DNA of 63,352 bases from Chloroflexota bacterium (GTDB lineage Bacteria; Chloroflexota; Dehalococcoidia; SM23-28-2; RBG-16-64-32), in assembly GCA_036741795.1 (NCBI GenBank), contig DAINRO010000001.1, positions 1 through 63,352 of the forward strand, read 5' to 3'. Shown here piece by piece: positions 1 to 63,352 of the stretch. Within the stretch, counting starts at the first letter, position 1, and each line of letters opens with the position of its first letter. The notes beneath the pieces are model-generated. The model did not search any database. It saw only the letters and a list, made by a program, of their open reading frames with translations, and was not told where the DNA came from. The position numbers were made by a program, and so were the translations under genes.

Positions 1-410
1 TTGCCTCCCGCGGCCTCCTCGGCGGGAGTGCCGATGACCTGTACCGTGCCGCCGCCGGCGTCGGCGAGAAGGTCTTTCACGGCGATGCCGGCGGCGCAGG
101 CGGCGGTGCCAATTATGTTGTGGCCGCAACCGTGACCGACACCGGGCAGGGCGTCGTATTCGGCGACGAAAGCGACACGTGGGGAGCCGCTGCCGATGGT
201 AGCGTTGAAGGCGGTCGGCAGTTCGCAAACACCGCGGTCGACGCGAAAGCCGTTGGTCTCAAGGAAGTCCTCAAGCATCGCGGCGGACTTGTGCTCTTCG
301 TAAGCGGGCTCGGGGGTTTCGTGGATGCGGAGGGAGAGGGCGATAAGTTCATCGCGTCGGGCGTCGATGGTTGAGATAGCGCGGGTCTTGAGTTCGCTCG
401 CGTCGGTCAT
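1..410 (-). CDS. M20-family metallopeptidase/amidohydrolase (AbgB-like), N-terminal part; 3' end lies off-window
   Basis: Not in the ORF track because it runs off the window. My translation from ATG (410-408, minus strand) gives MTDASELKTRAISTIDARRDELIALSLRIHETPEPAYEEHKSAAMLEDFLETNGFRVDRG...EYDALPGVGHGCGHNIIGTAA. The GHxCGHN motif and layout are typical of M20D amidohydrolases. Confidence 0.7.
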   Translation of the reverse strand, partial: MTDASELKTRAISTIDARRDELIALSLRIHETPEPAYEEHKSAAMLEDFLETNGFRVDRGVCELPTAFNATIGSGSPRVAFVAEYDALPGVGHGCGHNIIGTAACAAGIAVKDLLADAGGGTVQVIGTPAEEAAGG

Positions 411-469
411 GCAGCGAGTTTAGAGGAAATGGGAAATGGGAAACAGGGGCGCGTATACTGCGATTCCAG

Positions 470-1006
470 ATGACATCCATCACTTCGAACGAAGAACTGA
501 AAGGGTTCATCCGGGACATCCCGGACTTTCCGCAGCCGGGGATCATCTTCAAGGACATCACGCCGCTGCTGCAGGATTCCGGGGCGACGCGGCACGTGAT
601 CGACACGTTCACGGACGCGTTCCGGGACGCGGAACTAAGGGCGATCGTGTCCGTGGAGTCGCGGGGGTTCCTGTTCGGAGCACCGCTGGCTTACAACCTG
701 GGGCTGCCGCTAATTCCGGTGAGGAAGCCGGGGAAGCTGCCGGCGGAGGTGATGAGCGTCGAGTATTCGCTCGAGTACGGTACCGGGCAGCTGGATATCC
801 ACAAAGACGCGCTCGCGAAGGGAGACCGGGTGGTGGTGATCGATGACCTGCTGGCGACGGGGGGAACGGCGCTGGCTGCAGCGAAGCTAGTTGAGTTGAT
901 CGGGGGGCGCGTTCATAGCTTCGCGTTCCTCGTGGAGTTGGGGTTCCTGAACGGGCGGGAGAAGCTGGACGGCTACGGCGTCCTGGCGCTTATCCGCTAC
1001 GACTGA
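470..1006 (+). CDS. apt: adenine phosphoribosyltransferase
   Basis: 178 aa. Contains IRDIPDFPQPGIIFKDITPLL and the PRPP loop VVVIDDLLATGGTA, both typical of Apt. Confidence 0.93.
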   Translation: MTSITSNEELKGFIRDIPDFPQPGIIFKDITPLLQDSGATRHVIDTFTDAFRDAELRAIVSVESRGFLFGAPLAYNLGLPLIPVRKPGKLPAEVMSVEYSLEYGTGQLDIHKDALAKGDRVVVIDDLLATGGTALAAAKLVELIGGRVHSFAFLVELGFLNGREKLDGYGVLALIRYD

Positions 1007-1012
1007 TTCGCC

Positions 1013-1042
1013 TTGACTTTTGTGTCTGACGACGGGTAGCAT
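1013..1042 (+). promoter_or_regulatory. candidate sigma70 promoter for the SAM-riboswitch transcript
   Basis: TTGACT (1013-1018), 18-nt spacer, TAGCAT (1037-1042), about 20 nt upstream of the riboswitch P1 helix. Confidence 0.45.
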
Positions 1043-1061
1043 TCGGGCAGAATTAAATACG

Positions 1062-1166
1062 GATCCTTATCTAGAGCGGTGGAGGGAACGGCCCGCTGAA
1101 GCCCGGCAACCGGTTCAAATTGAGCACGGTGCCAACTCCGACCCCGAACGGGGAGAGATGAGGGAG
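1062..1166 (+). promoter_or_regulatory. SAM-I (S-box) riboswitch
   Basis: TCCTTATCTAGAGCGGTGGAGGGAACGGCCCGCTGAAGCCCGGCAACC...GGTGCCAACTCCGACC...GAGAGATGAGGGA matches the S-box core (UUAUCAAGAG-GGUGGAGGGA-UGGCCC-GAARCCCGGCAACC...GGUGCYAAxUCC...AGAUAAG). P1 strands TCCTTATC and GATGAGGGA pair. Confidence 0.85.
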
Positions 1167-1173
1167 TCAATCC

Positions 1174-1210
1174 AGACTTCTCCACCGCGCGAGAAGTCTT
1201 TTCTTTTGTT
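1174..1210 (+). terminator. intrinsic terminator (riboswitch expression platform)
   Basis: AGACTTCTC-caccgcgc-GAGAAGTCT hairpin followed by TTTTCTTTTGTT, directly after the S-box aptamer and 24 nt before the mtnA start. Confidence 0.75.
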
Positions 1211-1233
1211 TATGACAACTGGAGTACAGCCGG

Positions 1234-2286
1234 GTGTTTGAACCTATCGAATGGACCGCAAAGAACCGCGTGCGGTTTCTCGACCAGACGCGCCTTCCGA
1301 AGGAGGAGGTGTGGGTGGAGACCGCCGAGGTCGAGGTGCTGGCGGAAGCGATCCGGAGCCTGCGGGTACGCGGCGCTCCATTGATCGGCATTGCGGCAGC
1401 CTACGGGATTGCGGCCGTGGCCGCTCATTCGCGCGCGCCCATCAAGGATGCGCTCCTGGCCGAGATCTGGGACGCGGCGGGAAAGCTGCGTGAGACGCGG
1501 CCGACGGCGGTGAACCTTTCGTGGGCGATTGACCGGATGCTGGACAAGGTCGGCACGGTGACGGATGTGCTTACGATTAAGGCAGCGCTGGAGGAGGAAG
1601 CAATCGCGATCCATCGGGAGGACGTCGCGGCGTGTGAGCGAATCGGTGCATACGGGGCTGAATTGATCCGCGCCGGCACGACGATCCAGACTCACTGCAA
1701 CGCCGGTGCTCTGGCGACCGGGGGATACGGGACGGCGCTGGGAGTGGTGCGCAGCGCCTGGAACGCGGGGAATCTCGAGGGAGTGATCGCGACGGAGACT
1801 CGTCCGCTGCTCCAGGGAGCGCGCTTGACGGCGTGGGAGCTGGCTCGGGACGGAATACCCGTGTCCCTGATCCCCGACAGTGCGGCAGGACATCTGATGA
1901 GCCGTGGTGAAGTCGGAGCGGTGGTTGTGGGGGCGGACCGGATCGCGGCGAACGGAGATACTGCGAACAAGATTGGCACCTACCAGCAAGCGGTATTGGC
2001 GAGGGAGAACGGCATCCCGTTCTACGTCGCAGCTCCTTTGAGCACCATCGATCTTGAGACGACATCCGGCGAAGGGATTCCAATCGAGCAGCGCGATTCG
2101 GATGAGGTTAAGGCGTTCGGCGGGGTTACGGTGGCGGCGGACGGTGCGGCGGTACTCAATCCAGCGTTCGACGTGACACCGGCGAGGTTCATCAGTGCAA
2201 TCGTCACGGACGCGGGAGTCGCCAGGGCCCCATACCAGACGAGCCTGGCAACTCTGTTCCGGGAGAAGGCGGTCGCACGTGGCTAA
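1234..2286 (+). CDS. mtnA: S-methyl-5-thioribose-1-phosphate isomerase
   Basis: 350 aa, eIF-2B alpha/beta/delta-like (LDQTRLP..., RVRGAPLIGIAAAYG, GADRIAANGDTANKIGTY). GTG start with GGAG 9 nt upstream. Confidence 0.9.
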   Translation: MFEPIEWTAKNRVRFLDQTRLPKEEVWVETAEVEVLAEAIRSLRVRGAPLIGIAAAYGIAAVAAHSRAPIKDALLAEIWDAAGKLRETRPTAVNLSWAIDRMLDKVGTVTDVLTIKAALEEEAIAIHREDVAACERIGAYGAELIRAGTTIQTHCNAGALATGGYGTALGVVRSAWNAGNLEGVIATETRPLLQGARLTAWELARDGIPVSLIPDSAAGHLMSRGEVGAVVVGADRIAANGDTANKIGTYQQAVLARENGIPFYVAAPLSTIDLETTSGEGIPIEQRDSDEVKAFGGVTVAADGAAVLNPAFDVTPARFISAIVTDAGVARAPYQTSLATLFREKAVARG

Positions 2287-3163
2287 CGGCGAAATACGGG
2301 CTGCGGTCATAGGCGGCAGCGGCTTCTATCAAATGGAGGGGTTGAGCGACACGGAGTCGCTCACGATTGGCACGCCCTTCGGGCCGACAAGCGATACGAT
2401 CACGGTGGGGACACTGGATGGCCAACGCGTAGCGTTTTTGCCGCGCCACGGCGTCGGCCACAGGCTGCTGCCGTCGGAGATACCAGCGCGCGCCAACTTT
2501 TGGGCGCTGAAGTCGCTGGGTGTGGAGTCGGTGATCAGCGTGAGCGCCGTGGGGAGTCTGCGCGAGGACATCGAGCCGCTTCACATGGTGGTGCCGGACC
2601 AACTGATCGACCGGACGCGAGGGCGTACGTCGACGTTCTTTGGCGATGGAATCGTCGCCCACGTGGCTTTCGGCGATCCGTTCTGCCCCCAACTTCGCGG
2701 TCTTCTCACGGGTGCGGTGCGGGAGACCGAGGCAACCGTGCACAACGGTGGCACTTACGTCGTAATGGAAGGCCCGGCCTTCTCGACGCGGTCTGAATCG
2801 AGCCTGTATCGGACGTGGGGCGCCGATGTCATCGGGATGACGGCGCTGCCTGAAGCCAAACTGGCGCGAGAAGCAGAGATATGCTTCGCAGTGCTGGCAT
2901 GTAGTACCGACTACGACTGCTGGCGCGAAGGCCACGAGGACGTCACGGCGGACATGATCGTAGCGAACTTGTTCCAGAACGTGGACGTGTCCCGGCGCGC
3001 CGTGAGGACGGCCCTGCAACGACTGCCCGGGGAGCGAACGTGCGGCTGCGGCAGCGCGTTGGAGACGGCGATCGTGACGTCGTGGGACCTGGTCCCACGC
3101 GAGACACAAGAGCGGCTGGCACCGATAATTGGCAAGTACGTGGAACAGAAGGTAACCGGATGA
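2279..3163 (+). CDS. mtnP: S-methyl-5'-thioadenosine phosphorylase
   Basis: Track ORF 2195-3163 trimmed to GTG at 2279 (VANGEIRAAVIGGSGFY...), which overlaps the mtnA stop by 8 nt. Contains FLPRHGVGHRLLPSEIPARANFWALKSLGV and AVGSL...VVPDQLIDRT, both MTAP-type. Confidence 0.88.
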   Translation: MANGEIRAAVIGGSGFYQMEGLSDTESLTIGTPFGPTSDTITVGTLDGQRVAFLPRHGVGHRLLPSEIPARANFWALKSLGVESVISVSAVGSLREDIEPLHMVVPDQLIDRTRGRTSTFFGDGIVAHVAFGDPFCPQLRGLLTGAVRETEATVHNGGTYVVMEGPAFSTRSESSLYRTWGADVIGMTALPEAKLAREAEICFAVLACSTDYDCWREGHEDVTADMIVANLFQNVDVSRRAVRTALQRLPGERTCGCGSALETAIVTSWDLVPRETQERLAPIIGKYVEQKVTG

Positions 3164-4053
3164 CGGCCGTTTCCCGCGAAGGTGACTCCGCGAAGGCGAT
3201 CTACACGGTCGAACAGCTAAGCGACCGCGATGAAATCCGCGCGATGCTCTCGCAGGAGAGAGCTTATTCCGCGTACGCCCTGGCGCAGCTCGATCAGCGG
3301 ACGTTCTACGACGCTGAGTGGGTGCTGTCGCGGGGATCCGACGGCGAGCAAGCCCTGCTCGTGCACTCCTACGGCGGGCTAGGCCCGGCCCTCTTCGCGA
3401 TAGGAGACCCCGCAGCGCTGGATGTGGCGATGGGATTGCACCCCGGAGCGCGCTTTTCCTTCGGAAGTTTGCGCATGGAGCACAGGCCTGTCGTCGAGAA
3501 GCACTACGCAATTAGCAGGCCACGAACGATGCAGCGGATGCAGGTGACGGCGGAAAGCTTCCACCCCGTCCACGGCCCGGCTGTGCGACTGGAATCGGGC
3601 GATCTGTCGTTAATCAACAAGCTGTATTCGCAAGAAGGTACGGCGACAGCCTATCGGGCGGAACACCTGGAGCACGCCGTCTATTGCGGCGCTTTCGTGG
3701 GTGGGCAGTTGGTGGCGATTGCAGGCACGCACACGTTCTCCCGGTCGCAGCGGGTGGCAGTGGTGGGGAACGTCTATACGCACCCGGAGTACCGCGGGCG
3801 AGGAATGGCCACGGCGGCGACCTCCGCGGTGACGGCGGAACTGGTGCGTTCGTGTGATCTCGTGGTCCTGACGGTGGAGGCCGACAATAGTCCGGCGCTC
3901 GCGGTGTACGAGAAGCTGGGATACGAGTACGTATGCAACATGCACGAGACGCCCCTGGTGCGCAAGGAGCCCGTAGGCGTGCTGAGCTTCGCCCGGAGGA
4001 CGATGGCGACGTGGCGAGGCCGGAAAGTGGGTAAGGAGGTTGTGATTCGATGA
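3160..4053 (+). CDS. GNAT-family N-acetyltransferase (two-lobed, FR47-like C-terminal domain)
   Basis: ATG at 3160 overlaps the mtnP stop (ATGA). The C-terminal VVGNVYTHPEYRGRGMATAATSAV...NSPALAVYEKLGYEY is the GNAT acetyl-CoA (Q/RxxGxG/A) motif region. Confidence 0.75.
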   Translation: MTAVSREGDSAKAIYTVEQLSDRDEIRAMLSQERAYSAYALAQLDQRTFYDAEWVLSRGSDGEQALLVHSYGGLGPALFAIGDPAALDVAMGLHPGARFSFGSLRMEHRPVVEKHYAISRPRTMQRMQVTAESFHPVHGPAVRLESGDLSLINKLYSQEGTATAYRAEHLEHAVYCGAFVGGQLVAIAGTHTFSRSQRVAVVGNVYTHPEYRGRGMATAATSAVTAELVRSCDLVVLTVEADNSPALAVYEKLGYEYVCNMHETPLVRKEPVGVLSFARRTMATWRGRKVGKEVVIR

Positions 4054-4658
4054 CGAAGCATATAGGAATTGTCCTGTTCAAGGACTTCGAGGATTTGGAC
4101 GCGATTGGGCCTCGGGAAGCGCTGACGATGATGGCGAAGGGGACAGGCGGTGAGTGGGAAGTGGTGCTGATAAGCGAGGATGGCAAGGCAGTCCAGTCCT
4201 TCCTTGGGACTCGGTACCTGGTGGACTACAGCTACGAGAATTGTCCAGCGCTGGACGTGATCCTGGTGCCGGGGGGATTGGGTACTCGGGCCGAGATGAA
4301 CAACCCCAAGCACATCGAGTTCGTGCAACGGCAGGGGAACAACGCCGACTGGGTCACCTCGGTCTGTACCGGCGCGCTGGTACTGCACAAGGCCGGGTTC
4401 CTGGAAGGGAAGCGAGCGACCACCCACTGGGGCTCGATCGCGGAGTTGCAAAACCTCGGCGGCGACACAACGGTAGTAAATGACGAGAGGTGGGTGCACG
4501 ACGGCAATGTGATCACCGCGGCGGGTGTGTCGGCGGGGATCGATATGTCGCTGTACCTGATAAGCCTGATCAAGGACCCTGCGACCGCGCAGCGCGTTCA
4601 ACAGATGATGGAGTACTACCCGAAGCCCCCGGTGTTCGAAGGGGCGGCGACCACATGA
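4050..4658 (+). CDS. DJ-1/PfpI family protein
   Basis: 202 aa. Nucleophile elbow VTSVCTGALVLHKAGFLEGKRATTHW and ITAAGVSAGIDMSL. The ATGA start overlaps the upstream gene. Confidence 0.8.
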   Translation: MTKHIGIVLFKDFEDLDAIGPREALTMMAKGTGGEWEVVLISEDGKAVQSFLGTRYLVDYSYENCPALDVILVPGGLGTRAEMNNPKHIEFVQRQGNNADWVTSVCTGALVLHKAGFLEGKRATTHWGSIAELQNLGGDTTVVNDERWVHDGNVITAAGVSAGIDMSLYLISLIKDPATAQRVQQMMEYYPKPPVFEGAATT

Positions 4659-5389
4659 CATTCTCGATCGCGGCTCGATGCCCGCGAACCGGGAATCTCG
4701 GCGTCGCAACGTCGAGCAAAGCGTTGTCGGCGGGCGGCCAGGTGCCGTACGTAAAGAGCGGCGTGGGCGCGATTGCCAGCCAGTCGTTCGTGAACCCGTA
4801 TCTCGGGATCGATGGGCTTGTACTGCTTGGGCAGGGATTGCCTGCGGAGCGCGTGCTGGACCGGTTGATCGAGGGCGACGCCGGCCGCGAACTGCGGCAG
4901 GTTGGAATCGTGGACAAGGAGGGGCGGACTGCGGCTTACACGGGCGAGCGGTGCATCAGGTGGGCCGGGGCGGTCACAGGTGCCGGGTATGTTTGCATCG
5001 GCAACATACTCGCCGGTGAGGAAGTGGTGAAGGAGATGGCATCATCGTTCGCGTTGAACGGGGACGAGGAATTGCCGCTGCGCCTTCTGCTCGCGCTGGA
5101 GTCGGGACAAGAGGCGGGTGGCGACAGGAGGGGTCGGCAGTCGGCCGGTATTCACGTCGTGGCCGACGAGGAATACCCATTGTGTGACCTGCGCGTTGAT
5201 GATCATGACGATCCTGTACAGCAGTTGCGCAGGGTGTACGAGGTATGGGAGCGGGAAGAGCTTCCCTTCCTGGGACTAGCGCCCATGCGGAATGACTTTA
5301 CGCCCGAATGGCAGACAGCGATCAGGCTGGGAGAAGAGATTGAAAACGAACTGGAAGAAGCAGAGAAGGTAAAGGAGAGCGCATGGTAA
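4655..5389 (+). CDS. DUF1028-family (Ntn-hydrolase fold) protein
   Basis: Track ORF trimmed to ATG at 4655 (ATGA overlap with the DJ-1 stop). [45 protein letters not shown] is the characteristic DUF1028 N-terminus, with Thr2 as putative nucleophile. Confidence 0.75.
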
Positions 5390-6660
5390 ACGTTGAGTCG
5401 ATCGTCGAGCACGACGTCAAGGACCTGGCACTAACCGAAGGCGGTGTGAATCGCATCGAATGGGCAGCCCGCGAGATGCCGGTGTTGCGGCTGATCCGCG
5501 AGCAGTTCGAGCGGGATAAGCCGCTGAATGGCGTGCGGGTCGCTGCCTGCCTTCACGTTACGACCGAAACGGCGAACTTGATGATCACGCTCAAGGCGGG
5601 TGGCGCTGAGGTGAGGTTGTGCGCGAGCAATCCGCTTTCCACGCAGGACGATGTAGCGGCGGCGCTCGTTTCGCGATACGGCATCTCAGTTTTCGCGATA
5701 AGGGGCGAGAACGACCCGACGTACTACAAGCACATCCATGCGGTCCTGGAGAACAATCCACAGATGACGATGGACGATGGGGCGGACCTGGTGGCGGTGC
5801 TTCACAAGGAGCGCAGAGAGGTCCTGGAGAGCGTCATTGGGGGAACGGAGGAAACGACGACGGGTGTGATCCGACTGCGGGCAATGGCGAAGGATGGAGC
5901 GCTGGGATACCCGATCGTTGCAATTAACGAAGCGAACACGAAGCACCTGTTCGACAACCGGTACGGGACCGGCCAAAGCACAATCGACGGAATCACACGG
6001 GCAACGAACGTGCTCTGGGCTGCAAAGCACGTTGTGGTGGCGGGCTACGGATGGTGCGGCAAGGGCGTGGCAATGAGGGCGCGCGGGTTGGGCTCGCGGG
6101 TGATCGTTACCGAGATCGACCCGATCAAGGCGCTCGAAGCGACGATGGACGGCCACGAGGTGATGACGATGGACGAGGCGGCCCGGCTGGGCGACGTCTT
6201 CATCACGCTGACGGGCGACACGAACGTCCTGGACCACCAGCATTTCGAGGCGATGAAGGACGGTGCGATCGTCGCTAACAGCGGTCACTTCAACGTAGAG
6301 ATCAACATCGCGGCGCTGGCGGACATGAGTGAATCGCGGCGCACCGTGCGGGACCATGTCGAGGAGTTCCGGACAATGGATGGGAGGAGCCTGTACCTAC
6401 TGGGAGAAGGCCGCCTGATCAACCTGGCGGCTGCCGAGGGTCATCCGGCGAGCGTAATGGACATGAGTTTCGCCAACCAGGCGCTGGCCGCGCAATTCCT
6501 GGCGAGCAGAGACGAGCGGCTGCCGGTGGATGTTCACACCGTGCCGCAAGAGATCGATAACGAGGTGGCACGCTTAAAGCTGACCTCGATGGGGATAGAG
6601 ATCGACGTGCTAACCGAGCAGCAGATGAAGTACCTGGCAAGCTGGGAAGAGGGGACCTGA
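5383..6660 (+). CDS. ahcY: adenosylhomocysteinase
   Basis: 425 aa. Contains [47 protein letters not shown] and SGHFNVEI. Confidence 0.95.
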
Positions 6661-6715
6661 GAAGTTAGACGTTGGAAGATAGAAGCTAAGAGTTTTATCC
6701 AGGAGGACTGAGCCA

Positions 6716-7900
6716 ATGACGATGACGTTCATGAGCAGCCCATCGCTGCTTGTCACATCCGAGAGCGTGACGGAGGGGCACCCGGACAAGGTGTGCGACC
6801 AGATCGCGGACGCGATCCTGGATGAGATCATCCGGGCTGACCCAAACGCGCACGTAGCGTGCGAGGTTGTATCGACAACCGGACTCGTGCTGATCACGGG
6901 TGAGATTACGACGAGCCACTACGTGGACTTCACGGGCGTGGCGCGCCAGGTCATCGCCGATATCGGCTACACACGGCCAGAGTTCCAGTTCGACGCCGAG
7001 AGTTGCGGCGTACTGGTGTCGGTAAAGGAGCAGTCGTCTGAAATCAATGACGCTGTTGGTGACGATGAGGGCGCAGGCGACCAGGGATTGATGCTTGGTT
7101 TCGCCTGCAATGAGACGGCAGAACTCATGCCCCTGCCAATTCACCTCTCGCATGCCCTTTGCAAGCAACTGACGGTGGTGCGGAAGAGCGGCGCCCTCTC
7201 GTACCTGCGGCCGGACGGGAAATCCCAGGTGACGATCGAGTACCAGTTCGGGAAGCCGAAGCGCGCGAAGGCGATCGTGGTTGCCGCACAGCATGATCCG
7301 GGTACGGCGACCGAGAAACTGCAGGAGGATATCCGCCGCGAGGTCATCCAACCGGTGATGTCCGAGTGGATCGACGATGAGACCGAGATCCACATCAACC
7401 GGAGTGGTTCGTTTGTCCTGGGCGGTCCGGCGGCTGACTCCGGTCTTTCCGGCCGCAAGAACATCGTCGACACATACGGCGGTGTGGGTCGTCATGGCGG
7501 TGGTTCGTACTCCGGCAAGGACCCGTCCAAGGTGGACCGCTCGGGGTCGTACGCCGCGCGTTGGGTGGCCAAGAACCTGGTGGCGGCGGGGATCGCAGAT
7601 AGGTGCGAGGTGGAGCTTTCCTACGCAATCGGACACCCGCAACCGCTGGGAGTCTCGGTGGAGACCTTCGGGACCCACAAGATCGCTATTGGGGAGATCG
7701 ACCGGTTGGTACGGGAGACGTTCGACCTCAGCCCAACCGGGATCATCCGCGACCTGGACCTGCGTCGCCCGATCTACCTCCAGACGGCATCTTACGGTCA
7801 CTTTGGGCGATCGGACCTTGACCTGCCGTGGGAGAAGACGAACCGCGCTGATCAATTGAAGGCTGCCGCGGCCAGCCTGACCGCAGAGGCGACGGCTTAG
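6716..7900 (+). CDS. metK: S-adenosylmethionine synthase
   Basis: 394 aa. Contains [34 protein letters not shown] and [29 protein letters not shown] upstream. Confidence 0.96.
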
Positions 7901-7920
7901 GGAATAGAACGCGGCACGAC

Positions 7921-8604
7921 TTGTTCGCACTCATCATCGCCGGCGGTGAAGGTGAGCGGCTTCGGCCGCTGACGAAGGACAGGCCGAAGAACATGGTGCT
8001 GGTCGCCGGGCGGCCAATCGTTGAGCACCAGCTGGATTGGCTGGCTTGCAACGGAGTGACCGACGTTGTGTTCCTGTGCGGCTACAAAGCGGAAGTCCTG
8101 GAAGCACACGTTGGCGACGGCTCGCGGTTTGGCGTCCGAGCCAGGTACTCACGGGAGGACGAACCTCTGGGCCGCGGGGGAGCGCTGCGATTGGGCGCAT
8201 CGCTTGTTCCACCGGATGAGGTGGAGGTGATGGCCTGCAACGGCGACATCCTCACCGACCAGTCGCTGGAACCGATCCTGGCGTACCACCGGGAGCGAGA
8301 TGCGGCCGCTACCGTCATGCTGGCGCCGCTGAGAAGCCCGTACGGGGTGGTTGACGTGGATGACGAGGGTCGGATCAGTGCTTTCCGCGAGAAGCCGGTG
8401 CTGCCGCACTGGATCAACGCCGGGATTTACGTTCTGGGCCGCGAATTCCTGGATCTTTTGCCAGAGAAGGGCGACCACGAGACGACAGTGTTCCCGAAGC
8501 TGGCCGATGAGGGAAGGCTATTCGGCTTCAAAAGCGAGGCGTACTGGCGGCCTGTGGACAGCATGAAGGACATCTCGGAAGCAGCCAAAGAGCTGGTGGG
8601 GTAG
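7921..8604 (+). CDS. sugar-phosphate nucleotidyltransferase (mannose-1-P guanylyl-/glucose-1-P nucleotidyl-transferase-like)
   Basis: 227 aa, TTG start. The N-terminus (M)FALIIAGGEGERLRPLTKDRPKNMV is the NTP_transferase G-rich loop. Confidence 0.8.
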   Translation: MFALIIAGGEGERLRPLTKDRPKNMVLVAGRPIVEHQLDWLACNGVTDVVFLCGYKAEVLEAHVGDGSRFGVRARYSREDEPLGRGGALRLGASLVPPDEVEVMACNGDILTDQSLEPILAYHRERDAAATVMLAPLRSPYGVVDVDDEGRISAFREKPVLPHWINAGIYVLGREFLDLLPEKGDHETTVFPKLADEGRLFGFKSEAYWRPVDSMKDISEAAKELVG

Positions 8605-8608
8605 TGCA

Positions 8609-10042
8609 GTGAGGACAGGCGAGTGCCCGATCAAGTTCGGGACGGATGGTTGGCGTGCGATTATCGCCGACGACTTCACGTTCGACAACGTCGCCGTCTG
8701 CGCACAGGGGACTGCTGAGTACGTCCGAAAGTCAGCCCTCGCGTCGCGAGGCGTCGTGGTTGGCTACGATACTCGGTTCCAGGCTGACGCCTTCGCTCGC
8801 GTCGTCGCCGAGGTCTTGACAGCCAACGACATCCCTGTGCTCCTCTGCGATAGCGCCGCGCCCACGCCGGTGATCGGCCACGCGATCGTGGCGAGAGAAG
8901 CAGCGGGATCGATAGTACTGACGGCGAGCCACAATCCCGCGGCGTACTGCGGATTCAAGGTGCGCACGTCGTACGGCGGCGCCGCGCCGCCTGAGACCCT
9001 CGTGGAGATCGAGGCGAACGCGCAGGCGGCGTGGACGAAGGAGGTGCCCCGGCGCGGCCTGGAAGATGCGCGTTCAAGCGGCCTCATCGAAATGATCGAT
9101 CCACGACCGGCTTACCTGGCGCACCTGGGAACGTTGGTTGACCTGGATGGCTTGCGGAACGCCGGGCTGAAAGTGGTCATCGATCCTATGCACGGCGCGG
9201 GAGCTGGCTATTTGAGCGAGCTTCTGTCAGGCGGCACGAACGAGGTGATGGAGATACGGGGTGAGGTGAACCCGGCGTTTCCGGGGATGCACAACCCGGA
9301 GCCGATTCAGCGCAACCTGGAGGTCACCGTCGATGCAGTGAGGGGGTTGGGTGCTGACGTTGCACTCTGCTCAGACGGTGATGCAGACCGCGTCGGAGTG
9401 ATCGATCATGAAGGTCGATTCGTGACGCAACTCGAGACTTACGCCCTCCTGGCCTATTACCGGTTGGAGGTCTGCGGCGCTCGTGGGGCATTGGTGAAAT
9501 CGGTAACGACGACGACCATGATCAACAAGCTGGGCGACCTGTACGGCGTGCCGGTGCACGAGACGGGGGTGGGGTTCAAGTTCCTGGGCCCGAAGATGAT
9601 GGAGACAGACGCGTTGATCGCGGGGGAGGAGTCTGGTGGGTTCGCGTTCAGGGAGCACCTGCCGGAGCGTGACGGAGTCCTGTCAGGGCTCTACGTGTTC
9701 GACCTGATGGCAAGGAAACGGGTGAGCCTTCCGGAGTTGATCAAGGAGATTCACAGCAAAGTCGGCCCTCATTACTACGACCGGATCGACATCACCATGA
9801 CGGAGGCGGAACGCGACCGAATTGCCGGGCTGCTGCCGTCGTTAGCGCCCGCCGAGATTGCCGGGCTGGCAGTTGAGCGGTGCGATAGGGACGACGGGAT
9901 GCGATTCGTGCTTGAGGATGGGCAGTGGGCCCTAATTCGGTTGTCCGGAACAGAGCCGTTGATGCGTATCTACACAGAGGTACACGAGGAGGAAGGGGTT
10001 CCTTTGGTGCTGGACGCGGTAAGGGAGATGACCGGAGCTTAA
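8609..10042 (+). CDS. phosphomannomutase/phosphoglucomutase
   Basis: 477 aa. Contains KFGTDGWRA, the active-site loop LTASHNPAAYCGFK, the metal loop CSDGDADRVGV and GEESGG. Confidence 0.9.
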   Translation: MRTGECPIKFGTDGWRAIIADDFTFDNVAVCAQGTAEYVRKSALASRGVVVGYDTRFQADAFARVVAEVLTANDIPVLLCDSAAPTPVIGHAIVAREAAGSIVLTASHNPAAYCGFKVRTSYGGAAPPETLVEIEANAQAAWTKEVPRRGLEDARSSGLIEMIDPRPAYLAHLGTLVDLDGLRNAGLKVVIDPMHGAGAGYLSELLSGGTNEVMEIRGEVNPAFPGMHNPEPIQRNLEVTVDAVRGLGADVALCSDGDADRVGVIDHEGRFVTQLETYALLAYYRLEVCGARGALVKSVTTTTMINKLGDLYGVPVHETGVGFKFLGPKMMETDALIAGEESGGFAFREHLPERDGVLSGLYVFDLMARKRVSLPELIKEIHSKVGPHYYDRIDITMTEAERDRIAGLLPSLAPAEIAGLAVERCDRDDGMRFVLEDGQWALIRLSGTEPLMRIYTEVHEEEGVPLVLDAVREMTGA

Positions 10043-10071
10043 CGGCAGGACTTCAGAACGACGAAGTTGAA

Positions 10072-10104
10072 GAAGAGGCACCCGTTGGGCGCCTCTTCTT
10101 TGGT
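10072..10104. terminator. bidirectional intrinsic terminator between convergent PMM gene and rpsI
   Basis: GAAGAGGCaCCCgttGGGcGCCTCTTC hairpin followed by TTTGGTT on the plus strand. It is the first convincing terminator downstream of the SAM riboswitch. Confidence 0.7.
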
Positions 10105-10118
10105 TGCTGCATTAATTC

Positions 10119-10544
10119 CTAGCGCTTGGTGTACTGAGGCGCCTTGCGGGCGCGCTTCAGGCCGACCTTCTTGCGTTCCTTGACGCGCGGGTCGCGTGTC
10201 AGGAAGCCGGCAGCGCGGAGTTCCTTGCGGAGAGACTCGTCGTGCTTTAGAAGGGCTCGGGCGGTGCCGTGGGCGAGAGCGTCTGCCCAGGCGCTGATGC
10301 CGCCGCCCTTGATGAGGGCGACGATGTCGTACTTGGACTGCATGCCGGCGATCTCCAGCGGCTTGCGGATCTTGATCTGGTGGAGGTTACGGCTGAAGAC
10401 GTCAAGGTAAGGTTTTCCGTTGATCTCGATGGTGCCGCCGCCCTCGTAGAGGCGTACTCGGGCGACCGCTTCTTTTCGTCGGCCGGTCCCGAATATGTAC
10501 TTGCCGGGTCGTTGGGCGGGTTTAGTTGTCTCTTCGTCTGCCAT
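10119..10544 (-). CDS. rpsI: 30S ribosomal protein S9
   Basis: 141 aa, ends ...RKAPQYTKR; contains GGGISAWADALAHG. Confidence 0.95.
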   Translation of the reverse strand: MADEETTKPAQRPGKYIFGTGRRKEAVARVRLYEGGGTIEINGKPYLDVFSRNLHQIKIRKPLEIAGMQSKYDIVALIKGGGISAWADALAHGTARALLKHDESLRKELRAAGFLTRDPRVKERKKVGLKRARKAPQYTKR

Positions 10545-11014
10545 TACTTCTGCTCCGAATCGGTGTTGTTCCTGGTCTTGCGCGCCGAGGCGTTCACCTG
10601 GGCTTCGTGCGGATGCTCTGGGCCGGCGTAGACCTTGAGGTGACGCAGGACGTGCCTTGAGAGCTTGTTCCTCGGCAGCATCCCCTTGACGGCCGCTTCG
10701 ATGACACGCTCCGGCTGTTTCTCCATCCGCTCGCGCAGGGTGGCCTCCTTGAGGCCTCCCATATAGCCCGTGTGCCGGTAGTAGATCTTGTCGTCCAACT
10801 TGTTGCCCGTAACGTGGATGCGGGAGGCATTGACAACGATGACGAAGTCGCCCATGTCGAGGTGGGGTGAGTAGGTGGGCTTGTGCTTGCCCATGAGAAG
10901 GATAGCGACATTCGACGCGAGGCGGCCCAGGGTCTGATCCGCGGCGTCAACCACGTGCCATTCCTTCTGGATGTCTCCAGCCTTGAGGCTATATGTCTTC
11001 GTTTGTGTCGTCAT
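10544..11014 (-). CDS. rplM: 50S ribosomal protein L13
   Basis: 156 aa. Contains [18 protein letters not shown] and HTGYMGGLK. Confidence 0.95.
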
Positions 11015-11789
11015 CGAATAACCCGCTTTCGTAGCGAACCTTTGTTAAGCATAACCCTCGCGCTGGTGCTGTGCGGCTTGCTTCTCCGGGTGGAGCCTCT
11101 CTGACCAGCTTTTCGAAGTCGTCGGAGGATATCCTACCTCTTCCCACTTCGACCAATGTTCCGACAATCCTCCGCACCATGTGCATGAGGAAAGCGTTGG
11201 CTTCGATATCAAATATCGCCAGCCCGTTCCGGTCGTCCCAGGATGCCCTGTTTACGCAACGAGTGGTCACGTTGTCGCGGGCGATGCTTGGCCGGGTGAA
11301 GGCGGCGAAGTCGTGAAGGCCGATGAGGGAAGAGGTCACGGATTTCATCGATTCGAGATCGACGCCGTCGCGCAGGTGCCAGACATGGTTCCGGAGAAGA
11401 GCCGGACGCGCCTTCCGCAGGTCGATCGTGTACCGGTACCGCCGGGAGGTGGCCTGGCGGCGCGGATCGAAGTCGATCGGCGTTTCGGTTGCGGCCCGGA
11501 TGGTTATGTCGCCCGGGAGGAGCGCATTTCCACCGCCGGCGATCTTTGCCGGTGTGAATCTACTGCATGTCCGGAACGACGCCACCTGGCCGCTGGCGTG
11601 CACACCAGCGTCGGTGCGGCCCGCCATGGACACCCGTATAGGTTCGCTTGTTAATCTGCCTAAGGCGCGCTCCAGCGTGCCCTGCACCGTCGGTGCGTTC
11701 TTCTGGTACTGGGAGCCTCCGTATGCCGTCCCGTCGTACTCGAGGAGCAGGGCGAGGCGGCGAGCGGAAGCGTCCGCATTCCCATTCAA
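10989..11789 (-). CDS. truA: tRNA pseudouridine(38-40) synthase
   Basis: 266 aa. Contains [16 protein letters not shown] and [13 protein letters not shown] (catalytic Asp motif). Confidence 0.9.
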
Positions 11790-11825
11790 TGTGAGGTCAG
11801 GAGATCACCGTGGAGGTGGTCCCCG

Positions 11826-12188
11826 TCAGGATGCCTCCTCCACGAGTTCCAGCTGCGCCATGCGGGCGCCGTCGCCGCTGCGAGGCTCCAGCTTGACCAG
11901 CCGTGTGTAGCCGCCGGGACGTGAGGAGTAGCGCTGGCCAAGGTCGTCAAAAACCTTCTCTACTATCTTCTTGTCGTAGATGAAGCCGAGCGCCCTGCGC
12001 CGGGCGTGGAGGTCCCCGCGCTTGCCCAGTGTGATCATCCTTTCGGCGAAGATCCGGGCTTCCCGGGCCTTCGCTTCGGTCGTGATGATCCGCTCGTAGC
12101 GAAGTAGGTCCGTAACGAGGTTGCGATAGAGGGCCATACGGTGGTCAGTCGGTCGACTGAGCTTGCGGCCCGAGATTCTGTGAGCCAA
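11826..12188 (-). CDS. rplQ: 50S ribosomal protein L17
   Basis: 120 aa, [24 protein letters not shown]... Confidence 0.95.
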
Positions 12189-12190
12189 GG

Positions 12191-13426
12191 TTATTCGTCC
12201 TCCTCGCGGGTCAGTTCAAGGAGCTGTCGCTTCCACTCGGGGATCTCTTCGCCGTCTTCGTCTTCGGTCGCCGCGCTGGCCTTCTTCGATCGGCGGCCGA
12301 CGGGCACGGGCTCGATGGTAACGTCATCACCGCCGAGGTCATCGAGGTCTGCAGTTGCACGCTTGGTGGTTCGGCGGATGGGGGTCTCGTTTTCGTCGAG
12401 CGGTAGTGCGGGGGGAAGGTCTTCGAGGTCGTCACCACGACCGACATCCGCCGAGAGGAGGCCCATCTCGTCCAGGCGTTCGCGGAGTTCGTCGTAGGAC
12501 TTGCGCCCGAAGTTGCGGAGGGCGAGGAGCTCTTCTTCGCTCTTCTCTAGCACCTGGCCAACGGTCATGAGGCCGCTGCGGCGGAGGCAGTTGTAAGCGC
12601 GCATCGAGAGGTTGAGATCCTCGATGGGCATCGTGTACTTGTCCGGCGAGAGTTGAATCCCGGCGCCGAGACCTCGTTCCACGGTGGGCATCGTTGGTCG
12701 GCCCATGTGGGAGAAGAGGTTGAATTGGTCGATCAGGACTTCGGCGCTCTTGCTGACAGCCTCAACGGCGCTCATCGTGCCGTCTGTCCAGACTTCCATG
12801 GTTAGCTTGTCGTAGTTGGTGGCCTGGCCGACGCGCGTGTGCTCGATGCGGTAGTTGACCTTGCGAACGGGCGAATAGATGGCGTCAACGGGAATGACAC
12901 CGATGGTCGTACCGTCCACCTGGCCTGCCGGTTCGTAACCGCGACCCAAGTCCACGTTGAATTCAACGTAAAGGCGGGCGCTCTTCGCATCGAGGCTGGC
13001 GAGGTAGAGATCGGGGTTAACGATCTCGTAGTGCTCGGGCACCTGGATATCAGCGGCAACAATCGGGCCCGTCCGGCCCGTGACGTCGAGGACCAAGGTG
13101 CCGGGCCGGTCCGAAAGGGCGCGCAGACGAAGCTCCTTGACGTTGAGGAGGAATTCGATAGTGTCCTCCTTGACGTGCGGGATTGTCGAGAATTCGTGCT
13201 GGACCGCGTCTATCCGGACCGACTTAACAGCGGCGCCGGGAAGGGAGCTGAGGAGAACGCGCCGCAGAGCGTTGCCGAGGGTGATGCCGAATCCCGGCGG
13301 GAGCGGTGTGGCGATGATTCGCGCGTAACCGTCCGCAACCTCGTCAATCTCGATCTGGGGCTCATCGGAGGGCTGCGAGACGAGCGTCTCGATCCCCCTG
13401 TACAGTTGGGGTTCTAGCATTTCCAC
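12191..13426 (-). CDS. rpoA: DNA-directed RNA polymerase subunit alpha, with ~86-aa C-terminal extension
   Basis: 411 aa. NTD ([12 protein letters not shown]) and CTD ([21 protein letters not shown]...[10 protein letters not shown]) are recognisable, followed by an extra acidic tail. Confidence 0.95.
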
Positions 13427-13428
13427 CT

Positions 13429-14052
13429 CTACCGCGAGTAGTACTCGACGATGGTTGCCGCGTTAAAGTGAGCGCCGATCTCATCGATCTCAGGCAGCTG
13501 TTCAACGCGGCCATTCATTGCGTTGGCATCCCGGACGAGCCAGGACGGGAGTGATTTACTTCCTACGTTTTCACTGACGATTGCGTGATAGGTGCTGCGC
13601 TTGCCGCGAGTCGTCCAATCGACGGAGTCGCCGATCTTGAGGATGCGGGAAGGGATCGTGGTGCGGCGCCCGTTCACGCTGAGCAACCCGTGCGAGACGA
13701 GCTGGCGAGCCTGCTGGCGGGAGTCGGCGAAGCCCAGCCGATAGACGACGTTATCCATGCGCAGCTCAAGCGTGCGCAGGAGCGTATCGCCGGTGACACC
13801 TGGACGTCGCACCGCCTCCTCATAGTACTTGCGGAACTGGGACTCCAGGACGCCATAGACGGCGCGGGCCTTCTGCTTCTCGCGCCACTGGAGGCCTCGG
13901 TCGGATACCTTTCGGCGACGCGTCTGACGCGGTCCCGGCGGGTATGGGCGCTTGTCGAACGTGCACTTGCTGAAGCACTTTTCGCCCTTAAGGTAAAGCT
14001 TCTCACCCAGCCGGCGGCAAAGCCGGCAGCGAGCGTCGGTGTATCGGGCCAT
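13429..14052 (-). CDS. rpsD: 30S ribosomal protein S4
   Basis: 207 aa, [26 protein letters not shown]... Confidence 0.95.
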   Translation of the reverse strand: MARYTDARCRLCRRLGEKLYLKGEKCFSKCTFDKRPYPPGPRQTRRRKVSDRGLQWREKQKARAVYGVLESQFRKYYEEAVRRPGVTGDTLLRTLELRMDNVVYRLGFADSRQQARQLVSHGLLSVNGRRTTIPSRILKIGDSVDWTTRGKRSTYHAIVSENVGSKSLPSWLVRDANAMNGRVEQLPEIDEIGAHFNAATIVEYYSR

Positions 14053-14441
14053 TAGACTCGCCTCCGCTTGGGCGGGCGGCAGCCGTTGTGTGGTATGGGT
14101 GTGACGTCGCGGATGCTTGTGACCATTAGGCCAGCAGACTGTAGGGACCGGATAGCGGCTTCTCGGCCGCTGCCGGGACCCTTTACACGTACCTCGATCT
14201 GACGGAGGCCGTGATCCATGGCCTTGCGGGCCGCAGTCTCGGCGGCCAGGCCAGCGGCGTAGGGCGTGCTCTTGCGCGAGCCCTTGAATCCGGCCGTGCC
14301 GGCGGAGGCCCAGGAAAGCACAGCCCCGGTGGGGTCAGTAAGGGTAATCACCGTGTTATTGAAGGTGGAGGTGATGAACGCCTTCCCAACGGGGACGTTC
14401 TTCTTTTCCCTCCGCCTTGTGCGGGGTTTACGTTCCGCCAT
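14052..14441 (-). CDS. rpsK: 30S ribosomal protein S11
   Basis: 129 aa. Contains [23 protein letters not shown] and [13 protein letters not shown]. Confidence 0.95.
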
Positions 14442-14453
14442 TTACCTCAGTCC

Positions 14454-14837
14454 TTACTTCTTGGCCGCCGCGCGCCGCCTGCCGGCAACAGTGCGCCTGG
14501 CGCCGCGCTTGGTCCTTGCGTTAGTCTTCGTTCGTTGTCCGCGAAGGGGCAGGCCGCGCCGGTGGCGGATTCCGCGGTAACTGCTGATCTCGATCAGCCG
14601 CTGGATGTCCTGGCGCACCTGCTTTCGCAACTCTCCTTCGACAGTATGGTTCTTGTCTATGAGATCCCTGATGCGGTTGACCTCTTCATCGGTCAGGTCA
14701 CGCGTCTTGGTCTCCCGGTTTACCCCGGCCTGATCCAGGATCTTGATGGACGTGGGGCGACCGATTCCGAAGATGTAACCGAGAGAAACCTCGATATTCT
14801 TGTCGCGTGGAATGTCCACACCCGCTATACGGGCCAT
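14454..14837 (-). CDS. rpsM: 30S ribosomal protein S13
   Basis: 127 aa, [13 protein letters not shown]...[24 protein letters not shown]. Confidence 0.95.
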
Positions 14838-14846
14838 ATGCGCCTC

Positions 14847-14960
14847 CTACCCCTGCCTCTGTTTGTGGCGGGGGTTTGAGCAGATGATTCGTACGATGCC
14901 TTCACGGCGAACGATCTTGCATTTTTCGCAGCGTTTCTTGACGGATGCTTGTACTTTCAT
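14847..14960 (-). CDS. rpmJ: 50S ribosomal protein L36 (Zn-binding CCCH form)
   Basis: Too short for the ORF track. My translation gives [37 protein letters not shown], 37 aa, in the expected slot between infA and rpsM. Confidence 0.9.
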
Positions 14961-14964
14961 CGAT

Positions 14965-15183
14965 TTACCTGAAACGGTAGGTGATCCGGCCCCGGCTGAG
15001 GTCATAGGGGGACAGTTCAACAAGGACTCTGTCTCCCGGGAGAATGCGGATGAAGTGCATCCTGATCTTGCCAGACGCGTGGGCGAGCACTTTGTGCCCG
15101 TTAGCCAATTCTACACGAAACATCGCGTTGGGCAAATTTTCCTTAACGGTGCCCTCCACCTCGATATTGTCTTTCTTTGCCAT
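14965..15183 (-). CDS. infA: translation initiation factor IF-1
   Basis: 72 aa, [41 protein letters not shown]... Confidence 0.95.
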
Positions 15184-15255
15184 TCAGGGCCGGGGCCATC
15201 TCCTCCTTCGCACGGAACGTTGCCCGAAGAATCGATTTTACGTGAACGTGAGGTC

Positions 15256-16011
15256 TTACGGCAACGTGAGGACCTGTGCCGTGCCCTCGGTTATTGCCAG
15301 GGTGTGCTCAAAATGGGCTGAAAGTGAGCCATCAAGTGTACGAATGGTCCAGTCGTCATCGTCTTTTCGTGTCCGCCAGGTGCCGGCGTTGACCATGGGT
15401 TCGATGGCAATGACCATGCCGGGCCGGAGAGTCGTGCCGGTGCCGGGATTGCCGTAATTGGGGATTTGAGGGTCTTCGTGCATCTGGCGACCGACGCCAT
15501 GGCCGACGTACTCCCTGACGATCGCGAATCCTTCACCTTCGACGTATGCCTGGACCGCGTGGCCTATGTCGCCGACGCGTGCGCCGCCGCGGGCGGCCTC
15601 AATGCCTCGCCGCAGTGACTCCTCGCAGACATCGATGAGCCTCTGCTTCTCGGCTGAAACGTCGCCCACGCCCACTGTGAGGGCGCTATCGGCAACGAAA
15701 CCCTTATAGGTGCAGCCGAGGTCAATGCTGACGACGTCCCCATCGTTGATCTCGCGTTTACCGGGAATTCCGTGAACGATCTCGTCGTTAATTGATACGC
15801 AGACCGTGGCGGGATAAGGGGGATTGCCATAGCCGAGGAACGTCGGAATTATGTTCCGTTTCTTAAACTCGCGGCGCACGATCTCGTCCAGTTCCACTTC
15901 AACAAGGCCGGGGCGTAATGCATCGCGGAGGATCTGGAGGACCTCGGCGACGTGGCGGCCGGCTTCTCGCATGATCGAGATTTCGTCGCGGGACTTAACT
16001 ACGATCGGCAT
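15256..16011 (-). CDS. map: type I methionine aminopeptidase
   Basis: 251 aa. Metal ligands lie in the DVVSIDLG, GHGVG and FAIEPM-type contexts (VIAIEPMV, FEHT). Confidence 0.93.
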   Translation of the reverse strand: MPIVVKSRDEISIMREAGRHVAEVLQILRDALRPGLVEVELDEIVRREFKKRNIIPTFLGYGNPPYPATVCVSINDEIVHGIPGKREINDGDVVSIDLGCTYKGFVADSALTVGVGDVSAEKQRLIDVCEESLRRGIEAARGGARVGDIGHAVQAYVEGEGFAIVREYVGHGVGRQMHEDPQIPNYGNPGTGTTLRPGMVIAIEPMVNAGTWRTRKDDDDWTIRTLDGSLSAHFEHTLAITEGTAQVLTLP

Positions 16012-16019
16012 ATCAGTTC

Positions 16020-16685
16020 CTAGGCGACCGCCGCATCGGCGTCGTCGCCGAAAATGAGATGCCTCAGGTCCTGATGGACTTGTTCCGGATCGCGGTCGCC
16101 ATCGATCTCCAGCAGTTTATCCTGGCGGCGGTAGTGGTCGAGGAGCGGCCGGAGGTTCTTGAGATTGACCTCGAGACGGTTCCGGACAACATCGGGACTA
16201 TCGTCGGCACGCTGTGCGAGCGCTGTTCCGCAGTTGTCGCAAATGCCAGCGACCTTCGGGGGTTGGTTGGTTTCGTGGTAGACTGTCGCGCAATTCGGGC
16301 AGTTCCAGCGGCCCGCGAGCCGCTTCACAAGCTCCTCTTCGTCCACCTTGAAGTAGATGGCCTGATCGATGGCCTTGCCCTCGGAGGTCAACGCCTCATC
16401 CAGGGCCACAGCCTGTTGAAGGTTGCGCGGGTAGCCGTCGAAGAGGCAGCCATTGGCTGTATCCGGTTGACGCAGGCGGTCGAGAAGCATGCCGATTGTA
16501 AGTTCGTTGGGGACCAGGTCGCCGCGGTCATAGAAGGGTTGTGCTTGTTTGCCCAGTTCTGTGCCCTGGCGGATGTTCTCGCGGAACAGTTCACCGGTGG
16601 TAATGTGGACGAGGCCGCCTTCCTTTAGACGCTGGGCCTGCGTGCCCTTGCCAGCGCCAGGCAGGCCGAGTAGTACGACGTTCAC
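16020..16685 (-). CDS. adk: adenylate kinase (Zn-lid CxxC...CxxC type)
   Basis: 221 aa. Contains LLGLPGAGKGTQA and the lid CPNCATVYH...CDNCG. Confidence 0.94.
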   Translation of the reverse strand: MNVVLLGLPGAGKGTQAQRLKEGGLVHITTGELFRENIRQGTELGKQAQPFYDRGDLVPNELTIGMLLDRLRQPDTANGCLFDGYPRNLQQAVALDEALTSEGKAIDQAIYFKVDEEELVKRLAGRWNCPNCATVYHETNQPPKVAGICDNCGTALAQRADDSPDVVRNRLEVNLKNLRPLLDHYRRQDKLLEIDGDRDPEQVHQDLRHLIFGDDADAAVA

Positions 16686-16695
16686 GAAGCTCGGA

Positions 16696-18072
16696 CTACC
16701 TGATGAAGCCTTCGTACTGCCGCATTAGCAACTGGGCTTCGATCTGGCGCATGGTATCGAGCACGACGCCGACCACGATGATGAGTCCACTGGCAGCGAT
16801 GCCAAACGTCGTTGCACGACCGCCACCGCCCGTGATGTCCTCGATCCCGACGAGGGACTGGAACACATACGGCGCAACGGCCACAGTGCCCAGGAAGAAG
16901 GCTCCACCCCAGGTGATGCGGATGAGGACGCGGTTGATGTACTGCTCCGTTGGGCGACCTGGACGGATGCCGGGGATAAAGCCGCCCTGACGCTGGAGGT
17001 TCTCGGAGAGGTTCTGCTGTTGGAACACAATCATGGTGTAGAAGAACGTGAACACCATCACTGTGAAGAACACGAACAGCCAGTAGCCGATGTTCGCGGG
17101 ATCGAAGATGTTCTGCATCCAATCGCCGATGTCGGCGATCAAGTCGTTGCTGGAAGCGGACATGATCTGTCCGACGAAGGCAGGGAAGATGATGATCGAG
17201 AAGGCGAAGATCAGAGGAATCATGCCCGCTGTGTTGACCTTGAGCGGGATATGGGTCGCCCCTGATTGCCTGTACATACGGCCGGATCTGAATACGCTGC
17301 GCGAGTACTGAACAGGGATTCGCCGCTGCGCCTCCTGGAAGTAGACGATGAACGCGACCATCCCGACGATGAAGCCTCCGAGGAGTAGCGTCGTCGAGAT
17401 GCTGGCGCCTATGCCCTCGTAGAGGCGACCACCGATAAGCTGAGGCAAGCCGGCGACGATACCGGCAAAGATGATGATGGAGATCCCGTTTCCGATGCCC
17501 TTTTCGCTGATGAGTTCACCGATCCAAACGAGGAACATGGTCCCGGCGGTCATCGTGATGACAGCGGAGAACGTGGGAAGCGCGTTGGGGCCGGTTAGCT
17601 CGATACCGCTGATGCCGCCCTGACTCTGGACGATGATGAGCTGGCCGTAGCCCTGGACGAAGGCCATGGGGACGGTCATCCAGTGCGTGTAGATGTTGAT
17701 CTGCTTGCGCCCGGATTCACCTTCCTTGGATAGCGCCTGCAGCGTGGGAACCAACGGCACCATAAGCTGCATAACGATCGATGCGGTGATGTACGGATAG
17801 ACGCCCATCGCCGCGACGCTCATGTTGCTGAGGGCGCCGCCACTGAAGATGTTCAGGAAGCCCAAAACGGTACTCTGCTCGAAAAGTGCCTCCAATGCCT
17901 CCGGATTGATGCCGGGAACGGGAAGGTTCGCCACGAACCGGAAAATCACGAGCATGGCGAACGTGAAGAGCAGTTTCTGACGGATGTCCGGCTGGGACAG
18001 GGATGCCGCAGCCGCTTGGAGAAGCTGCGGGGGCTGGCGTTGTTGGGACTGAGCCCTACTCGCTGTCGCCAT
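16696..18072 (-). CDS. secY: preprotein translocase subunit SecY
   Basis: 458 aa, multi-TM, with SecY motifs (LGFLNIFSGGAL, GIGNGISIIIFAGI). The start overlaps the rplO tail by 17 nt, so the exact start is uncertain. Confidence 0.92.
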   Translation of the reverse strand: MATASRAQSQQRQPPQLLQAAAASLSQPDIRQKLLFTFAMLVIFRFVANLPVPGINPEALEALFEQSTVLGFLNIFSGGALSNMSVAAMGVYPYITASIVMQLMVPLVPTLQALSKEGESGRKQINIYTHWMTVPMAFVQGYGQLIIVQSQGGISGIELTGPNALPTFSAVITMTAGTMFLVWIGELISEKGIGNGISIIIFAGIVAGLPQLIGGRLYEGIGASISTTLLLGGFIVGMVAFIVYFQEAQRRIPVQYSRSVFRSGRMYRQSGATHIPLKVNTAGMIPLIFAFSIIIFPAFVGQIMSASSNDLIADIGDWMQNIFDPANIGYWLFVFFTVMVFTFFYTMIVFQQQNLSENLQRQGGFIPGIRPGRPTEQYINRVLIRITWGGAFFLGTVAVAPYVFQSLVGIEDITGGGGRATTFGIAASGLIIVVGVVLDTMRQIEAQLLMRQYEGFIR

Positions 18073-18661
18073 CGGTCTCAGTTTCGGCTTCTGACGCGGG
18101 CTCTTCGGCCTCGGACTTGGTCTCTGGTGCCTCGGATTCGGACTCGCCAGTGTCGGCGGCCTTGGCCTTGGTCTTCTTCACCTTCCTCTTCTTCTCGGTC
18201 TTGACGACGTCTGCGATGAGAGCTGTGGCGGAGCCGCCAGCGGCCTCGATCTTCTCGCGTGCTGACTTTGAGAACTTGTGGGCGGTGACGTTCAGTTTCT
18301 TGGTGATGTCGCCTGTACCGAGCACCTTTACGGGGATGCGAAGGGTGCTGACTAGACCCACTTCCTTCAGGATCTCGGGGGTCACTTCCGCGCCATCATC
18401 GAAACGATCGTCGAGGGTGCGGAGGTTGATAGGGGTGAATTCGACCCGAAAGCGGTTTGTGAATCCGCGCTTTCGAGGCAGGCGGCGCATAAGCTCCGTC
18501 TGGCCACCCTCGAAGAACCGGCGTGGCTTGCGGCCGGCGCGGGACTTCTGGCCCTTGAGGCCGCGCGTGGAATAGGTGCCGTGGCCGCTGGCGTTACCGC
18601 GGCCGACGCGCTTACGGGCGTGTTTAGCCCCTTTTGGAGGCTTGAGATCGTGGGCTTGCAT
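18056..18661 (-). CDS. rplO: 50S ribosomal protein L15, with ~50-aa basic-then-acidic C-terminal tail
   Basis: 201 aa. N-terminus KRVGRGNASGHGTYSTRGLKGQKSR. Confidence 0.93.
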   Translation of the reverse strand: MQAHDLKPPKGAKHARKRVGRGNASGHGTYSTRGLKGQKSRAGRKPRRFFEGGQTELMRRLPRKRGFTNRFRVEFTPINLRTLDDRFDDGAEVTPEILKEVGLVSTLRIPVKVLGTGDITKKLNVTAHKFSKSAREKIEAAGGSATALIADVVKTEKKRKVKKTKAKAADTGESESEAPETKSEAEEPASEAETETDGDSE

Positions 18662-18852
18662 CAGTCGTGGGTGTCCTCGGTGACTTCGACGAGGTGGCGG
18701 ACTGTATTGATCATACCACGCACAGCACGGTTATCCGGCTGCTCGACACTGTGGCCGAGCCGCTTCAAGCCGAGCGCCTGGATGGTCCGCTTTTGGTTTT
18801 CCCGGTAGCCAATGGCGCTCTTTCGCCAGGTGATGGTGAGCTTATCGGCCAA
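18661..18852 (-). CDS. rpmD: 50S ribosomal protein L30
   Basis: Track ORF 18661-19026 trimmed to TTG at 18852-18850 with AGGAGG 6 nt upstream: (M)[40 protein letters not shown]... Confidence 0.85.
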
Positions 18853-19378
18853 TGCTGGCCTCCTCGGAAAACTGGCGCCGCCGCTCAAGCACGTCCTTGG
18901 GGGACTTGAGCATGGAGAGCGCGAGCATCGTCGCCTTGACAGTGTTGGCCGGGTTGCTGCTGCCGAGTGACTTGGCAACGGCATCCTTGACGCCCGCCAT
19001 TTCGAGAACGGCGCGCACGCCACCACCGGCGATGAGGCCGGTGCCGGGGGGTGCGGGCTTGATGAGCACCTTGGAGGCGCCGAAGCGGACGAGCAGTGGA
19101 TGAGGGATGGTTGTCCCGTTCATTGGCACGGTGATCATGTGCTTCTTGGCTACGGTGACGGCCTTACGGATGGATTCCGGAACTTCGGTTGCCTTGGCAA
19201 GCGCTGCGCCGACGTGGCCTTCCATATCGCCGACGACTACGACGGCTGTGAAGTGGAAGCGGCGGCCACCCTTCATCACTTTGGCGACGCGGTTGATGAA
19301 GACCACCTTCTCCTGGACCTCGGTCTCAGTGACGACGGCCCGTTCCTTGGTGGCGATGTACTTGCGTGGATTGGACAT
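18842..19378 (-). CDS. rpsE: 30S ribosomal protein S5
   Basis: 178 aa. Contains [26 protein letters not shown]. Confidence 0.95.
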
Positions 19379-19392
19379 AGTAAATTTCCCCG

Positions 19393-19764
19393 CTAGAAGC
19401 TGAGGCCTCCCTTGCGCGCGGCCTCGGCCAGAGCTTTAACGCGGCCGTGGTATTTGAATCCACCGCGGTCGAAGACCACGGTCTTTATCCCCTTCTCTTT
19501 GGCGCGCTTCGCAAGCGCTTCGCCGACGACTTCGGCAACCGCGCTCTTGTTCTTGTCGCCCCTCACCCCGGCCTTCACGTCCTTCTCGGTGTCAGAGGCG
19601 GCAACAAGGGTATGGTGCTCGGAATCATCGATGATCTGCGCGTAGATGTGATTGAGGCTGCGAAACACGGCGAGTCGGGGTCGCTCTGGCGTGCCGGTCA
19701 CGGAGTGGCGGACGCGGATGTGGCGCCGGACCCGTCCTGCGCGGCCTGTCTTGTTACCCTTCAT
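19393..19764 (-). CDS. rplR: 50S ribosomal protein L18
   Basis: 123 aa. Contains [19 protein letters not shown] and [22 protein letters not shown]. Confidence 0.95.
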
Positions 19765-19766
19765 GG

Positions 19767-20312
19767 CTATGCTGCTGCCTTACCGGCCTTACCGGCCTTG
19801 CGGCGAACGTACTCGCCTTCGTAGCGGATCCCCTTACCCTTGTAGGGCTCGGGGGGCCTGATCTTGCGGATATCGGCGGCGGTCTGCCCGACCTGCTCCT
19901 TGCTGGCGCCCTTGACTATGATCTTAGACGTGCCGTCAACCTCGAAATCGATATTGGATGGGGGTGGAATCTCGACGGGGTGGGAGAAGCCGATGTTGAG
20001 AACCAGGTTCTTGCCCTGCATCTGTGCTCGATAGCCGACACCGTGCATTTCCAGGGTGCGGGAGAAGCCCTCGCTGACGCCCACGACCATGTTGGAGACG
20101 AGCGTCCGGTAGAGCCCGTGCATGGAACGATGACGGGGCTGGTCGGAGGGACGGGTCACGAGCAACTGACCGTCCTCCTGGGCAAGCTTGATGTCGGGGT
20201 CGATCTGCTGAGACAGCTCACCCTTCGGACCCTTGACGGTGACCAGGCTGCCGTCAACTTTGACCTCGACGCCTCGCGGTACGGGAATTGGGTTCTTTCC
20301 TACACGTGACAT
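19767..20312 (-). CDS. rplF: 50S ribosomal protein L6
   Basis: 181 aa, [19 protein letters not shown]... Confidence 0.95.
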
Positions 20313-20316
20313 TGGA

Positions 20317-20712
20317 TTACCAAATGTAGCAGAGGACTTCGCCGCCCACTCCGCGCTGCCGCGCGTCCTTTCCTGTCATTACACCCTGTGGCGTGGAGAG
20401 GATAGCGATGCCGAGCCCTCCGTAGACGCGGGGGATCTCACCGGCCGCGGTGTAAACGCGGAGGCCCGGCTTGCTGACGCGGTCGAGACCGCTGATGGCA
20501 GGGTCTTGTTTGCCGGTGTAGGCGAGGTGGACGCGGATAAACCCCTTGACGCCTTCCTTCTTGACCTCGATGCCCTTGACGTAGCCCTCCTTCTTGAGGA
20601 CCTCCGCCACACCCACCTTCACGTTGGAATGGGGGATATCCGCGTAATCGTGACGCGCGGTCTGCGCGTTACGGATTCGCGTGAGCATGTCGGCGATTGG
20701 ATCAGTGACCAT
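20317..20712 (-). CDS. rpsH: 30S ribosomal protein S8
   Basis: 131 aa, [16 protein letters not shown]...GGEVLCYIW. Confidence 0.95.
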
Positions 20713-20718
20713 GACGAT

Positions 20719-20907
20719 TTACCAACTGGACTTCTTGACGCCGGGCAACTGCCCGAGCAGCGCGTGCTGCCGGAAGCAGATGCGACAGAGCGCAAACTTG
20801 CGGATGTAAGCGCGAGGCCGTCCGCAGAGGCGGCAGCGATTGCGGCGCCGGGTTGAGAACTTCGCCACTTTGTTGAAGGTCGCTTCGTAGAGGGCTTTTC
20901 GGGTCAA
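20719..20907 (-). CDS. rpsN: 30S ribosomal protein S14 type Z (Zn-binding)
   Basis: Track ORF trimmed to TTG at 20907-20905, 4 nt after the rplE stop: (M)[61 protein letters not shown]. Confidence 0.85.
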
Positions 20908-20911
20908 GGGA

Positions 20912-21472
20912 CTAACCTCGCTTGGCGAACGGCATCCCGAGTAGCTCAAGCAAACGCTTGGCCTCCTCGTCCGTCTTTGCTGTGGTGGAAATTGTGATCT
21001 GCATGCCGCGGACCTTGTCGATCTTGTCGTATTCGATCTCCGGAAAAATGACTTGCTCGCGAATTCCCATGCTATAGTTCCCGCGGCCGTCGAAGGAGTT
21101 GGGCGAAACGCCCTGGAAATCGCGGATGCGGGGAAGGGTGGCGTTGAGCAGTCGATCCAGGAACTCCCACATCCGGCTTCCCCGAAGCGTCACCGTGACA
21201 CCGATCGGCATCCCTTCGCGAAGTTTGAAGTTGGAGATGGACTTCTTGGCGCGCGTGATCACCGGGTGCTGGCCGGTGATGGTCTCGATGTCGGACGTGG
21301 CGGAGTCAAGGGCCTTGGCGTTCGCGATGGCTTCGCCGAGACCGATGTTCAGGTTTGTCTTGACCAGCCGCGGCGCTTGCATGACGTTGCCGTAGTTAAA
21401 CTCCTTCACCAACGCAGGAACGATCTCCTGGTTGTATCTCTCTTTGAGTCTTGGCAGCGATTGGGTAGTCAC
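20912..21472 (-). CDS. rplE: 50S ribosomal protein L5
   Basis: 186 aa. Contains [19 protein letters not shown] and [14 protein letters not shown]. Confidence 0.95.
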
Positions 21473-21486
21473 TTAGATATCCTCGT

Positions 21487-21834
21487 TTAGTCGACGTTTG
21501 TGTCGCAGTGTTTGCAGTACCGTACTTTGCGGCCATCAGCAAGTGATCGGAACCCGACGCGGGAGGGCCGGTTGCATGACACGCATAGGATCGCGACATT
21601 GGCGGCGGAGATGAGCGACTCGCGCTCGATGATGCCGCCGGGGCTCTGTGGGCCCCTTGGCCGCTGGTGCTTTTTGACCATGTTAACGCCTGTGACGATT
21701 ACGCGCGTGCACTTGTAGTGGCCGTGCTGATCGGTCTTCTTGCCTTCGGGCAGGACTTTACGGACCTGGCCGATCCGGCCACGGTCCTTGCCCTTGGTCA
21801 CGATTACGTTGTCGTCTCGCCTAATCTTCTGCAC
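21487..21834 (-). CDS. rplX: 50S ribosomal protein L24 (with C-terminal CxxC...CxxC)
   Basis: 115 aa. KOW motif [15 protein letters not shown]. The C-terminus [10 protein letters not shown]...YCKHCDTNV resembles Thermus-type L24. Confidence 0.92.
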
Positions 21835-21837
21835 TTC

Positions 21838-22206
21838 TCACACCACTTCCGGGGCCAAGGAAACAATCTTCATGAAATTGCGTTCGCGGAGTTCGCGGGC
21901 GACGGGGCCAAAGATTCGAGTGCCACGCGGATTCTGAGTGTCCGCGAGGACAACGGCGGCGTTCTCATCGAACTTGATGTAGGATCCGTCGTTCCGGCGC
22001 CAGCCCTGAGCGGCACGGACGACGACAGCGCGAACGACTTCGCCCTTCTTCACACCGCCGCCGGGGGCCGCTTGCTTGACCGAGGCGACGATGGTGTCGC
22101 CGACGGTGCCATAGCGGCGACGAGATCCGCCCATGACCTGGATGACCATGAGCTGCTTGGCACCCGAGTTATCCGCCACCCGCAATCGCGAGTACTGCTG
22201 GATCAT
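21838..22206 (-). CDS. rplN: 50S ribosomal protein L14
   Basis: 122 aa, [17 protein letters not shown]... Confidence 0.96.
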
Positions 22207-22802
22207 TTCGGCTCCTCGTCATCAGTTGGTTCTTCTACAGGTTCGGCGTCTTCTTCTAGAGCCTCGTCAGCGTCGGGCTTATCAGTCGTAGTATCGGCTT
22301 CAGCTTCCGGAGCCACATCTTCTGCCTCGTCCGGCGCGCCGGCTTCTGGCTCAACTTCTTCTTCGACTGCGGCCGCATCTTCCGTTGGCGCATCAACCGC
22401 TTCCGGTTCTTCTGCTTCCCGGGCTTCTTCGCTTGCAGCCGCAGACGGGGCTTCCACGGGCGCCTCTTCCTCTACCTCCGGCTTCACTTCGCCGATGATT
22501 TCGAGGTCGATCGATTCAGGCGCGACTTCTGGTAGTTCGGCCTTTTCGAGCACTTCGATTACGCCCCATCTCTTGTGCTTCGAGACAGGAGAGATCTCTA
22601 CGATTCGGACGACATCACCCAGCTTCGTCTCGCCGGACTCGTCGTGGGCCATGAACTTGCGTACACGGCGGATCGTCTTCTTGTAGAGCGGGTGGCGGCG
22701 GCTGGTCTGGACAGCAACAACGACGGTGTTCTCCATCTTGTCGCTGACGACGGTGCCTTCGCGGGTCTTGCGGCCGCCATAGATGCCTTTTCCGGCGGTC
22801 AT
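22203..22802 (-). CDS. rpsQ: 30S ribosomal protein S17, with ~110-aa acidic C-terminal tail
   Basis: 199 aa. The S17 core ([42 protein letters not shown]...) ends near aa 88, followed by an E/A/P/D-rich tail. Confidence 0.93.
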
Positions 22803-23035
22803 GACGTGCCTCCGGGGTTGGCCTGAGCGATCAGCTCTCGTTGGCGCTGGATCGTCTTCAGTCGGGCGACGTTGCGGCGCATGCGTGGGATCTCGCGGTG
22901 GTTCTGCAGCTGGAGTGTCTCCCGCTTCAGGCTCAACGCGAACAGTCCCCGGTACGACTCGTCGATCTGCTTCTGGAGGTCGGCGTCAGACAGCTTCCGG
23001 ATGTCGTCGGTCTTTGTCTTGATCTTCTTAGCCAT
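22799..23035 (-). CDS. rpmC: 50S ribosomal protein L29
   Basis: 78 aa. L29-type helical protein (IRKLSDADLQKQIDESYRGLFALSLK) in the conserved slot. Confidence 0.9.
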   Translation of the reverse strand: MAKKIKTKTDDIRKLSDADLQKQIDESYRGLFALSLKRETLQLQNHREIPRMRRNVARLKTIQRQRELIAQANPGGTS

Positions 23036-23037
23036 GT

Positions 23038-23451
23038 CTAACCTTCGGTCCTCACGACGAACCGCGTGGGGATGGGGAGCTTCTGGGCGGCAAGGCGCAG
23101 AGCCTCACGGGCGATGTCCTCTTTGACCCCTGACATCTCGTAGATGATGCGTCCGGGCTTGACGACGCAGACCCAGGCTTCAACCGGGCCCTTGCCGCTG
23201 CCCTGGCGCACTTCCAGGGGTTTCTTGGTAATCGGCTTGTCAGGGTAAACACGGAGCCAGACCTTGCCACCACGGCGGATATAACGCGTGATTGCTCGCC
23301 TCCCGGCCTCGATCTGGCGGGCCGTCATCCAGGTGGGGCCAAGGGCCTGGAGGCCAAAGTCCCCGAAGGCGATGGTGCTGCCAACATGCGCCATGCCGCG
23401 CATGCGGCCACGGTGTGTCTTGCGGAACTTGGTACGTTTAGGCTGAAGCAT
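23038..23451 (-). CDS. rplP: 50S ribosomal protein L16
   Basis: 137 aa, [19 protein letters not shown]... Confidence 0.96.
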
Positions 23452-24316
23452 CGGTCGCGGCTTCCTTCGTGGTGGTTTCCGTTTCTGGTTCGGCAGTCTC
23501 CGGCTCGGCCGTCGCTTCGCCCTCGGGAGCTTCCACAGCCGCTTCGGCCTCAGGAGTCACCTCAGCTGCCGGCTCTGCCTCGGGAGCGCCCTCTTCGGTG
23601 GTCGCCTCGGTCGCGGCCGCCTCCTCGATCCCTTCTTCGCCTTCGGCGGCCTCCAGAGCGCTGGCGCGAGCAGCACGGCGGCGCTCCCGCTCGTCCTCAG
23701 CGTCGCCCTTGTAGATCCAGACCTTGACACCGATACGGCCCAGCGTAGTGCGGGCTTCAGAGGTGCCGTAGTCGACGTTTGCCTTCAGGGTTTGAAGGGG
23801 GACCCGGCCCTGCCGCTCCTTGTCGGTGCGGGACATGTCCGCACCTCCAAGGCGGCCGCTAATCTTGATGCGGATTCCCTGGGCGCCGCGCTGCATGGCG
23901 CGCATGGCGGCCTGTTTGATCGCGCGGCGGTGGGCGACGCGGCGCTCTATCTGCTCGGCGATGGCGCGAGCGACGAGCGGCGCTTCGATCTCGGGAATGC
24001 GGATCTCGTTGATGTTGACGCGAATCTTGCGACCGGTGATGCCTTCCAGGTTGGTGCGGAGTTCATCGACGCGCTGGCCGCCGCGGCCGATAACGATGCC
24101 AGGGCGAGCCGTGTAGATGCTCACCGTTACCTGGTTGGTGTTGCGCTCGATTTCGACGCGCGAGATGCCAGCGTCGGGCAACCCCTTCTTGATAGACGCC
24201 CGGATCGCCAGGTCCTCGTGCAGAAGTTCTGTGTAGGTGCGGTCGGCGAACCACTTGCTGTTCCAGTCGTAGATATAGCCGAGGCGGAAGCCGTGGGGGT
24301 GTACTTTCTGGCCCAT
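23438..24316 (-). CDS. rpsC: 30S ribosomal protein S3, with ~85-aa acidic C-terminal tail
   Basis: 292 aa. [13 protein letters not shown]...KH domain...[10 protein letters not shown], followed by an E/A/T/P-rich tail. Confidence 0.94.
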
Positions 24317-24657
24317 TAGTTCCCTGCCTCGTCCACTACGATGGTGATGTTGCTCTTGCGGCGGCGCATTATGTCGCCTCGTCCGCGAGCCCTGGGGATC
24401 ATGCGACGGACACGCTCTGCCTCGCCTACCCAGGCGCGGGTGATGCGGAGGTAACGAGGGTCCATGCTGTAGTTGTTCTCAGCGTTGGCAGCGGCGGAGC
24501 GCACTGTCTTGGCGACGAGCCGCGCGTGCGGCGACGGCATGAAGCGAAGCAGCGCCATCGCCTCATCGACGCGCTTGCCCCGGACTTCGTCCAGGATGAT
24601 GCGCATCTTCTTGGGCGCTACGGGCGCGCTGCGTGAGAAGGCTCGTACGGCGACCAT
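24316..24657 (-). CDS. rplV: 50S ribosomal protein L22
   Basis: Track ORF 24316-24852 trimmed to ATG at 24657: [41 protein letters not shown]... (113 aa). The longer version would overlap all of rpsS. Confidence 0.9.
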
Positions 24658-24659
24658 GT

Positions 24660-24950
24660 TTACTTCTTTCGGACTCCGGCGGTTTGGGCTGATTTGCTCG
24701 TGTGGCCGCGGAAGGTGCGGGTCGGCGCGAATTCGCCGAGTTTGTGGCCGACCATGTTCTCCGTTATGAAGACAGGGACGTGACGTCGTCCATCGTGAAC
24801 GGCGATCGTGAGGCCGACCATGTCCGGGAGGATCGTGGACCGGCGCGACCACGTCTTAATTACGGCCTTTTGGCCGGAAGCGGTGATCGCCGCAACCTTC
24901 TTCAGGAGGTGGTCGTCGGCGAAGGGTCCCTTCTTTGTTGATCGTGACAT
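24660..24950 (-). CDS. rpsS: 30S ribosomal protein S19
   Basis: 96 aa, [18 protein letters not shown]...[16 protein letters not shown]. Confidence 0.96.
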
Positions 24951-25780
24951 TAGACCTGGAACCTCCTCCGGACGATGTACTTGTTTGTGTCTTTGCGGCG
25001 GCGCGTGCGGGCGCCAAGAGCTGGCTTGCCCCAGGGCGTCTTCGGTCCCGGCATGCCGATTGGTGCGCGGCCTTCGCCACCACCGTGCGGGTGGTCAACG
25101 GGGTTCATCACCGAGCCACGGACGGACGGACGGCGACCCATGTTGCGCTTGCGGCCGGCGCGACCGAGTTTGATCTGGCTGTGCTCAACGTTACCGACCT
25201 GGCCGACCGTGGCCATGCAGTCGGCGAGGATACGGCGTACCTCGCCCGAAGGGAGGCGCACGGTGGCGTAGTCTTCATCGCGGCCCAGTAGTTGGGCGGA
25301 GCCGCCGGCGCCTCTGACGAGCTGGGCACCCTTGCCAAGGTAGAGTTCGAGATTGTGGATGACGGTGCCAGAGGGCATGTTCTTGAGTGGCAGGGCATTG
25401 CCCGGCTTGATTTCCGCATCCGGACCGGACATGACGGAGTCGCCGACCTTGAGGCCAACAGGCCAGATGATGTAACGCTTTTCGCCGTCCGCGTAGTTGA
25501 TGAGGGCGATGCGGGCGGTGCGGTTCGGATCGTACTCAATTGTCGCGACCTTGCCGGGGATGCCGTGCTTGTCGCGCTTGAAATCGATGATGCGGAATCG
25601 GCGCTTGTGGCCGCCGCCACGGTGGCGAACCGTAATCTTACCCTGGTTGTTGCGGCCCGCCGTCTTCTTGAGCGGAGCGAGCAGGGTTTTTTCCGGCTTC
25701 TTCGTCGTGATTTCGTCGAAAGAGTAGCCGGTGGCGGCGCGACGGCCGGGGGATGTGGGCTTGTACTGTCTGACGGCCAT
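24950..25780 (-). CDS. rplB: 50S ribosomal protein L2
   Basis: 276 aa. Contains [19 protein letters not shown] and [13 protein letters not shown]. Confidence 0.97.
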
Positions 25781-25783
25781 CTC

Positions 25784-26089
25784 TTACATACCCTCGAACA
25801 GTTCTAGCTTGTCGTCGGGGTGAAGCGTGACAACTGCCTTCTTCCAGTCACTCTTGTGCTTGATGCGGTTACCGCGGACTCTGTAGGGCTTGCCCTTCAT
25901 CACCATGATATTGACGGCAGTGACGCGGACGTTTTCGGGGAAGCCCTTCTCGACCGCTTCCTTGACCTGGGTCTTGTTGGCGTGTGCCTGCACCTCGAAC
26001 GCGTACTTGTTCTCACCGTGGAGGCGCGTCGCCTTTTCAGTGATAAGCGGACGGACGAGGACGGACAGGGGGTTGAGCGCTTTAGCCAT
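25784..26089 (-). CDS. rplW: 50S ribosomal protein L23
   Basis: 101 aa. Contains RPLITEKATRL and YAFEVQAHANKTQVKEAVEK. Confidence 0.94.
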   Translation of the reverse strand: MAKALNPLSVLVRPLITEKATRLHGENKYAFEVQAHANKTQVKEAVEKGFPENVRVTAVNIMVMKGKPYRVRGNRIKHKSDWKKAVVTLHPDDKLELFEGM

Positions 26090-27076
26090 CTACTCTGTCC
26101 CCTCGGTCTTCTTCGTTGTTCGGCGTTTTGGCTTATCGGCGTCGGTCGCGTCCGCCTTTTTGGCCGTAGCGCGGGGCTTTTTGGCGGCAGGTTTTGCAGC
26201 TGCTTTGGGCTTAGCGGCTGCCTTTGGCTTTGCGGCGGCTTTCGGCTTCGCCGCGGCCTTCGGTGCTTCGGCCTCGGGGGCCTCGACGGCGGCCTTGGTC
26301 TTTGGGGCAGCCTTGCGCTTGGGCTCAGGTGCGGCTTCGGTCTCGGCAGGTGCTTCGGCGACGACAGGCTCGGGCTCAGCTTCGGCCCTCGCCGGGGCGG
26401 CCTTCTTGCCGTCGCGGGTGGGCGCTTTTGCGGCGGGCTTCGCTGGCTTTTCCTTGATGGCCCAGAGGCCCTCGGCGACGCGGACAGCCTGCTCGGTCAT
26501 GAGGAGGCCGGCGTGGTTCATCATGTCGCCCACGTTGAGGTTGGCGGCGGGTAGTGATTGCACTTTGTGGAGGTTGCGGACGCTGGCAAGGACGGTCCGG
26601 TCGGGCTCGCCGGTGATGACGAGAGCAGACCGGTTGAAGCCGACGTTGCCGAGGATTCGCAGGACCTCTTTGGTCTGGGGTTGGTCCAGAGAGACGTCGT
26701 CGATGATGACGAGCTGTCCATGAGCCACCTTGCCGGACAGCGCCGATCGTATGGCCAAACGCCGCATCTTCTTGGGCATGTCCTGGCTGTAGTCGCGAGG
26801 ACGCGGCCCGAAGATGGTGCCACCACCGACGCGGGTCGGCGAGCGGTTGCTGCCCTGGCGGGCGCGGCCTGTGTACTTCTGCATGCGAATTTTGCGCGTA
26901 CTGCCCTGGACCTCGCCTCGCGTCTTGGTGTTAGAGGTACCGGCGCGCTGGTTGGCGCGCTGGCGGACGTAGGCCTGGTGTAGGACGGCGGTGTTGGGCT
27001 CGATCCCGAAGACGCTGTCGTCGACGTCGAGCTTGCGGAGTTCCTTGCCCTCGGCGTTCAGGACGGGAAGTTTCAC
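26090..27076 (-). CDS. rplD: 50S ribosomal protein L4, with ~120-aa A/K/P/E-rich C-terminal tail
   Basis: 328 aa. The L4 core ([31 protein letters not shown]..., RLAIRSALS) ends near aa 206, followed by a low-complexity tail. Confidence 0.93.
26192..26263 (-). repeat. 4 x 18-nt coding tandem repeat (peptide KAAAKP x4) inside the rplD tail
   Basis: Protein reads [25 protein letters not shown]. The DNA units (ttttgcagctgctttggg / cttagcggctgcctttgg / ctttgcggcggctttcgg / cttcgccgcggccttcgg) differ at synonymous sites. Confidence 0.8.
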
Positions 27077-27708
27077 TTCTTCGCTCCTCCGCTTCTTGCC
27101 TTGCGCACGGTGAGGAGGATTCCCTCGTGGCCGGGGACTGCTCCGCGGACGATGAGGACGCCCCTATCGGGGTCAGACCGGATTACCTTGAGGTTCTTGG
27201 CTGTGGCGCTGCGAGTACCCATGTGGCCGGCCATCTTCTTTCCCTTGATGACACGCCCGGGGCTGGTGCCAGCACCGATGGAGCCGGGGGCACGCGCCCT
27301 GTCCGACTGGCCGTGGGTCTTGGGGCCGCCATGGAATCCGTGGCGCTTCATGACGCCCGCGAATCCGCGGCCGACGGTGTTGCCGACAACGTCCACGAAG
27401 GCGCCCTGCTCGAAGATTTCGCAGCCGACCTTCTGGCCTACTTCCCAGGCAGATATATCCTCGACCTTCATTTCGCGAAGGTACTGGAAGTTGCCGAGGT
27501 CCTTCATGTGGCCCTTTTGCGGCTTCGTGACGCGCTTGCGCTCGCCGAAGCCGACCTGGACAGATTCGTAGCCGTCCGTGTCCTTCGTCTTTACCTGGAC
27601 GACCACGTTCTGGGGGGTGGCGATGACCGTTACGGGAACGGCGTCGCCGTTTTCCTCGAAGAACTGGGTCATGCCGACCTTGCGGCCGAGGATGCCTTCG
27701 ATGCTCAT
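27073..27708 (-). CDS. rplC: 50S ribosomal protein L3
   Basis: 211 aa, [17 protein letters not shown]... Confidence 0.96.
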
Positions 27709-28013
27709 AGCTTGATCTCGATGTCGACGCCGGATGGGAGCTGGAGGCGCATGAGTGCGTCCACGGTCTTACCGGTCGGTTCGAGGATGTCGATGATCCG
27801 CTTGTGTGTGCGGATCTCGAACTGCTCCTGGGAGTCCTTATCGATGTGGGGAGAGCGGATGACGCAGAACTTCTTGATCTCGGTGGGCAGGGGGATCGGG
27901 CCGGCGACGGCGGCGCCGGTGCGCTCGGCAGCCTCGACTATATGCACCGCAGACTGGTCCAGAATGCGATGGTCGAAGGCCTTGAGCCGGATCCTGATCT
28001 TCTGCCTTGCCAT
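27705..28013 (-). CDS. rpsJ: 30S ribosomal protein S10
   Basis: 102 aa, [21 protein letters not shown]... Confidence 0.96.
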
Positions 28014-28019
28014 CCTTGT

Positions 28020-30101
28020 TTATCTCCGCGTCGCGCCCTGCATCCGGCCGGAGACTTGCTCGGCAATCGAGTGCGGGACCTCTAGATAGTGGTCGAATTC
28101 CATCGTGTAGCTTGCCCGTCCCTGGGTTATGGAGCGCAGGGTGGTCGCGTAGCCGAAGGTCTCGGCCAGCGGCACGTGCGCTGTAATGACGCGGAGATGC
28201 CCGCGGTGGTCAACATCGGCCACCTGGCCGCGGCGAGAACTGACGTCACCGAGGACGTCTCCGAAGAACTCGTCGGGCGTGGCAATCTCCACTTTCATGA
28301 TCGGCTCCAGAAGAACGGGACGAGCCTTCTTCATCGCTTCCTGGATTCCCAGGGAGCCGGCCATCTTGAACGCCAACTCGGATGAGTCTACAGGGTGATA
28401 CGACCCATCCACAAGTTGAGCGTGAAGGTCGATGACAGGATAACCGGCAAGTACGCCCGTTTCGAGCGCTTCCTTGATGCCGTGCTCGACAGCGGGGACG
28501 AACTCTTTCGGTATGGAACCACCGACGAGCTTGTTCTCGAACTTGAAGCCGGAGCCCTTCTCCCCGGGCTCCACGTGGAGCTTGACGACACCGAACTGGC
28601 CGCGGCCACCGCTCTGGCGGACGAAGCGGCCCTCGGCGTCCGAGGGTTGCATGATCGTCTCCTTGTAGGCGACCTCCGGCCGGCCGACGTGGGCCTGCAC
28701 GTTGAACTCGCGGAGCATGCGGTCGACGATGATCTCGAGGTGAAGCTCACCCATACCGGAGATGATGGTCTGGCCGGTCTCCTGGTCGTTGCGGGCGTGG
28801 AACGTGGGGTCTTCTTCGACGAGCCGGGAAAGGACTTCGCCCATTCGCTCCTGGTCTTCCTTGGTCTTGGGTTCGATGGAGACGGAGATGACGGGCTCGG
28901 GGAACTTGATGGCCTCGAGAATCACTGGTTGGCTTTCGTCACAGAGGGTGTCTCCGGTGAAGGTATTCTTCAGGGCGACCGTCGCGGCTATCTGGCCGGC
29001 TTCTATCTCGGTCAGTTCTTCGCGGCGGTTGGAGTGCATCTTGAGAATGCGGCCGAGCCGCTCGCGGCCATCGCGGGTGCTGTTAAGGACCATCGCGCCT
29101 TGCTTGGCGACGCCGGAATAGACGCGGAAGTAAACGAGCCGACCGACATACGGGTCCGCTACGACCTTGAAGGCGAGGGCGGAGAACGGCTCGTCGTTCG
29201 TAGGCTCGCGGGTGACCTCTTCGCCTTTCTTGGTGTGGCCGGTAACGGCCGGGACTTCGATCGGAGACGGCAGGTAGTCAACGACGGCGTCGAGGAGGGG
29301 CTGCACGCCCTTGTTCTTGAGGGCGGTACCGACGAGAACGGGGTTTACGAGGCCGGCGATCGTGGCACGGCGGAGAGCCTTCTTGAGTTCTAGTGCGGTG
29401 ACTTCGTGCTGCTCGACGAAGCTGATGAGCATCTGGTCGTCGATCTCGGCGACGCCTTCGATCAGGTCTTCGCGGCGCTTCTTAGCCTCTTCCAGGTACT
29501 CAGCAGGAATTTCACCGATAACCGGCTCGAGCTCGCCTTCGGGAAAGGTGAAGGCGCGCATCTCGACGAGGTCGATGCAGCCCTTGAACTGGTCCTCGGC
29601 GCCCATCGGAATCTGGACGGCGATCGGGCGGGCGTTGAGACGCTCGCGGATCGAGTCCATCGTCTTCCAGAAGTCGGCGCCGACGCGGTCCATCTTGTTA
29701 ACGAAGCAGATGCGTGGGATGTGGTAGCGGTCGGCCTGGCGCCAGACGGTTTCCGACTGGCTCTGGACGCCGGCGACGGCATCGAAGACGACAATGCCGC
29801 CGTCGAGGACGCGGAGGCTGCGCTCCACCTCGACGGTGAAGTCGACGTGGCCTGGGGTGTCCACGATATTGATCTGGTTGTCTTTCCACGTGGTGGTGGT
29901 GGCGGCGGCGGTGATCGTGATGCCACGCTCCCGCTCCTGGGCCATCCAGTCCATGACGGCAGTGCCGGCGTCCACGTCCCCGATTTTGTACGTGATCCCC
30001 GTGTAGAAGAGGATGCGTTCGGTGACCGTGGTCTTCCCGGCATCAATGTGGGCGATAATCCCTATGTTGCGCACCCGTTCGACGGGCACAGATGTACTCA
30101 T
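28020..30101 (-). CDS. fusA: elongation factor G
   Basis: 693 aa. Contains [24 protein letters not shown] and NKMD. Confidence 0.97.
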
Positions 30102-30161
30102 GGTGCTCCTGCTGCTTCCGTGAGGAAGGCTAGATTAGCGCGTCTGTCATGGCCCGGCCGC

Positions 30162-30632
30162 CTACCACCTGTAGTGGACGAACGCCTTGTTCGCCTCGGC
30201 CATGCGGTGTGTGTCTTCGCGCTTCTTTATCGCTGATCCTTGCTCGCGATAAGCATCGATCAGTTCGGTGGCAAGTCTTTCGGACATCGGGCGGCCGGCG
30301 CGTCCGCGGGCCGCGGTCAGGATCCAGCGCATCGCCAGCGATGTCTGGCGCGCCGGACGGACCTCGAGCGGGATCTGATAGGTAGCGCCACCGACACGGC
30401 GGGGCCGGACTTCCAGGATGGGCATGGTGTTGCGCATCGCTTGCTCGAAAACACCGCGGGGCTCTTCCTTGGTGCGCTCCGCGATGATGTCCATGGCGTC
30501 GTAAACGATGCGCTCGGCGAGGCTCTTCTTACCGTCCTTCATGACCTTGTTGATCATGACCTGCATGAGCAGGCTGCCGTACTTGGCGTCCGGAAGCGGC
30601 TTGTGACGGGCGACTTTTCCACGACGAGGCAT
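30162..30632 (-). CDS. rpsG: 30S ribosomal protein S7
   Basis: 156 aa, [18 protein letters not shown]...AFVHYRW. Confidence 0.96.
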
Positions 30633-30642
30633 GTTGGTTCTC

Positions 30643-31056
30643 TTATGCGTCCTTGCGCGTTCCGTACTTGCTGCGCTGCTGCTTGCGTCCCACGACGCCG
30701 CCGGCGTCGAGAGCGCCGCGGACGATGTGGTAGCGCACTCCGGAGAGGTCCTTCACGCGGCCGCCTCGGATGAGGACAACGGAGTGCTCCTGGAGGGAGT
30801 GTCCCTCGCCGGGGATATAAGCGGTGACTTCCATGGTGTTGGTGAGGCGGACCCTGGCGACCTTGCGGAGGGCCGAGTTCGGCTTACGGGGAGTGACCGT
30901 GCGGACGTTGGTGCAGACGCCGCGCTTCTGGGGGCTGCCCTCACCGCGGACCATGCGGTTTTTCAGCGCGTTGAAGTGAAAACGAAGCGCAGGCGCCTTC
31001 GTCTTTGTCTTGAGGGGCTTGCGGCCCTTTCTTACGAGCTGATTAATCGTTGGCAT
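30643..31056 (-). CDS. rpsL: 30S ribosomal protein S12
   Basis: 137 aa, [13 protein letters not shown]...[16 protein letters not shown]-type core. Confidence 0.96.
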
Positions 31057-31179
31057 AGTGTATGTCTGCTAGTCCTTTCGGGCCAAACAAAAAGCCGGAA
31101 CCTCGCCGCCAATGGCCAAGTCTTCCGACCGAGTCAAGCGTACACAGGCGCGTCCGCAGGAACGGAGCACCATCGAGAA

Positions 31180-31208
31180 ATGTTAACGGCGAGGGGGTGG
31201 TGTGTCAA
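31180..31208 (-). promoter_or_regulatory. candidate sigma70 promoter of the rpsL-rpsG-fusA (str) transcript
   Basis: Minus strand: TTGACA (31208-31203), 17 nt, TAACAT (31185-31180), about 120 nt upstream of the rpsL ATG. Confidence 0.5.
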
Positions 31209-31282
31209 CGGGCAGCACTTGGATCTTGAAGGTGGAAACCCTGTGACCACAGCCTCATACAGCACGTATACTGACCCTAGGA

Positions 31283-31582
31283 GTGGACACCATTCTGATC
31301 TTCACCGCTCTGACCCTCATCGGGTTGGCTGTGCTCCTATTGGGGCTATTTCTCGGATTGGTGATTCCGTGGCGGACTCACCGTTCGCAAATTCTGGCAG
31401 CCATCCTCGGCATCGTCTCGGCTTTGGCCGTTCCCTTATCTATGATGGCGCTCCTGACTGTGGGCCTACTGACGATTTGGCCCAGCCTCCTGCTTCTCGG
31501 GCTAGCTGTGGGTTGGTCGGTGAGATTCCGCGCTCCCGTCAATGAGGCATTTGACCAGCCTAACGACGTGATGCTTCGATAG
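31283..31582 (+). CDS. hypothetical small membrane protein (3 predicted TM helices)
   Basis: 99-aa ORF, GTG start, very hydrophobic (ILIFTALTLIGLAVLLLGLFLGLVI..., ILAAILGIVSALAVPLSMMALLTVGLL...). No recognisable family, and the 3' end overlaps the convergent pgpH-like gene by 23 nt. Confidence 0.35.
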   Translation: MDTILIFTALTLIGLAVLLLGLFLGLVIPWRTHRSQILAAILGIVSALAVPLSMMALLTVGLLTIWPSLLLLGLAVGWSVRFRAPVNEAFDQPNDVMLR

Positions 31583-33203
31583 CTCCATCGGTCGGTGAGC
31601 GCAGGACTGCCAGGCTTCCACTCGTCTCACCCACACCTGGCGCGGGATACTCGATGCGGGGGTGGTAGATGCCGCGGAGGGTCGCCTTGAACGAGCCCCC
31701 GATCGTCTTTAGGTCGCGGAGGGTGAGGTCGCTCTCGTCGAGCTGGCCTTCCTGGACGCGCTCGTTGATCACGCCCTCGACCAGTTCGTCGATGCGCTGG
31801 TGGCTGCGGTCCTTGCTGGCGCGGACGACGGCCTCGACGGAGTCCGCGAGCATCACGATCGCCGTCTCCTTGCTCTGCGGCTTCGGGCCGGGGTAGCGGA
31901 AGCGCTCGGCGTCGATGGCAGGGTCGGCGAGGGCGGCCTTGCGGTAGAAGTACGTGACCAGGCGCGTGCCGTGATGCTCCGGGATGAAGGCTCGGACGCG
32001 GGCCGGGATCCGGTAACGGCCAGTGAGGCTGAGTCCAGCTCGGACGTGCTCGGAGACCATTTTGGCGCTGGAATCGGGATCGAGCCGATCATGCGGGTTC
32101 TCGCCGCCCATCTGGTTCTCGATGTAGTAAGCGGGCTTGGCAACCTTGCCGATGTCGTGGAAGTAGGCGCCGACGCGGACAAGTAGGGCGTCCGCGCCGG
32201 TGAGGTCCGCGGCGCGCTCGGCCAGGTTGCCGACGATGACGGAGTGGTGGAAGGTGCCGGGCGCCTTCTCCTGGAGCTCGCGGAGCAGCGGGTGAGTCAT
32301 CTGCGCCAGTTCCATGAGCTGGATGCGCGTGGCGACGCCGAAGGCCGCACCGAGGACGTAGGAGCCGCCCATCATCACGATCACGGTGGCGACTGCGGAA
32401 ACAGCGGAGACGACCAGCATGAGGGCCACGTCGTCAGCGCCGCGGTCCGGCAGAAGGAGCCAGAACGAAAAGAGGGCAAGGAATGTGACGAGGCCGACGC
32501 TGAGGCCGGCCGTGGCGTAGTTGTTGACGCGGTCCGCGTTCCGCACCGCGAAGATCCCGGCCAGGCTAGAGAGCAGGAGGGCGCTGACCATCTGCAGCGA
32601 CTCGATCGAACCGGAGGAAGTTCGCGCGTCCGGCAGATGGTAGGCGCCGAAGGCGGCAAGCATGGCCAGCATCCCGGCGAGCAGCACGGCCAGTCCGCCG
32701 TCGAGAAGGGTGGCGACAAGCATCGGTGCGGCGGCAACGGGGAGCATGTAACCGAGATAGAGGCCGTCGGAATCGGGGAGCGTGATCGAGAAGAAGACGC
32801 GCGCGGCGGCCACCCAGAGCACTGTGATCAGGCCGAGCATGACAAGCCGCCTGACGCCGATCACCTCGGGAGGGTGGAAGAGGTAGAGGTAGATACCGAA
32901 CATAGAGGCTGAGACGACGGAAACGATGCTGGCGGAAAGTACGTCAGCGAACCCGAAGTCGTTGTCGAGCAGCCCTGCGCCGCGGATCTGTGCCAGGTCC
33001 TCGTCGGTGACGACCTGGCCTTCTTCCACGATCACTTCGCCGCCGTCGCTGAACGTCTGGAAGGCGACGTCGCCGGCGCTCAGGGAAGCCTCGCCGGGTA
33101 GCACGGGGATCAGCACGATGCCGAGGGCCGCCGCGAGGGCCAGCGTGAAGAAGAATATCTGGGCCGGGGCCAGTCCGGCCGTTGGCCTCGCTCTGGAAAT
33201 CAT
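31560..33203 (-). CDS. 7TM-HD (HDIG) membrane phosphohydrolase, PgpH/YqfF-like (candidate c-di-AMP phosphodiesterase)
   Basis: 547 aa. A short extracytoplasmic N-terminus, then multiple TM helices, then the HD domain (HHSVIVGNLAE...AYFHDIGK...HHGT). Confidence 0.8.
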   Translation of the reverse strand: MISRARPTAGLAPAQIFFFTLALAAALGIVLIPVLPGEASLSAGDVAFQTFSDGGEVIVEEGQVVTDEDLAQIRGAGLLDNDFGFADVLSASIVSVVSASMFGIYLYLFHPPEVIGVRRLVMLGLITVLWVAAARVFFSITLPDSDGLYLGYMLPVAAAPMLVATLLDGGLAVLLAGMLAMLAAFGAYHLPDARTSSGSIESLQMVSALLLSSLAGIFAVRNADRVNNYATAGLSVGLVTFLALFSFWLLLPDRGADDVALMLVVSAVSAVATVIVMMGGSYVLGAAFGVATRIQLMELAQMTHPLLRELQEKAPGTFHHSVIVGNLAERAADLTGADALLVRVGAYFHDIGKVAKPAYYIENQMGGENPHDRLDPDSSAKMVSEHVRAGLSLTGRYRIPARVRAFIPEHHGTRLVTYFYRKAALADPAIDAERFRYPGPKPQSKETAIVMLADSVEAVVRASKDRSHQRIDELVEGVINERVQEGQLDESDLTLRDLKTIGGSFKATLRGIYHPRIEYPAPGVGETSGSLAVLRSPTDGAIEASRR

Positions 33204-33251
33204 CGCATTAAACGCTTACCCACCTTAACAGAAGACGGGGAGCCTCAAACC

Positions 33252-33260
33252 ATGATACCA
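33252..33260 (-). promoter_or_regulatory. candidate extended -10 promoter element upstream of the pgpH-like gene
   Basis: Minus strand TGgTATCAT (TGn + TATCAT), about 50 nt upstream of the ATG at 33203. No good -35. Confidence 0.35.
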
Positions 33261-33296
33261 GAACCGGGGCGGATCGCTAAGTGGGAGGTGACTTGG

Positions 33297-33749
33297 TCAG
33301 GAGCCGAGGAGGGCGGTCACTACTTCGTTGACGTCGCGGCCATCGGCCTGGCCAGCGAGGCGGGTCATCAGTTCCTTCATCACTTTGCCCTTGTCGGACG
33401 GGCCGGAAGCCCCGGTTTCGGCCACGACCTTCTTCGCCTCGGCCTCGACTTCCTCCCGGCTCATCCGTGATGGGAGATATGTCTCGAGAACGCACAGCTC
33501 GGCTTCTTCCTTGTCGGCAAGGTCCTGGCGGTTGCCCTTTTTGAACTCCTCGATGCTCTCACGGCGCTGCTTCGCCTGTTTCGACAGGACCTGCATCACT
33601 TCGGCGTCCGTAAGTTCCTGGCGGGTGGACCCGGCCACCTCGGCGTTCCCGATGGCGGCGATGAGCATGCGCAAGGTGCTCTTGCGGAGGTCGTCTCCGG
33701 CGAGCATAGCCTGCTTGAGGTCGTCGGACAGTTGCTGCTTGAGGGGCAT
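33297..33749 (-). CDS. GatB/YqeY domain-containing protein
   Basis: Track ORF trimmed to ATG at 33749: MPLKQQLSDDLKQAMLAGDDLRKSTLRMLIAAI..., the typical YqeY N-terminus, ~150 aa. Confidence 0.85.
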   Translation of the reverse strand: MPLKQQLSDDLKQAMLAGDDLRKSTLRMLIAAIGNAEVAGSTRQELTDAEVMQVLSKQAKQRRESIEEFKKGNRQDLADKEEAELCVLETYLPSRMSREEVEAEAKKVVAETGASGPSDKGKVMKELMTRLAGQADGRDVNEVVTALLGS

Positions 33750-33798
33750 CGTTCGAGTGTAGGAACCGATAATTGCGGGTGTCAAACCGAAGGACGCG

Positions 33799-34503
33799 CT
33801 ACGCGAAGGCGAGGTGACGGTCCTTCATGCTCACGAAGCCACTGCGGGCGAGCACGATGTGGTCCAGCACCTCGACGCCGAGGAGCTTGCCGACCTGGAT
33901 CGCCTCACGGGTCAGCGACACGTCTTCGGCGCTGGGATCGGGATCGCCCGATGGGTGGTTGTGGACCATGATGATGCTGGGGCAACCCTCACGGACGGCG
34001 TCCTTGAACACCTCCGCCTGGCGCACGATGGCCGCGCTCACGTTGCCGCGGTAGACCGTCTTGACCGATAGGACCTCGTTGCGCGTGCTGAGCATCAGGA
34101 TCTTGAGTTCCTCCTGCTGCAGCAGCGCCATCTCTGCGAAAAGCATGGCGTAAACGTCAGCCGGATCCTTGATGAACCGCGCGGCTTCCGGGGTGACTGC
34201 TGCCAAGACGCGCCTGCCAAGCTCGATGGCCGCGAGCACCTGGCAGGCCTTTGCATCGCCCATGGAGTGCTGGCCTGCCAGCTCGCCAAAGCTGACCTTG
34301 CCCAGCCCGCGCAGCCCATCAAACGTGGACAGCAACCGTTGGGAAAGGGCGAGCACGTTCTCGCCTGCCGATCCGGTGCGGAGGAGGATCGCCATCAGCT
34401 CGGCGTTGCTCAGCGTCTCGGCACCGCGCATGCGCAACCGCTCACGCGGACGTTCTTCGGTGGGCAGGTCGCGGATAACGTTTCGGGTGACAGTTGCGGC
34501 CAC
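33799..34503 (-). CDS. radC: RadC-family JAB/MPN domain protein (UPF0758)
   Basis: 234 aa. Contains ERPRERL, LSNAELMAILLRTGS and the JAMM motif HNHPSGDPDPSAED. Confidence 0.9.
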   Translation of the reverse strand: MAATVTRNVIRDLPTEERPRERLRMRGAETLSNAELMAILLRTGSAGENVLALSQRLLSTFDGLRGLGKVSFGELAGQHSMGDAKACQVLAAIELGRRVLAAVTPEAARFIKDPADVYAMLFAEMALLQQEELKILMLSTRNEVLSVKTVYRGNVSAAIVRQAEVFKDAVREGCPSIIMVHNHPSGDPDPSAEDVSLTREAIQVGKLLGVEVLDHIVLARSGFVSMKDRHLAFA

Positions 34504-34563
34504 GGATCGAGCATAGGAGCCTGTGCCGTTAGCTCGAAGCGGGTAGTGGCACTCAGCGGAGAG

Positions 34564-35106
34564 TTACTGGGGAATGGAAAGTACGTCGCCGGGCTGGAGG
34601 ACGTACTCGAGGTCCAGGCCATTGATGGCGGCGAGGTCGGCGGGATCGTACCCGTAGGCCAGGGCGATGCTGCTCCATGTGTCGCCTTCCTGGACGGTGT
34701 ACTCCAGTGGCCCGGGATCGACGGGAACCTCTGTGGGTGGCGGTGGCGCTTCCGTCGGCGCAGGCGTGGGAGCCGCTGTTGGGACTTCGGTTGGCGCCGG
34801 TGTAGGCGTGGCGGACGAAGGAGAGCCGCTCCCCTGGGGCGTCAGGGCCGGGGTCGCGGTGGGTTCGGACTGGATGAGGTCCGAGGACTCGCCAGGCACG
34901 GATGGTGGCCGCACGATGAGCCAGAGAGCGAGGACGGTGCCGATGAGGAGCCCACCCAGGGCGAGACGAAATGCGCTCCGCGAGGGAGTGGCGTTGAGGG
35001 GGTCGAGGCAGGATGCGCAGAGGCTTGCGCCGTGGTCGGGGCAATAGTCATTGCCGCAGCGGGTGCACCGCTGCGTGTCCTCCCGCTGGCACGAAAAACA
35101 GCTCAT
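34564..35106 (-). CDS. zinc-ribbon / TM / Pro-Thr linker / LysM-domain protein
   Basis: 180 aa. N-terminal Cys cluster (CFSCQ...CTRCGNDYCPDHGASLCASC), one TM helix (LALGGLLIGTVLALWLIV), a P/T/A-rich linker, and C-terminal LysM (YTVQEGDTWSSIALAYGYDPADLAAINGL...LQPGDVLSIP). Confidence 0.8.
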   Translation of the reverse strand: MSCFSCQREDTQRCTRCGNDYCPDHGASLCASCLDPLNATPSRSAFRLALGGLLIGTVLALWLIVRPPSVPGESSDLIQSEPTATPALTPQGSGSPSSATPTPAPTEVPTAAPTPAPTEAPPPPTEVPVDPGPLEYTVQEGDTWSSIALAYGYDPADLAAINGLDLEYVLQPGDVLSIPQ

Positions 35107-35123
35107 CGCAAATGAAACGACCT

Positions 35124-35156
35124 GGCCGACGCCTCAGACTCACCTGGACGACGGCC
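35124..35156 (-). terminator. possible terminator after rplL
   Basis: Minus strand GGCCGTCG...(17-nt loop)...CGTCGGCC (one mismatch) followed by GTTTCATTTG. The stem and loop geometry is weak. Confidence 0.3.
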
Positions 35157-35172
35157 CGGTCATTGTAGCGAA

Positions 35173-35577
35173 TTACTCGAGGTCGACGGTAGCGCCAGCC
35201 TCCTGGAGCTTCTTCTGGGCCTCTTCCGCGTCGGCCTTGCCGATGCCTTCCTTCACGTTCACGGGCGCGCCCTCGACGAGGTCCTTGGCCTCCTTGAGGC
35301 CGAGGGTCGTGATCTCGCGGACGGCCTTGATGACGTTGATCTTGTTGGCGCCTGCGTCCTTCAGAACGACGTTGAACTCGGCCTTTTCCTCGGCAGCGGC
35401 TGGAGCGGCGCCATCACCGCCGGCAGCGGCAGCGGCCGGCGCTGCTGCCATCGCGACGGGGGCGGCGGCGGTGATGCCGAACTCGTCCTGGATCTTCTCG
35501 TTGAGGTCCCGCAGTTCGATGATCGTCATCTCTTTGATGATGTCGAGGACCTGGTCTACCTTCGTTGCTGTTGCCAT
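35173..35577 (-). CDS. rplL: 50S ribosomal protein L7/L12
   Basis: 134 aa. Ala-rich hinge, then C-terminal [27 protein letters not shown]. Confidence 0.96.
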
Positions 35578-35623
35578 TGTTGGTGTCTCCTTCTCGGAAT
35601 TTGCTTACTTATTTGAGGGCCTG

Positions 35624-36184
35624 CTAGGCCGTGGCTTCCATCTGTTTTGCTCGCGCTTCTATCAATCCCGGCAGCTCGCTGAGCAGGGACTGGAGGAGCA
35701 GCGTCAGCTCCTGCAAAGGCCCGTCGAGGAGGGCGATAAAGTTGGCGAGCGGCGATTGCATCTGGCCCATGAACTGGGCGAGTAGCACTGGCTTCGGCGG
35801 GATCTTCGTCAGGTCGCGAAGGTCGTTCGCGGTCAGGGTGGACCCGTCGAGGAACCCGCCCTGCACGGCGAAGGCCTGGGGCGCGGCCGTCGCGTAGGCG
35901 CCGACCGCTTTGGCCGCCTCGATGATGTCGTCGTAGGTGAGGGCCAGCGCTGTCGGCCCCTCGACGATGTCCATCAAAGACGCCTTGCCTGCCTGCTCGG
36001 CGGCGAGTTTGAGCAGGGTGTTCTTGACGACCATGACTTCGATGCCGCCTTCGCGCAGCTTCCGGCGCAGTTCCTGCATCTCCTTCACGGTCATCCCCCG
36101 GTAGTGGGTGCTGACGACCATCGTGGAGCGTTCGAGCACGTCCTTGAGCTCGGCTACGGCGTCGATCTTTTCTTGTGTGGGCAT
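35624..36184 (-). CDS. rplJ: 50S ribosomal protein L10
   Basis: 186 aa, MPTQEKIDAVAELKDVLERSTMVVSTHYRGMTVKEMQELRRKLRE... Confidence 0.94.
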   Translation of the reverse strand: MPTQEKIDAVAELKDVLERSTMVVSTHYRGMTVKEMQELRRKLREGGIEVMVVKNTLLKLAAEQAGKASLMDIVEGPTALALTYDDIIEAAKAVGAYATAAPQAFAVQGGFLDGSTLTANDLRDLTKIPPKPVLLAQFMGQMQSPLANFIALLDGPLQELTLLLQSLLSELPGLIEARAKQMEATA

Positions 36185-36393
36185 TCACCCTCCGTTTCTG
36201 CGTCCCCGGTGGACAAAAGAAAAGCCCCTCGCCGACGCGAGGGACAAGGTGCAAGGCTTACCCTGCTCTGTCCTTCACCTCGGCGGGCTCCTTCAGAGAA
36301 GGACTTAAGCCTGGGGCACCTGCTGTCTCTGGTGGTGGTCTTGTGTTCGGTTGTAGCGCGAAGTGTATCGCGGTCGCCGGTCTAGCTCAACAG
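36185..36393 (-). promoter_or_regulatory. candidate L10 leader (rplJ 5' UTR) with internal attenuator hairpin
   Basis: 209-nt untranslated gap between rplA and rplJ. On the minus strand, CCCTCGC-gtcg-GCGAGGG (36242-36225) is followed by GCTTTTCTTTTGT (36224-36212), about 25 nt before the rplJ RBS (GGAGGG). Confidence 0.5.
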
Positions 36394-37116
36394 CTAAGCG
36401 GCGGCTTTACCAGCGGACGTGGTGGCCTGGATCTCCAGCGGGACGCCGGGACCCATCGTGGTGGTCAGCGTCAGGCTGCGGATGTACTGGCCCTTGGAAC
36501 CGGCCGGCTTTTCCCGCATCACCGCTTCGACGAGGGAGTTGAGGTTGTCGAGAAGGGCTTCTTCAGTGAAGCTGATCTTGCCGAGGGGCACGTGAACGAG
36601 GTTCGTGCGGTCGGTGCGGAACTCAACGCGTCCTTGCTTGGCGTCCTTGATTGCCTTCGGCATGTCGTCGCCATCGACGACGGTATTGGTGCGCGGGTTT
36701 GGCATGAGGCCGCGGGGGCCGAGGACGCGGCCGAGGCGTCCGACCTTACCCATCATCTCCTTGGTAGCAAGCGCGACCTCGAAGTCCAGGAATCCTCCCT
36801 CGACCTTTTTGACCAGGTCGTCGCCACCTACGACATCAGCGCCGGCCCCTTCAGCGAGGCGAGCCGCCTCGCCTTCGGCGAAGACGAGGACGCGCTGGCC
36901 CTTGCCGAGACCGTGGGGGAGGACAATGGTTCCGCGAAGCTGCTGGTCTGCGTGGCGAGTGTCGAGGCCGGTGCGGATGTGGAGCTCGACGGTCTCGTCG
37001 AACTTAACGTAGGTCGTCTCCTTCAGGAGTTTGATCCCCTCTTCGGGCGTGTACTCCCGCTCGCGATCCACCTTCTCGAGGGCTGCCAGGTACTTCTTGC
37101 CGTGCTTTGCCATCAT
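36394..37116 (-). CDS. rplA: 50S ribosomal protein L1 (model using the internal ATG-ATG start)
   Basis: MMAKHGKKYLAALEKVDREREYTPEEGIKLLKETTYVKFDETVELHIRTGLDTRHADQQLRGTIVLPHGLGK... is a canonical L1. An SD-like GAAGGA sits 6 nt upstream of the ATGATG at 37116-37111. Confidence 0.85.
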   Translation of the reverse strand: MMAKHGKKYLAALEKVDREREYTPEEGIKLLKETTYVKFDETVELHIRTGLDTRHADQQLRGTIVLPHGLGKGQRVLVFAEGEAARLAEGAGADVVGGDDLVKKVEGGFLDFEVALATKEMMGKVGRLGRVLGPRGLMPNPRTNTVVDGDDMPKAIKDAKQGRVEFRTDRTNLVHVPLGKISFTEEALLDNLNSLVEAVMREKPAGSKGQYIRSLTLTTTMGPGVPLEIQATTSAGKAAA

Positions 37117-37512
37117 TGCCAGTCCTTCTACAGGAACGAGCTTCTGCTCTACCGGATCGGCAGCGAGTAGAAAGCTTTCCATCGTCACAGCGCCCAGAAG
37201 CGGCTGAGCGTCATTATCGTCCCACATGCAGAGGTTTGCGCTGACCTTATCTCCAATGCGAATCGGTACTTCAGCGAGGTCATACTCTACGGTGGTGCCA
37301 TCGGCTATCTTAAACCTCTCGCGGCGCGTGGGTTCGTGACCAAGCTCCCGCAAAATACGCCCCGGAATCCTGCTGAAGGTCGCGCCGGTGTCGACGAGCG
37401 CTTCCACCTGCACGAACCGTGTCCGAGACTGGTCGCCAACTTCGAACGTAAACGTGAAGCTGCCCACTGCGTCACCTTGCGCGCGACGAGTTGCGCTGTA
37501 CTTGGTAACCAT
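36394..37512 (-). CDS. full open frame: retropepsin-like (clan AA, DTGA) aspartic protease module fused in frame to L1
   Basis: 372-codon ORF with no stop. The ATG at 37512 is 3 nt after the rplK stop. The first ~132 aa carry EALVDTGATFSRIP and PLLGAVTMESF (retropepsin hallmarks), then run directly into the L1 N-terminus. Confidence 0.6.
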   Translation of the reverse strand: MVTKYSATRRAQGDAVGSFTFTFEVGDQSRTRFVQVEALVDTGATFSRIPGRILRELGHEPTRRERFKIADGTTVEYDLAEVPIRIGDKVSANLCMWDDNDAQPLLGAVTMESFLLAADPVEQKLVPVEGLAMMAKHGKKYLAALEKVDREREYTPEEGIKLLKETTYVKFDETVELHIRTGLDTRHADQQLRGTIVLPHGLGKGQRVLVFAEGEAARLAEGAGADVVGGDDLVKKVEGGFLDFEVALATKEMMGKVGRLGRVLGPRGLMPNPRTNTVVDGDDMPKAIKDAKQGRVEFRTDRTNLVHVPLGKISFTEEALLDNLNSLVEAVMREKPAGSKGQYIRSLTLTTTMGPGVPLEIQATTSAGKAAA

Positions 37513-37515
37513 CGC

Positions 37516-37941
37516 TCACGAACCGATCTCAACGCCCATGCTACGGCACGTGCCTTCCACCATACGCATGGCGGCGTCGATGTCGTTGGCGTTGAGGTCC
37601 TTCATCTTGGCCTCGGCGATCTGCTGTACCTGGGCGCGGCTCAGGGTGCCGACCTTCTCCCGCTTTTGCGCGGAGCTGCCCTTGTCGATGCCCAGAGCCT
37701 TACGGATTAGGTCCGAAGCCGGCGGGGTCTTGAGGATGAATGCGAAGGAGCGGTCCTCGAAGACGGTGATCTCGACGGGGATAATACTGCCCGCCTGCAT
37801 CGAGGTCTTCTCGTTGTATTCCTTGCAGAACCCCATGATGTTAGCGCCGTGCTGACCAAGAGCCGGGCCGACTGGCGGCGCAGGCGTCGCCTGACCGGCA
37901 GGGAGTTGCAGTTTGATGATCGCTCGTACTTTCTTTGCCAT
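37516..37941 (-). CDS. rplK: 50S ribosomal protein L11
   Basis: 141 aa, [43 protein letters not shown]... Confidence 0.96.
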
Positions 37942-37962
37942 GTGACTGGTTCGTGAGGGTGG

Positions 37963-38622
37963 TTAGAGTCTTTCGACCTGGAGGAAGTCCAGTTCGACCG
38001 GGGTTTCCCGGCCGAAGATAGACACCGCTACCTTCACCTTGCCTTTCTCTGCGTTTATTTCTTCCACGGTCCCGACCATGTCGGAGAAGGGGCCGTCCAC
38101 TACGCGAACGCTCTGACCTTCCGCAAAGCCCACCTTCACCACCGGCTCATCCGCCTTCATCTGCCGAATAATTGAGCGTAGCTCTGTCTCCTCTAGCGGC
38201 GTCGGCGCCGTGCCGGAACCGACGAAGCCGGTGACACCAGGGGAGTTCCGGACCACCGTCCAGGCCTTGCTCGAAAGCGCCATGTCCTGCTCCGAGGAGG
38301 AGGGGTCGTCCTGCGTCAGCGTGATCATTTGCACCAGCACATAGCCCGGGAAGATTTTGCGAGGCACGGTGCGTCGCTGTCCGTCCTTGATCTCGATCTC
38401 GTCTACGGAAGGCACGATCACCCGGAACACCAGGTCCTGCGCGTCCATCGACTTGATCCGCTGGTCAAGGTTGGTCTTCACCCGGTCTTCGTAACCGGAG
38501 TAGGTGTGCACCACGTACCAGGACGAGCCCGCGCGCAGCAACTCATCATCGCTGATGAAATCGCGTTTTGTGCTCTCTGGCGGAGCGTCCTCCAGGACGT
38601 CCGCCGCCTTCCTCTTCGCCAT
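37963..38622 (-). CDS. nusG: transcription termination/antitermination factor NusG
   Basis: 219 aa. NGN domain ([15 protein letters not shown]) and C-terminal KOW ([21 protein letters not shown]). Has an N-terminal ~30-aa extension. Confidence 0.93.
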
Positions 38623-38634
38623 CCCTTCCCCTTC

Positions 38635-38943
38635 CTACTCCAGCAACGTCTGGTCGATCAACCAGCCAAAGGCGAAATCCAGCGCGCCGAGAACGGCGCC
38701 CATGATAATTGCGACAACGATAACGACGAACGTCAGATAGGTGACATCACGCCTCGTCGGCCAGATGACCTTGAGCAGCTCGCTCCAGATCTCTGCGAAG
38801 AAGCGTGGCATGAACCGCTGGATCCCCTTGCGGCGGCCTGGGGGCGCCGCGGGCGACGGTCCGGTGCGCGGGATAGCACGCTGCGACCCGCTCTTGGGCT
38901 TCGGCTCCTTGAGCTGCTGCCGTCTGACCGCCCGGTTGGACAT
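38635..38943 (-). CDS. secE: preprotein translocase subunit SecE
   Basis: 102 aa. A basic N-terminus, then FFAEIWSELLKVIWPTRRDVTYLTFVVIVVAIIMGAVLGALD. Confidence 0.9.
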   Translation of the reverse strand: MSNRAVRRQQLKEPKPKSGSQRAIPRTGPSPAAPPGRRKGIQRFMPRFFAEIWSELLKVIWPTRRDVTYLTFVVIVVAIIMGAVLGALDFAFGWLIDQTLLE

Positions 38944-38945
38944 CG

Positions 38946-39110
38946 CTAGCGCGCCTCGCGGTGGAGACGGTGCGAGCGGCAGCGCGGACAGTACTTACGC
39001 AACTCCAGCCGGTCCGGGTCGTTTCGCCGGTTCTTCTGCGTCGTGTACGTACGCTGGCGGCACTCACTGCACGCCAGGTCCACGGTGTTACGGTCTTCCT
39101 TCTTCGCCAT
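38946..39110 (-). CDS. rpmG: 50S ribosomal protein L33 (Zn-binding CxxC...CxxC form)
   Basis: Below the ORF-track size cut-off. My translation gives [54 protein letters not shown], 54 aa, in the classic slot between tuf and secE. Confidence 0.88.
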
Positions 39111-39118
39111 TTAACTCG

Positions 39119-40318
<1,200 letters not shown>

Positions 40319-40458
40319 TGTTAGGGATTCCTCCTCTGGTTTTCGGCTCGCGTACTAGCGGGTCGCTTTGAGCCTACCCGACTATGATAGCGCGGCTATC
40401 TGGTATGTGGAACAACCGTCCTTCAGGGAAGGACCGCCGTTCTTATGTCTTACGTTGC

Positions 40459-40534
40459 TGGAGCCCACGCCCGGACTCGAACCGGGGACCTCGTTCTTAC
40501 CAAGAACGCGCTCTACCAACTGAGCTACGTGGGC
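40459..40534 (-). tRNA. tRNA-Thr (anticodon GGU), CCA encoded
   Basis: The reverse complement GCCCACGTAGCTCAGTTGGTAGAGCGCGTTCTTGGTAAGAACGAGGTCCCCGGTTCGAGTCCGGGCGTGGGCTCCA folds as a cloverleaf. Anticodon loop TTGGTAA. Confidence 0.92.
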
Positions 40535-40588
40535 TCTTGTCCTCCAAGGGTCCCTTCGCGAGAAGGGTGCCCGTTTCTGAACCGAGTC

Positions 40589-40675
40589 TGGTGGCGGGAG
40601 CAGGATTCGAACCTGCGTAGCCCAAAGGGCGCCAAGTTTACAGCCTGGTGCAATTGACCGCTCTGCCATCCCGCC
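40589..40675 (-). tRNA. tRNA-Tyr (anticodon GUA), long variable arm, CCA encoded
   Basis: Reverse complement GGCGGGATGGCAGAGCGGTCAATTGCACCAGGCTGTAAACTTGGCGCCCTTTGGGCTACGCAGGTTCGAATCCTGCTCCCGCCACCA. Anticodon loop CTGTAAA, variable stem GCCC/GGGC. Confidence 0.92.
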
Positions 40676-40719
40676 ATTGGGAGTGTGGGTCAGCGGCCAG
40701 GGAACCAGTTCCTCTCGCG

Positions 40720-40794
40720 TGGAGCCGAAGGTGGGATTCGAACCCACGACCTAGCGATTACAAATCGCTTGCGCTACCACTGCGCCACTTCGGC
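40720..40794 (-). tRNA. tRNA-Thr (anticodon UGU), CCA encoded
   Basis: Reverse complement GCCGAAGTGGCGCAGTGGTAGCGCAAGCGATTTGTAATCGCTAGGTCGTGGGTTCGAATCCCACCTTCGGCTCCA. Anticodon loop TTTGTAA. Confidence 0.92.
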
Positions 40795-40811
40795 GTTTCT
40801 GCCCCACTACA

Positions 40812-40835
40812 TCAAAAAGCCGCCCAACGGGCGAG
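40812..40835 (-). terminator. small intrinsic terminator downstream of the MBL-fold gene
   Basis: Minus strand (T)CGCCC-gtt-GGGCG(G) followed by CTTTTTGATG. Confidence 0.45.
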
Positions 40836-40843
40836 CACTCATC

Positions 40844-40873
40844 AGTATACGGAGTGCTGTGGAAAAGCGTCAA
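40844..40873 (-). promoter_or_regulatory. candidate sigma70 promoter upstream of the tRNA-tuf cluster
   Basis: Minus strand TTGACG (40873-40868), 18 nt, TATACT (40849-40844). It lies upstream of the small hairpin, so its function is uncertain. Confidence 0.4.
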
Positions 40874-40880
40874 GAACCGG

Positions 40881-41774
40881 TCAGAGCAATGTCACTGGCT
40901 CCAGATAGCCCGGCGTCAAAAGCTCCGCCCTCGGCGCGTCGGCAGCCATCCGGCGACGCACGGCCTCCATGTCGAAGTCGCCGTTCGTCACAGGCGGCAT
41001 CCAGTCGTCATGGTGCCCGATAACGACGCGCTTCGCGCCCAAGACCTGCGCCTCCATCGCGAGGAACCCGGCCATTGAGCCCTGGTGTGGTTCGCCGTCG
41101 ACGTTGGGCCTCGCGGCGGCGGCAAGGATGGCGGCATCTGCACTGATGTCGCGGAGAACGCCTGTCCAGCAGCCGGAGCTGTCCTGGAAGAAGATCGCTC
41201 CTTCCGGGGTCTCGATCAAGAAGACAAGGGGCCCGCCATCGTTGGTGCTGCCCGCCTGAGACTGGAGATGGGCAAGAATTGCCTGGCCCTCCGGCGTGCC
41301 GCCGAGGGCGAAAATGCGTTGCATGAGGCCGGGCTGGGCGGCGCGCTCGGCCTGTGTGAGTCCGGTGTGGCCGTGCTCCTCCTCGTCGGCAGGTGCGTCC
41401 GTCAGGATCCAGGTGCAGGAATGGACGCTGGGGAAGACTCGCACGCGGATGGTATCGGTGATGGCGTGGCGCTCGCCGCCCTGCGACGGTAAGAGTTGGC
41501 CTTCCGGGACCCCGCGCTCGCGCATGATGCGGCAGGACTCGTTGGAGGCTATGATTTTGGCGCCAGTGTTGTTGGCGATGACGTCGGCACCGCCGAGGTG
41601 GTCGAAGTGGCTGTGCCCTACGAGAATGTAGTCGGCCTTAGTCACGTCCGCGCTGGCCAGGCCGATCGGGGGCGCGTCCGGCACACGGTCCATGTAGGTG
41701 TCGAGGAAGATGACGGTGTCGCCGATGGTCAGGCGGAAGGTCGCCGTTCCCAGCCATTCGAGCGTGGCGCTCAT
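40881..41774 (-). CDS. MBL-fold metallo-hydrolase
   Basis: 297 aa. Contains ADYILVGHSHFDHLGG (HxHxDH motif). Confidence 0.85.
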   Translation of the reverse strand: MSATLEWLGTATFRLTIGDTVIFLDTYMDRVPDAPPIGLASADVTKADYILVGHSHFDHLGGADVIANNTGAKIIASNESCRIMRERGVPEGQLLPSQGGERHAITDTIRVRVFPSVHSCTWILTDAPADEEEHGHTGLTQAERAAQPGLMQRIFALGGTPEGQAILAHLQSQAGSTNDGGPLVFLIETPEGAIFFQDSSGCWTGVLRDISADAAILAAAARPNVDGEPHQGSMAGFLAMEAQVLGAKRVVIGHHDDWMPPVTNGDFDMEAVRRRMAADAPRAELLTPGYLEPVTLL

Positions 41775-43138
41775 TGCGGCCGCCAGCGGGTGCCTTCGGC
41801 CACGTCCTCGAGGGTGATGCCAAGTTCGGCCAACCTGTCACGCACCTGGTCGGCGAGGGCGAACTGCTTTGCCGCCCGGAGATCGTTCCGAAGGTTTACG
41901 AGCAGTTCGATGAACGGCTCCGCGCCCTTGATGGACTTCGGTTGCGTGAGTGTGAGGCCGAGGATTCCGGCCAGCTTTCGCATCACTCCCTGTGCTTCCG
42001 CGGTGTCACGGCCTGCGTCGCGGGCCCGGTTGATGTCACGGGCGAGGTCGAAGAGGACGGCCAAGGCCGCGGACGTATTCAGGTCGTCGTCCATCACCTC
42101 GGTGAATCGCCTCTGGTACTCCTCCGACGCGATGTCTGCAGGGGGACCCTCTCCGCCTGGAACTTCCGCCGCGAGGAGGAGCCGTTCGGCGGCGCGGCGC
42201 GCAGACTCGAGTCCTTCCTCGGAGTAATTGAGCGGCGCCCGATAGTGCGCAGTGAGGACGAAGATGCGGAGGGCGTCTGCGCCGTACGTGTCCAGTGCCT
42301 CCCTGATCGTGATGATGTTGCCGAGGGACTTGCTCATTTTTTCTTCGTCGAGCGTGAGCCAACCGTTGTGCACCCAGTGACGCACTGAGGGCTTCACACC
42401 GGTAAAACCTTCGCTCTGGGCAATCTCGTTTTCGTGGTGAGGGAAGATGAGGTCCTGGCCGCCGCCGTGGATATCCAGTTGGTCGCCGAGATACCGGTAG
42501 GACATCGCGGAGCACTCGATGTGCCAGCCAGGGCGCCCTGGCCCCCAGGGACTGTCCCAGGATGGTTCGTCGGGCTTCGCCGATTTCCAGAGCGCGAAGT
42601 CGAGTGGGTCCCGCTTGATCTCGCCGGGTTCGATCCGGGTGCCCACCATGAGGGAATCCACGTTCCGGCCGGACAGCTTGCCGTAGTCGGGGTTACGGCG
42701 GACGTTGTAGTAAACGTCCCCCTCCTCGGTGCTGTAGGCGCGGTCCTTCTCGATGAGCTTCTCGACCATCTCGATGATCTGCGGGATTTCCTGGGTGGCA
42801 CGAGGATAGATGTGCGGAGGAGTGATGTTCAGGTCACTCATCTCCTCCTCGTACTCCGCGATGAAAGCTTCGGCAACCTGGTCGTAGGTCTGGCCCAGGG
42901 CGTTGGCCTTGGTAATGATGCGGTCGTCGATGTCGGTGTAATTCTGGACGTGCTTGACCTTGTAACCGCGGAATTCGAGGTAGCGGCGGAGCACGTCGAA
43001 GATGATGTAGGACATGGCGTGGCCGATGTGGGAGTGGTCGTAGGGCGTGATGCCGCAGACGTAGATCTTGATCTCGTCGTCGCGGAGGGGGATCTCCTCC
43101 ACGCGGCGCGACATCGTGTTATACAGCCTTAACGTCAT
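41771..43138 (-). CDS. cysS: cysteine--tRNA ligase
   Basis: Track ORF 41771-43486 trimmed to ATG at 43138: [18 protein letters not shown]...[19 protein letters not shown] (HIGH) and KMSKSLGN (KMSKS). The upstream 116 codons are Ser/Arg-rich and overlap cysE. Confidence 0.92.
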
Positions 43139-43808
43139 TTTCCCGAGTCTTGTTCGTCCCCTTGCGCTTCGGCTTCTCACCCTCGACCTGTTCCAGCCGC
43201 GCCTCCAGCTCCTCGATGCGGGCTTCGAGCCGCTGAATGATGTCCCACTCCGGGTCCGGGAGCTTGAGGACGGTGTCGTCGCCGGGGTCAGCGAAGGCGA
43301 CGACGTGGCCCGGCACGCCGACGACGGTGGCGTTCGGTGGGACGTTGGTGACGACGACGGAACCCGCACCGATCTTGGCGTTTTCGCCGACGGTGACATC
43401 GCCGATGACCTTCGCACCCGCGCCGACGACAACGTTGTCCTCGAGAGTCGGGTGCCGCTTGGCCCGCCGGGTGCTGGTGCCTCCAAGCGTCACACCCTGG
43501 AAGAGGTGGACGTTGTCGCCAATGATCGCCGTTTCGCCGACGACGACGCCCATGCCGTGGTCGATAAAGAACTTCTCGCCGATCTCAGCGCCTGGGTGGA
43601 TTTCAATACCAGTGATGAAACGGCTGATGTGGGCGATGAAACGGGCCGGTAGCTCCAGCCCCTGGTGATGCAATGCGTGCGACACCCTGTGGATTTGCCG
43701 GGCGTGAAAGCCCGGATACGTGAGGATGACTTCTAGTTCGTTAATCGCCGCCGGGTCACGTTCCCTCGCGGCCTGTATGTCCCGTTTTATGCTGTCTAAG
43801 AGTCCCAC
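43119..43808 (-). CDS. cysE: serine O-acetyltransferase
   Basis: 229 aa, GTG start. Contains [14 protein letters not shown] and the hexapeptide repeats [41 protein letters not shown]. Confidence 0.92.
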
Positions 43809-43990
43809 TGGCCCGTCGCTCCCTTCGTGGCGTGGTCAAGCGTGCGCGCACCTGGCCCCGTGCACCGCAGACCGCGGAACGGGGCCGGGCTACAGGTGCA
43901 GACGCGTTGACCCGGGAGTGACATTGCGTTCATGAAGGCCATTATACGGTGGTAACCAGGATGGGCGTAGGGGCGAGCCACGCCTCGGCC

Positions 43991-44479
43991 CTACGGTGAA
44001 TCTGTGACCAGCGCAACCGCCATGGCGGCTATCCCCTCACCGCGTCCGACAGGCCCTAACCCTTCGTTGCTCGTAGCCTTGACGCTCACCTGCGCCTCCG
44101 GGATGCCGAGCGCTCCGCCGATCGCCCCTTTCATATCGGTGATCCGCCCGGTAAGCCGGGGGGTCTCGGCGATGACGGTGGCATCGACATTGCCGACGGT
44201 CGCTCCTGCATCCTTGAGCATCGACGCCGTTGCGCGCAGGAGGTCGAGACTGCTGGCGCCGTCCCAGCGCTCATCGTTGTCCGGGAAGTGGGTGCCGATG
44301 TCGCCCAGTCCGGCAGCGCCGAGCAGCGCGTCGATGATGGCGTGAATTAGTACGTCTGCGTCTGAATGGCCGGCGAGGCCGCTCTCCCCGGGGAAGGAGA
44401 CACCGCCGAGGACGAGATGGCGTCCGGCCTCCACCCCGTGGATGTCGTAGCCGATGCCGACGCGCGTGCCCTGACTCAC
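43991..44479 (-). CDS. ispF: 2-C-methyl-D-erythritol 2,4-cyclodiphosphate synthase
   Basis: 162 aa. Contains GIGYDIHGV and GHSDADVLIHAIIDALLGAAGLGDIGTHFP. Confidence 0.95.
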   Translation of the reverse strand: MSQGTRVGIGYDIHGVEAGRHLVLGGVSFPGESGLAGHSDADVLIHAIIDALLGAAGLGDIGTHFPDNDERWDGASSLDLLRATASMLKDAGATVGNVDATVIAETPRLTGRITDMKGAIGGALGIPEAQVSVKATSNEGLGPVGRGEGIAAMAVALVTDSP

Positions 44480-45192
44480 TGGAGGTAGGACTCCGCGAGC
44501 CAGAGGTCGTCGGGTGTGGTGATCTTGATGTTGCGGCGGCGACCCTCGTAGGTCATGACGGCAACACCGAGCAGCTCCACCATGGCGGAATCGTCGGTGA
44601 CGTCATGCGTGATTTCGGTGTGCGCGCGCATGAGCAGATCGTAACGGAATACCTGTGGAGTCTGCGCCGCCACCAACCGGCTACGGTCGAGTGTTCCGGA
44701 TACAACCCCGTCAGGCGCTACGTTTTTGATGGTGTCAACCAGAGGAATCACAGGCACCGAGGCGCCCGTCTCACGAGCCGCGTTCAGCCCGCGCGCGATC
44801 ATCCCCGGCCTGATCAAAGGACGGCCGCCGTCGTGAACGGCGACCCAATCAACGCGACCAAGAGATTCGAGGCCACAGCTCACGGAGTCCTGCCTGCGTT
44901 CTCCACCTGAGCAGACATCGATGACCTTCTGGAATCCCTCCTGATTCACCAGTTCACGGCCACGTTCCAGGTTCGATTCGTTCATGACCAGGGCAATGCG
45001 GCTGATTTCCCGGCAATCCTCGAAGGCAGCAACAGCGTGGCCGAGCAGGGTGCGACCGCCCACGCGGGTGAAGAGCTTGTCCTGGCCCTCCATGCGGACG
45101 CCGCTCCCGGCGGCGACGATGACGGCGCCAAAGACTTCGGTGTTGTCGTCAGTAGACCCGCTCACGGGACCATCAGATTGAGGATGACGCAC
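44476..45192 (-). CDS. ispD: 2-C-methyl-D-erythritol 4-phosphate cytidylyltransferase
   Basis: 238 aa. Contains AVIVAAGSGVRM and VAVHDGGRPL. The 4-nt overlap with ispF is clear; the exact start is uncertain. Confidence 0.9.
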   Translation of the reverse strand: MRHPQSDGPVSGSTDDNTEVFGAVIVAAGSGVRMEGQDKLFTRVGGRTLLGHAVAAFEDCREISRIALVMNESNLERGRELVNQEGFQKVIDVCSGGERRQDSVSCGLESLGRVDWVAVHDGGRPLIRPGMIARGLNAARETGASVPVIPLVDTIKNVAPDGVVSGTLDRSRLVAAQTPQVFRYDLLMRAHTEITHDVTDDSAMVELLGVAVMTYEGRRRNIKITTPDDLWLAESYLQ

Positions 45193-45196
45193 TGAG

Positions 45197-45838
45197 TCAA
45201 GCGGCGCTCGTGACTATGGAAACGACGATTGCGGCGAGTCCGGCGAGCCACCAGTTCTTTATGATCTTGCCCGGCAAGACCGCGAAGAAAAAGGTGCGCA
45301 TGGGCATCTGCACGGCGCCAGCCGCGAGGCCGGCGACGTCGAAGAACGGGTTGGGGATGCAGGAGAGGAAAAAGAGTGTGAGGGCGCCTTTCTTCTCCAT
45401 CCATGCCTTGATGCGCAGGTAGCTCGGCTTGTCTTCCACCATGATTCGGCCGCCGTAGCCAGCGGCGTACCCGCTGAACTCGCCGATGGCCTCTCCGAGG
45501 CCCGCGACGATACCCACCCAGAACCAGGCCGGTATGCCGAGAAACGGCTCCAGGAAGGCCGCCCCGCCGATGACGCTGGCGGCTGCGGGCGACGGGAGGA
45601 GGATAGACGCAGCCCCGATGATGTTGATCAGGAAAATGCCAAAGTAGCCGTAGCTCTTGAGGTTGCTGATGTCGGTGCTGAAATAGAAGAAGGCGATCGC
45701 GAAGAGCGTCAGCATCAGGGCGACGCCGATAAGGAGGGTGTACTCGAAGCGCCAATGGAAACGCCGGATGTTCTCCTGCGTTTCTACGGCTGTGACTTCG
45801 ACCTGTTCTTCCTGTATCACGTACCCCGCTTGCGTCAC
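45197..45838 (-). CDS. DedA/VTT-domain (YqaA-like) membrane protein
   Basis: The track start (CTG at 45841) is replaced by the adjacent GTG at 45838, which has AGAGG 8 nt upstream. Contains GAASILLPSPAAAS, GLGEAIGEFSGYAAGYGG and IPNPFFDVAGLAAG, resembling the SNARE-associated/DedA fold. Confidence 0.7.
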   Translation of the reverse strand: MTQAGYVIQEEQVEVTAVETQENIRRFHWRFEYTLLIGVALMLTLFAIAFFYFSTDISNLKSYGYFGIFLINIIGAASILLPSPAAASVIGGAAFLEPFLGIPAWFWVGIVAGLGEAIGEFSGYAAGYGGRIMVEDKPSYLRIKAWMEKKGALTLFFLSCIPNPFFDVAGLAAGAVQMPMRTFFFAVLPGKIIKNWWLAGLAAIVVSIVTSAA

Positions 45839-45853
45839 CAAGTCTGCCTCTTT

Positions 45854-45888
45854 CAGACAACGAAAGGGCGAGAGGCCAATCTCTCGCC
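45854..45888 (-). terminator. intrinsic terminator (expression platform of the c-di-AMP riboswitch)
   Basis: Minus strand GGGCGAGAG-attggc-CTCTCGCCC followed by TTTCGTTGTCT, about 15 nt before the RBS of the DedA-like gene. The 3' aptamer strand GGGAGAGGC can alternatively pair with GCCTCTC of the terminator. Confidence 0.7.
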
Positions 45889-45911
45889 CCCGGTCAGGGT
45901 CGTCGCCAACA

Positions 45912-46046
45912 GCCTCTCCCTCTTCTCGCCTACGGGGTTAGCTGACGGGTTCGGCATGAAGGAGTCTGCCTATCCCTCCGAGGAAGGAATTCACCCCAGG
46001 TTCGGTTCCCTCGTTCCCTTCGCGTTGCGGCGAAGAGATTCGGCGC
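45912..46046 (-). promoter_or_regulatory. c-di-AMP riboswitch (ydaO/yuaA class)
   Basis: Minus strand GCGCCGAATCTC...ACGAGGGAACCGAACCTGGGGTGAATTCC...GGAGGGATAGG...GCCGAACCCGTCAGCTAACCCCGTAGGCGAGAAGAGGGAGAGG. This matches, block for block, the conserved elements I recall from structurally characterised ydaO riboswitches (GCCGAAUCC / ACGGAGGAACC / GGGGUUAAUC / AGGGAUA / CCCGACAGCUAACUCCGGAGGC / AAGGAAGGAG). Confidence 0.8.
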
Positions 46047-46151
46047 TTTGAACTACTTATGTTTGGACACGTCCAGCCGGGAAGCCGGGGTGCCCTTCGT
46101 CTAGTTGAACGCGCCGGTCAGGCGAAAGTTACGGAGACAAGGGTGTGTCGA

Positions 46152-47417
46152 TCAGGGGTAGATTCCGCGCATCGTCGTCGCTTCAACGACGCGACTTACA
46201 CCCAGTAGCATGGCCGCCTCCCGGAGGTTGACTCCCCGCTCCTCGGCGACCTTCACGACGTCCTCGAACGCCCTGGTGATGACCTTGTGGAGGCGGGCGT
46301 TTACATCGGCTTCGTCCCAGAAATAGAACTGGAGGTCTTGCACCCACTCAAAGTAGGACACTATGACTCCGCCGGCATTGGCTACGATATCGGGAATGAC
46401 GACGACTCCGTTGTCCTGCAGGATACTGTCCGCCCCGGGCGTTGTAGGCCCGTTAGCTCCTTCGACGACGATGCGAGCCTGGACGTCATCAGCGTTGGCT
46501 TCGGTGATCTGGCCCTCCAGGGCGGCTGGAACCAGGTAGTCGACAGGGAGCGTGAGCAGTTCGGCGTTGTCGATGACGTCGCCTCCACGAGATTCTCGGA
46601 GGGGCATACGGTCTTCCCGGCAACCCATGAGTGCGGGGATGTCGAGGCCCTGGGCGTTATAGATCGCGGTATCAGCGTCGCTCACGGCGACGACGCGCGC
46701 CCCGGCGTGGAAGAGCAACTGAGCAGCAACCGCGCCGACTTTGCCGAAGCCCTGGATGGCGACTGATGCGCCCTCAAGGGGCACGCCATACTTCGTTGCG
46801 GTTTCTTGCATCACGTAGAGCACGCCTCGTCCCGTTGCATCGGATCGGCCGAGAGTGCCGCCGACGGCCACCGGCTTGCCAGTGACAATGCCGGCGACGG
46901 TGTTCCCCCGGTGCATTGAGATGGTGTCCATGATCCAGGCCATCACCTGTTCATTGGTGCCCATGTCGGGAGCAGGTATATCTTCGCTGGGGCCGATGAT
47001 GATGCTGATTTCGGTGGCGTAGCGGCGGGTCAGGTTCTCGAGTTCAGGTTGTGACAGCGTGCGGGGGTCGACCACGACGCCTCCCTTGGCTCCGCCGTAC
47101 GGAAGGTTGACGACGGCGCACTTCCAGGTCATCCACATTGCCAGCGCCCGCACTTCATCGATCGAGACGTGGGCACTGTACCGCAGGCCGCCCTTGGCGG
47201 GCCCTCGGGCGAGATTGTGCTGGACACGATATCCGCTGAAACAGCGGATAGAGCCATCATCCATCTGGACCGGGAAATTGACGGAGAGTTCGCGCTTGGG
47301 CTTACGCAATACGGCGCGGATTCCGTCATCTAACCCCAACCGGTCGGCTGCGGCGTCAAGCTGGGCCAGCGCGGTGACAAGCGCTCCGGTCGGCGCTGGT
47401 GGTTGGCTCACTACCAT
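46152..47417 (-). CDS. gdhA: Glu/Leu/Phe/Val-family (glutamate) dehydrogenase
   Basis: 421 aa. Contains GPAKGGLRY, PYGGAKGGV and the Rossmann GFGKVG. Confidence 0.9.
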   Translation of the reverse strand: MVVSQPPAPTGALVTALAQLDAAADRLGLDDGIRAVLRKPKRELSVNFPVQMDDGSIRCFSGYRVQHNLARGPAKGGLRYSAHVSIDEVRALAMWMTWKCAVVNLPYGGAKGGVVVDPRTLSQPELENLTRRYATEISIIIGPSEDIPAPDMGTNEQVMAWIMDTISMHRGNTVAGIVTGKPVAVGGTLGRSDATGRGVLYVMQETATKYGVPLEGASVAIQGFGKVGAVAAQLLFHAGARVVAVSDADTAIYNAQGLDIPALMGCREDRMPLRESRGGDVIDNAELLTLPVDYLVPAALEGQITEANADDVQARIVVEGANGPTTPGADSILQDNGVVVIPDIVANAGGVIVSYFEWVQDLQFYFWDEADVNARLHKVITRAFEDVVKVAEERGVNLREAAMLLGVSRVVEATTMRGIYP

Positions 47418-47491
47418 TGCGTACTACCTCTTCGAGTATAGACGACTGGCTTGAGCCTCAGGTTGCGGTCGGCTGTCGAATTGGATAAGGA

Positions 47492-47516
47492 CAGGGGCGG
47501 TGTAGTACCGCCCCTG
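47492..47516 (-). terminator. hairpin downstream of rpoC (candidate terminator)
   Basis: CAGGGGCGGT-gtagt-ACCGCCCCTG, a perfect 10-bp stem 25 nt after the rpoC stop. The downstream tract on the minus strand (TCCTTATCC) is only weakly U-rich. Confidence 0.5.
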
Positions 47517-47540
47517 CGAGTCTCTGTTTTCAGGCCGACG

Positions 47541-55938
<8,398 letters not shown>

Positions 55939-56137
55939 AGAGAACCTCTCCTTACGAGTGGCAAAGCGGAACGATGAACTACCGTTGGACGGTTATGGCT
56001 GGGCGCAAGAGATAGTGATACGAGGTCAATAAAAATCCGGGGATGGGACAGTCATCCGTGTAGGAGTGTATGTGACATTGCTCATAGAAGTCAACAGTAT
56101 TTTTACGAATTCTTATCCCCGCGCGTATTGCGGCTGA

Positions 56138-56166
56138 TTGACACCTCACGCGGTCAGACGTAGGAT
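56138..56166 (+). promoter_or_regulatory. candidate sigma70 promoter of the methyltransferase-nitrilase operon
   Basis: TTGACA (56138-56143), 17 nt, TAGGAT (56161-56166), about 65 nt upstream of the ATG at 56233, which has a GGAGGAG RBS. Confidence 0.5.
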
Positions 56167-56232
56167 GCGCGCGCGGTACGCGTCTCTCGGTGGGGAGCCG
56201 AGGGCAAGCAGAGTTCCGAAGGAGGAGAACAC

Positions 56233-57297
56233 ATGCAGACTCAGCAACCCGCGATTGACGAGGGGAAACTGAACGATTTCGTCATGAAGATGGTGGGGGA
56301 GATGAGTGGGGCGGTGACCTGTGCCGGTGTCGTCCTCGGCGACAGACTCGGCCTTTACCGGGCCATGAACGGCGCCGGCCCGATGACCGCTGCCGACCTG
56401 GCAGGAAAGACGGGCACCAACCCGCGGTTGGTGCAAGAGTGGCTGAACGCGCAGGCCGCTGCGGGATATCTCGCCTATGACAGTGGCAAATACGAACTGC
56501 CGTTGGAACACGCGATGGCACTGGCAGACGAGAATAGCCCGGTGTTCCTCGCTGGCGGCATGGACGTACTAGGTGCGATGTGGGCCTCCCATGAGCAACT
56601 GACTGCGGGATTCCAGAGCGGCAAGGGGATGGGCTGGCACGAGCATGACCCGCGACTATTCGTCGGCACAGAGCGCTTTTTCCGGCCCGGCTACCGGAGC
56701 TTCCTGACGACGGCCTGGATCCCGGCCCTGGACGGGGTCGAAGCCAGATTGCAGTCCGGCGCGAAGGTAGCTGATGTGGGCTGCGGGCTTGGCGCCTCGA
56801 CCATCATCATGAAGCAGGCGTATCCAAATTCCACTTTCATCGGCTACGACTACCATGAGGGCTCGCTGGAACTGGCCCGCCAGCGCACGAAGGAGGCGGG
56901 AGTCAGCGACGTCACTTACGAGAAGGCGCGGGCCGTCGACTATCCCGGCGGCGATTTTGATCTCATCTGCTTCTTCGATTGCCTGCACGACATGGGCGAT
57001 CCGGTGGGCGCGGCTCGGCACGCCCTGCAGGCACTAAAGCCCGACGGAACAGTCCTGCTGGTGGAGCCGATGGCCCAGGACCGGATGGAAGACAACATCG
57101 GACCGCTAGGCGCCATGTTCTACGGGGCTTCAACCTTCTTCTGCGCGGCTAACGCCGTGAACCAGGGAGGCGAACCGGTATTGGGCGCCCAGGCCGGTGA
57201 AGCGCGGCTTCGCAAAGTGTTCGAGGACGCCGGATTTACGCGCTTCCGCCGGGCGACGGAGACGCCGTTTAACCTTGTCCTGGAGGCTCGCCCATAA
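56233..57297 (+). CDS. class I SAM-dependent methyltransferase with N-terminal winged-helix-like domain
   Basis: 354 aa. SAM motif I VADVGCGLGASTI and post-I/II DLICFFDCLHDMGDP. Confidence 0.8.
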   Translation: MQTQQPAIDEGKLNDFVMKMVGEMSGAVTCAGVVLGDRLGLYRAMNGAGPMTAADLAGKTGTNPRLVQEWLNAQAAAGYLAYDSGKYELPLEHAMALADENSPVFLAGGMDVLGAMWASHEQLTAGFQSGKGMGWHEHDPRLFVGTERFFRPGYRSFLTTAWIPALDGVEARLQSGAKVADVGCGLGASTIIMKQAYPNSTFIGYDYHEGSLELARQRTKEAGVSDVTYEKARAVDYPGGDFDLICFFDCLHDMGDPVGAARHALQALKPDGTVLLVEPMAQDRMEDNIGPLGAMFYGASTFFCAANAVNQGGEPVLGAQAGEARLRKVFEDAGFTRFRRATETPFNLVLEARP

Positions 57298-57308
57298 AGG
57301 AGAACGCG

Positions 57309-57920
57309 ATGAGCGACAGCAAGCTGTATCACGACGGGAACCGCAAGCTCCAGGATGAATTCGACAGCCGGCGGATCGCCGATCGGCTGGAGGAGGTGAC
57401 GCTGCACGAGCAGTTCACCCCCTCCGATGTCGACTTCATCGAGAACGCAGCGATGTTCTTCCTGGCGACAGCGGATGCGGACGGCTGGCCTGATGTGTCG
57501 TACAAGGGCGGGTTGCCGGGGTTCGTGCGGATAACAGACCACAACGAGCTGGCTTTCCCCTGCTACGACGGCAACGGGATGTTCAAGTCCTTTGGCAATA
57601 TCCTCGTGAATCCGAAGGTGGGGCTGATGTTTATCGACTTCGAGGAGCAAAACCGGATGCGGGTCCAGGGGTCGGCCTCAGTATCGAGCGACGATCCGTT
57701 GATGAGTGAGTTTCCGGGCGCGCAGATGATCATCCGGGTGACGGCGGAGCGGATCTTCCCGAACTGCCCCCGCTACATCCACAAGATGCAGATGCTTGAG
57801 CACTCCGTGTTTGCCCCGGAGGCGGGTCACACCCCGCCCGTCCCGGACTGGAAACGCATGCCAGTCTTCGAGGACGCATTGCCTCGAACAGGCCCGGCGG
57901 CGGTGGATCCGCGGGAGTGA
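57309..57920 (+). CDS. pyridoxamine 5'-phosphate oxidase-like (FMN-binding split-barrel) protein
   Basis: 203 aa. Contains FFLATADADGWPDVSYKGGLPGFVRI and FPNCPRYIH, typical of the PNPOx-like superfamily. Confidence 0.7.
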   Translation: MSDSKLYHDGNRKLQDEFDSRRIADRLEEVTLHEQFTPSDVDFIENAAMFFLATADADGWPDVSYKGGLPGFVRITDHNELAFPCYDGNGMFKSFGNILVNPKVGLMFIDFEEQNRMRVQGSASVSSDDPLMSEFPGAQMIIRVTAERIFPNCPRYIHKMQMLEHSVFAPEAGHTPPVPDWKRMPVFEDALPRTGPAAVDPRE

Positions 57921-58942
57921 GCGACAAGCCGTTCACGGTAGCCTCGGTCCAGGCGACACCCATCTTCATGGACCGCGCGGCAACGACCGAAAAGGCTTGC
58001 GGGCTGATCGCGGAGGCGGCCTCCAACGGCGCGAAGGTTGTCGTCTTCCCGGAGGTCTTCGTTCCCGGTTACCCAGATTGGGTGCACGTGCTCCCCGGCG
58101 GCTCGCCCATGCACGGGAGACTTTACGCCACGCTCCTGGACCAGTCCGTGACAATTCCCGGACCGGAGGTGGACAGACTCTGCAAGGCAGCGAAGCAAGC
58201 CCGCACCTGCGTGGTGATGGGCTTGAACGAACGAAACGCGGAGGCGAGCGGGGGGAGCATCTACAACACGCTTCTCTACATCGACGACAAGGGACAGGTC
58301 ATGGGTCGCCACCGGAAGCTCGTACCTACAGCGGCCGAGCGGCTAGTCTGGGCGGCCGGTGACGGGAGCACCCTTGGGGCGTACGCCACGCCATACGGGA
58401 AGCTTGGGGGGCTCATTTGCTGGGAGAACTACATGCCATTAGCCCGGTACGCGATGTACGCCTGGGGCACCCAGATCTACGTTGCGGCAACCTGGGACTC
58501 GTCGGACACGTGGCTGGCCACCGTCCAGCACATCGCCAAGGAGGGCCGATGCGTCGTCATCGGCTGTTGCATGGCGATGAGGCGCGATGATGTGCCGGAC
58601 GCTCTCGAGTTCAAGGCGCAGTACCCCGAAGGCGGTGACGGCTGGATCAACCGGGGCAGCAGCGCAATCGTCATCCCTGACCGTATAGTCGCTGGTCCGG
58701 CCATGAACGAGGAGACGATCCTTTACGCCAAGATCGATCCCGCACGGATGCGCGGGGCGAAGATGTCACTGGACGCCGCTGGCCACTATGCGCGACCGGA
58801 CATCTTCCAATTGACTGTCAACCGCGGGCCCAATGTGATGCTCAACGTCGCTGAAGGTCAACATTCGACCAACGGGAGAGAGCTAGCACCACAGGAGCGG
58901 ACGACGGTTAAGCGAAAGAAGACCTCGAAAGGGCGGCCATGA
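57917..58942 (+). CDS. nitrilase / carbon-nitrogen hydrolase family protein
   Basis: 341 aa. The GTG start overlaps the upstream stop by 4 nt. The E-K-C triad lies in VVVFPEVFVPGYP, HRKLVPT and GGLICWENYMPLAR. Confidence 0.88.
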   Translation: MSDKPFTVASVQATPIFMDRAATTEKACGLIAEAASNGAKVVVFPEVFVPGYPDWVHVLPGGSPMHGRLYATLLDQSVTIPGPEVDRLCKAAKQARTCVVMGLNERNAEASGGSIYNTLLYIDDKGQVMGRHRKLVPTAAERLVWAAGDGSTLGAYATPYGKLGGLICWENYMPLARYAMYAWGTQIYVAATWDSSDTWLATVQHIAKEGRCVVIGCCMAMRRDDVPDALEFKAQYPEGGDGWINRGSSAIVIPDRIVAGPAMNEETILYAKIDPARMRGAKMSLDAAGHYARPDIFQLTVNRGPNVMLNVAEGQHSTNGRELAPQERTTVKRKKTSKGRP

Positions 58943-59175
58943 TACGAATCACCAACAAAGACACCGGCGCCGACCTCGGCAAGATCAGCGATGAGGAACT
59001 GCAATTTCTTCAGGATCAGATGGAGGAAGAGTCCATGGAGGACACTGACTACTACATCAGCAAGGAGATGTTGGCCGTCCTCAAGGAGCAGGGCGCCGAC
59101 CGCGAACTCGTGCGGATATTGACCGACGCAATGGGTGCCGGAGATGGAGTCGAGGTCTCCTGGTCCGAGGAGTAG
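58939..59175 (+). CDS. small acidic hypothetical protein
   Basis: 78 aa. ATGA overlap with the nitrilase stop. Highly acidic (DEELQFLQDQMEEESMEDTDYY). No family recognised. Confidence 0.55.
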   Translation: MIRITNKDTGADLGKISDEELQFLQDQMEEESMEDTDYYISKEMLAVLKEQGADRELVRILTDAMGAGDGVEVSWSEE

Positions 59176-59205
59176 CAGGCCCTGCAGTCCCGCCAAGGAT
59201 GACAA

Positions 59206-60099
59206 TCAGGCGGTCAAGGATCCGTATCGCTCCGCGAGCCAGACCGTGTTGCTGAGTAGCATCGCGATCGTCATCGGGCCAACGCCGCCGGGAACAGGCG
59301 TGATTGCCGACGCCACCTCGCGCACGCTTTCGTAGTCCACGTCGCCGATTAAGCGACGGCCGGACTTGCGCGTGTCGTCCTCCACCCAGTTGTTGCCGAC
59401 GTCGATTACGACGGCACCGGGCTTCACCATGTCCGCCGTGATTGCCCCGGCGACACCAATTGCGGCGATGAGGATGTCCGCCTGGCGAGTGTGAGTGGCG
59501 AGGTCAGAGGTCCCCGTGTGGCACAGCGTAACGGTTGCATTCGCGCGGTCGCTCTTCTGCATGAGGATGTTGGCGATCGGCTTGCCGACGATGTTGGAGC
59601 GCCCACAGACGACTACGTGCTTGCCGGCTGGCGGATTGCCTGACCGGTGGAGCAACTCCACGATGCCGGCCGGTGTCGCCGGCCACGTGCAAGGCTCGCC
59701 ACGGACCAGGTGGCCAAGGCTCGCCGGAGTGACTCCGTCCGCATCCTTGGCCGGATCGATCGAGTTCATGACGGCGGACTCGTTCACCTGAGGAGGCAGC
59801 GGCAACTGGACTAGGATGCCGTGAAAACGAGGATCTGCGTTCAGGTCGAGCACCTGCGAGAGGACAAGGTCCTGGGACGCGCTTTCAGGGAGGTGGAACA
59901 TGTCGGAATAGATGCCCGCTTGTTCGGCGGTATCCCCCTTTGAGCGAACGTAGGACAACGATGAAGGGTTGTCTCCAACGAGCACCAGGGCGAGGCCAGG
60001 GGTGACGCCGCGTTCGTCCTTGAGGCGTTTCGCGCGCTGCGCGACCTCGGCACGCACTTCGGCGGCGATCTGCTTGCCGTCGATGTCCAGTGCCGTCAC
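59206..60099 (-). CDS. folD: bifunctional methylenetetrahydrofolate dehydrogenase/methenyl-THF cyclohydrolase
   Basis: 297 aa, GTG start. Contains GILVQLPLP, VVCGRSNIVGKP and TPVPGGVGPMT. Confidence 0.94.
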   Translation of the reverse strand: MTALDIDGKQIAAEVRAEVAQRAKRLKDERGVTPGLALVLVGDNPSSLSYVRSKGDTAEQAGIYSDMFHLPESASQDLVLSQVLDLNADPRFHGILVQLPLPPQVNESAVMNSIDPAKDADGVTPASLGHLVRGEPCTWPATPAGIVELLHRSGNPPAGKHVVVCGRSNIVGKPIANILMQKSDRANATVTLCHTGTSDLATHTRQADILIAAIGVAGAITADMVKPGAVVIDVGNNWVEDDTRKSGRRLIGDVDYESVREVASAITPVPGGVGPMTIAMLLSNTVWLAERYGSLTA

Positions 60100-60214
60100 G
60101 AACCAATCTTACCGGATGCCACGATTACGCAAGCAATCCGCAGTCCGCGATGACAGTGCTGTTATCGCGTGCGCGACACACTCCACTCACCTTTATCGAT
60201 GAGGAGCACAACGC

Positions 60215-61303
60215 ATGGGAGTCGCCGCCGGTAGGTTGCGCGACCTGAACCGGGCTGCGGCGGTGTCTGCGGACGCGCGGGAGGCCGCCAAAGCGGGAGG
60301 GTTGCGCTACGTGAACCCGAACGGGCCGGGCATGCTAAGAAAACGCCACGGCAAGGGTCACCGCTACTTCGACGTGGACGGTCGTCCTCTTCGTTCCAAA
60401 GAAGCGATGGAGCGCATCAGGAAGCTCGTGATTCCGCCCGCCTGGACAGATGTCTGGATCAGCCCCATCGAGAACGGACACCTGCAGGCCGTCGGCCGCG
60501 ATGCGAGAGGGCGCCGCCAGTACCGCTACCACCCCCGCTGGCGAGAGGTCCGCGACGAGGCCAAATACGGCCGTACGATTGCCTTCGCAAACGCCCTGCC
60601 CGCGATCCGCCGTCGCGTCAAACGCGACCTGGCGTTGCCGGGGCTACCACGGGAGAAAGTGCTGGCGACTATCGTCCGCCTCCTCGAGACGACTCTGATC
60701 CGCGTCGGGAACGACGAATACGCCCGCAACAACGGATCCTATGGACTAACAACGATGCGGAACAAGCACGTTGCCGTAAACGGTCACCGGATCGAGTTCA
60801 CGTTCGAGGGCAAATCGGGCAAGAAGCACCAGATCGACGTCCAGGATCGCTACCTCGCCCGCATCGTTCGACGCTGCCGTGAGATTCCGGGATACGAGCT
60901 GTTCCAGTACGTCGATGAGAGCGGCGACCGCCAGTCAATCAGTTCCACGGACGTGAACGAGTACCTCCGCGAGATCAGCGGCGAGGACTTCACGGCGAAG
61001 GACTTCCGCACGTGGGCCGGGACGGTCCTCGCCGCGATGTCCCTGCGTACATCCGAGGGAGCCTCCTCGCAGACGGAGGCGAAGCGGAACGTGGTCCATG
61101 CCATCGAGCAGGTCGCCGACCGGCTCGGGAACACTCCGGCAATCTGCCGCAAGTGCTACGTCCACCCGGCCATCCTTGATGCCTACATGGATGGTGAGTT
61201 CCTGGACGACCTGGAATATCACGGCCACGTGGCCGCAGGCTTGCGCGGGCTGGATGCGGCTGAGAAGGCGGTACTGGGGTTCCTCGAATCGCGGGCGGGA
61301 TAG
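60215..61303 (+). CDS. DNA topoisomerase IB (poxvirus-like bacterial TopIB)
   Basis: 362 aa. Contains LVIPPAWTDVWISP, LQAVGRDARGRRQYRYH, FTAKDFRTWAGT and the C-terminal NTPAICRKCYVHP (catalytic Tyr context). Confidence 0.85.
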   Translation: MGVAAGRLRDLNRAAAVSADAREAAKAGGLRYVNPNGPGMLRKRHGKGHRYFDVDGRPLRSKEAMERIRKLVIPPAWTDVWISPIENGHLQAVGRDARGRRQYRYHPRWREVRDEAKYGRTIAFANALPAIRRRVKRDLALPGLPREKVLATIVRLLETTLIRVGNDEYARNNGSYGLTTMRNKHVAVNGHRIEFTFEGKSGKKHQIDVQDRYLARIVRRCREIPGYELFQYVDESGDRQSISSTDVNEYLREISGEDFTAKDFRTWAGTVLAAMSLRTSEGASSQTEAKRNVVHAIEQVADRLGNTPAICRKCYVHPAILDAYMDGEFLDDLEYHGHVAAGLRGLDAAEKAVLGFLESRAG

Positions 61304-61354
61304 CGAACCAATACGTGCGATAAGCTGAGGGGGCGTCCCTGCTGGAGCCCTCGC

Positions 61355-62593
61355 TTGCAACAACCGTCAACCGCCAATCTCGAAGGAAACGTCCGGAAGT
61401 ACTACCTCTTCCACCTCTTCCTCAACCTCCAGCTCTGGTGGCCCATCTGGATAATCTATCTGACGGAGATGCGTGGGCTGACCCTGGCCCAGGTCACGCT
61501 GATCGACATTCCCTTCTGGCTCTGCATCATTTTCCTCCAGGTGCCTGGCGCCGCACTCGCCGATCGCTTCGGTCGCAAGCCAGTCCTCATCGCCTCCGCC
61601 ACCCTCTTCGCGATCGCCATCGTCTTCTTCGGGCTCGCCACAACATTCTGGCTGCTGCTGGCCTCTTACCTGATCTGGGGCGTCGGCTTCTCGATGCTCT
61701 GGGGCGTCGAGTCCGCGTTCCTCTACGACTCGCTGAAGGCGATGGGGCGGGAGGACGAGTACCCGCGAATCTACGGCCGCGGCTGGGCGATTGCCATGGC
61801 GGCGCAGGTAGCCGGCACGCTGATCGGAGCCCCACTGGCCGAAGCAACCGACCTGCAGACACCAATCGTCCTTTCCGGCGCGATCTCCGCCGTCGCCATC
61901 CTCGCCGCCCTCACCTTCGTCGAGCCGCCTGGGGTCAAGGCCCATCACCTGACGTACGGGGAAATCGTCAGCGACAGCGCCTCCCTGGTCCGCCGCAAGC
62001 CGGACATCCGCTATGCCATCCTCTTCTTTGGCCTCGTCACCATCGGTAGCATCGCCGTCGTCTTCTTCTTCCAGCCGTTCCTCGTAGACCATGACGTGGG
62101 CGTCGGCTCGGTCGGGATCTGGCAGACGCCAATGCGGATCGCCGGCATCATCGCCGCTCTGTCGGCTCACCGGCTGATGAGCGGGTTCGGGGAGAGGCGG
62201 ACGTTCTACATGATGCCGGTCCTTGTGGTGGCCGGGTACCTGATCCTCGCCACATGGGATTCGATCTACGCTGCGATCGCCTTCCCGATCGTCTTCTTCG
62301 CGGTGTCACTCTCGCAGCCCACTGTGACGGACTACATCAACCGGCGCGTCCCCACGGAGCAGCGAGCGACGATGGTATCGCTCACGAACCTGATTCGCTC
62401 GGCGGTACTCATCCCAACCGCGCCGCTGCTTGGACTACTGGCCGACGAAGTCTCCGCCGAAGCTGCGTACTTCGCCGGCGCTGCACTCGTGGCGGGGCTC
62501 GCGATCCCGTTGTTCGCGCTGTGGTGGCCGACGCTGGGGAAGGCGCCGGAGCGAGGTCCCGTTCCCGATGCTGCGTCCGCGGGGGGAAGCTAG
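61355..62593 (+). CDS. MFS transporter
   Basis: 412 aa, ~12 TM helices, with a GALADRFGRKPVL loop (MFS motif A-like). The TTG start is uncertain. Confidence 0.8.
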   Translation: MQQPSTANLEGNVRKYYLFHLFLNLQLWWPIWIIYLTEMRGLTLAQVTLIDIPFWLCIIFLQVPGAALADRFGRKPVLIASATLFAIAIVFFGLATTFWLLLASYLIWGVGFSMLWGVESAFLYDSLKAMGREDEYPRIYGRGWAIAMAAQVAGTLIGAPLAEATDLQTPIVLSGAISAVAILAALTFVEPPGVKAHHLTYGEIVSDSASLVRRKPDIRYAILFFGLVTIGSIAVVFFFQPFLVDHDVGVGSVGIWQTPMRIAGIIAALSAHRLMSGFGERRTFYMMPVLVVAGYLILATWDSIYAAIAFPIVFFAVSLSQPTVTDYINRRVPTEQRATMVSLTNLIRSAVLIPTAPLLGLLADEVSAEAAYFAGAALVAGLAIPLFALWWPTLGKAPERGPVPDAASAGGS

Positions 62594-62596
62594 CTG

Positions 62597-63217
62597 CTAC
62601 CCAACGAACACGGGCCTGCGCGGCGGGAGCACGTAAATTGCCGTGATCCCCGTGCAGAGGGCCAGCGCCGCCCACTCGTTGATGAACGACAGGACAAACG
62701 CGCCCGCGTAAATCAGGTTCGAAGCCAGGTACTGCCTCGTGAGGAAGCGGCGGTAGCCGGGGGCCAGGTCGTGGACGACGAGTTCCCGGAAATTCGCCCA
62801 GGCCCAGAGCGAGAACCACGCCACCGCCGGGAGCAGCAGGCCCAGTGTGTAAAAAGCGATTGCTGCCTGGCGTTGGTCGGCGTGCTCCATGTACTCGGCA
62901 AGGACGGCCGTGGGGAAGGGCAGGAAGGCGATGGTCATCAGAAAGAAGACGTTGAGCATGAGGAAGCCGTGGTCCACATGGTGGAAGAGTTTGAAGAATG
63001 AGTGGTGGTTCGCCCAGTAGATGCCGATCGTGATGAAGCTCAGAACGTAGGCGAAGTAAGAGGGCCACTCTTCACGCAGGGCCTTTCCCAGGCTCTCGTC
63101 GCCCCCCACGTGCGGGACTGCGATCTCGATGATCAGCAGCGTGATAGCGATGGCGAAGACGCCGTCGCTGAACGCCTCTATGCGCTGGGTCTCGTTCTGT
63201 TCGTAGGAGTCTGCCAA
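62597..63217 (-). CDS. TMEM175-family (DUF1211) putative K+ channel
   Basis: Track ORF trimmed to TTG at 63217, 4 nt after the upstream stop. The signature RIEAFSDGVFAIAITLLIIE lies in TM1, with 6 TM helices overall. The start is uncertain. Confidence 0.7.
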   Translation of the reverse strand: MADSYEQNETQRIEAFSDGVFAIAITLLIIEIAVPHVGGDESLGKALREEWPSYFAYVLSFITIGIYWANHHSFFKLFHHVDHGFLMLNVFFLMTIAFLPFPTAVLAEYMEHADQRQAAIAFYTLGLLLPAVAWFSLWAWANFRELVVHDLAPGYRRFLTRQYLASNLIYAGAFVLSFINEWAALALCTGITAIYVLPPRRPVFVG

Positions 63218-63221
63218 GGAG

Positions 63222-63352
63222 CTATCCCGCCGCGCCTGCCTCCCGCAGGGCCACCACTTCCTCCTCACTGAAGCCGGCCTCGCGCAGGACTTCGTCCGTG
63301 TTCGCACCTTTCATGGGGGCAGTCGAGCGCACTTTGCCGGGCGTGTCCGAGA
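63222..63352 (-). CDS. family III CoA-transferase (CaiB/BaiF-like), C-terminal fragment; 5' end off-window
   Basis: My translation gives ...SDTPGKVRSTAPMKGANTDEVLREAGFSEEEVVALREAGAAG*. The G-x-x-TDEVL-x-x-x-G-(Y/F)S-x-EE(I/V)-x-x-L ending is typical of this family. Confidence 0.55.
   Translation of the reverse strand, partial: SDTPGKVRSTAPMKGANTDEVLREAGFSEEEVVALREAGAAG

Follow-up and report, generated by a model that had tools for sequence, protein, structure and literature searches.

Different histories of a GNAT, a DJ-1/PfpI and a DUF1028 gene in a SAM-riboswitch operon with a probable role in SAM cycling and by-product recycling in Dehalococcoidia

The window, the whole 63,352-nucleotide stretch of DNA analyzed here, comes from an uncultured Dehalococcoidia (Chloroflexota) bacterium of groundwater or sediment. 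On its plus strand it carries, from 5′ to 3′, apt, a SAM-I riboswitch, mtnA, mtnP, a GNAT gene, a DJ-1/PfpI gene, a DUF1028 gene, ahcY and metK. Profile searches identified apt (adenine phosphoribosyltransferase, 470–1006; NF002636, 227 bits against a cut-off of 125), mtnA (S-methyl-5-thioribose-1-phosphate isomerase, 1234–2286; TIGR00512, 422.5 bits against 279), mtnP (MTA phosphorylase, 2279–3163; TIGR01694, 318.1 bits against 274.85), ahcY (S-adenosylhomocysteine hydrolase, 5383–6660; TIGR00936, 645.8 bits against 497.6) and metK (SAM synthetase, 6716–7900; TIGR01034, 538.7 bits against 309.4). The SAM-I (S-box) aptamer at 1064–1164 (plus strand) matched Rfam RF00162 over its full length with 82.7 bits (gathering score, 44.4). 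These Rfam and profile matches bear out the gene order after the riboswitch, and the position of apt upstream, that an earlier note on this DNA had described.

A consensus scan gave a promoter-like pattern match, TTGACT-18-TAGCAT, at 1013–1042 on the plus strand, 5′ of the riboswitch. A terminator scan and reading of the sequence gave a terminator-like hairpin with a T-tract (plus strand; 1174–1199 in the scan, annotated as 1174–1209), which is probably the riboswitch expression platform. Apart from a weak site inside apt (650–665), no further terminator-like site was found on the plus strand up to position 10400. The riboswitch 5′ of mtnA was kept in 9 of the 10 loci tested in the window's order. 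Read from the sequence, the junctions overlap by 8 nt at mtnA/mtnP (GTGGCTAA), by 4 nt (ATGA) at each of mtnP/GNAT, GNAT/DJ-1 and DJ-1/DUF1028, and by 7 nt (ATGGTAA) at DUF1028/ahcY, and a purine-rich stretch of the AGG/GGAG type lies 5′ of most starts. The overlaps of 4–8 nt from mtnA to ahcY and the translational coupling claimed previously are thus as described.

Two further genes follow metK on the plus strand: a short sugar-1-phosphate nucleotidyltransferase of 227 aa (7921–8604; PF00483, 132.7 bits), which reached no NCBIfam equivalog, and a phosphohexomutase of the PGM/PMM/GlmM family with four PGM_PMM domains (8609–10042), which was the only tblastn match and hence the sole copy found in the genome. 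Upstream of apt and divergent from it, an ORF on the minus strand (3–410) holds the 5′ portion of an M20D-type amidohydrolase gene, the remainder of which lies beyond the window edge. Its full-length orthologue (395 aa, locus L042) matched TIGR01891 “amidohydrolases” with 210.6 bits against a cut-off of 153.75, and the gene is conserved 5′ of the operon within the window's order only. Firmicutes S-box regulon operons, such as the B. subtilis mtnKA/mtnWXBD and metK leaders, likewise place a SAM-I aptamer and a terminator-type expression platform before genes of methionine salvage and SAM synthesis. In contrast to those operons, a single ~9-kb gene string here seems to be controlled by one riboswitch; it comprises MTA salvage, SAH hydrolysis, SAM synthesis, the GNAT, DJ-1 and DUF1028 enzymes and two sugar-phosphate genes.

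The GNAT gene (3160–4053, plus strand) encodes a two-domain (tandem) protein of 297 aa, a predicted acyl-CoA N-acyltransferase, in which PF00583 (53 bits) matched residues 166–255 only. The AlphaFold2 model (mean pLDDT, 93) gave its best TM-scores with bovine glycine N-acyltransferase 7PK1 (0.61–0.62) and with 1SQH and 3EC4; VipF, a protein acetyltransferase, was also among the fold matches. As in GLYAT (bovine, 7PK0/7PK1), MshD (1OZP/2C27) and glucosamine N-acetyltransferase (5KF1), the protein consists of two GNAT-like halves with the acyl-CoA motif in the C-terminal half only, and the TM-score of ~0.6 holds over the whole length. However, it is only 10–16% identical to these enzymes, was matched by neither the N- nor the C-terminal GLYAT family of Pfam, and has an ahcY linkage with no counterpart there. 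The motif VVGNVxTHPxYRGRG and Tyr250 are conserved, and the acyl-CoA-binding motif is intact. In the N-terminal pseudo-GNAT domain R27, Y36, H94 and R126 are conserved, and these Arg, His and Tyr residues suggest a small anionic ligand. Sources label the family “RimI-like”. The RimI equivalog was matched with 31 bits against a cut-off of 86, and other equivalogs likewise stayed below their cut-offs.

In regards to the DJ-1/PfpI-superfamily protein (4050–4658, plus strand; PF01965, 109.6 bits), the sequence belongs to the isocyanide-hydratase (ICH/InhA) clade and aligned with Pseudomonas ICH (6NI5/3NON) over 197 residues with E = 1.6e-41. Across 28 orthologues, conservation of D17, C106 and T107 was 97% or higher. 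The catalytic residues of ICH are Cys101, the nucleophile, and Asp17, the general acid/base (PMC10462001), of which Cys106 and Asp17 are the conserved equivalents; the equivalent of Thr102 and the C-terminal EYxPxPP segment are also shared with the Pseudomonas enzymes (3NON, 6NI5). Unlike these, the protein has its gene in a SAM operon and has been lost from several close relatives.

The DUF1028 protein (4655–5389, plus strand; PF06267, 237.8 bits) matched PDB 2IMH with E = 1.7e-20. This entry, SPO2555 of Ruegeria pomeroyi, is the only solved DUF1028 protein and has the same Ntn-hydrolase fold; the model gave TM-scores of 0.77–0.86 to it, and the next matches were proteasome beta subunits and HslV. 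As in SPO2555, a Thr immediately follows the initiator Met, and residue 2 was Thr in all 35 sequences. Identity to SPO2555 is ~30%, and the protein here differs in a helical C-terminal extension of ~45 residues. Sequence and model together predict a plausible amidohydrolase with an N-terminal threonine nucleophile.

At the phylum level, GNAT profile A2 matched 143 of 401 genomes. In 19/20 best-scoring orthologue loci fetched (35–47% identity), the gene was clustered with ahcY/metK/apt or with NTP-transferase/PGM genes, in arrangements such as apt-GNAT-ahcY-metK, apt-mtnA-GNAT-ahcY-metK and mtnA-pfkB-GNAT-ahcY-metK, and in some loci the GNAT stop codon and the start codon of ahcY overlap. Orthologues from other Chloroflexota classes (35–41% identity) lie in apt-GNAT-ahcY-metK with mtnA and mtnP missing within ~6 kb, and also adjoin adenosine-kinase-like pfkB genes. 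We compared 80 species-level loci, all from Dehalococcoidia/Chloroflexota and including cultured Tepidiforma flava YIM 72310; the gene stood between mtn/pfkB genes and ahcY in every one of them. Two loci (L083 and L097) have no mtnP upstream, yet GNAT remains with ahcY. Across classes, the adjacency persists through insertions of pfkB, of an archaeal-type MAT and of DJ-1/DUF1028, through loss of mtnP and through relocation of metK. These results show that GNAT is an old, phylum-wide companion of ahcY, placed directly upstream and often translationally coupled, and that it follows ahcY and not mtnA/mtnP. Since gene order may simply be inherited among members of one phylum, this link is suggestive of a shared pathway and is not proof of one.

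The distribution of the other two genes is narrower. Within the window's family, 33 of 37 genomes carry DUF1028, against 1 of 22 in other families of the order, and some relatives carry it in 2–3 tandem copies. In the 20 fetched loci with DUF1028 beside mtnP, the gene order was that of the window without exception. The sampled sister families, except for one genome (G016), and one genome of the window's own family (G024) have mtnA-mtnP-GNAT-ahcY-metK without DJ-1 and DUF1028; in G016, DUF1028 is inserted and DJ-1 is absent. DJ-1 is missing with DUF1028 kept in L008/L057, L013/L072, L014, L069, L071 and L073, and several members of the window's own family are likewise without it; it is dispensable. 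In 20 other Chloroflexota families, DUF1028 is solitary in unrelated surroundings, and DJ-1, GNAT and SAM-cycle genes were not among its neighbours. These results show that DUF1028 and DJ-1 are an insertion between GNAT and ahcY in the window's family, with DUF1028 alone in G016. GNAT, DJ-1 and DUF1028 have different histories and are not an evolutionary unit or a single pathway module, although a function common to the three would also be compatible with the tight ATGA coupling from mtnP through GNAT, DJ-1 and DUF1028 to ahcY in the window.

The earlier note had assigned the trio to the slot of the MTRu-1-P-consuming steps and had reported recognisable downstream salvage genes as absent from the window. 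Our search covered RuBisCO_large/RLP, ARD/MtnD, MtnB and Aldolase_II. RuBisCO_large/RLP gave no match, and ARD/MtnD none above the cut-off, in the window's genome and 20 relatives, and no MtnB-scoring protein was found in the order. The reported absence holds for these three in the genome and its relatives, with the reservation that the window's genome is a MAG ~90% complete (estimate, 89.6%), in which absences are not absolute. Aldolase_II had a single match in the window's genome, a partial ORF on another contig (C123) that corresponds in relatives to a bifunctional aldolase/short-chain dehydrogenase of ~690–730 aa. The fusion of the window's family matched TIGR02632 with 531.8 bits, just below the cut-off of 567.75, and adjoins TldD/PmbA-like genes, not mtn genes. 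One copy of a class II aldolase lies away from the operon in 18 of 21 sampled genomes of the order and in all 10 with a completeness of 90% or more. This enzyme is a candidate for the aldolase of a DHAP shunt.

The DHAP shunt of Rhodospirillum rubrum and ExPEC E. coli is defined by MtnP (or MtnN + MtnK), MtnA and Ald2 (PMC10986504). As in that pathway, MtnP and MtnA are present, here adjacent, and apt recycles adenine; in contrast to it, the operon lacks ald2, the sole class II aldolase is part of a fusion with a short-chain dehydrogenase whose gene lies outside the operon, and ahcY, metK, the three uncharacterised genes and SAM-I riboswitch control are added. The aldolase route would be the simplest fate of the ketose 1-phosphate because the canonical MtnB and MtnD and an RLP were not found. 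An undescribed branch, with the trio consuming MTRu-1-P or 5-deoxyribulose-1-P in place of MtnB/C/D, the RLP pathway or the aldolase of the DHAP shunt, is very unlikely. Its appeal is that the trio lies directly 3′ of mtnA-mtnP and is translationally coupled, that RLP, ARD and MtnB-scoring proteins were not found in the order, and that most genomes of the window's family are without a stand-alone class II aldolase. However, nearly all sampled sister families have the same mtnA-mtnP without DJ-1 and DUF1028, GNAT orthologues adjoin ahcY in clusters without mtnA or mtnP, and DUF1028 occurs elsewhere in the phylum without an mtn neighbour. The class II aldolase also co-occurs with GNAT, and in two genomes (G010 and G016) GNAT, DUF1028 and a stand-alone form are all present. 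We know of no member of the three folds that cleaves or dehydrates ketose phosphates, and the chemistry expected of an acyl-CoA N-acyltransferase, of a Cys hydratase or of an Ntn amidohydrolase would not obviously lend itself to ketose 1-phosphate cleavage. The different histories of the three genes leave this slot assignment mostly unsupported. The order, the coupling and the missing downstream salvage genes described earlier stand; the trio as an MTRu-1-P-consuming step does not. The embedding of uncharacterised enzymes in a SAM-related operon is genuine for at least one of them, and the arrangement is kept in relatives.

The closeness of DJ-1 to ICH, with Cys and Asp conserved, raises the question of isonitrile or formamide detoxification, in which DJ-1 would hydrate an isonitrile to an N-substituted formamide, DUF1028, a plausible amidase, would deformylate it, and GNAT, from a superfamily with amine-acetylating members, would acetylate the freed amine. 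This chain is extremely improbable: it would give SAM-riboswitch control no reason, of the three genes DJ-1 shows the weakest conservation, GNAT was in the operon long before DJ-1 and DUF1028, the named operon genes include no isonitrile synthase, and the DJ-1/DUF1028 pairing was not found elsewhere in the phylum.

B. subtilis routes of the SnaA/SndA type provide a precedent for N-acyl cycles of sulfur amino acids. By analogy, GNAT might N-acetylate an S-substituted homocysteine or cysteine or a methionine analogue, the blocked compound would be processed, and M20D and, in the window's family, DUF1028 would remove the acyl group. The GLYAT-like N-acyltransferase fold, the divergent M20D amidohydrolase conserved in the order, the conserved Thr1 amidohydrolase signature of DUF1028 and the S-box control that ties the genes to methionine supply are consistent with such a cycle. 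We nevertheless consider it unlikely, as the M20D linkage is confined to one order and that of DUF1028 to the window's family and one sister-family genome, and the operon is without an oxygenase or lyase for the blocked intermediate; with no step on that intermediate, acetylation followed by deacetylation would be futile.

It is likewise doubtful that the genes share no small-molecule pathway, with GNAT a protein acetyltransferase (RimI-like, or acting on AhcY/MetK lysines) and DJ-1 and DUF1028 unrelated housekeeping enzymes whose genes ended up in an operon with good expression. The “RimI-like” annotation, the tandem-GNAT fold in common with VipF, the variable contexts of solitary DUF1028 and the metK-NTP-transferase-PGM block, a functionally mixed string kept together in the phylum, point in this direction. 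The sub-threshold scores with RimI and other equivalogs, the GNAT-ahcY adjacency that outlasts many independent rearrangements across classes, and the four conserved residues suggestive of a small anionic ligand argue against it.

We therefore favour, with moderate confidence, an operon for the SAM cycle and by-product recycling, in which GNAT is tied to SAH/homocysteine turnover and DJ-1 and DUF1028 are C-N hydrolase or hydratase add-ons. The stretch 3160–5389 would form the central part of one operon for recycling by-products of S-adenosylmethionine use, an operon that the SAM-I riboswitch would turn on at low SAM. On the evidence of fold and neighbours, GNAT may N-acylate a small amine or amino-acid-like metabolite of SAH, homocysteine or methionine turnover, or a toxic analogue, with MTRu-1-P unlikely to be its substrate; DUF1028 and DJ-1 may contribute C-N bond hydrolysis or hydration steps under SAM control, for which the N-acyl product of GNAT is a possible substrate. 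The product of MtnP and MtnA, presumably MTRu-1-P and/or 5-deoxyribulose-1-P, would most likely be taken by the DHAP-shunt-type class II aldolase encoded elsewhere, whose fused short-chain dehydrogenase could also reduce the released aldehyde. MtnP probably also acts on 5′-deoxyadenosine, which is likely its main substrate because SpeE is absent from the window's family. MetH is absent, and homocysteine remethylation is possible because two core-MetE-like genes are present.

Profile searches assigned the plus-strand genes mtnA (1234–2286; TIGR00512, 422.5 bits, above the cut-off), mtnP (2279–3163; TIGR01694, 318 bits, above the cut-off), a GNAT protein of 297 aa with its GNAT domain in the C-terminal third (3160–4053), a DJ-1/PfpI protein (4050–4658), a DUF1028 protein (4655–5389), ahcY (5383–6660), metK (6716–7900), a short sugar-1-phosphate nucleotidyltransferase (NTPtr) of 227 aa (7921–8604), and a phosphohexomutase (PGM; 8609–10042). 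A SAM-I riboswitch precedes them at 1064–1164 (Rfam RF00162, 82.7 bits against a gathering threshold of 44.4, model positions 1–108 of 108), and apt (470–1006) lies upstream of the riboswitch. A pattern scan gave a promoter-like site at 1013–1042, and a terminator-like hairpin with a T-tract was recognized at 1174–1199 by pattern scan and sequence; the terminator scan gave no further such site before 10400. The junctions from mtnA through ahcY read GTGGCTAA, ATGA, ATGA, ATGA, and ATGGTAA, with overlaps of 8, 4, 4, 4, and 7 nt. The riboswitch, gene calls, junctions, and terminator scan all agree, which indicates that the earlier note was correct in every checkable detail of gene order, riboswitch, overlaps, and upstream apt; its observation is confirmed, and its interpretation is only partly supported. 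One SAM-riboswitch operon joins the phosphorolysis of MTA and 5'-deoxyadenosine, isomerization, SAH hydrolysis, and SAM synthesis; among SAM-controlled recycling operons, a known type, it is a variant specific to this lineage.

The SAM-I riboswitch was found ahead of the operon in 9 of the 10 loci tested within the window's order, as well as in two other families. Searches at the orthologous operon did not detect it in one sister family (L025, from genome G013), Tepidiforma flava (L092), or several other classes (L131, L134, L136, and L144), and S-box control of the gene string is therefore common, not universal. All metagenomes in which the window's sequence occurs are DNA data sets, taken from groundwater or freshwater sediment. 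In regards to the orthologous operon of Tepidiforma, two hot-spring metatranscriptomes gave zero reads, and one possible-RNA run gave flat, DNA-like contig coverage of a related strain.

We determined the distribution of the GNAT, DJ-1, and DUF1028 genes, which the earlier note had treated as a unit linked to mtnA and mtnP. DUF1028 is present in 33 of the 37 genomes of the window's family versus 1 of the 22 genomes of the order's other families. The string apt, mtnA, mtnP, GNAT, (DJ-1), DUF1028, ahcY, metK, NTPtr, and PGM is shared by 19 of the 20 fetched DUF1028 loci; none of the string's genes flank DUF1028 in the 20th, which belongs to a different family of the class. DJ-1 is missing in three of the fetched loci, and DUF1028 is duplicated in tandem in two. 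Among 16 mtnP-centred loci (2 of them from the window's family, the other 14 from sister families), mtnA, mtnP, GNAT, ahcY, and metK run uninterrupted in the 13 with enough sequence, one of which (genome G024) is from the window's family. The Ntn hydrolase (DUF1028) and the protein resembling Pseudomonas isocyanide hydratase (ICH; DJ-1) are insertions in the window's family, and the Ntn hydrolase alone is inserted in one sister-family genome. GNAT, DJ-1, and DUF1028 do not form one unit.

Two or three tandem copies of DUF1028 were observed at L005:8380–9853, L018:8534–10105, and L048 (three matches), and the extra copies are 48–66% identical to the window's protein. In many genomes of the window's family, GNAT and DJ-1 are separated by a small ORF of 88–118 aa (L041:4802–5089; L042:8891–9187; L045:8928–9194; L046:8891–9432, two copies). 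It carries a conserved 'I..LHKKHP.LGHEGL...L...G..VD..EL..FL' stretch and gave no Pfam match; the window lacks it, and GNAT and DJ-1 overlap there by 4 nt. The small ORF looks like the HTH region of IS3-type transposases, a resemblance that would hint at the route by which DJ-1 and DUF1028 arrived.

To the trio the earlier note had tentatively assigned the consumption of the MtnA product, MTRu-1-P or 5-deoxyribulose-1-P, in place of the downstream salvage enzymes. The search for those enzymes covered the whole genome, a MAG of 2.4 Mb in 139 contigs (the window being contig 1) with an estimated completeness of 89.6%. The RuBisCO-like protein MtnW (PF00016) was found in 0 of 21 genomes (this genome and 20 relatives), and nothing above the cut-off was obtained for the acireductone dioxygenase MtnD (PF03079) in the same set. 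The MtnB dehydratase (TIGR03328/NF006672) was not found in the window's genome, whose only PF00596 match is an aldolase/short-chain dehydrogenase (SDR) fusion, and the class II aldolases of the relatives scored 40–61 bits on TIGR03328, whose cut-off is 137. Canonical methionine salvage is absent as far as tested, on MtnB, MtnD, and MtnW.

The DHAP shunt consists of MtnP (or MtnN and MtnK), MtnA, and Ald2 (PMC10986504), and its entry pair, MtnP and MtnA, is present, both over the cut-off on TIGR01694 and TIGR00512. In the window's genome the sole class II aldolase domain, a candidate for the Ald2 step, is encoded by a partial ORF of contig C123. Its counterpart in relatives is the bifunctional aldolase/SDR fusion of 690–730 aa, which scored 531.8 bits on TIGR02632, slightly under the cut-off of 567.75, and adjoins TldD/PmbA-like genes, not rhamnose genes. 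Sister families carry instead a single stand-alone aldolase of 180–250 aa, none of which reaches the MtnB model. One candidate DHAP-shunt aldolase per genome was found in 18 of the 21 sampled genomes of the order, and the ketose phosphate from MtnA would pass to the aldolase/SDR fusion. The window's family lacks spermidine synthase, which is patchy across the order as a whole; the main substrate of MtnP may therefore be 5'-deoxyadenosine produced by radical-SAM enzymes.

The assignment of the trio to the MTRu-1-P-consuming slot found little support. A branch formed by these proteins that consumes the ketose phosphate has a low probability, because the histories of the three genes differ, GNAT is retained where mtnA and mtnP are missing, class II aldolases co-occur with GNAT across the order and with DUF1028 in genomes G010 and G016, and no fold of the three suggests ketose-phosphate chemistry. 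A protein of 346–361 aa ('LATGIGSLPH.DPEAAC...') lies between mtnA and a pfkB-family kinase in two other Chloroflexota families (L128:1658–2695 and L138:5065–6150); it gave no Pfam or NCBIfam match and is a better-placed candidate than the trio for an unknown step after MtnA.

Of the operon's genes, the ahcY-linked tandem GNAT is the most interesting. Scanning one genome per species with a degenerate pattern gave 248 relatives, and GNAT lies between mtn genes and ahcY in each of the best 80 of these. Apart from one contig binned to a Hyphomicrobiales MAG, the 80 are from Dehalococcoidia/Chloroflexota, the cultured Tepidiforma flava YIM 72310 among them. Tepidiformaceae have an additional pfkB-family kinase between mtnP and GNAT. 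A phylum profile built from 61 GNATs matched 143 of the 401 Chloroflexota genomes searched, and 40 loci were fetched; in 19 of the 20 best-scoring ones (35–47% identity) GNAT clusters with SAM-cycle genes or NTPtr/PGM genes. The arrangements were apt-GNAT-ahcY-metK (two families, in which neither mtnA nor mtnP lies within ~6 kb), apt-mtnA-GNAT-ahcY-metK, mtnA-pfkB-GNAT-ahcY-metK, mtnA-(unknown 346-aa protein)-pfkB-GNAT-(archaeal-type methionine adenosyltransferase)-ahcY-metK, and GNAT-NTPtr-PGM (two families). The start of ahcY overlaps or abuts the stop of GNAT in several of these loci, no GNAT-AhcY fusion occurs in 62 loci, and the remoter members (≤36% identity) have unrelated surroundings. 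This retention across the phylum indicates that GNAT is stably partnered with ahcY and the SAM cycle rather than with the MtnA product. An acyltransferase resembling glycine N-acyltransferase (GLYAT) is genetically tied to ahcY phylum-wide.

Kinases of the pfkB family were observed directly upstream of GNAT in several families (L092:7036–7950, L110:7019–7969, L130:1424–2371, and L138:4075–5064), and none reached an NCBIfam equivalog. The N-terminus of one type, that of the mtnA-pfkB-GNAT-ahcY-metK arrangement, presumably resembles mycobacterial adenosine kinase; a 40%-identical copy lies elsewhere in the window's genome (C66:2020–2922). The archaeal-type methionine adenosyltransferase (L128:4744–5955; NF003363, 655 bits) lies between GNAT and ahcY in one family, in an operon that also has the bacterial metK.

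The GNAT protein belongs to its superfamily by score (PF00583, 53.3 bits against 20.7) and carries the acyl-CoA motif (R/Q-x-x-G-x-G/A) as YRGRGMA, with RGxG conserved in the family. Its AlphaFold2 model (mean pLDDT 93) adopts a tandem-GNAT fold and, over the whole length, gave its best TM-scores to bovine GLYAT (0.58–0.62, 10–11% identity) and 1SQH; the lowest E-values of the structure search were to 3EC4, VipF, MshD, and glucosamine N-acetyltransferases. The YRGRG motif and a conserved Tyr250 are confined to the C-terminal half, and conserved residues of the N-terminal half include Arg, His, and Tyr. Gly_acyl_tr_N/C was not among the Pfam matches, and the protein is thus like GLYAT in its predicted architecture but not a member of that family by sequence. 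Named NCBIfam equivalogs were not reached (rimI, 31.2 vs 86.4; MshD, 26.5 vs 163.1; PRK03624, 28.2 vs 124). The family comprises 523 clusters at 50% identity with E < 1e-30, labelled in databases, distant members included, just 'RimI-like' or 'GNAT family', and a literature search found nothing on it or on any GNAT tied to S-box regulons in Chloroflexi.

Three other roles for GNAT were considered. The adjacency of GNAT, NTPtr, and PGM in two families and the glucosamine N-acetyltransferases among the fold matches gave grounds for weighing it as the missing GlcN-phosphate N-acetyltransferase of UDP-GlcNAc synthesis. This role is unnecessary because a stand-alone GlmU C-terminal LbH acetyltransferase domain is encoded in 18 of 21 genomes of the order (in the window's genome at C10:35381–35950, 241.7 bits), with full-length GlmU in one more. 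Moreover, metK, NTPtr, and PGM shift as one block on operon rearrangement (L114, L127, and L141), and GNAT remains with ahcY where the block relocates. A polyamine acetyltransferase was rejected, since spermidine synthase is absent or patchy yet GNAT is in every examined operon locus of the order. Disposal of dead-end homocysteine was also rejected, since two tandem core-MetE-like genes (~330–370 aa, C3:48617–50604), the genome's only methionine-synthase candidates, are present, although a MetH-type homocysteine methyltransferase is missing here and, in all, from 20 of the order's 21 genomes. Judged from these genes, homocysteine can be remethylated.

The DJ-1/PfpI domain scored 109.6 bits on PF01965, and the protein matched Pseudomonas ICH with E = 1.6e-41 over 197 residues. 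Its D17, C106, and T107, each at least 97% conserved among 28 sequences, are the equivalents of ICH Asp17, Cys101, and Thr102, whose roles have been described (PMC10462001). The models for glyoxalase III/PfpI were not reached (TIGR01383, 57.2 vs 131.25; TIGR01382, 54.2 vs 139.05), and the protein belongs by its sequence to the ICH clade. DUF1028 (PF06267) scored 237.8 bits against 26.2; its model (pLDDT 87.7) gave TM-scores of 0.77–0.86 to 2IMH, followed by proteasome beta subunits and HslV, and all 35 sequences have Thr at residue 2. The Pfam score, the modelled fold, and a nucleophile residue right after the initiator Met point to an Ntn hydrolase. In 20 other Chloroflexota families DUF1028 is a single gene with variable neighbours, none of them DJ-1, GNAT, or SAM-cycle genes, so that a recurrent DJ-1/DUF1028 pair was not seen there. 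The literature search found DUF1028 in one unrelated paper and nothing on its function.

An M20D-type amidohydrolase (minus strand; window 3–410 and L042:4038–5219; TIGR01891, 210.6 bits) is divergent from apt/mtnA throughout the window's order, which is not so in Tepidiformaceae or other classes. It could be the deacylase partner of the GLYAT-like GNAT; its placement fits an acylation/deacylation logic, with no link outside the order.

GNAT would N-acylate a small amine or amino-acid-like metabolite of SAH, homocysteine, or methionine turnover, and DUF1028 and DJ-1 would supply amide hydrolysis or C–N hydration steps, possibly on the GNAT product. It is conceivable, and in our estimate rather unlikely, that the GLYAT-like tandem GNAT is an undescribed core SAM-cycle enzyme of Chloroflexota that N-acylates homocysteine, SAH, or another amino-acid-like by-product of the AhcY step, pulling the unfavourable SAH-hydrolase equilibrium or neutralizing a toxic analogue when SAM is scarce, and that the N-acyl or N-formyl product is, in the window's lineage, processed or recycled by the DUF1028 protein, the ICH-like protein, and the M20D amidohydrolase. 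If true, this scheme would give DUF1028 its first biochemical role.

SAM recycling is universal, the pathways for its by-products (MTA, 5'-deoxyadenosine, and SAH) are still being completed, and the DHAP shunt was described only recently. Our analysis removes an attractive but unsupported three-enzyme substitute for MtnB–D and leaves a sharper lead, one uncharacterized acyltransferase family tied genetically to SAH hydrolase across the whole phylum, with some carriers (Tepidiforma) culturable in the laboratory. The operon also provides a defined genetic setting that places DUF1028, a large family without known function, under SAM control. A small-molecule SAM-cycle substrate for GNAT would extend a textbook pathway by one new step; without such a substrate, the operon is merely a lineage-specific mosaic.

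In regards to the flanking sugar-phosphate genes, PGM is the sole phosphohexomutase found in the genome and may act as GlmM. GlmU is split in nearly all sampled genomes of the order, and the 227-aa NTPtr beside this sole phosphohexomutase may therefore be the missing uridylyltransferase half. A tRNA-Sec gene was observed ~5–6 kb from the operon in three relatives (L028:16254–16346, L030:16697–16789, and L032:17192–17284).

Follow-up and report, generated by a model that had tools for sequence, protein, structure and literature searches.

The window, by which we mean the whole stretch of 63,352 nucleotides of Chloroflexota DNA analysed here, carries on its reverse strand a gene in which a retropepsin-like protease module is joined in frame to ribosomal protein L1. 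This gene takes the place of rplA in the order secE-nusG-rplK-rplA-rplJ-rplL, which is also kept in relatives (Table 1). The initial annotation of this DNA had described a single frame of 372 codons running from 37512 to 36394, a start ATG 3 nt past the rplK stop (TGAgcgATG), and a protease end, ...VPVEGLAM, that continues into MAKHGKKYLAALEK without a stop codon, all of which was confirmed from the sequence and the ORF list. Its hand tally of A/T-ending codons proved exact as well (49 of 132 in the protease segment, 47 of 238 in the L1 segment), and GC3 is 0.63 in the former against 0.80 in the latter (Fisher p=3e-4). The L1 part is a bacterial uL1 both by its operon position and by its full-length score over the equivalog cut-off of NCBIfam TIGR01169 rplA_bact (305.4 bits against 216.3; residues 136-362 on model positions 1-225 of 227), and Pfam Ribosomal_L1 (PF00687) matched residues 163-355 with E=2e-63. 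It is 91-95% identical to the stand-alone L1 of two relatives (L176 and L178) and, judged by its sequence, would be able to serve alone as rplA. Since an L10 leader RNA was found upstream of rplJ, the operon is otherwise canonical.

Table 1. Features at the rplK-rplA junction of the window and in its surroundings, with the evidence for each.
Feature	Position	Strand	Evidence
Fusion ORF, 372 aa, retropepsin-like module + ribosomal protein L1	36394..37512	-	ORF list, profile matches, homologous fusions
N-terminal extension, residues 1-15, MVTKYSATRRAQGDA	37468..37512	-	Motif conserved in a subset of fusions; low pLDDT
Retropepsin-like core, residues 16-132	37117..37467	-	Pfam, TIGR03698, AF2, Foldseek
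Catalytic Asp41-Thr42-Gly43, GAC ACC GGC	37384..37392	-	Conserved across 102 fusions and across 36 family members
Second motif L-L-G-A-V, residues 105-109	37186..37200	-	G107 invariant in 102 fusions
Junction E-G-L-A-M/M-A-K-H-G-K-K: hydrophobic tail, proposed cleavage region, L1 N-terminus	37093..37128	-	Residue table of 102 fusions; AF2 dip
SD-like GAAGGA within the protease coding sequence	37123..37128	-	Sequence
L1 part, 239 aa, MAKHGKKY...	36394..37113	-	TIGR01169 rplA_bact, residues 136-362
Cassette, about 400 nt, beginning just past the rplK stop and reaching the L1 ATG	37114..37515	-	Absent from L176/L177/L178; identity profiles; GC3
rplK, ribosomal protein L11, 141 aa	37516..37941	-	ORF list; Pfam Ribosomal_L11_N and Ribosomal_L11 on the identical L001 gene
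L10 leader RNA, upstream of rplJ	36209..36350	-	Rfam RF00557, 47.5 bits against gathering 44
rplJ, downstream of the fusion	35624..36184	-	ORF list; Pfam Ribosomal_L10 on the L001 gene
rplL, downstream of the fusion	35173..35577	-	ORF list; Pfam Ribosomal_L12 on the L001 gene

The sequence is metagenome-derived, and fused and unfused forms of the locus differ by single-nucleotide lengths, as would be expected of a missed stop, a frameshift or a chimeric assembly. An artefact of this kind is nevertheless scarcely conceivable, and we treat it as ruled out. The identical 372-aa protein was called on four contigs of different assemblies, one of which (L001) has 12 mismatches to the window over 3.1 kb; three of these, all synonymous, fall in the protease part, and a dN/dS estimate from near-identical contigs was dropped because there were so few. 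More than 100 diverged fusions hold the frame, and the distance matrices of L11 and L1 agree across the module (r=0.88, Mantel p=0.001), a concordance that argues against chimeras, although the matrices were built from metagenome contigs and may carry some assembly effects. The chimera or missed stop that the first reading had named as grounds for abandoning the fusion was not borne out.

Fusions of this type are not unique to the window. At 90% identity they fall into more than 100 protein clusters, mostly with the public label "ribosomal protein L1", and of the best 120 database matches 105 were fusions, 338-381 aa long and bearing D-[TS]-G. Fused and unfused forms were counted in a fusion-blind metagenome sample of related loci, where 44 of about 55 slot-type loci were fused and about 11 had a separate, overlapping protease ORF; about 25 paralogs lay elsewhere. 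The notion of many independent fusion types was discarded, as a 50%-identity library places all fusions under a single representative (P0186). A full-text literature search turned up no account of a fusion between protease and L1. The initial annotation knew of no described ribosomal protein operon of this kind, but the architecture itself is recurrent. It is widespread in uncultured Chloroflexota, mostly labelled Dehalococcoidia, and previously undescribed, and the window is one member of the group.

The retropepsin identity of the module was supported by Pfam matches above gathering on residues 35-108, to gag-asp_proteas (PF13975; 30.5 bits, gathering 28.2) and Asp_protease_2 (PF13650; 27.9 bits, gathering 24.3). 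Both motifs on which it was first proposed are present, namely EALVDTGATFSRIP, with Asp41 at 37390-37392, and PLLGAVTMESF, and the active-site stretch A-L-V-D41-T-G-A conforms to the clan AA motif. A suggested relationship to TIGR03698 (clan_AA_DTGF, AF_0612-type) held in part: the match covers the full model (3-107 of 107, E=1e-12), but its 48.3 bits fall under the cut-off of 57.35, and the DTGF signature is absent, the window and nearly all relatives having D-T-G-A/S. These families of stand-alone proteases are the best profile matches to the module, which by NCBI's scoring is a relative of TIGR03698 and not a member; copies in the rplK-rplA slot also differ from that family in forming a clade of their own and in being mostly fused to L1. 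Across 102 fusions, whose protease parts have a mean identity of 52%, no change occurs at D41 or G43, and T42 is at least 90% conserved, while D-T-G and L106/G107/A108 are invariant in an alignment of 36 family members. The invariance of the catalytic residues argues for selection on its enzymatic function.

The AF2 model has an overall pLDDT of 88, with values above 90 across residues 20-130 and low values in residues 1-15, and predicts two well-folded domains separated by a short low-confidence linker, where pLDDT dips to about 63 at residues 131-140. A PDB sequence search with the module alone returned only spurious sigma-factor matches, so that a fold comparison was needed. When the predicted model was compared by Foldseek, the best matches were HIV-1 protease (E=3e-5), Rickettsia APRc and HTLV protease, with probability 1.0, TM of 0.6-0.74 normalised to the target, and 12-21% sequence identity to the solved structures. 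The module is thus predicted to adopt the retropepsin monomer fold, with putative catalytic activity and homodimerisation. Its N-terminal extension, which is predicted to be translationally coupled to rplK, holds the motif ...[ST]KAQG[ED]xVG[ST]F, which is kept in some of the fusions, 65-72% identical overall. Stand-alone homologues of about 118-125 aa number in the hundreds. Next to 79 paralogs lie housekeeping genes unrelated to one another, by which a fixed partner gene for the family was rejected. An affiliation with defence systems or phages was likewise rejected, as no PADLOC profile matched the module at E<=0.1 and the single PHROGs match (E=0.05) is of unknown function.

The segment between the rplK stop and the L1 start behaves as a cassette. 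Usually it is joined to L1 in one frame, but it may also form a separate overlapping ORF or be missing altogether; all three states were found when the junction was compared among relatives, as had been proposed at the outset. The nearest relatives of the window by L11 and L1 (L176, L177 and L178; 91-96% identical) have an empty slot and nest within protease-bearing L1s, and blastn of L176 and L178 against the window left a 406-nt gap in the window where the relatives have 9-14 nt. The slot copies form a single clade to the exclusion of the 79 paralogs, and unfused copies nest at four places among the fused ones. In contrast to the concordance of L11 with L1, distances for the protease agree with those of either flank only at r=0.10-0.13 in the same kind of matrices from metagenome contigs; a comparison of protease with L1 gave r=0.04, against half-versus-half controls of 0.87 for L1 and 0.70 for the protease. 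One pair of loci (L096/L144) has 96% identical L11, 95% identical L1 and 40% identical proteases, another (L130/L092) shows the opposite pattern, and in discordant pairs the drop in nucleotide identity coincides exactly with the interval from rplK stop to rplA start.

Base composition also sets the cassette apart. Its GC3 is under that of the flanks in 52 of 52 loci (in the window, 0.63 against 0.79-0.86 in the neighbours), including fusions that have no Met at the L1 start. The initial annotation had taken the deviating codons as a sign of later insertion, low translation or both. A later or foreign origin is upheld by the low GC3 and the empty-slot relatives, whereas low translation as the sole cause is weakened, since the deficit is equal in the Met-less fusions, where protease codons would be read as often as those of L1. 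The decoupling of phylogeny and base composition from concordant flanks indicates gain, loss and replacement of the cassette at one fixed position, for which recombination across the highly conserved flanks is the simplest route. No mobility gene lies beside it, so the mechanism of transfer is conjecture. The idea that the left edge holds a decayed second copy of the rplA start (suggested by 'MAKGKTLRQH' in L011/L004/L120) was dropped after local alignment against shuffles, in which none of 38 distinct spacers reached p<=0.05.

This history bears on whether the cassette encodes a dedicated trans-acting protease for ribosomal maturation or modification, comparable to Prp or RimB and housed in the operon for co-expression. 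Its slot between ribosomal protein genes resembles that of prp between rplU and rpmA (PMC9405229), RimB is a known retropepsin-like protease that acts on a ribosomal protein (PMC11957791), and the catalytic residues are kept in unfused forms as well. We consider such a role very improbable, however, because the cassette is missing in the nearest relatives in spite of 91-96% identical L1 and L11, its phylogeny is decoupled from the flanks, the N-termini of L11 and L1 are canonical and have no pro-peptide, paralogs of the same family follow unrelated metabolic genes, and no RimB-type Pfam match was obtained. Absence of the cassette, and its swapping between lineages with 95-96% identical L11 and L1, speak against a dedicated ribosomal substrate that co-evolved with the protease. 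The earlier speculation that disordered tails of neighbouring ribosomal proteins are the substrates is unsupported on the same grounds, the cassette being absent in the nearest relatives and 40%-identical versions being swapped.

The junction between the modules is hydrophobic and strongly constrained. The residue before the junction Ala is M in 86 of the 102 fusions, and otherwise L (8), F (3), Y (3), N (1) or V (1), and never charged; the preceding position is L in 46 and M in 40, and the following position is A in 92. The hydrophobic G-L-L-M tail also ends stand-alone paralogs, so its conservation may reflect protease structure instead of a cleavage site. In the window GAAGGA lies, as first reported, 6 nt ahead of the first and 9 nt ahead of the second ATG of ATGATG. 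Internal initiation could therefore be the main source of L1 in the window, given this good SD-like motif and the Met kept in most fusions. A hidden ribosomal protein leader or L1-binding RNA within the protease segment was rejected, as a permissive Rfam scan of 36300-38100 returned nothing relevant, and a promoter and terminator scan found nothing within the cassette.

The proposal that L1 alone is the major product by way of the internal start, possible for the window, is not a general rule, because five of the 44 fused loci lack a usable start and an SD-like motif was found at only 14 of 39 ATG-bearing fused loci, against 7 of 9 unfused ones. At the L1 start position the five loci, like several more protein clusters, carry Tyr, Phe, Asn or CTG-encoded Leu and no ATG, GTG or TTG. 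Neither ATG nor GTG occurs at the L1 start of L091-L093, L110-L112, L135 or L149, and a nearby TTG is found in L091 only. The codons are TTG CTA TAC and TTA CTG TAT in L091/L149, CTG TTC AGC in L092/L135, CAA AAC GCG CTG in L093/L110/L111, and ACC CTG GCC in L112; the protein reads GLALFSRHGKKY across the junction in L092/L135 and PFQNALRGKNY in L093. CTG or TTG might serve as rare starts in some of these, but not TAC/TAT, TTC or AAC. Some lineages, known from short contigs, apparently make L1 only within the protease-L1 fusion.

These observations frame the possibility that the cassette is a tolerated hitch-hiker, with the internal SD and ATG as essentially the sole source of L1 and the full-length fusion an unimportant by-product of weak, rplK-coupled translation. 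The placement of GAAGGA in the window and the widespread retention of Met are what it would predict; a 1-nt change in length turns the fusion into the overlapping form TGATG, and both forms persist; the nearest relatives live without the cassette, and its GC3 is low. Against it stand the Met-less fusions, whose Tyr, Phe and Asn codons cannot initiate, the scarcity of SD-like motifs at fused compared with unfused loci, the equal GC3 deficit in Met-less fusions, and the invariant catalytic residues. As an account of the whole group we give it roughly one chance in a few; for the window alone it is quite possible, and it is compatible with self-processing.

We propose, as the probable explanation, that an exchangeable rplK-rplA cassette encodes a self-cleaving protease-L1 polyprotein from which L1 is released, perhaps alongside an internal L1 start. 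Ribosomes that finish rplK would re-initiate 3 nt further on and make the polyprotein. Retropepsins need dimerisation; two protease modules would form the dimer, which would cut the hydrophobic junction ...G-L-x-M / A-[KQ]-[HR]-G-K-K-Y into ordinary L1 and free protease. Autoprocessing is postulated here from the general behaviour of retropepsins. In the window GAAGGA and ATG could also start L1 directly, and the two routes may coexist. The cassette itself would be an accessory or hitch-hiking element drawn from a multi-copy protease family, not a dedicated ribosome-maturation factor. A self-processing pro-L1 and a selfish insertion had been offered earlier as separate possibilities; combined, they fit the evidence best.

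If the fusion were instead to stay uncut, the protease would be carried on the mobile L1 stalk, where it might become active only when the stalks of two ribosomes meet, or act as a non-catalytic binding module. Such tethering would suit the prevalence of the fused state (44 of about 55 loci, and obligatory in Met-less lineages), the two folded domains with a short low-confidence linker in the AF2 model, and the peripheral position of the stalk (PMC10931766). We judge it improbable: close relatives are unfused or have an empty slot, so that a tether is not required; proteases of 40% identity are swapped on near-identical L1, against a co-adapted ribosomal surface; and the N-terminus of L1 is part of its RNA-binding domain I (PMC10931766). 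A purely structural role is further opposed by the invariant catalytic Asp.

Self-release of L1 from an exchangeable cassette may also be taken one step further, to a proteolytic counterpart of inteins, an extension that we advance tentatively and rate well below an even chance. A selfish, horizontally exchanged element would target a highly conserved ribosomal protein gene at its start, spread by recombination through the rplK and rplA flanks, and spare its host by having its own retropepsin cut it off L1. Decay of the internal start, as in the Met-less lineages, would then leave functional L1 dependent on the element's protease.

To our knowledge, bacterial ribosomal proteins are almost never produced as polyproteins. 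Retropepsins are the textbook enzymes of retroviruses and retroelements, and the rplK-rplA boundary is among the most conserved bacterial operon junctions and also the site of L1 autoregulation in several phyla. If the proposed explanation is true, bacteria, including lineages without an L1 start codon, would make a core ribosomal protein by a route that relies on self-processing by an aspartic protease, with a bearing on the origin of retroviral-type polyprotein processing. If the intein-like extension holds too, it would amount to retropepsin polyprotein processing in bacteria free of retroelements, and to a new class of self-excising element at the protein level. Gain, loss and swapping at rplK-rplA between vertically inherited flanks is a pattern otherwise tied to inteins, homing elements and immunity loci. 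An unannotated protease domain is present in hundreds of public records, 355-381 aa long, that bear the name "ribosomal protein L1", and natural fused, split and empty alleles are available for direct experiments.

Among known systems, the retroviral and other clan AA proteases (HIV-1 PR, HTLV PR, Rickettsia APRc) share the predicted fold of the module. In retroviruses PR cuts itself out of Gag-Pol, and the dimer interface is built by its terminal strands. The module resembles it in a D-T-G-A that follows hydrophobic residues, a later hydrophobic-hydrophobic-Gly, a monomer size of about 115 aa, production inside a longer polypeptide and a hydrophobic C-terminal junction. It is unlike retroviral PR in being bacterial and cytosolic, in having no retroelement context and in its fusion to a ribosomal protein, and its activity is putative.

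Prp, encoded between rplU and rpmA, trims an N-terminal extension off L27, the ribosomal protein encoded downstream (PMC9405229, PMC9261936). Its gene stands between two genes for ribosomal proteins, a position shared by the cassette, but the sole 'extension' of L1 is the protease module itself. Prp (MEROPS C108) is a cysteine protease of unrelated fold, encoded by a separate, essential gene that is vertically conserved in Firmicutes, and it cuts off 8-12 residues, whereas close relatives can do without the cassette, and lineages exchange it; no Pfam or NCBIfam match to Prp/DUF464 was found, and the predicted fold is that of a retropepsin. RimB, of the RimABK system of Pseudomonas, is retropepsin-like, has a ribosomal protein substrate, and occurs in a natural RimB-RimK fusion (PMC11957791). 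It differs in trimming the poly-Glu tails of S6, in lying outside ribosomal protein operons and in not being fused to a ribosomal protein. The module had no PF05618-type (RimB/DUF785) Pfam match at E<=1, 2pma_B was just rank 50 in Foldseek, and no rimK adjoins the fusion gene in the ORF list of the window.

Ubiquitin fusions of ribosomal proteins (Ub-eL40, Ub-eS31), which Finley and colleagues reportedly described in 1989, are said to lose the partner before or during ribosome assembly. In both cases a ribosomal protein is made behind a folded N-terminal partner, to be freed of it by proteolysis, as we suppose for protease-L1. Ubiquitin fusions are ancient and fixed and are cut by separate deubiquitinases, while in protease-L1 the partner would itself be the protease and is patchy and mobile. 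Inteins differ from the cassette in their Hint splicing domain and homing endonuclease, and the cassette has stand-alone family members, an N-terminal position and, as proposed, hydrolysis at one junction; Pfam shows only aspartic-protease and L1 domains, so that the resemblance is one of distribution and logic, not of homology. Like an intein, the cassette is an in-frame insertion at a fixed site in a highly conserved, highly expressed gene; it is present in some and absent from other close relatives, with clean empty sites, and its phylogeny is discordant with that of the host gene, and the likeness would extend to a host protein restored after translation by the element's own catalysis.

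On the minus strand the window carries tuf, rpmG, secE, nusG, rplK, the fusion ORF, the L10 leader, rplJ and rplL, in that order. The ATG of the fusion ORF lies 3 nt past the rplK stop (TGAgcgATG), and residues 1-132 form a protease module containing A-L-V-D41-T-G-A and L-L-G107-A-V. There is no stop at the junction, ...V-E-G-L-A-M-M-A-K-H-G-K-K-Y, where the frame runs into a complete ribosomal protein L1, so the initial annotation of a single frame joining a protease module to L1 between rplK and rplA was borne out. GAAGGA is found 6 nt and 9 nt upstream of the two internal ATGs.

Features of the window and of compared loci (L-numbers, contigs or loci; P-numbers, homologous protein entries; Met-less, fused without Met at the L1 start)
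Feature	Locus	Position (strand)	Description
Fusion ORF	window	36394-37512 (-)	ATG at 37512, TAG ending at 36394; 372 codons
Extra sequence	window	37114-37519	about 406 nt more than empty-slot relatives
nusG-rplK gap	window	37942-37962 (-)	21 nt upstream of rplK, no obvious Shine-Dalgarno motif (ccaccctcacgaaccagtcac)
180-aa ORF	window	34564-35106 (-)	3' of rplL; Cys-rich N-terminus, Pro/Thr-rich linker, LysM-like C-terminus; at this position in relatives, a LysM protein, then a Peptidase_C69 gene
c-di-AMP riboswitch	window	45911-46055 (-)	92.7 bits, far over Rfam gathering score
SAM riboswitch	window	1064-1164 (+)	82.7 bits, far over Rfam gathering score
Three clustered tRNA genes	window	40462-40794 (-)	directly upstream of tuf
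Separate ORF	P0001		protease 76% identical; stop 3 nt ahead of rplA
Separate ORF	P0016/L004		stop/start overlap TGATG
Separate ORF	P0005/L006		short C-terminal tail
Separate ORF	L094		out-of-frame overlap, 14 nt
Fused	L011 (Dehalococcoidia MAG), P0003
Empty slot	L178		L1 95%, L11 96% identical to window
Empty slot	L176/L177		L1 91%, L11 96% identical to window
Interrupted fusion	L120 (metagenome contig Ga0214473_10059659)	1453-2822	junction '...GLAMMA' interrupted
50-nt spacer	L011	817-866	between rplK and protease core
Met-less junction	L091		TTG CTA TAC GCC
Met-less junction	L092, L135		CTG GCC CTG TTC AGC
Met-less junction	L093, L110, L111		TTC CAA AAC GCG CTG
Met-less junction	L112		ACC CTG GCC
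Met-less junction	L149		TTA CTG TAT GCG

The predicted retropepsin identity held up in Pfam, where residues 35-108 matched gag-asp_proteas (30.5 bits, gathering 28.2) and Asp_protease_2 (27.9 bits, gathering 24.3); the suggested kinship with TIGR03698 held across the whole model (E=1e-12), but its 48 bits fall below the 57-bit cut-off. Residues 163-355 are Ribosomal_L1 (Pfam), and the fusion matched NCBIfam rplA_bact with 305 bits (cut-off 216). A PDB sequence search was uninformative for the module; its AlphaFold2 model (pLDDT 88) matched HIV-1 protease, Rickettsia APRc and HTLV protease in Foldseek with probability 1.0. In the whole-fusion model two confidently predicted domains are joined at residues 131-140, the junction, where confidence falls to ~63. 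By predicted structure and profiles the module belongs to the clan AA retropepsin-like proteases, and not to Prp, RimB, inteins, defence and phage families or, by score, TIGR03698. Over 102 aligned fusions D41, G43, G72, G107 and D119 are invariant, and the protease parts share a mean identity of only 52%.

The protease-L1 fusion is a genuine, recurrent and undescribed feature. Four contigs have a gene call for the identical 372-aa protein, and one of them (L001) differs from the window by 12 mismatches in 3.1 kb, of which three fall in the protease part, all synonymous; this and the diverged fusions rule out an artefact. Nor is the window fusion unique: among the 120 best matches to it, 105 have 338-381 aa, a D-[TS]-G module before L1 and 59-78% identity, many under no other name than 'ribosomal protein L1'. 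They form one family, since one representative remains in a 50%-identity library. No description of the fusion was found in the literature, in agreement with the initial annotation, which knew of no such ribosomal protein operon.

When the rplK-rplA slot was compared in relatives, as initially suggested, the module was found fused, separate or absent. The window junction GGACTGGCAATGATGGC and its unfused counterpart in L004, GGACGGCTGTGATGGC, differ in length by one nucleotide. A metagenome scan, blind to fusion state because it was ranked on similarity to the window protease, returned 44 loci with the fusion, about 11 with an unfused protease and about 25 paralogs at other sites. Empty-slot relatives hold no protease remnant in rplK-TAG-GAGCA(A/G)ACA(A)-ATG-rplA, and their L1s are placed inside the protease-bearing L1s in the L1 tree.

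Several loci depart from these arrangements. In L120 the first L1 codons are followed by about 840 nt that contain two ORFs, one of 212 aa (HEPN-like by eye) and one of 117 aa, and rplA restarts with MAKH downstream; this looks like a secondary insertion in the same hotspot. The distance from rplK to the protease core, usually ~50 nt and exactly 50 nt in 17 loci (L011, L121, L131, L136 and L137 are examples of many), is 484-485 nt in four related soil contigs (L103-L106). This spacer encodes conserved, subfamily-specific N-terminal peptides (MAKGKTLRRHPHAREK; MV.QGR.RV..GDG; MVREAIPASSK.QGES) without significant likeness to the L1 N-terminus. L003 (GCA_050744665.1), a contig from a MAG labelled Acidimicrobiia bacterium rather than Chloroflexota, has a slot-type protease gene that overlaps rplK by GTGA and whose product shares 59% identity with the window protease. 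The contig stops short of the junction; either the MAG is mis-binned or the host range is wider.

Among GTDB representative genomes (L012-L090), Dehalococcoidia have multiple copies of the family, which is also present in MAGs labelled Armatimonadota, Rokubacteria/Methylomirabilia, Gemmatimonadota and others; copies often lie in tandem, typically touch or overlap the stop codon of an upstream gene unrelated to them and have a convergent gene downstream. Of the 80 protease loci that rank highest there, 79 are paralogs outside the slot; a genome has several of them, and they often adjoin the stop of an unrelated gene (zinc dehydrogenase, methylmalonyl-CoA mutase, amidohydrolases, MFS transporter, acyl-CoA synthetase, RecA, transketolase, Nuo51). 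The slot copies form a clade of their own apart from the paralogs, and unfused copies branch off among fused ones at four places.

Across the 102 fusion ORFs, pairwise distances of the protease part show no correlation with those of the L1 part (r=0.04, Mantel p=0.19), against controls of r=0.87 for L1 halves and r=0.70 for protease halves. At the 37 loci with DNA, L11 and L1 agree (r=0.88, Mantel p=0.001) and the protease correlates with neither (r=0.10 and 0.13); concordance of the flanks argues against chimeric contigs as the cause. L096 and L144 are 96% identical in L11, 95% in L1 and 40% in the protease, and L130 and L092 86% in the protease, with flanks at 79% and 73%. Nucleotide identity is 0.8-0.9 in both flanks and falls sharply to 0.3-0.6 exactly from the rplK stop to the rplA start. 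The initial tally of A/T-ending codons (49/132 protease, 47/238 L1) proved exact (Fisher p=3e-4); window GC3 is 0.63 in the protease segment versus 0.79-0.86 in rplK, nusG, tuf, rplJ, rplL, secE and the L1 part, and the protease lies below its flank mean in 52/52 loci (mean -0.15, p=3.5e-10). Of the two causes first proposed, later insertion and/or low translation, the latter alone does not explain the deficit, because it is as large in Met-less fusions (-0.14) as in unfused forms (-0.16). With its decoupled phylogeny, sharp borders and GC3 deficit, the module behaves as a cassette that lineages acquire, lose and exchange at one fixed site. It lacks a mobility gene, and we conjecture that it is transferred in the simplest way, by recombination via the conserved flanks.

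At the junction of the 102 fusions the residue just ahead of the conserved Ala is M86, L8, F3, Y3, N1 or V1, never charged, with L46 and M40 preceding and A92 following; the Met at the L1 start is thus retained in most. The Met-less junctions leave 5/44 fused metagenome loci without ATG, GTG or TTG there; translation cannot start at Tyr, Phe or Asn codons. SD-like motifs lie ahead of the L1 ATG in 7/9 unfused loci versus only 14/39 fused ones. The missing start codons, initiation-incapable codons and few SD motifs argue that, at least in some lineages, L1 can only be translated joined to the protease, as the C-terminal portion of the fusion. Met-less lineages lack the internal start initially proposed to make L1 alone, but the SD and ATG retained in the window would also allow direct initiation there. 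Retropepsins generally self-excise at hydrophobic sites beside terminal strands, as HIV-1 PR does. As the catalytic Asp is also invariant and the junction uncharged, a polyprotein that cuts itself would be the most economical way of freeing L1. Most likely, then, the exchangeable cassette would carry a self-processing protease-L1 polyprotein, with optional internal initiation in the window; cleavage, dimerisation of the module and the route of transfer are proposed here.

The feature falls under clan AA proteases and protease genes in ribosomal protein operons, and there is a non-negligible chance that the cassette belongs to a new class of elements that excise themselves at the protein level. 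uL1 normally autoregulates its operon via sites before rplK and/or rplA (PMC10931766), and an Rfam scan detected no leader-like RNA in the cassette. Prp, the L27-trimming cysteine protease whose gene lies between rplU and rpmA (PMC9405229), shares the location in a ribosomal protein operon, and RimB, which trims polyglutamylated S6 and is also found fused to RimK (PMC11957791), is likewise retropepsin-like, but the module is a member of neither. Inteins, to which it does not belong, are an analogue in population behaviour, and the eukaryotic ubiquitin-ribosomal protein fusions are an analogue of the protease-L1 fusion.

Follow-up and report, generated by a model that had tools for sequence, protein, structure and literature searches.

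Genes and putative regulatory elements

A c-di-AMP riboswitch upstream of a membrane protein gene and the isoprenoid genes ispD and ispF raises the question of whether the second messenger controls isoprenoid supply in an uncultured member of the Dehalococcoidia (Chloroflexota bacterium, assembly GCA_036741795.1). The locus lies in a stretch of 63,352 nucleotides of contig DAINRO010000001.1, hereafter the window. The riboswitch aptamer (45911..46055, minus strand) was identified with cmscan as a member of the ydaO/yuaA class (RF00379) with 92.7 bits (gathering score, 38; E = 1.6e-20). The alignment runs from 46055 to 45911 and covers model positions 1–134 of 134, indicating that the aptamer is a genuine, full-length c-di-AMP riboswitch. 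It adjoins an expression platform on the same strand and upstream of the membrane protein gene (approximately 45855..45890), which we read from the sequence as an intrinsic terminator hairpin with a T-rich tail. The terminator stem (GGGCGAGAG/CTCTCGCCC) is perfect and leads into the tail TTTCGTTGT. The hairpin has at least 9 bp (9 perfect GC-rich pairs, and approximately 11 pairs in the RNAfold structure) and is present in the minimum-energy fold. It is positioned approximately 20 nt after the aptamer and approximately 15 nt before the ribosome binding site and start codon of the next gene. Furthermore, the same GGGGCGAGAGG...CCTCTCGCCCC hairpin follows the aptamer on its 3' side in all 14 related loci examined. 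The arrangement of riboswitch and terminator ahead of a membrane protein gene, described in an earlier reading of the window (the sequence-only reading), is confirmed. The genome also encodes a DAC-domain cyclase. Binding of c-di-AMP would favour termination, making the element a putative OFF switch. A consensus σ70-type scan of the window did not pick up the promoter of the riboswitch itself, whose -35 element is TTCAAC; the relatives have TTGACA.

The gene behind the terminator (45197..45841, minus strand) encodes a VTT-domain membrane protein of the DedA superfamily (214 aa). Its start codon is TTG 45841 or GTG 45838, 4–7 nt after the ribosome binding site AAAGAGG. The protein matches the Pfam VTT_dom model (PF09335) at residues 90–199 with 44.1 bits (cut-off, 33.9), and its proposed identity as a DedA/VTT-type protein is thus upheld. 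Placement within the superfamily is less direct. No NCBIfam model matched at E ≤ 0.01, including those for the flippase UptA (NF052604 and NF052605), and the JGI names of 506 homologs switch between DedA, YdjX, and YqaA (three COGs). Scored against Escherichia coli proteins, the family profile gave 11.4 bits with YdjZ, 11.3 with YqaA, 3.7 with YqjA, 3.3 with DedA, and 2.9 with YdjX. With YqaA (COG1238) and TVP38/YdjX–YdjZ (COG0398) as subfamily references, the protein appears to belong to a divergent subfamily that is marginally closer to the YqaA/TVP38 type than to canonical DedA.

The AF2 model of the protein (pLDDT 71.8) has two helix–Pro–loop–helix elements, helix-LLPSP-helix at residues 66–96 and helix-IPNP-helix at 139–176. 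UptA of Bacillus subtilis and Staphylococcus aureus and PA4029 of Pseudomonas aeruginosa share the PF09335 domain with this protein, which is likewise small and polytopic; its two helix–Pro–helix elements are predicted to be re-entrant. Unlike UptA, it lacks a match to the UptA NCBIfam models. A Foldseek search of the model against the PDB returned noise only (best E = 0.37, TM < 0.25), a solved DedA-type relative being apparently absent from the structures searched, and a PDB sequence-profile search returned nothing. The same genome carries a separate, canonical DedA paralog on contig C13, whose best match is UptA (42.7 bits with NF052604, under the cut-off of 250). The paralog has the canonical DedA signatures FPGE, GDN..Y, and RFLPxxR, whereas the window's protein carries LLPSP, GEAIGEFSGYAAGYGGR, and IPNPFFDVAGLAAG in their place. 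The divergent protein may help to maintain membrane lipid or ion balance when cells are under osmotic stress.

Downstream of the VTT gene are ispD (44476..45192), coding for 2-C-methyl-D-erythritol 4-phosphate cytidylyltransferase (PF01128, 202 bits; TIGR00453, 210.8 bits, cut-off 181.3), and ispF (43991..44479), coding for MEcPP synthase (PF02542, 211.6 bits; TIGR00151, 188.8 bits, cut-off 116.45), both on the minus strand. The whole assembly contains a single above-cut-off match to ispD. Next on the same strand are cysE (43119..43808; TIGR01172, 234.8 bits) and cysS, an order also found after ispDF in relatives. These genes form an old housekeeping cluster, (yacL)-ispD-ispF-cysE-cysS. The yacL gene is missing upstream of ispD in the window's lineage, and a search of the assembly (89.6% complete) did not recover it.

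Junctions between the VTT gene, ispD, and ispF

The riboswitch, VTT gene, ispD, and ispF are laid out on one strand with very short junctions. The gap between the VTT stop codon and ispD is 4 nt if the longest open reading frame is used (start at 45192) or 31 nt from the alternative start GTG 45165, which coincides in the alignment with the start assigned in the closest relatives (L165 and L167; VTT proteins 86% identical to the window's). The ispD and ispF genes overlap by 4 nt. The tight coupling of the three genes described in the sequence-only reading is borne out, the size of the VTT–ispD gap depending on the start codon. The tight VTT–ispD junction is kept in the closest relatives: the gap is 31 nt in L165, and on the P0008 contig the genes overlap by 11 nt. 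Start–stop overlaps or gaps of 3–4 nt are seen at this position in two further genomes, L052 and L059. Together with the P0008 overlap, these junctions suggest translational coupling.

Whichever ispD start is used, the VTT–ispD gap contains neither a terminator nor a recognisable promoter, and no TANNNT-type -10 element is suitably distant from either candidate start. A weak σ70-type match (9/12, TCAACA-16-TATCCT, with the -10 ending at 45600) within the first half of the VTT gene was deemed a chance occurrence. The failure to detect an internal ispD promoter is weak evidence of its absence, since the same scan also misses the riboswitch's own promoter. Judged from spacing alone, the window's ispDF genes, with the sole copy of ispD, probably share the riboswitch-gated transcript.

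Conservation in the order

A VTT ortholog was identified in 47 genomes of the Dehalococcoidia order to which the window belongs. The aptamer is directly upstream of the ortholog in 42 of them, spanning four families of the order, and the riboswitch–VTT arrangement is, on this count, far beyond chance. The conserved target of the riboswitch would then be a divergent VTT/DedA-superfamily membrane protein. VTT-(yacL)-ispD-ispF synteny was found in 44 of the 47, and conservation of the locus in relatives, the lack of which would have counted against the sequence-only reading, is clear at this level. Synteny of VTT and ispDF also occurs without the riboswitch, both in four genomes of one genus (a fifth, G415, has retained the VTT gene but not ispD) and, as VTT-(yacL)-ispDF, in 6 of 27 genomes of the same class outside the order. 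We considered and rejected a merely sub-threshold riboswitch in three genomes of this genus (L006, L008, and L009): cmscan at E ≤ 1 yielded nothing, and nhmmer gave no match in any of the genus' five genomes. A further 49 loci with more distant VTT homologs, taken from other families and classes, yielded no riboswitch.

A membrane protein gene with PIN and TRAM domains (PF01850 and PF01938; YacL-like) is inserted between VTT and ispD in 25 of the 47 genomes, which speaks against ispDF being a conserved part of the riboswitch unit. Its position directly upstream of ispD-ispF-cysE-cysS resembles the B. subtilis neighbourhood yacL-ispD-ispF-gltX-cysE-cysS. The window's lineage differs in that yacL is absent and the riboswitch-controlled VTT gene abuts the cluster.

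An independent promoter, which the sequence-only reading had named as a refuting result, is seen in most relatives. Of the 44 genomes with VTT-(yacL)-ispD synteny, 38 have a promoter close to consensus or a -10 box in the spacer 3' of the VTT gene. The near-consensus promoter (TTGACA-17/18-TATACT), which we designated P2, begins 10–15 nt past the VTT stop codon. A strict version of the motif (TTGAC[AG]-N17-18-TATA[AC]T) has 17 occurrences in 335 kb, each of them within 120 nt after a VTT gene. TATA[AC]T is present in the spacer of every one of the 25 yacL-type loci. Among the yacL-less loci, 13 of 18 have TATAGT, TATAAT, TACAAT, TAGAAT, TACTAT, or TAAGAT there; these are short, -10-only motifs, in most cases 7–10 nt ahead of the ispD start. 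The relatives have no terminator between VTT and P2, making read-through from the riboswitch possible. These promoters do not support ispDF as conserved members of the riboswitch unit. Co-transcription of the three genes is plausible in the window's genome, but the operon is not conserved among the relatives.

Competing explanations for the arrangement

The explanation we favour, and regard as probable, is that riboswitch control of the VTT gene is conserved and that ispDF joined it by a lineage-specific fusion of two transcription units. The older housekeeping cluster would have been directly downstream of the VTT gene, driven in most relatives by its own P2, so that ispDF expression there would be constitutive with possible read-through. 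The window's lineage would have lost yacL and the promoter-containing spacer, leaving at most 31 nt between VTT and ispD. In the window, most ispDF expression would then most likely come from the riboswitch-gated transcript, which is probably leaky. A point against this explanation is that, were termination not leaky, an OFF switch ahead of the lone ispD, an essential gene of the MEP pathway, would put the cell at risk. The window is in a small minority of relatives with a collapsed VTT–ispD spacer, and the fusion would be a derived, lineage-specific state rather than a conserved regulatory design. A conserved c-di-AMP-to-isoprenoid circuit is not supported, since ispDF are under their own promoter in most relatives.

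A different possibility, which we consider rather unlikely though it deserves to be taken seriously, is that the riboswitch controls the VTT gene only and that ispDF are transcribed from an unrecognised promoter in the 3' end of the VTT gene or in the 31-nt spacer, with riboswitch read-through adding little. The independent promoters for ispD or yacL in most relatives are consistent with this scenario, as is the essential, single-copy nature of ispD. Furthermore, promoters in this genome can be cryptic, given that consensus scans miss even that of the riboswitch, and a TCTGAT motif 4–6 nt before GTG 45165 is conserved in the window, L165, and L167 in a spacer that is otherwise divergent. However, no TANNNT-type -10 element has suitable spacing from either ispD start, and any transcript continuing beyond the riboswitch has to run into ispD, because no terminator follows the VTT gene. 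The overlaps and short gaps in L052, L059, and P0008, with the translational coupling that they suggest, also argue against a separate promoter.

The proposal in the sequence-only reading that c-di-AMP gates lipid-carrier supply through a DedA protein fared worst. It would require the VTT protein to be a flippase of polyprenyl phosphate (C55-P) that forms, with ispDF, a c-di-AMP-controlled supply module for envelope synthesis, which we regard as improbable. The DedA-family proteins UptA and PA4029 are C55-P flippases (PMC11474028, PMC12893004), and the genome contains mraY and uppS. Another riboswitch of this genome lies ahead of a membrane GT2 glycosyltransferase gene, and the adjacency of VTT, (yacL), and ispDF within the order and outside it may reflect a functional link. 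Yet the VTT protein matches neither the UptA models nor any other NCBIfam model, its family profile reaches no more than 3–11 bits with the E. coli DedA-family proteins (3.3–3.7 with DedA and YqjA), and it is the canonical paralog on contig C13 that best matches UptA, though below the cut-off. Moreover, substrates vary in the DedA superfamily; PetA, for example, acts on phosphatidylethanolamine (PMC10193950). The separate ispDF promoters of most relatives also weigh against such a module, and the order's other riboswitch targets indicate osmotic stress, not lipid carriers. We likewise give little credence to a broader version, in which the VTT protein would transport or scramble a lipid derived from isoprenoids (polyprenyl phosphate or similar), its function being tied to the adjacent MEP-pathway genes. 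Such a function would explain the VTT-(yacL)-ispDF adjacency across Dehalococcoidia with and without the riboswitch and, if true, c-di-AMP would couple osmotic status to lipid-carrier handling in the order.

Relation to known c-di-AMP riboswitches and significance

The riboswitch is of a known type. Its aptamer is full-length and belongs to the same family (RF00379) as those in the leaders of B. subtilis kimA (ydaO), Bacillus thuringiensis kdpFABC, and Corynebacterium glutamicum nlpC, and it shares with the ydaO/yuaA riboswitches of Firmicutes and Actinobacteria a terminator-type expression platform. Here, however, the downstream gene belongs to the VTT/DedA superfamily, the host is an uncultured member of the Dehalococcoidia, and the window's transcript probably runs on into ispD-ispF. 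Full-text literature searches found no published association of a c-di-AMP riboswitch with a VTT/DedA gene, and the earlier statement that the link is undescribed for this riboswitch class stands to that extent. Gene associations of ydaO are reportedly listed by Nelson in 2013 and Block in 2010.

Other riboswitch targets in the order are KamA-family radical-SAM aminomutases, small Zn-ribbon proteins, membrane GT2 glycosyltransferases, and a K+/H+-type antiporter, and they constitute an osmotic and envelope stress set. The antiporter and probable osmolyte synthesis match known associations of c-di-AMP riboswitches, which have been linked to K+ transporters, amino acid transporters, cell wall remodelling, and osmotic shock (PMC7266159, PMC6488665, PMC9960051).

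The riboswitch–VTT finding falls short of establishing that c-di-AMP and lipid-carrier supply are generally linked. It does extend the c-di-AMP riboswitch regulon, in a phylum that has received little study, to a VTT membrane protein of the DedA superfamily. It also provides a handle on a VTT subfamily of no known role, whose members, under the proposed OFF logic, would be expressed at low c-di-AMP beside osmotic-stress genes. Finally, the locus would be a clear example of how loss of a spacer fuses two transcription units, placing in a few lineages an essential pair of isoprenoid genes behind a second-messenger switch.

Genomic context of the riboswitch

The locus of interest lies in an uncultured Chloroflexota (Dehalococcoidia) genome with an assembly of 2.4 Mb in 139 contigs (89.6% complete). 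On the minus strand, gdh (47417–46152) is followed by a full-length c-di-AMP aptamer (RF00379, 46055–45911; 92.7 bits, gathering score 38), a GC-rich hairpin of 9 bp without a mismatch (GGGCGAGAG/CTCTCGCCC) and then TTTCGTTGT (about 45890–45855), the ribosome-binding site AAAGAGG, and a gene for a 214-aa membrane protein (45841–45197). The Pfam VTT_dom match of this protein (44.1 bits, gathering score 33.9) bears out its description in the sequence-only reading as a DedA/VTT-type protein. Next come ispD (45192–44476) and ispF (44479–43991), both above the NCBIfam equivalog cut-offs and overlapping by the 4 nt originally reported, and then cysE and cysS. The riboswitch is real and well conserved, and the order riboswitch, VTT gene, ispD, ispF is confirmed in the window. 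The 4-nt gap between the VTT stop and ispD holds for the longest ispD reading frame only; in the closest relatives (VTT 86% identical), ispD starts at a GTG that aligns with position 45165 of the window, and use of this codon widens the gap to 31 nt. At either length, the gap shows nothing resembling a terminator or promoter, and no Shine-Dalgarno sequence precedes either candidate start, a feature that would be compatible with translational coupling.

Conservation of the riboswitch-VTT pairing

In a first sample of 17 related loci from public Chloroflexota MAGs, 14 have RF00379 immediately ahead of their VTT ortholog, and all 14 share one terminator hairpin (GGGGCGAGAGG...CCTCTCGCCCC) after the aptamer. 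We extended the survey to the 65 genomes of the order in the collection (26 genera, 6 families). Of these, 64 carry RF00379, at 1–8 copies each, and 47, including that of the window, encode a VTT ortholog (≥53% identity). The aptamer lies immediately upstream of the ortholog in 42 of these 47, so this part of the proposed arrangement is conserved in relatives. All five exceptions (G412–G415 and G417; loci L053, L055–L057 and L077) belong to a single genus in which gdh adjoins the VTT gene and no aptamer was detected by cmscan at E ≤ 1 or by nhmmer. The sixth genome of this genus, G416, retains the riboswitch. Nor was an aptamer found at 49 loci of more distant VTT homologs from other families and classes. 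The presence of the aptamer at 42 of 47 orthologs and at none of the distant homologs indicates that the pairing arose in, and characterizes, this order. Full-text searches outside the primary gene-list papers yielded no paper that links DedA, SNARE-associated, TVP38 or isoprenoid genes to c-di-AMP riboswitches. In the literature searched, the VTT gene family is an unreported, order-wide target of the c-di-AMP riboswitch.

A predicted second promoter separates ispDF from the riboswitch unit in most relatives

The gene after VTT is ispD in 19 of the 47 genomes, all in the window's family, and something else in three. In the other 25, drawn from all four ortholog-bearing families, a 364-aa membrane protein with PIN and TRAM domains (YacL-like) separates VTT from ispD. 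The arrangement with yacL is found beyond this taxonomic order as well and is therefore the older state. Starting 10–15 nt past the VTT stop, the yacL-type loci have a near-consensus promoter (TTGAC[AG]-17/18-TATA[AC]T), replaced in one family by TGCTATACT, with an extended −10. The strict motif occurred 17 times in 335 kb scanned on both strands, every time within 120 nt after VTT, and TATA[AC]T is in the spacer of all 25 yacL-type loci. The other 18 yacL-less loci include 13 whose spacer has TATAGT, TATAAT, TACAAT, TAGAAT, TACTAT or TAAGAT, mostly 7–10 nt before the ispD start codon, a spacing that points to leaderless mRNAs. An apparently leaderless ispD, with a TATAGT, TATAAT, TACTAT or TAGAAT box at this distance and no Shine-Dalgarno sequence, was seen at L053, L055, L056, L060, L063, L064, L068, L073 and L077.

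These spacer promoters give a typical layout of P1–riboswitch–VTT followed by P2–(yacL)–ispD–ispF–cysE, where P1 and P2 are the promoters ahead of the riboswitch and after VTT, respectively. The relatives' spacers have no terminator between VTT and P2, and transcription that runs on out of the riboswitch unit can therefore supplement P2. The sequence-only reading had taken ispDF to be co-transcribed with the VTT gene and counted an independent ispD promoter as evidence against this; such a promoter is present in most relatives, and ispD-ispF are neighbors of the riboswitch unit rather than conserved members.

Two other spacer features were observed. In one genus (L084–L094), the yacL-ispDF leader (~120 nt from the TATACT box to the yacL start) folds as three hairpins that a long-range stem encloses, with modest covariation (double changes in 3 of 38 pairs) and no match to an Rfam family. 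At L054 (= L007) and L066 (= L013), 4–5 tandem GTTTG-containing repeats (CCGTTTGCAT / GGTTTGCTTGTTTGGCCGTTTGG) that could be protein-binding fill the VTT-ispD spacer.

The window as an exception with a probable fusion

Three of the 47 genomes leave no room for a promoter between VTT and ispD: that of the window (4 or 31 nt), G432 (a TTGA start/stop overlap) and G448 (3 nt). In close metagenomic relatives the junction is 31 nt or an 11-nt overlap. No yacL was found anywhere in the window's assembly, where ispD is single-copy. Co-transcription of VTT with ispDF, as first proposed, is favored by the tight junctions and their lack of an internal promoter or terminator; the ispD promoter of most relatives speaks against it. 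The missing internal promoter is weak evidence, because the riboswitch's own promoter is likewise unrecognizable in the window, with a degenerate −35 (TTCAAC versus TTGACA) where relatives have CGTTGACA-17-TA(G/C)NNT. Transcription may therefore depend on read-through from gdh. A CGTAACCTTT motif is conserved ~15–25 nt upstream of the −35 box of the riboswitch promoter in many genera (window 46080–46150, minus strand; L052–L081). On balance, the gene spacing makes co-transcription in the window's genome somewhat probable. The arrangement would then be a derived fusion of two transcription units, and in this lineage ispDF would most likely be carried on the transcript that the riboswitch gates.

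Identity of the VTT protein and the lipid-carrier reading

Motif and profile comparisons place the window protein in the DedA/VTT superfamily, probably outside the canonical DedA clade. It matched no NCBIfam model, including the two UptA equivalog models, and its homologs carry varied JGI names (DedA, YdjX/TVP38, YqaA). Against E. coli proteins, a profile of 30 orthologs scored 11.4 bits with YdjZ, 11.3 with YqaA, 3.7 with YqjA, 3.3 with DedA and 2.9 with YdjX. The AlphaFold2 model (pLDDT 71.8), which had no match among the solved structures searched, predicts a pair of helix-proline-loop-helix elements, one with LLPSP and one with IPNP, in line with expectation for the superfamily. The genome encodes three VTT paralogs. 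One (contig C15, 25352–25903) is a sister of the window protein (38% identical). Another (contig C13, 13234–13599) has canonical DedA motifs, reaches 32 bits with E. coli DedA and has UptA as its best NCBIfam match (42.7 bits, below cut-off).

The sequence-only reading had connected DedA proteins to undecaprenyl phosphate and proposed that c-di-AMP may control lipid-carrier supply. UptA-type DedA proteins have documented C55-P flippase activity (PMC11474028, PMC12893004), and other superfamily members act on phosphatidylethanolamine (PMC10193950). Since the family tests were negative and other members handle a different lipid, transfer of the undecaprenyl-phosphate function to the VTT protein is unjustified; the canonical DedA on C13 is the better candidate for that role. 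The VTT-(yacL)-ispD-ispF adjacency is found in 44 of 47 genomes and also in 6 of the 27 genomes sampled from other families of the class (36–46% protein identity), a hint that the VTT subfamily and the yacL/ispDF cluster may be linked by function or co-expression. It also outlives riboswitch loss in four of the five riboswitch-less genomes, the fifth (G415) keeping VTT with no ispD within 3 kb. Because of this persistence the lipid-carrier idea survives, albeit as an improbable one. At best, c-di-AMP gating of isoprenoid or lipid-carrier supply is a by-product of operon fusion in individual lineages.

Other targets and the role of the VTT protein

The window's genome has three further RF00379 copies. 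They precede a polytopic membrane GT2 glycosyltransferase (PF13632, >455 aa; L004:1772–3136, plus strand, contig C9), a pairing also seen in three other genomes; a Zn-ribbon ORF (L003:1652–1987, plus strand), after which comes a tandem universal stress protein; and a 68-aa Zn-ribbon ORF (L002:1249–1455, minus strand). We also recorded the first gene downstream of 60 non-VTT riboswitch matches across the order. A KamA-family radical-SAM aminomutase of ~515 aa, with the lysine, arginine or glutamate 2,3-aminomutases as its nearest families, is the commonest target (19 of 60; L134, L114 and 17 other loci, none in the window). Its best NCBIfam matches are to TIGR00238 and lysine 2,3-aminomutase, all below cut-off, and the enzyme may make a beta-amino-acid compatible solute. 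Small Zn-ribbon proteins (CPxC...C..CGY, 60–120 aa) recur as the first gene in at least 14 of the 60; GT2 enzymes (3), a CPA2 antiporter with TrkA domains (1) and a YtxH-like protein (1) were also recorded in first position. This target set is in keeping with the osmotic and envelope roles known for the riboswitch class (PMC7266159). Its composition suggests that the VTT protein may be another membrane stress factor of the low-c-di-AMP state.
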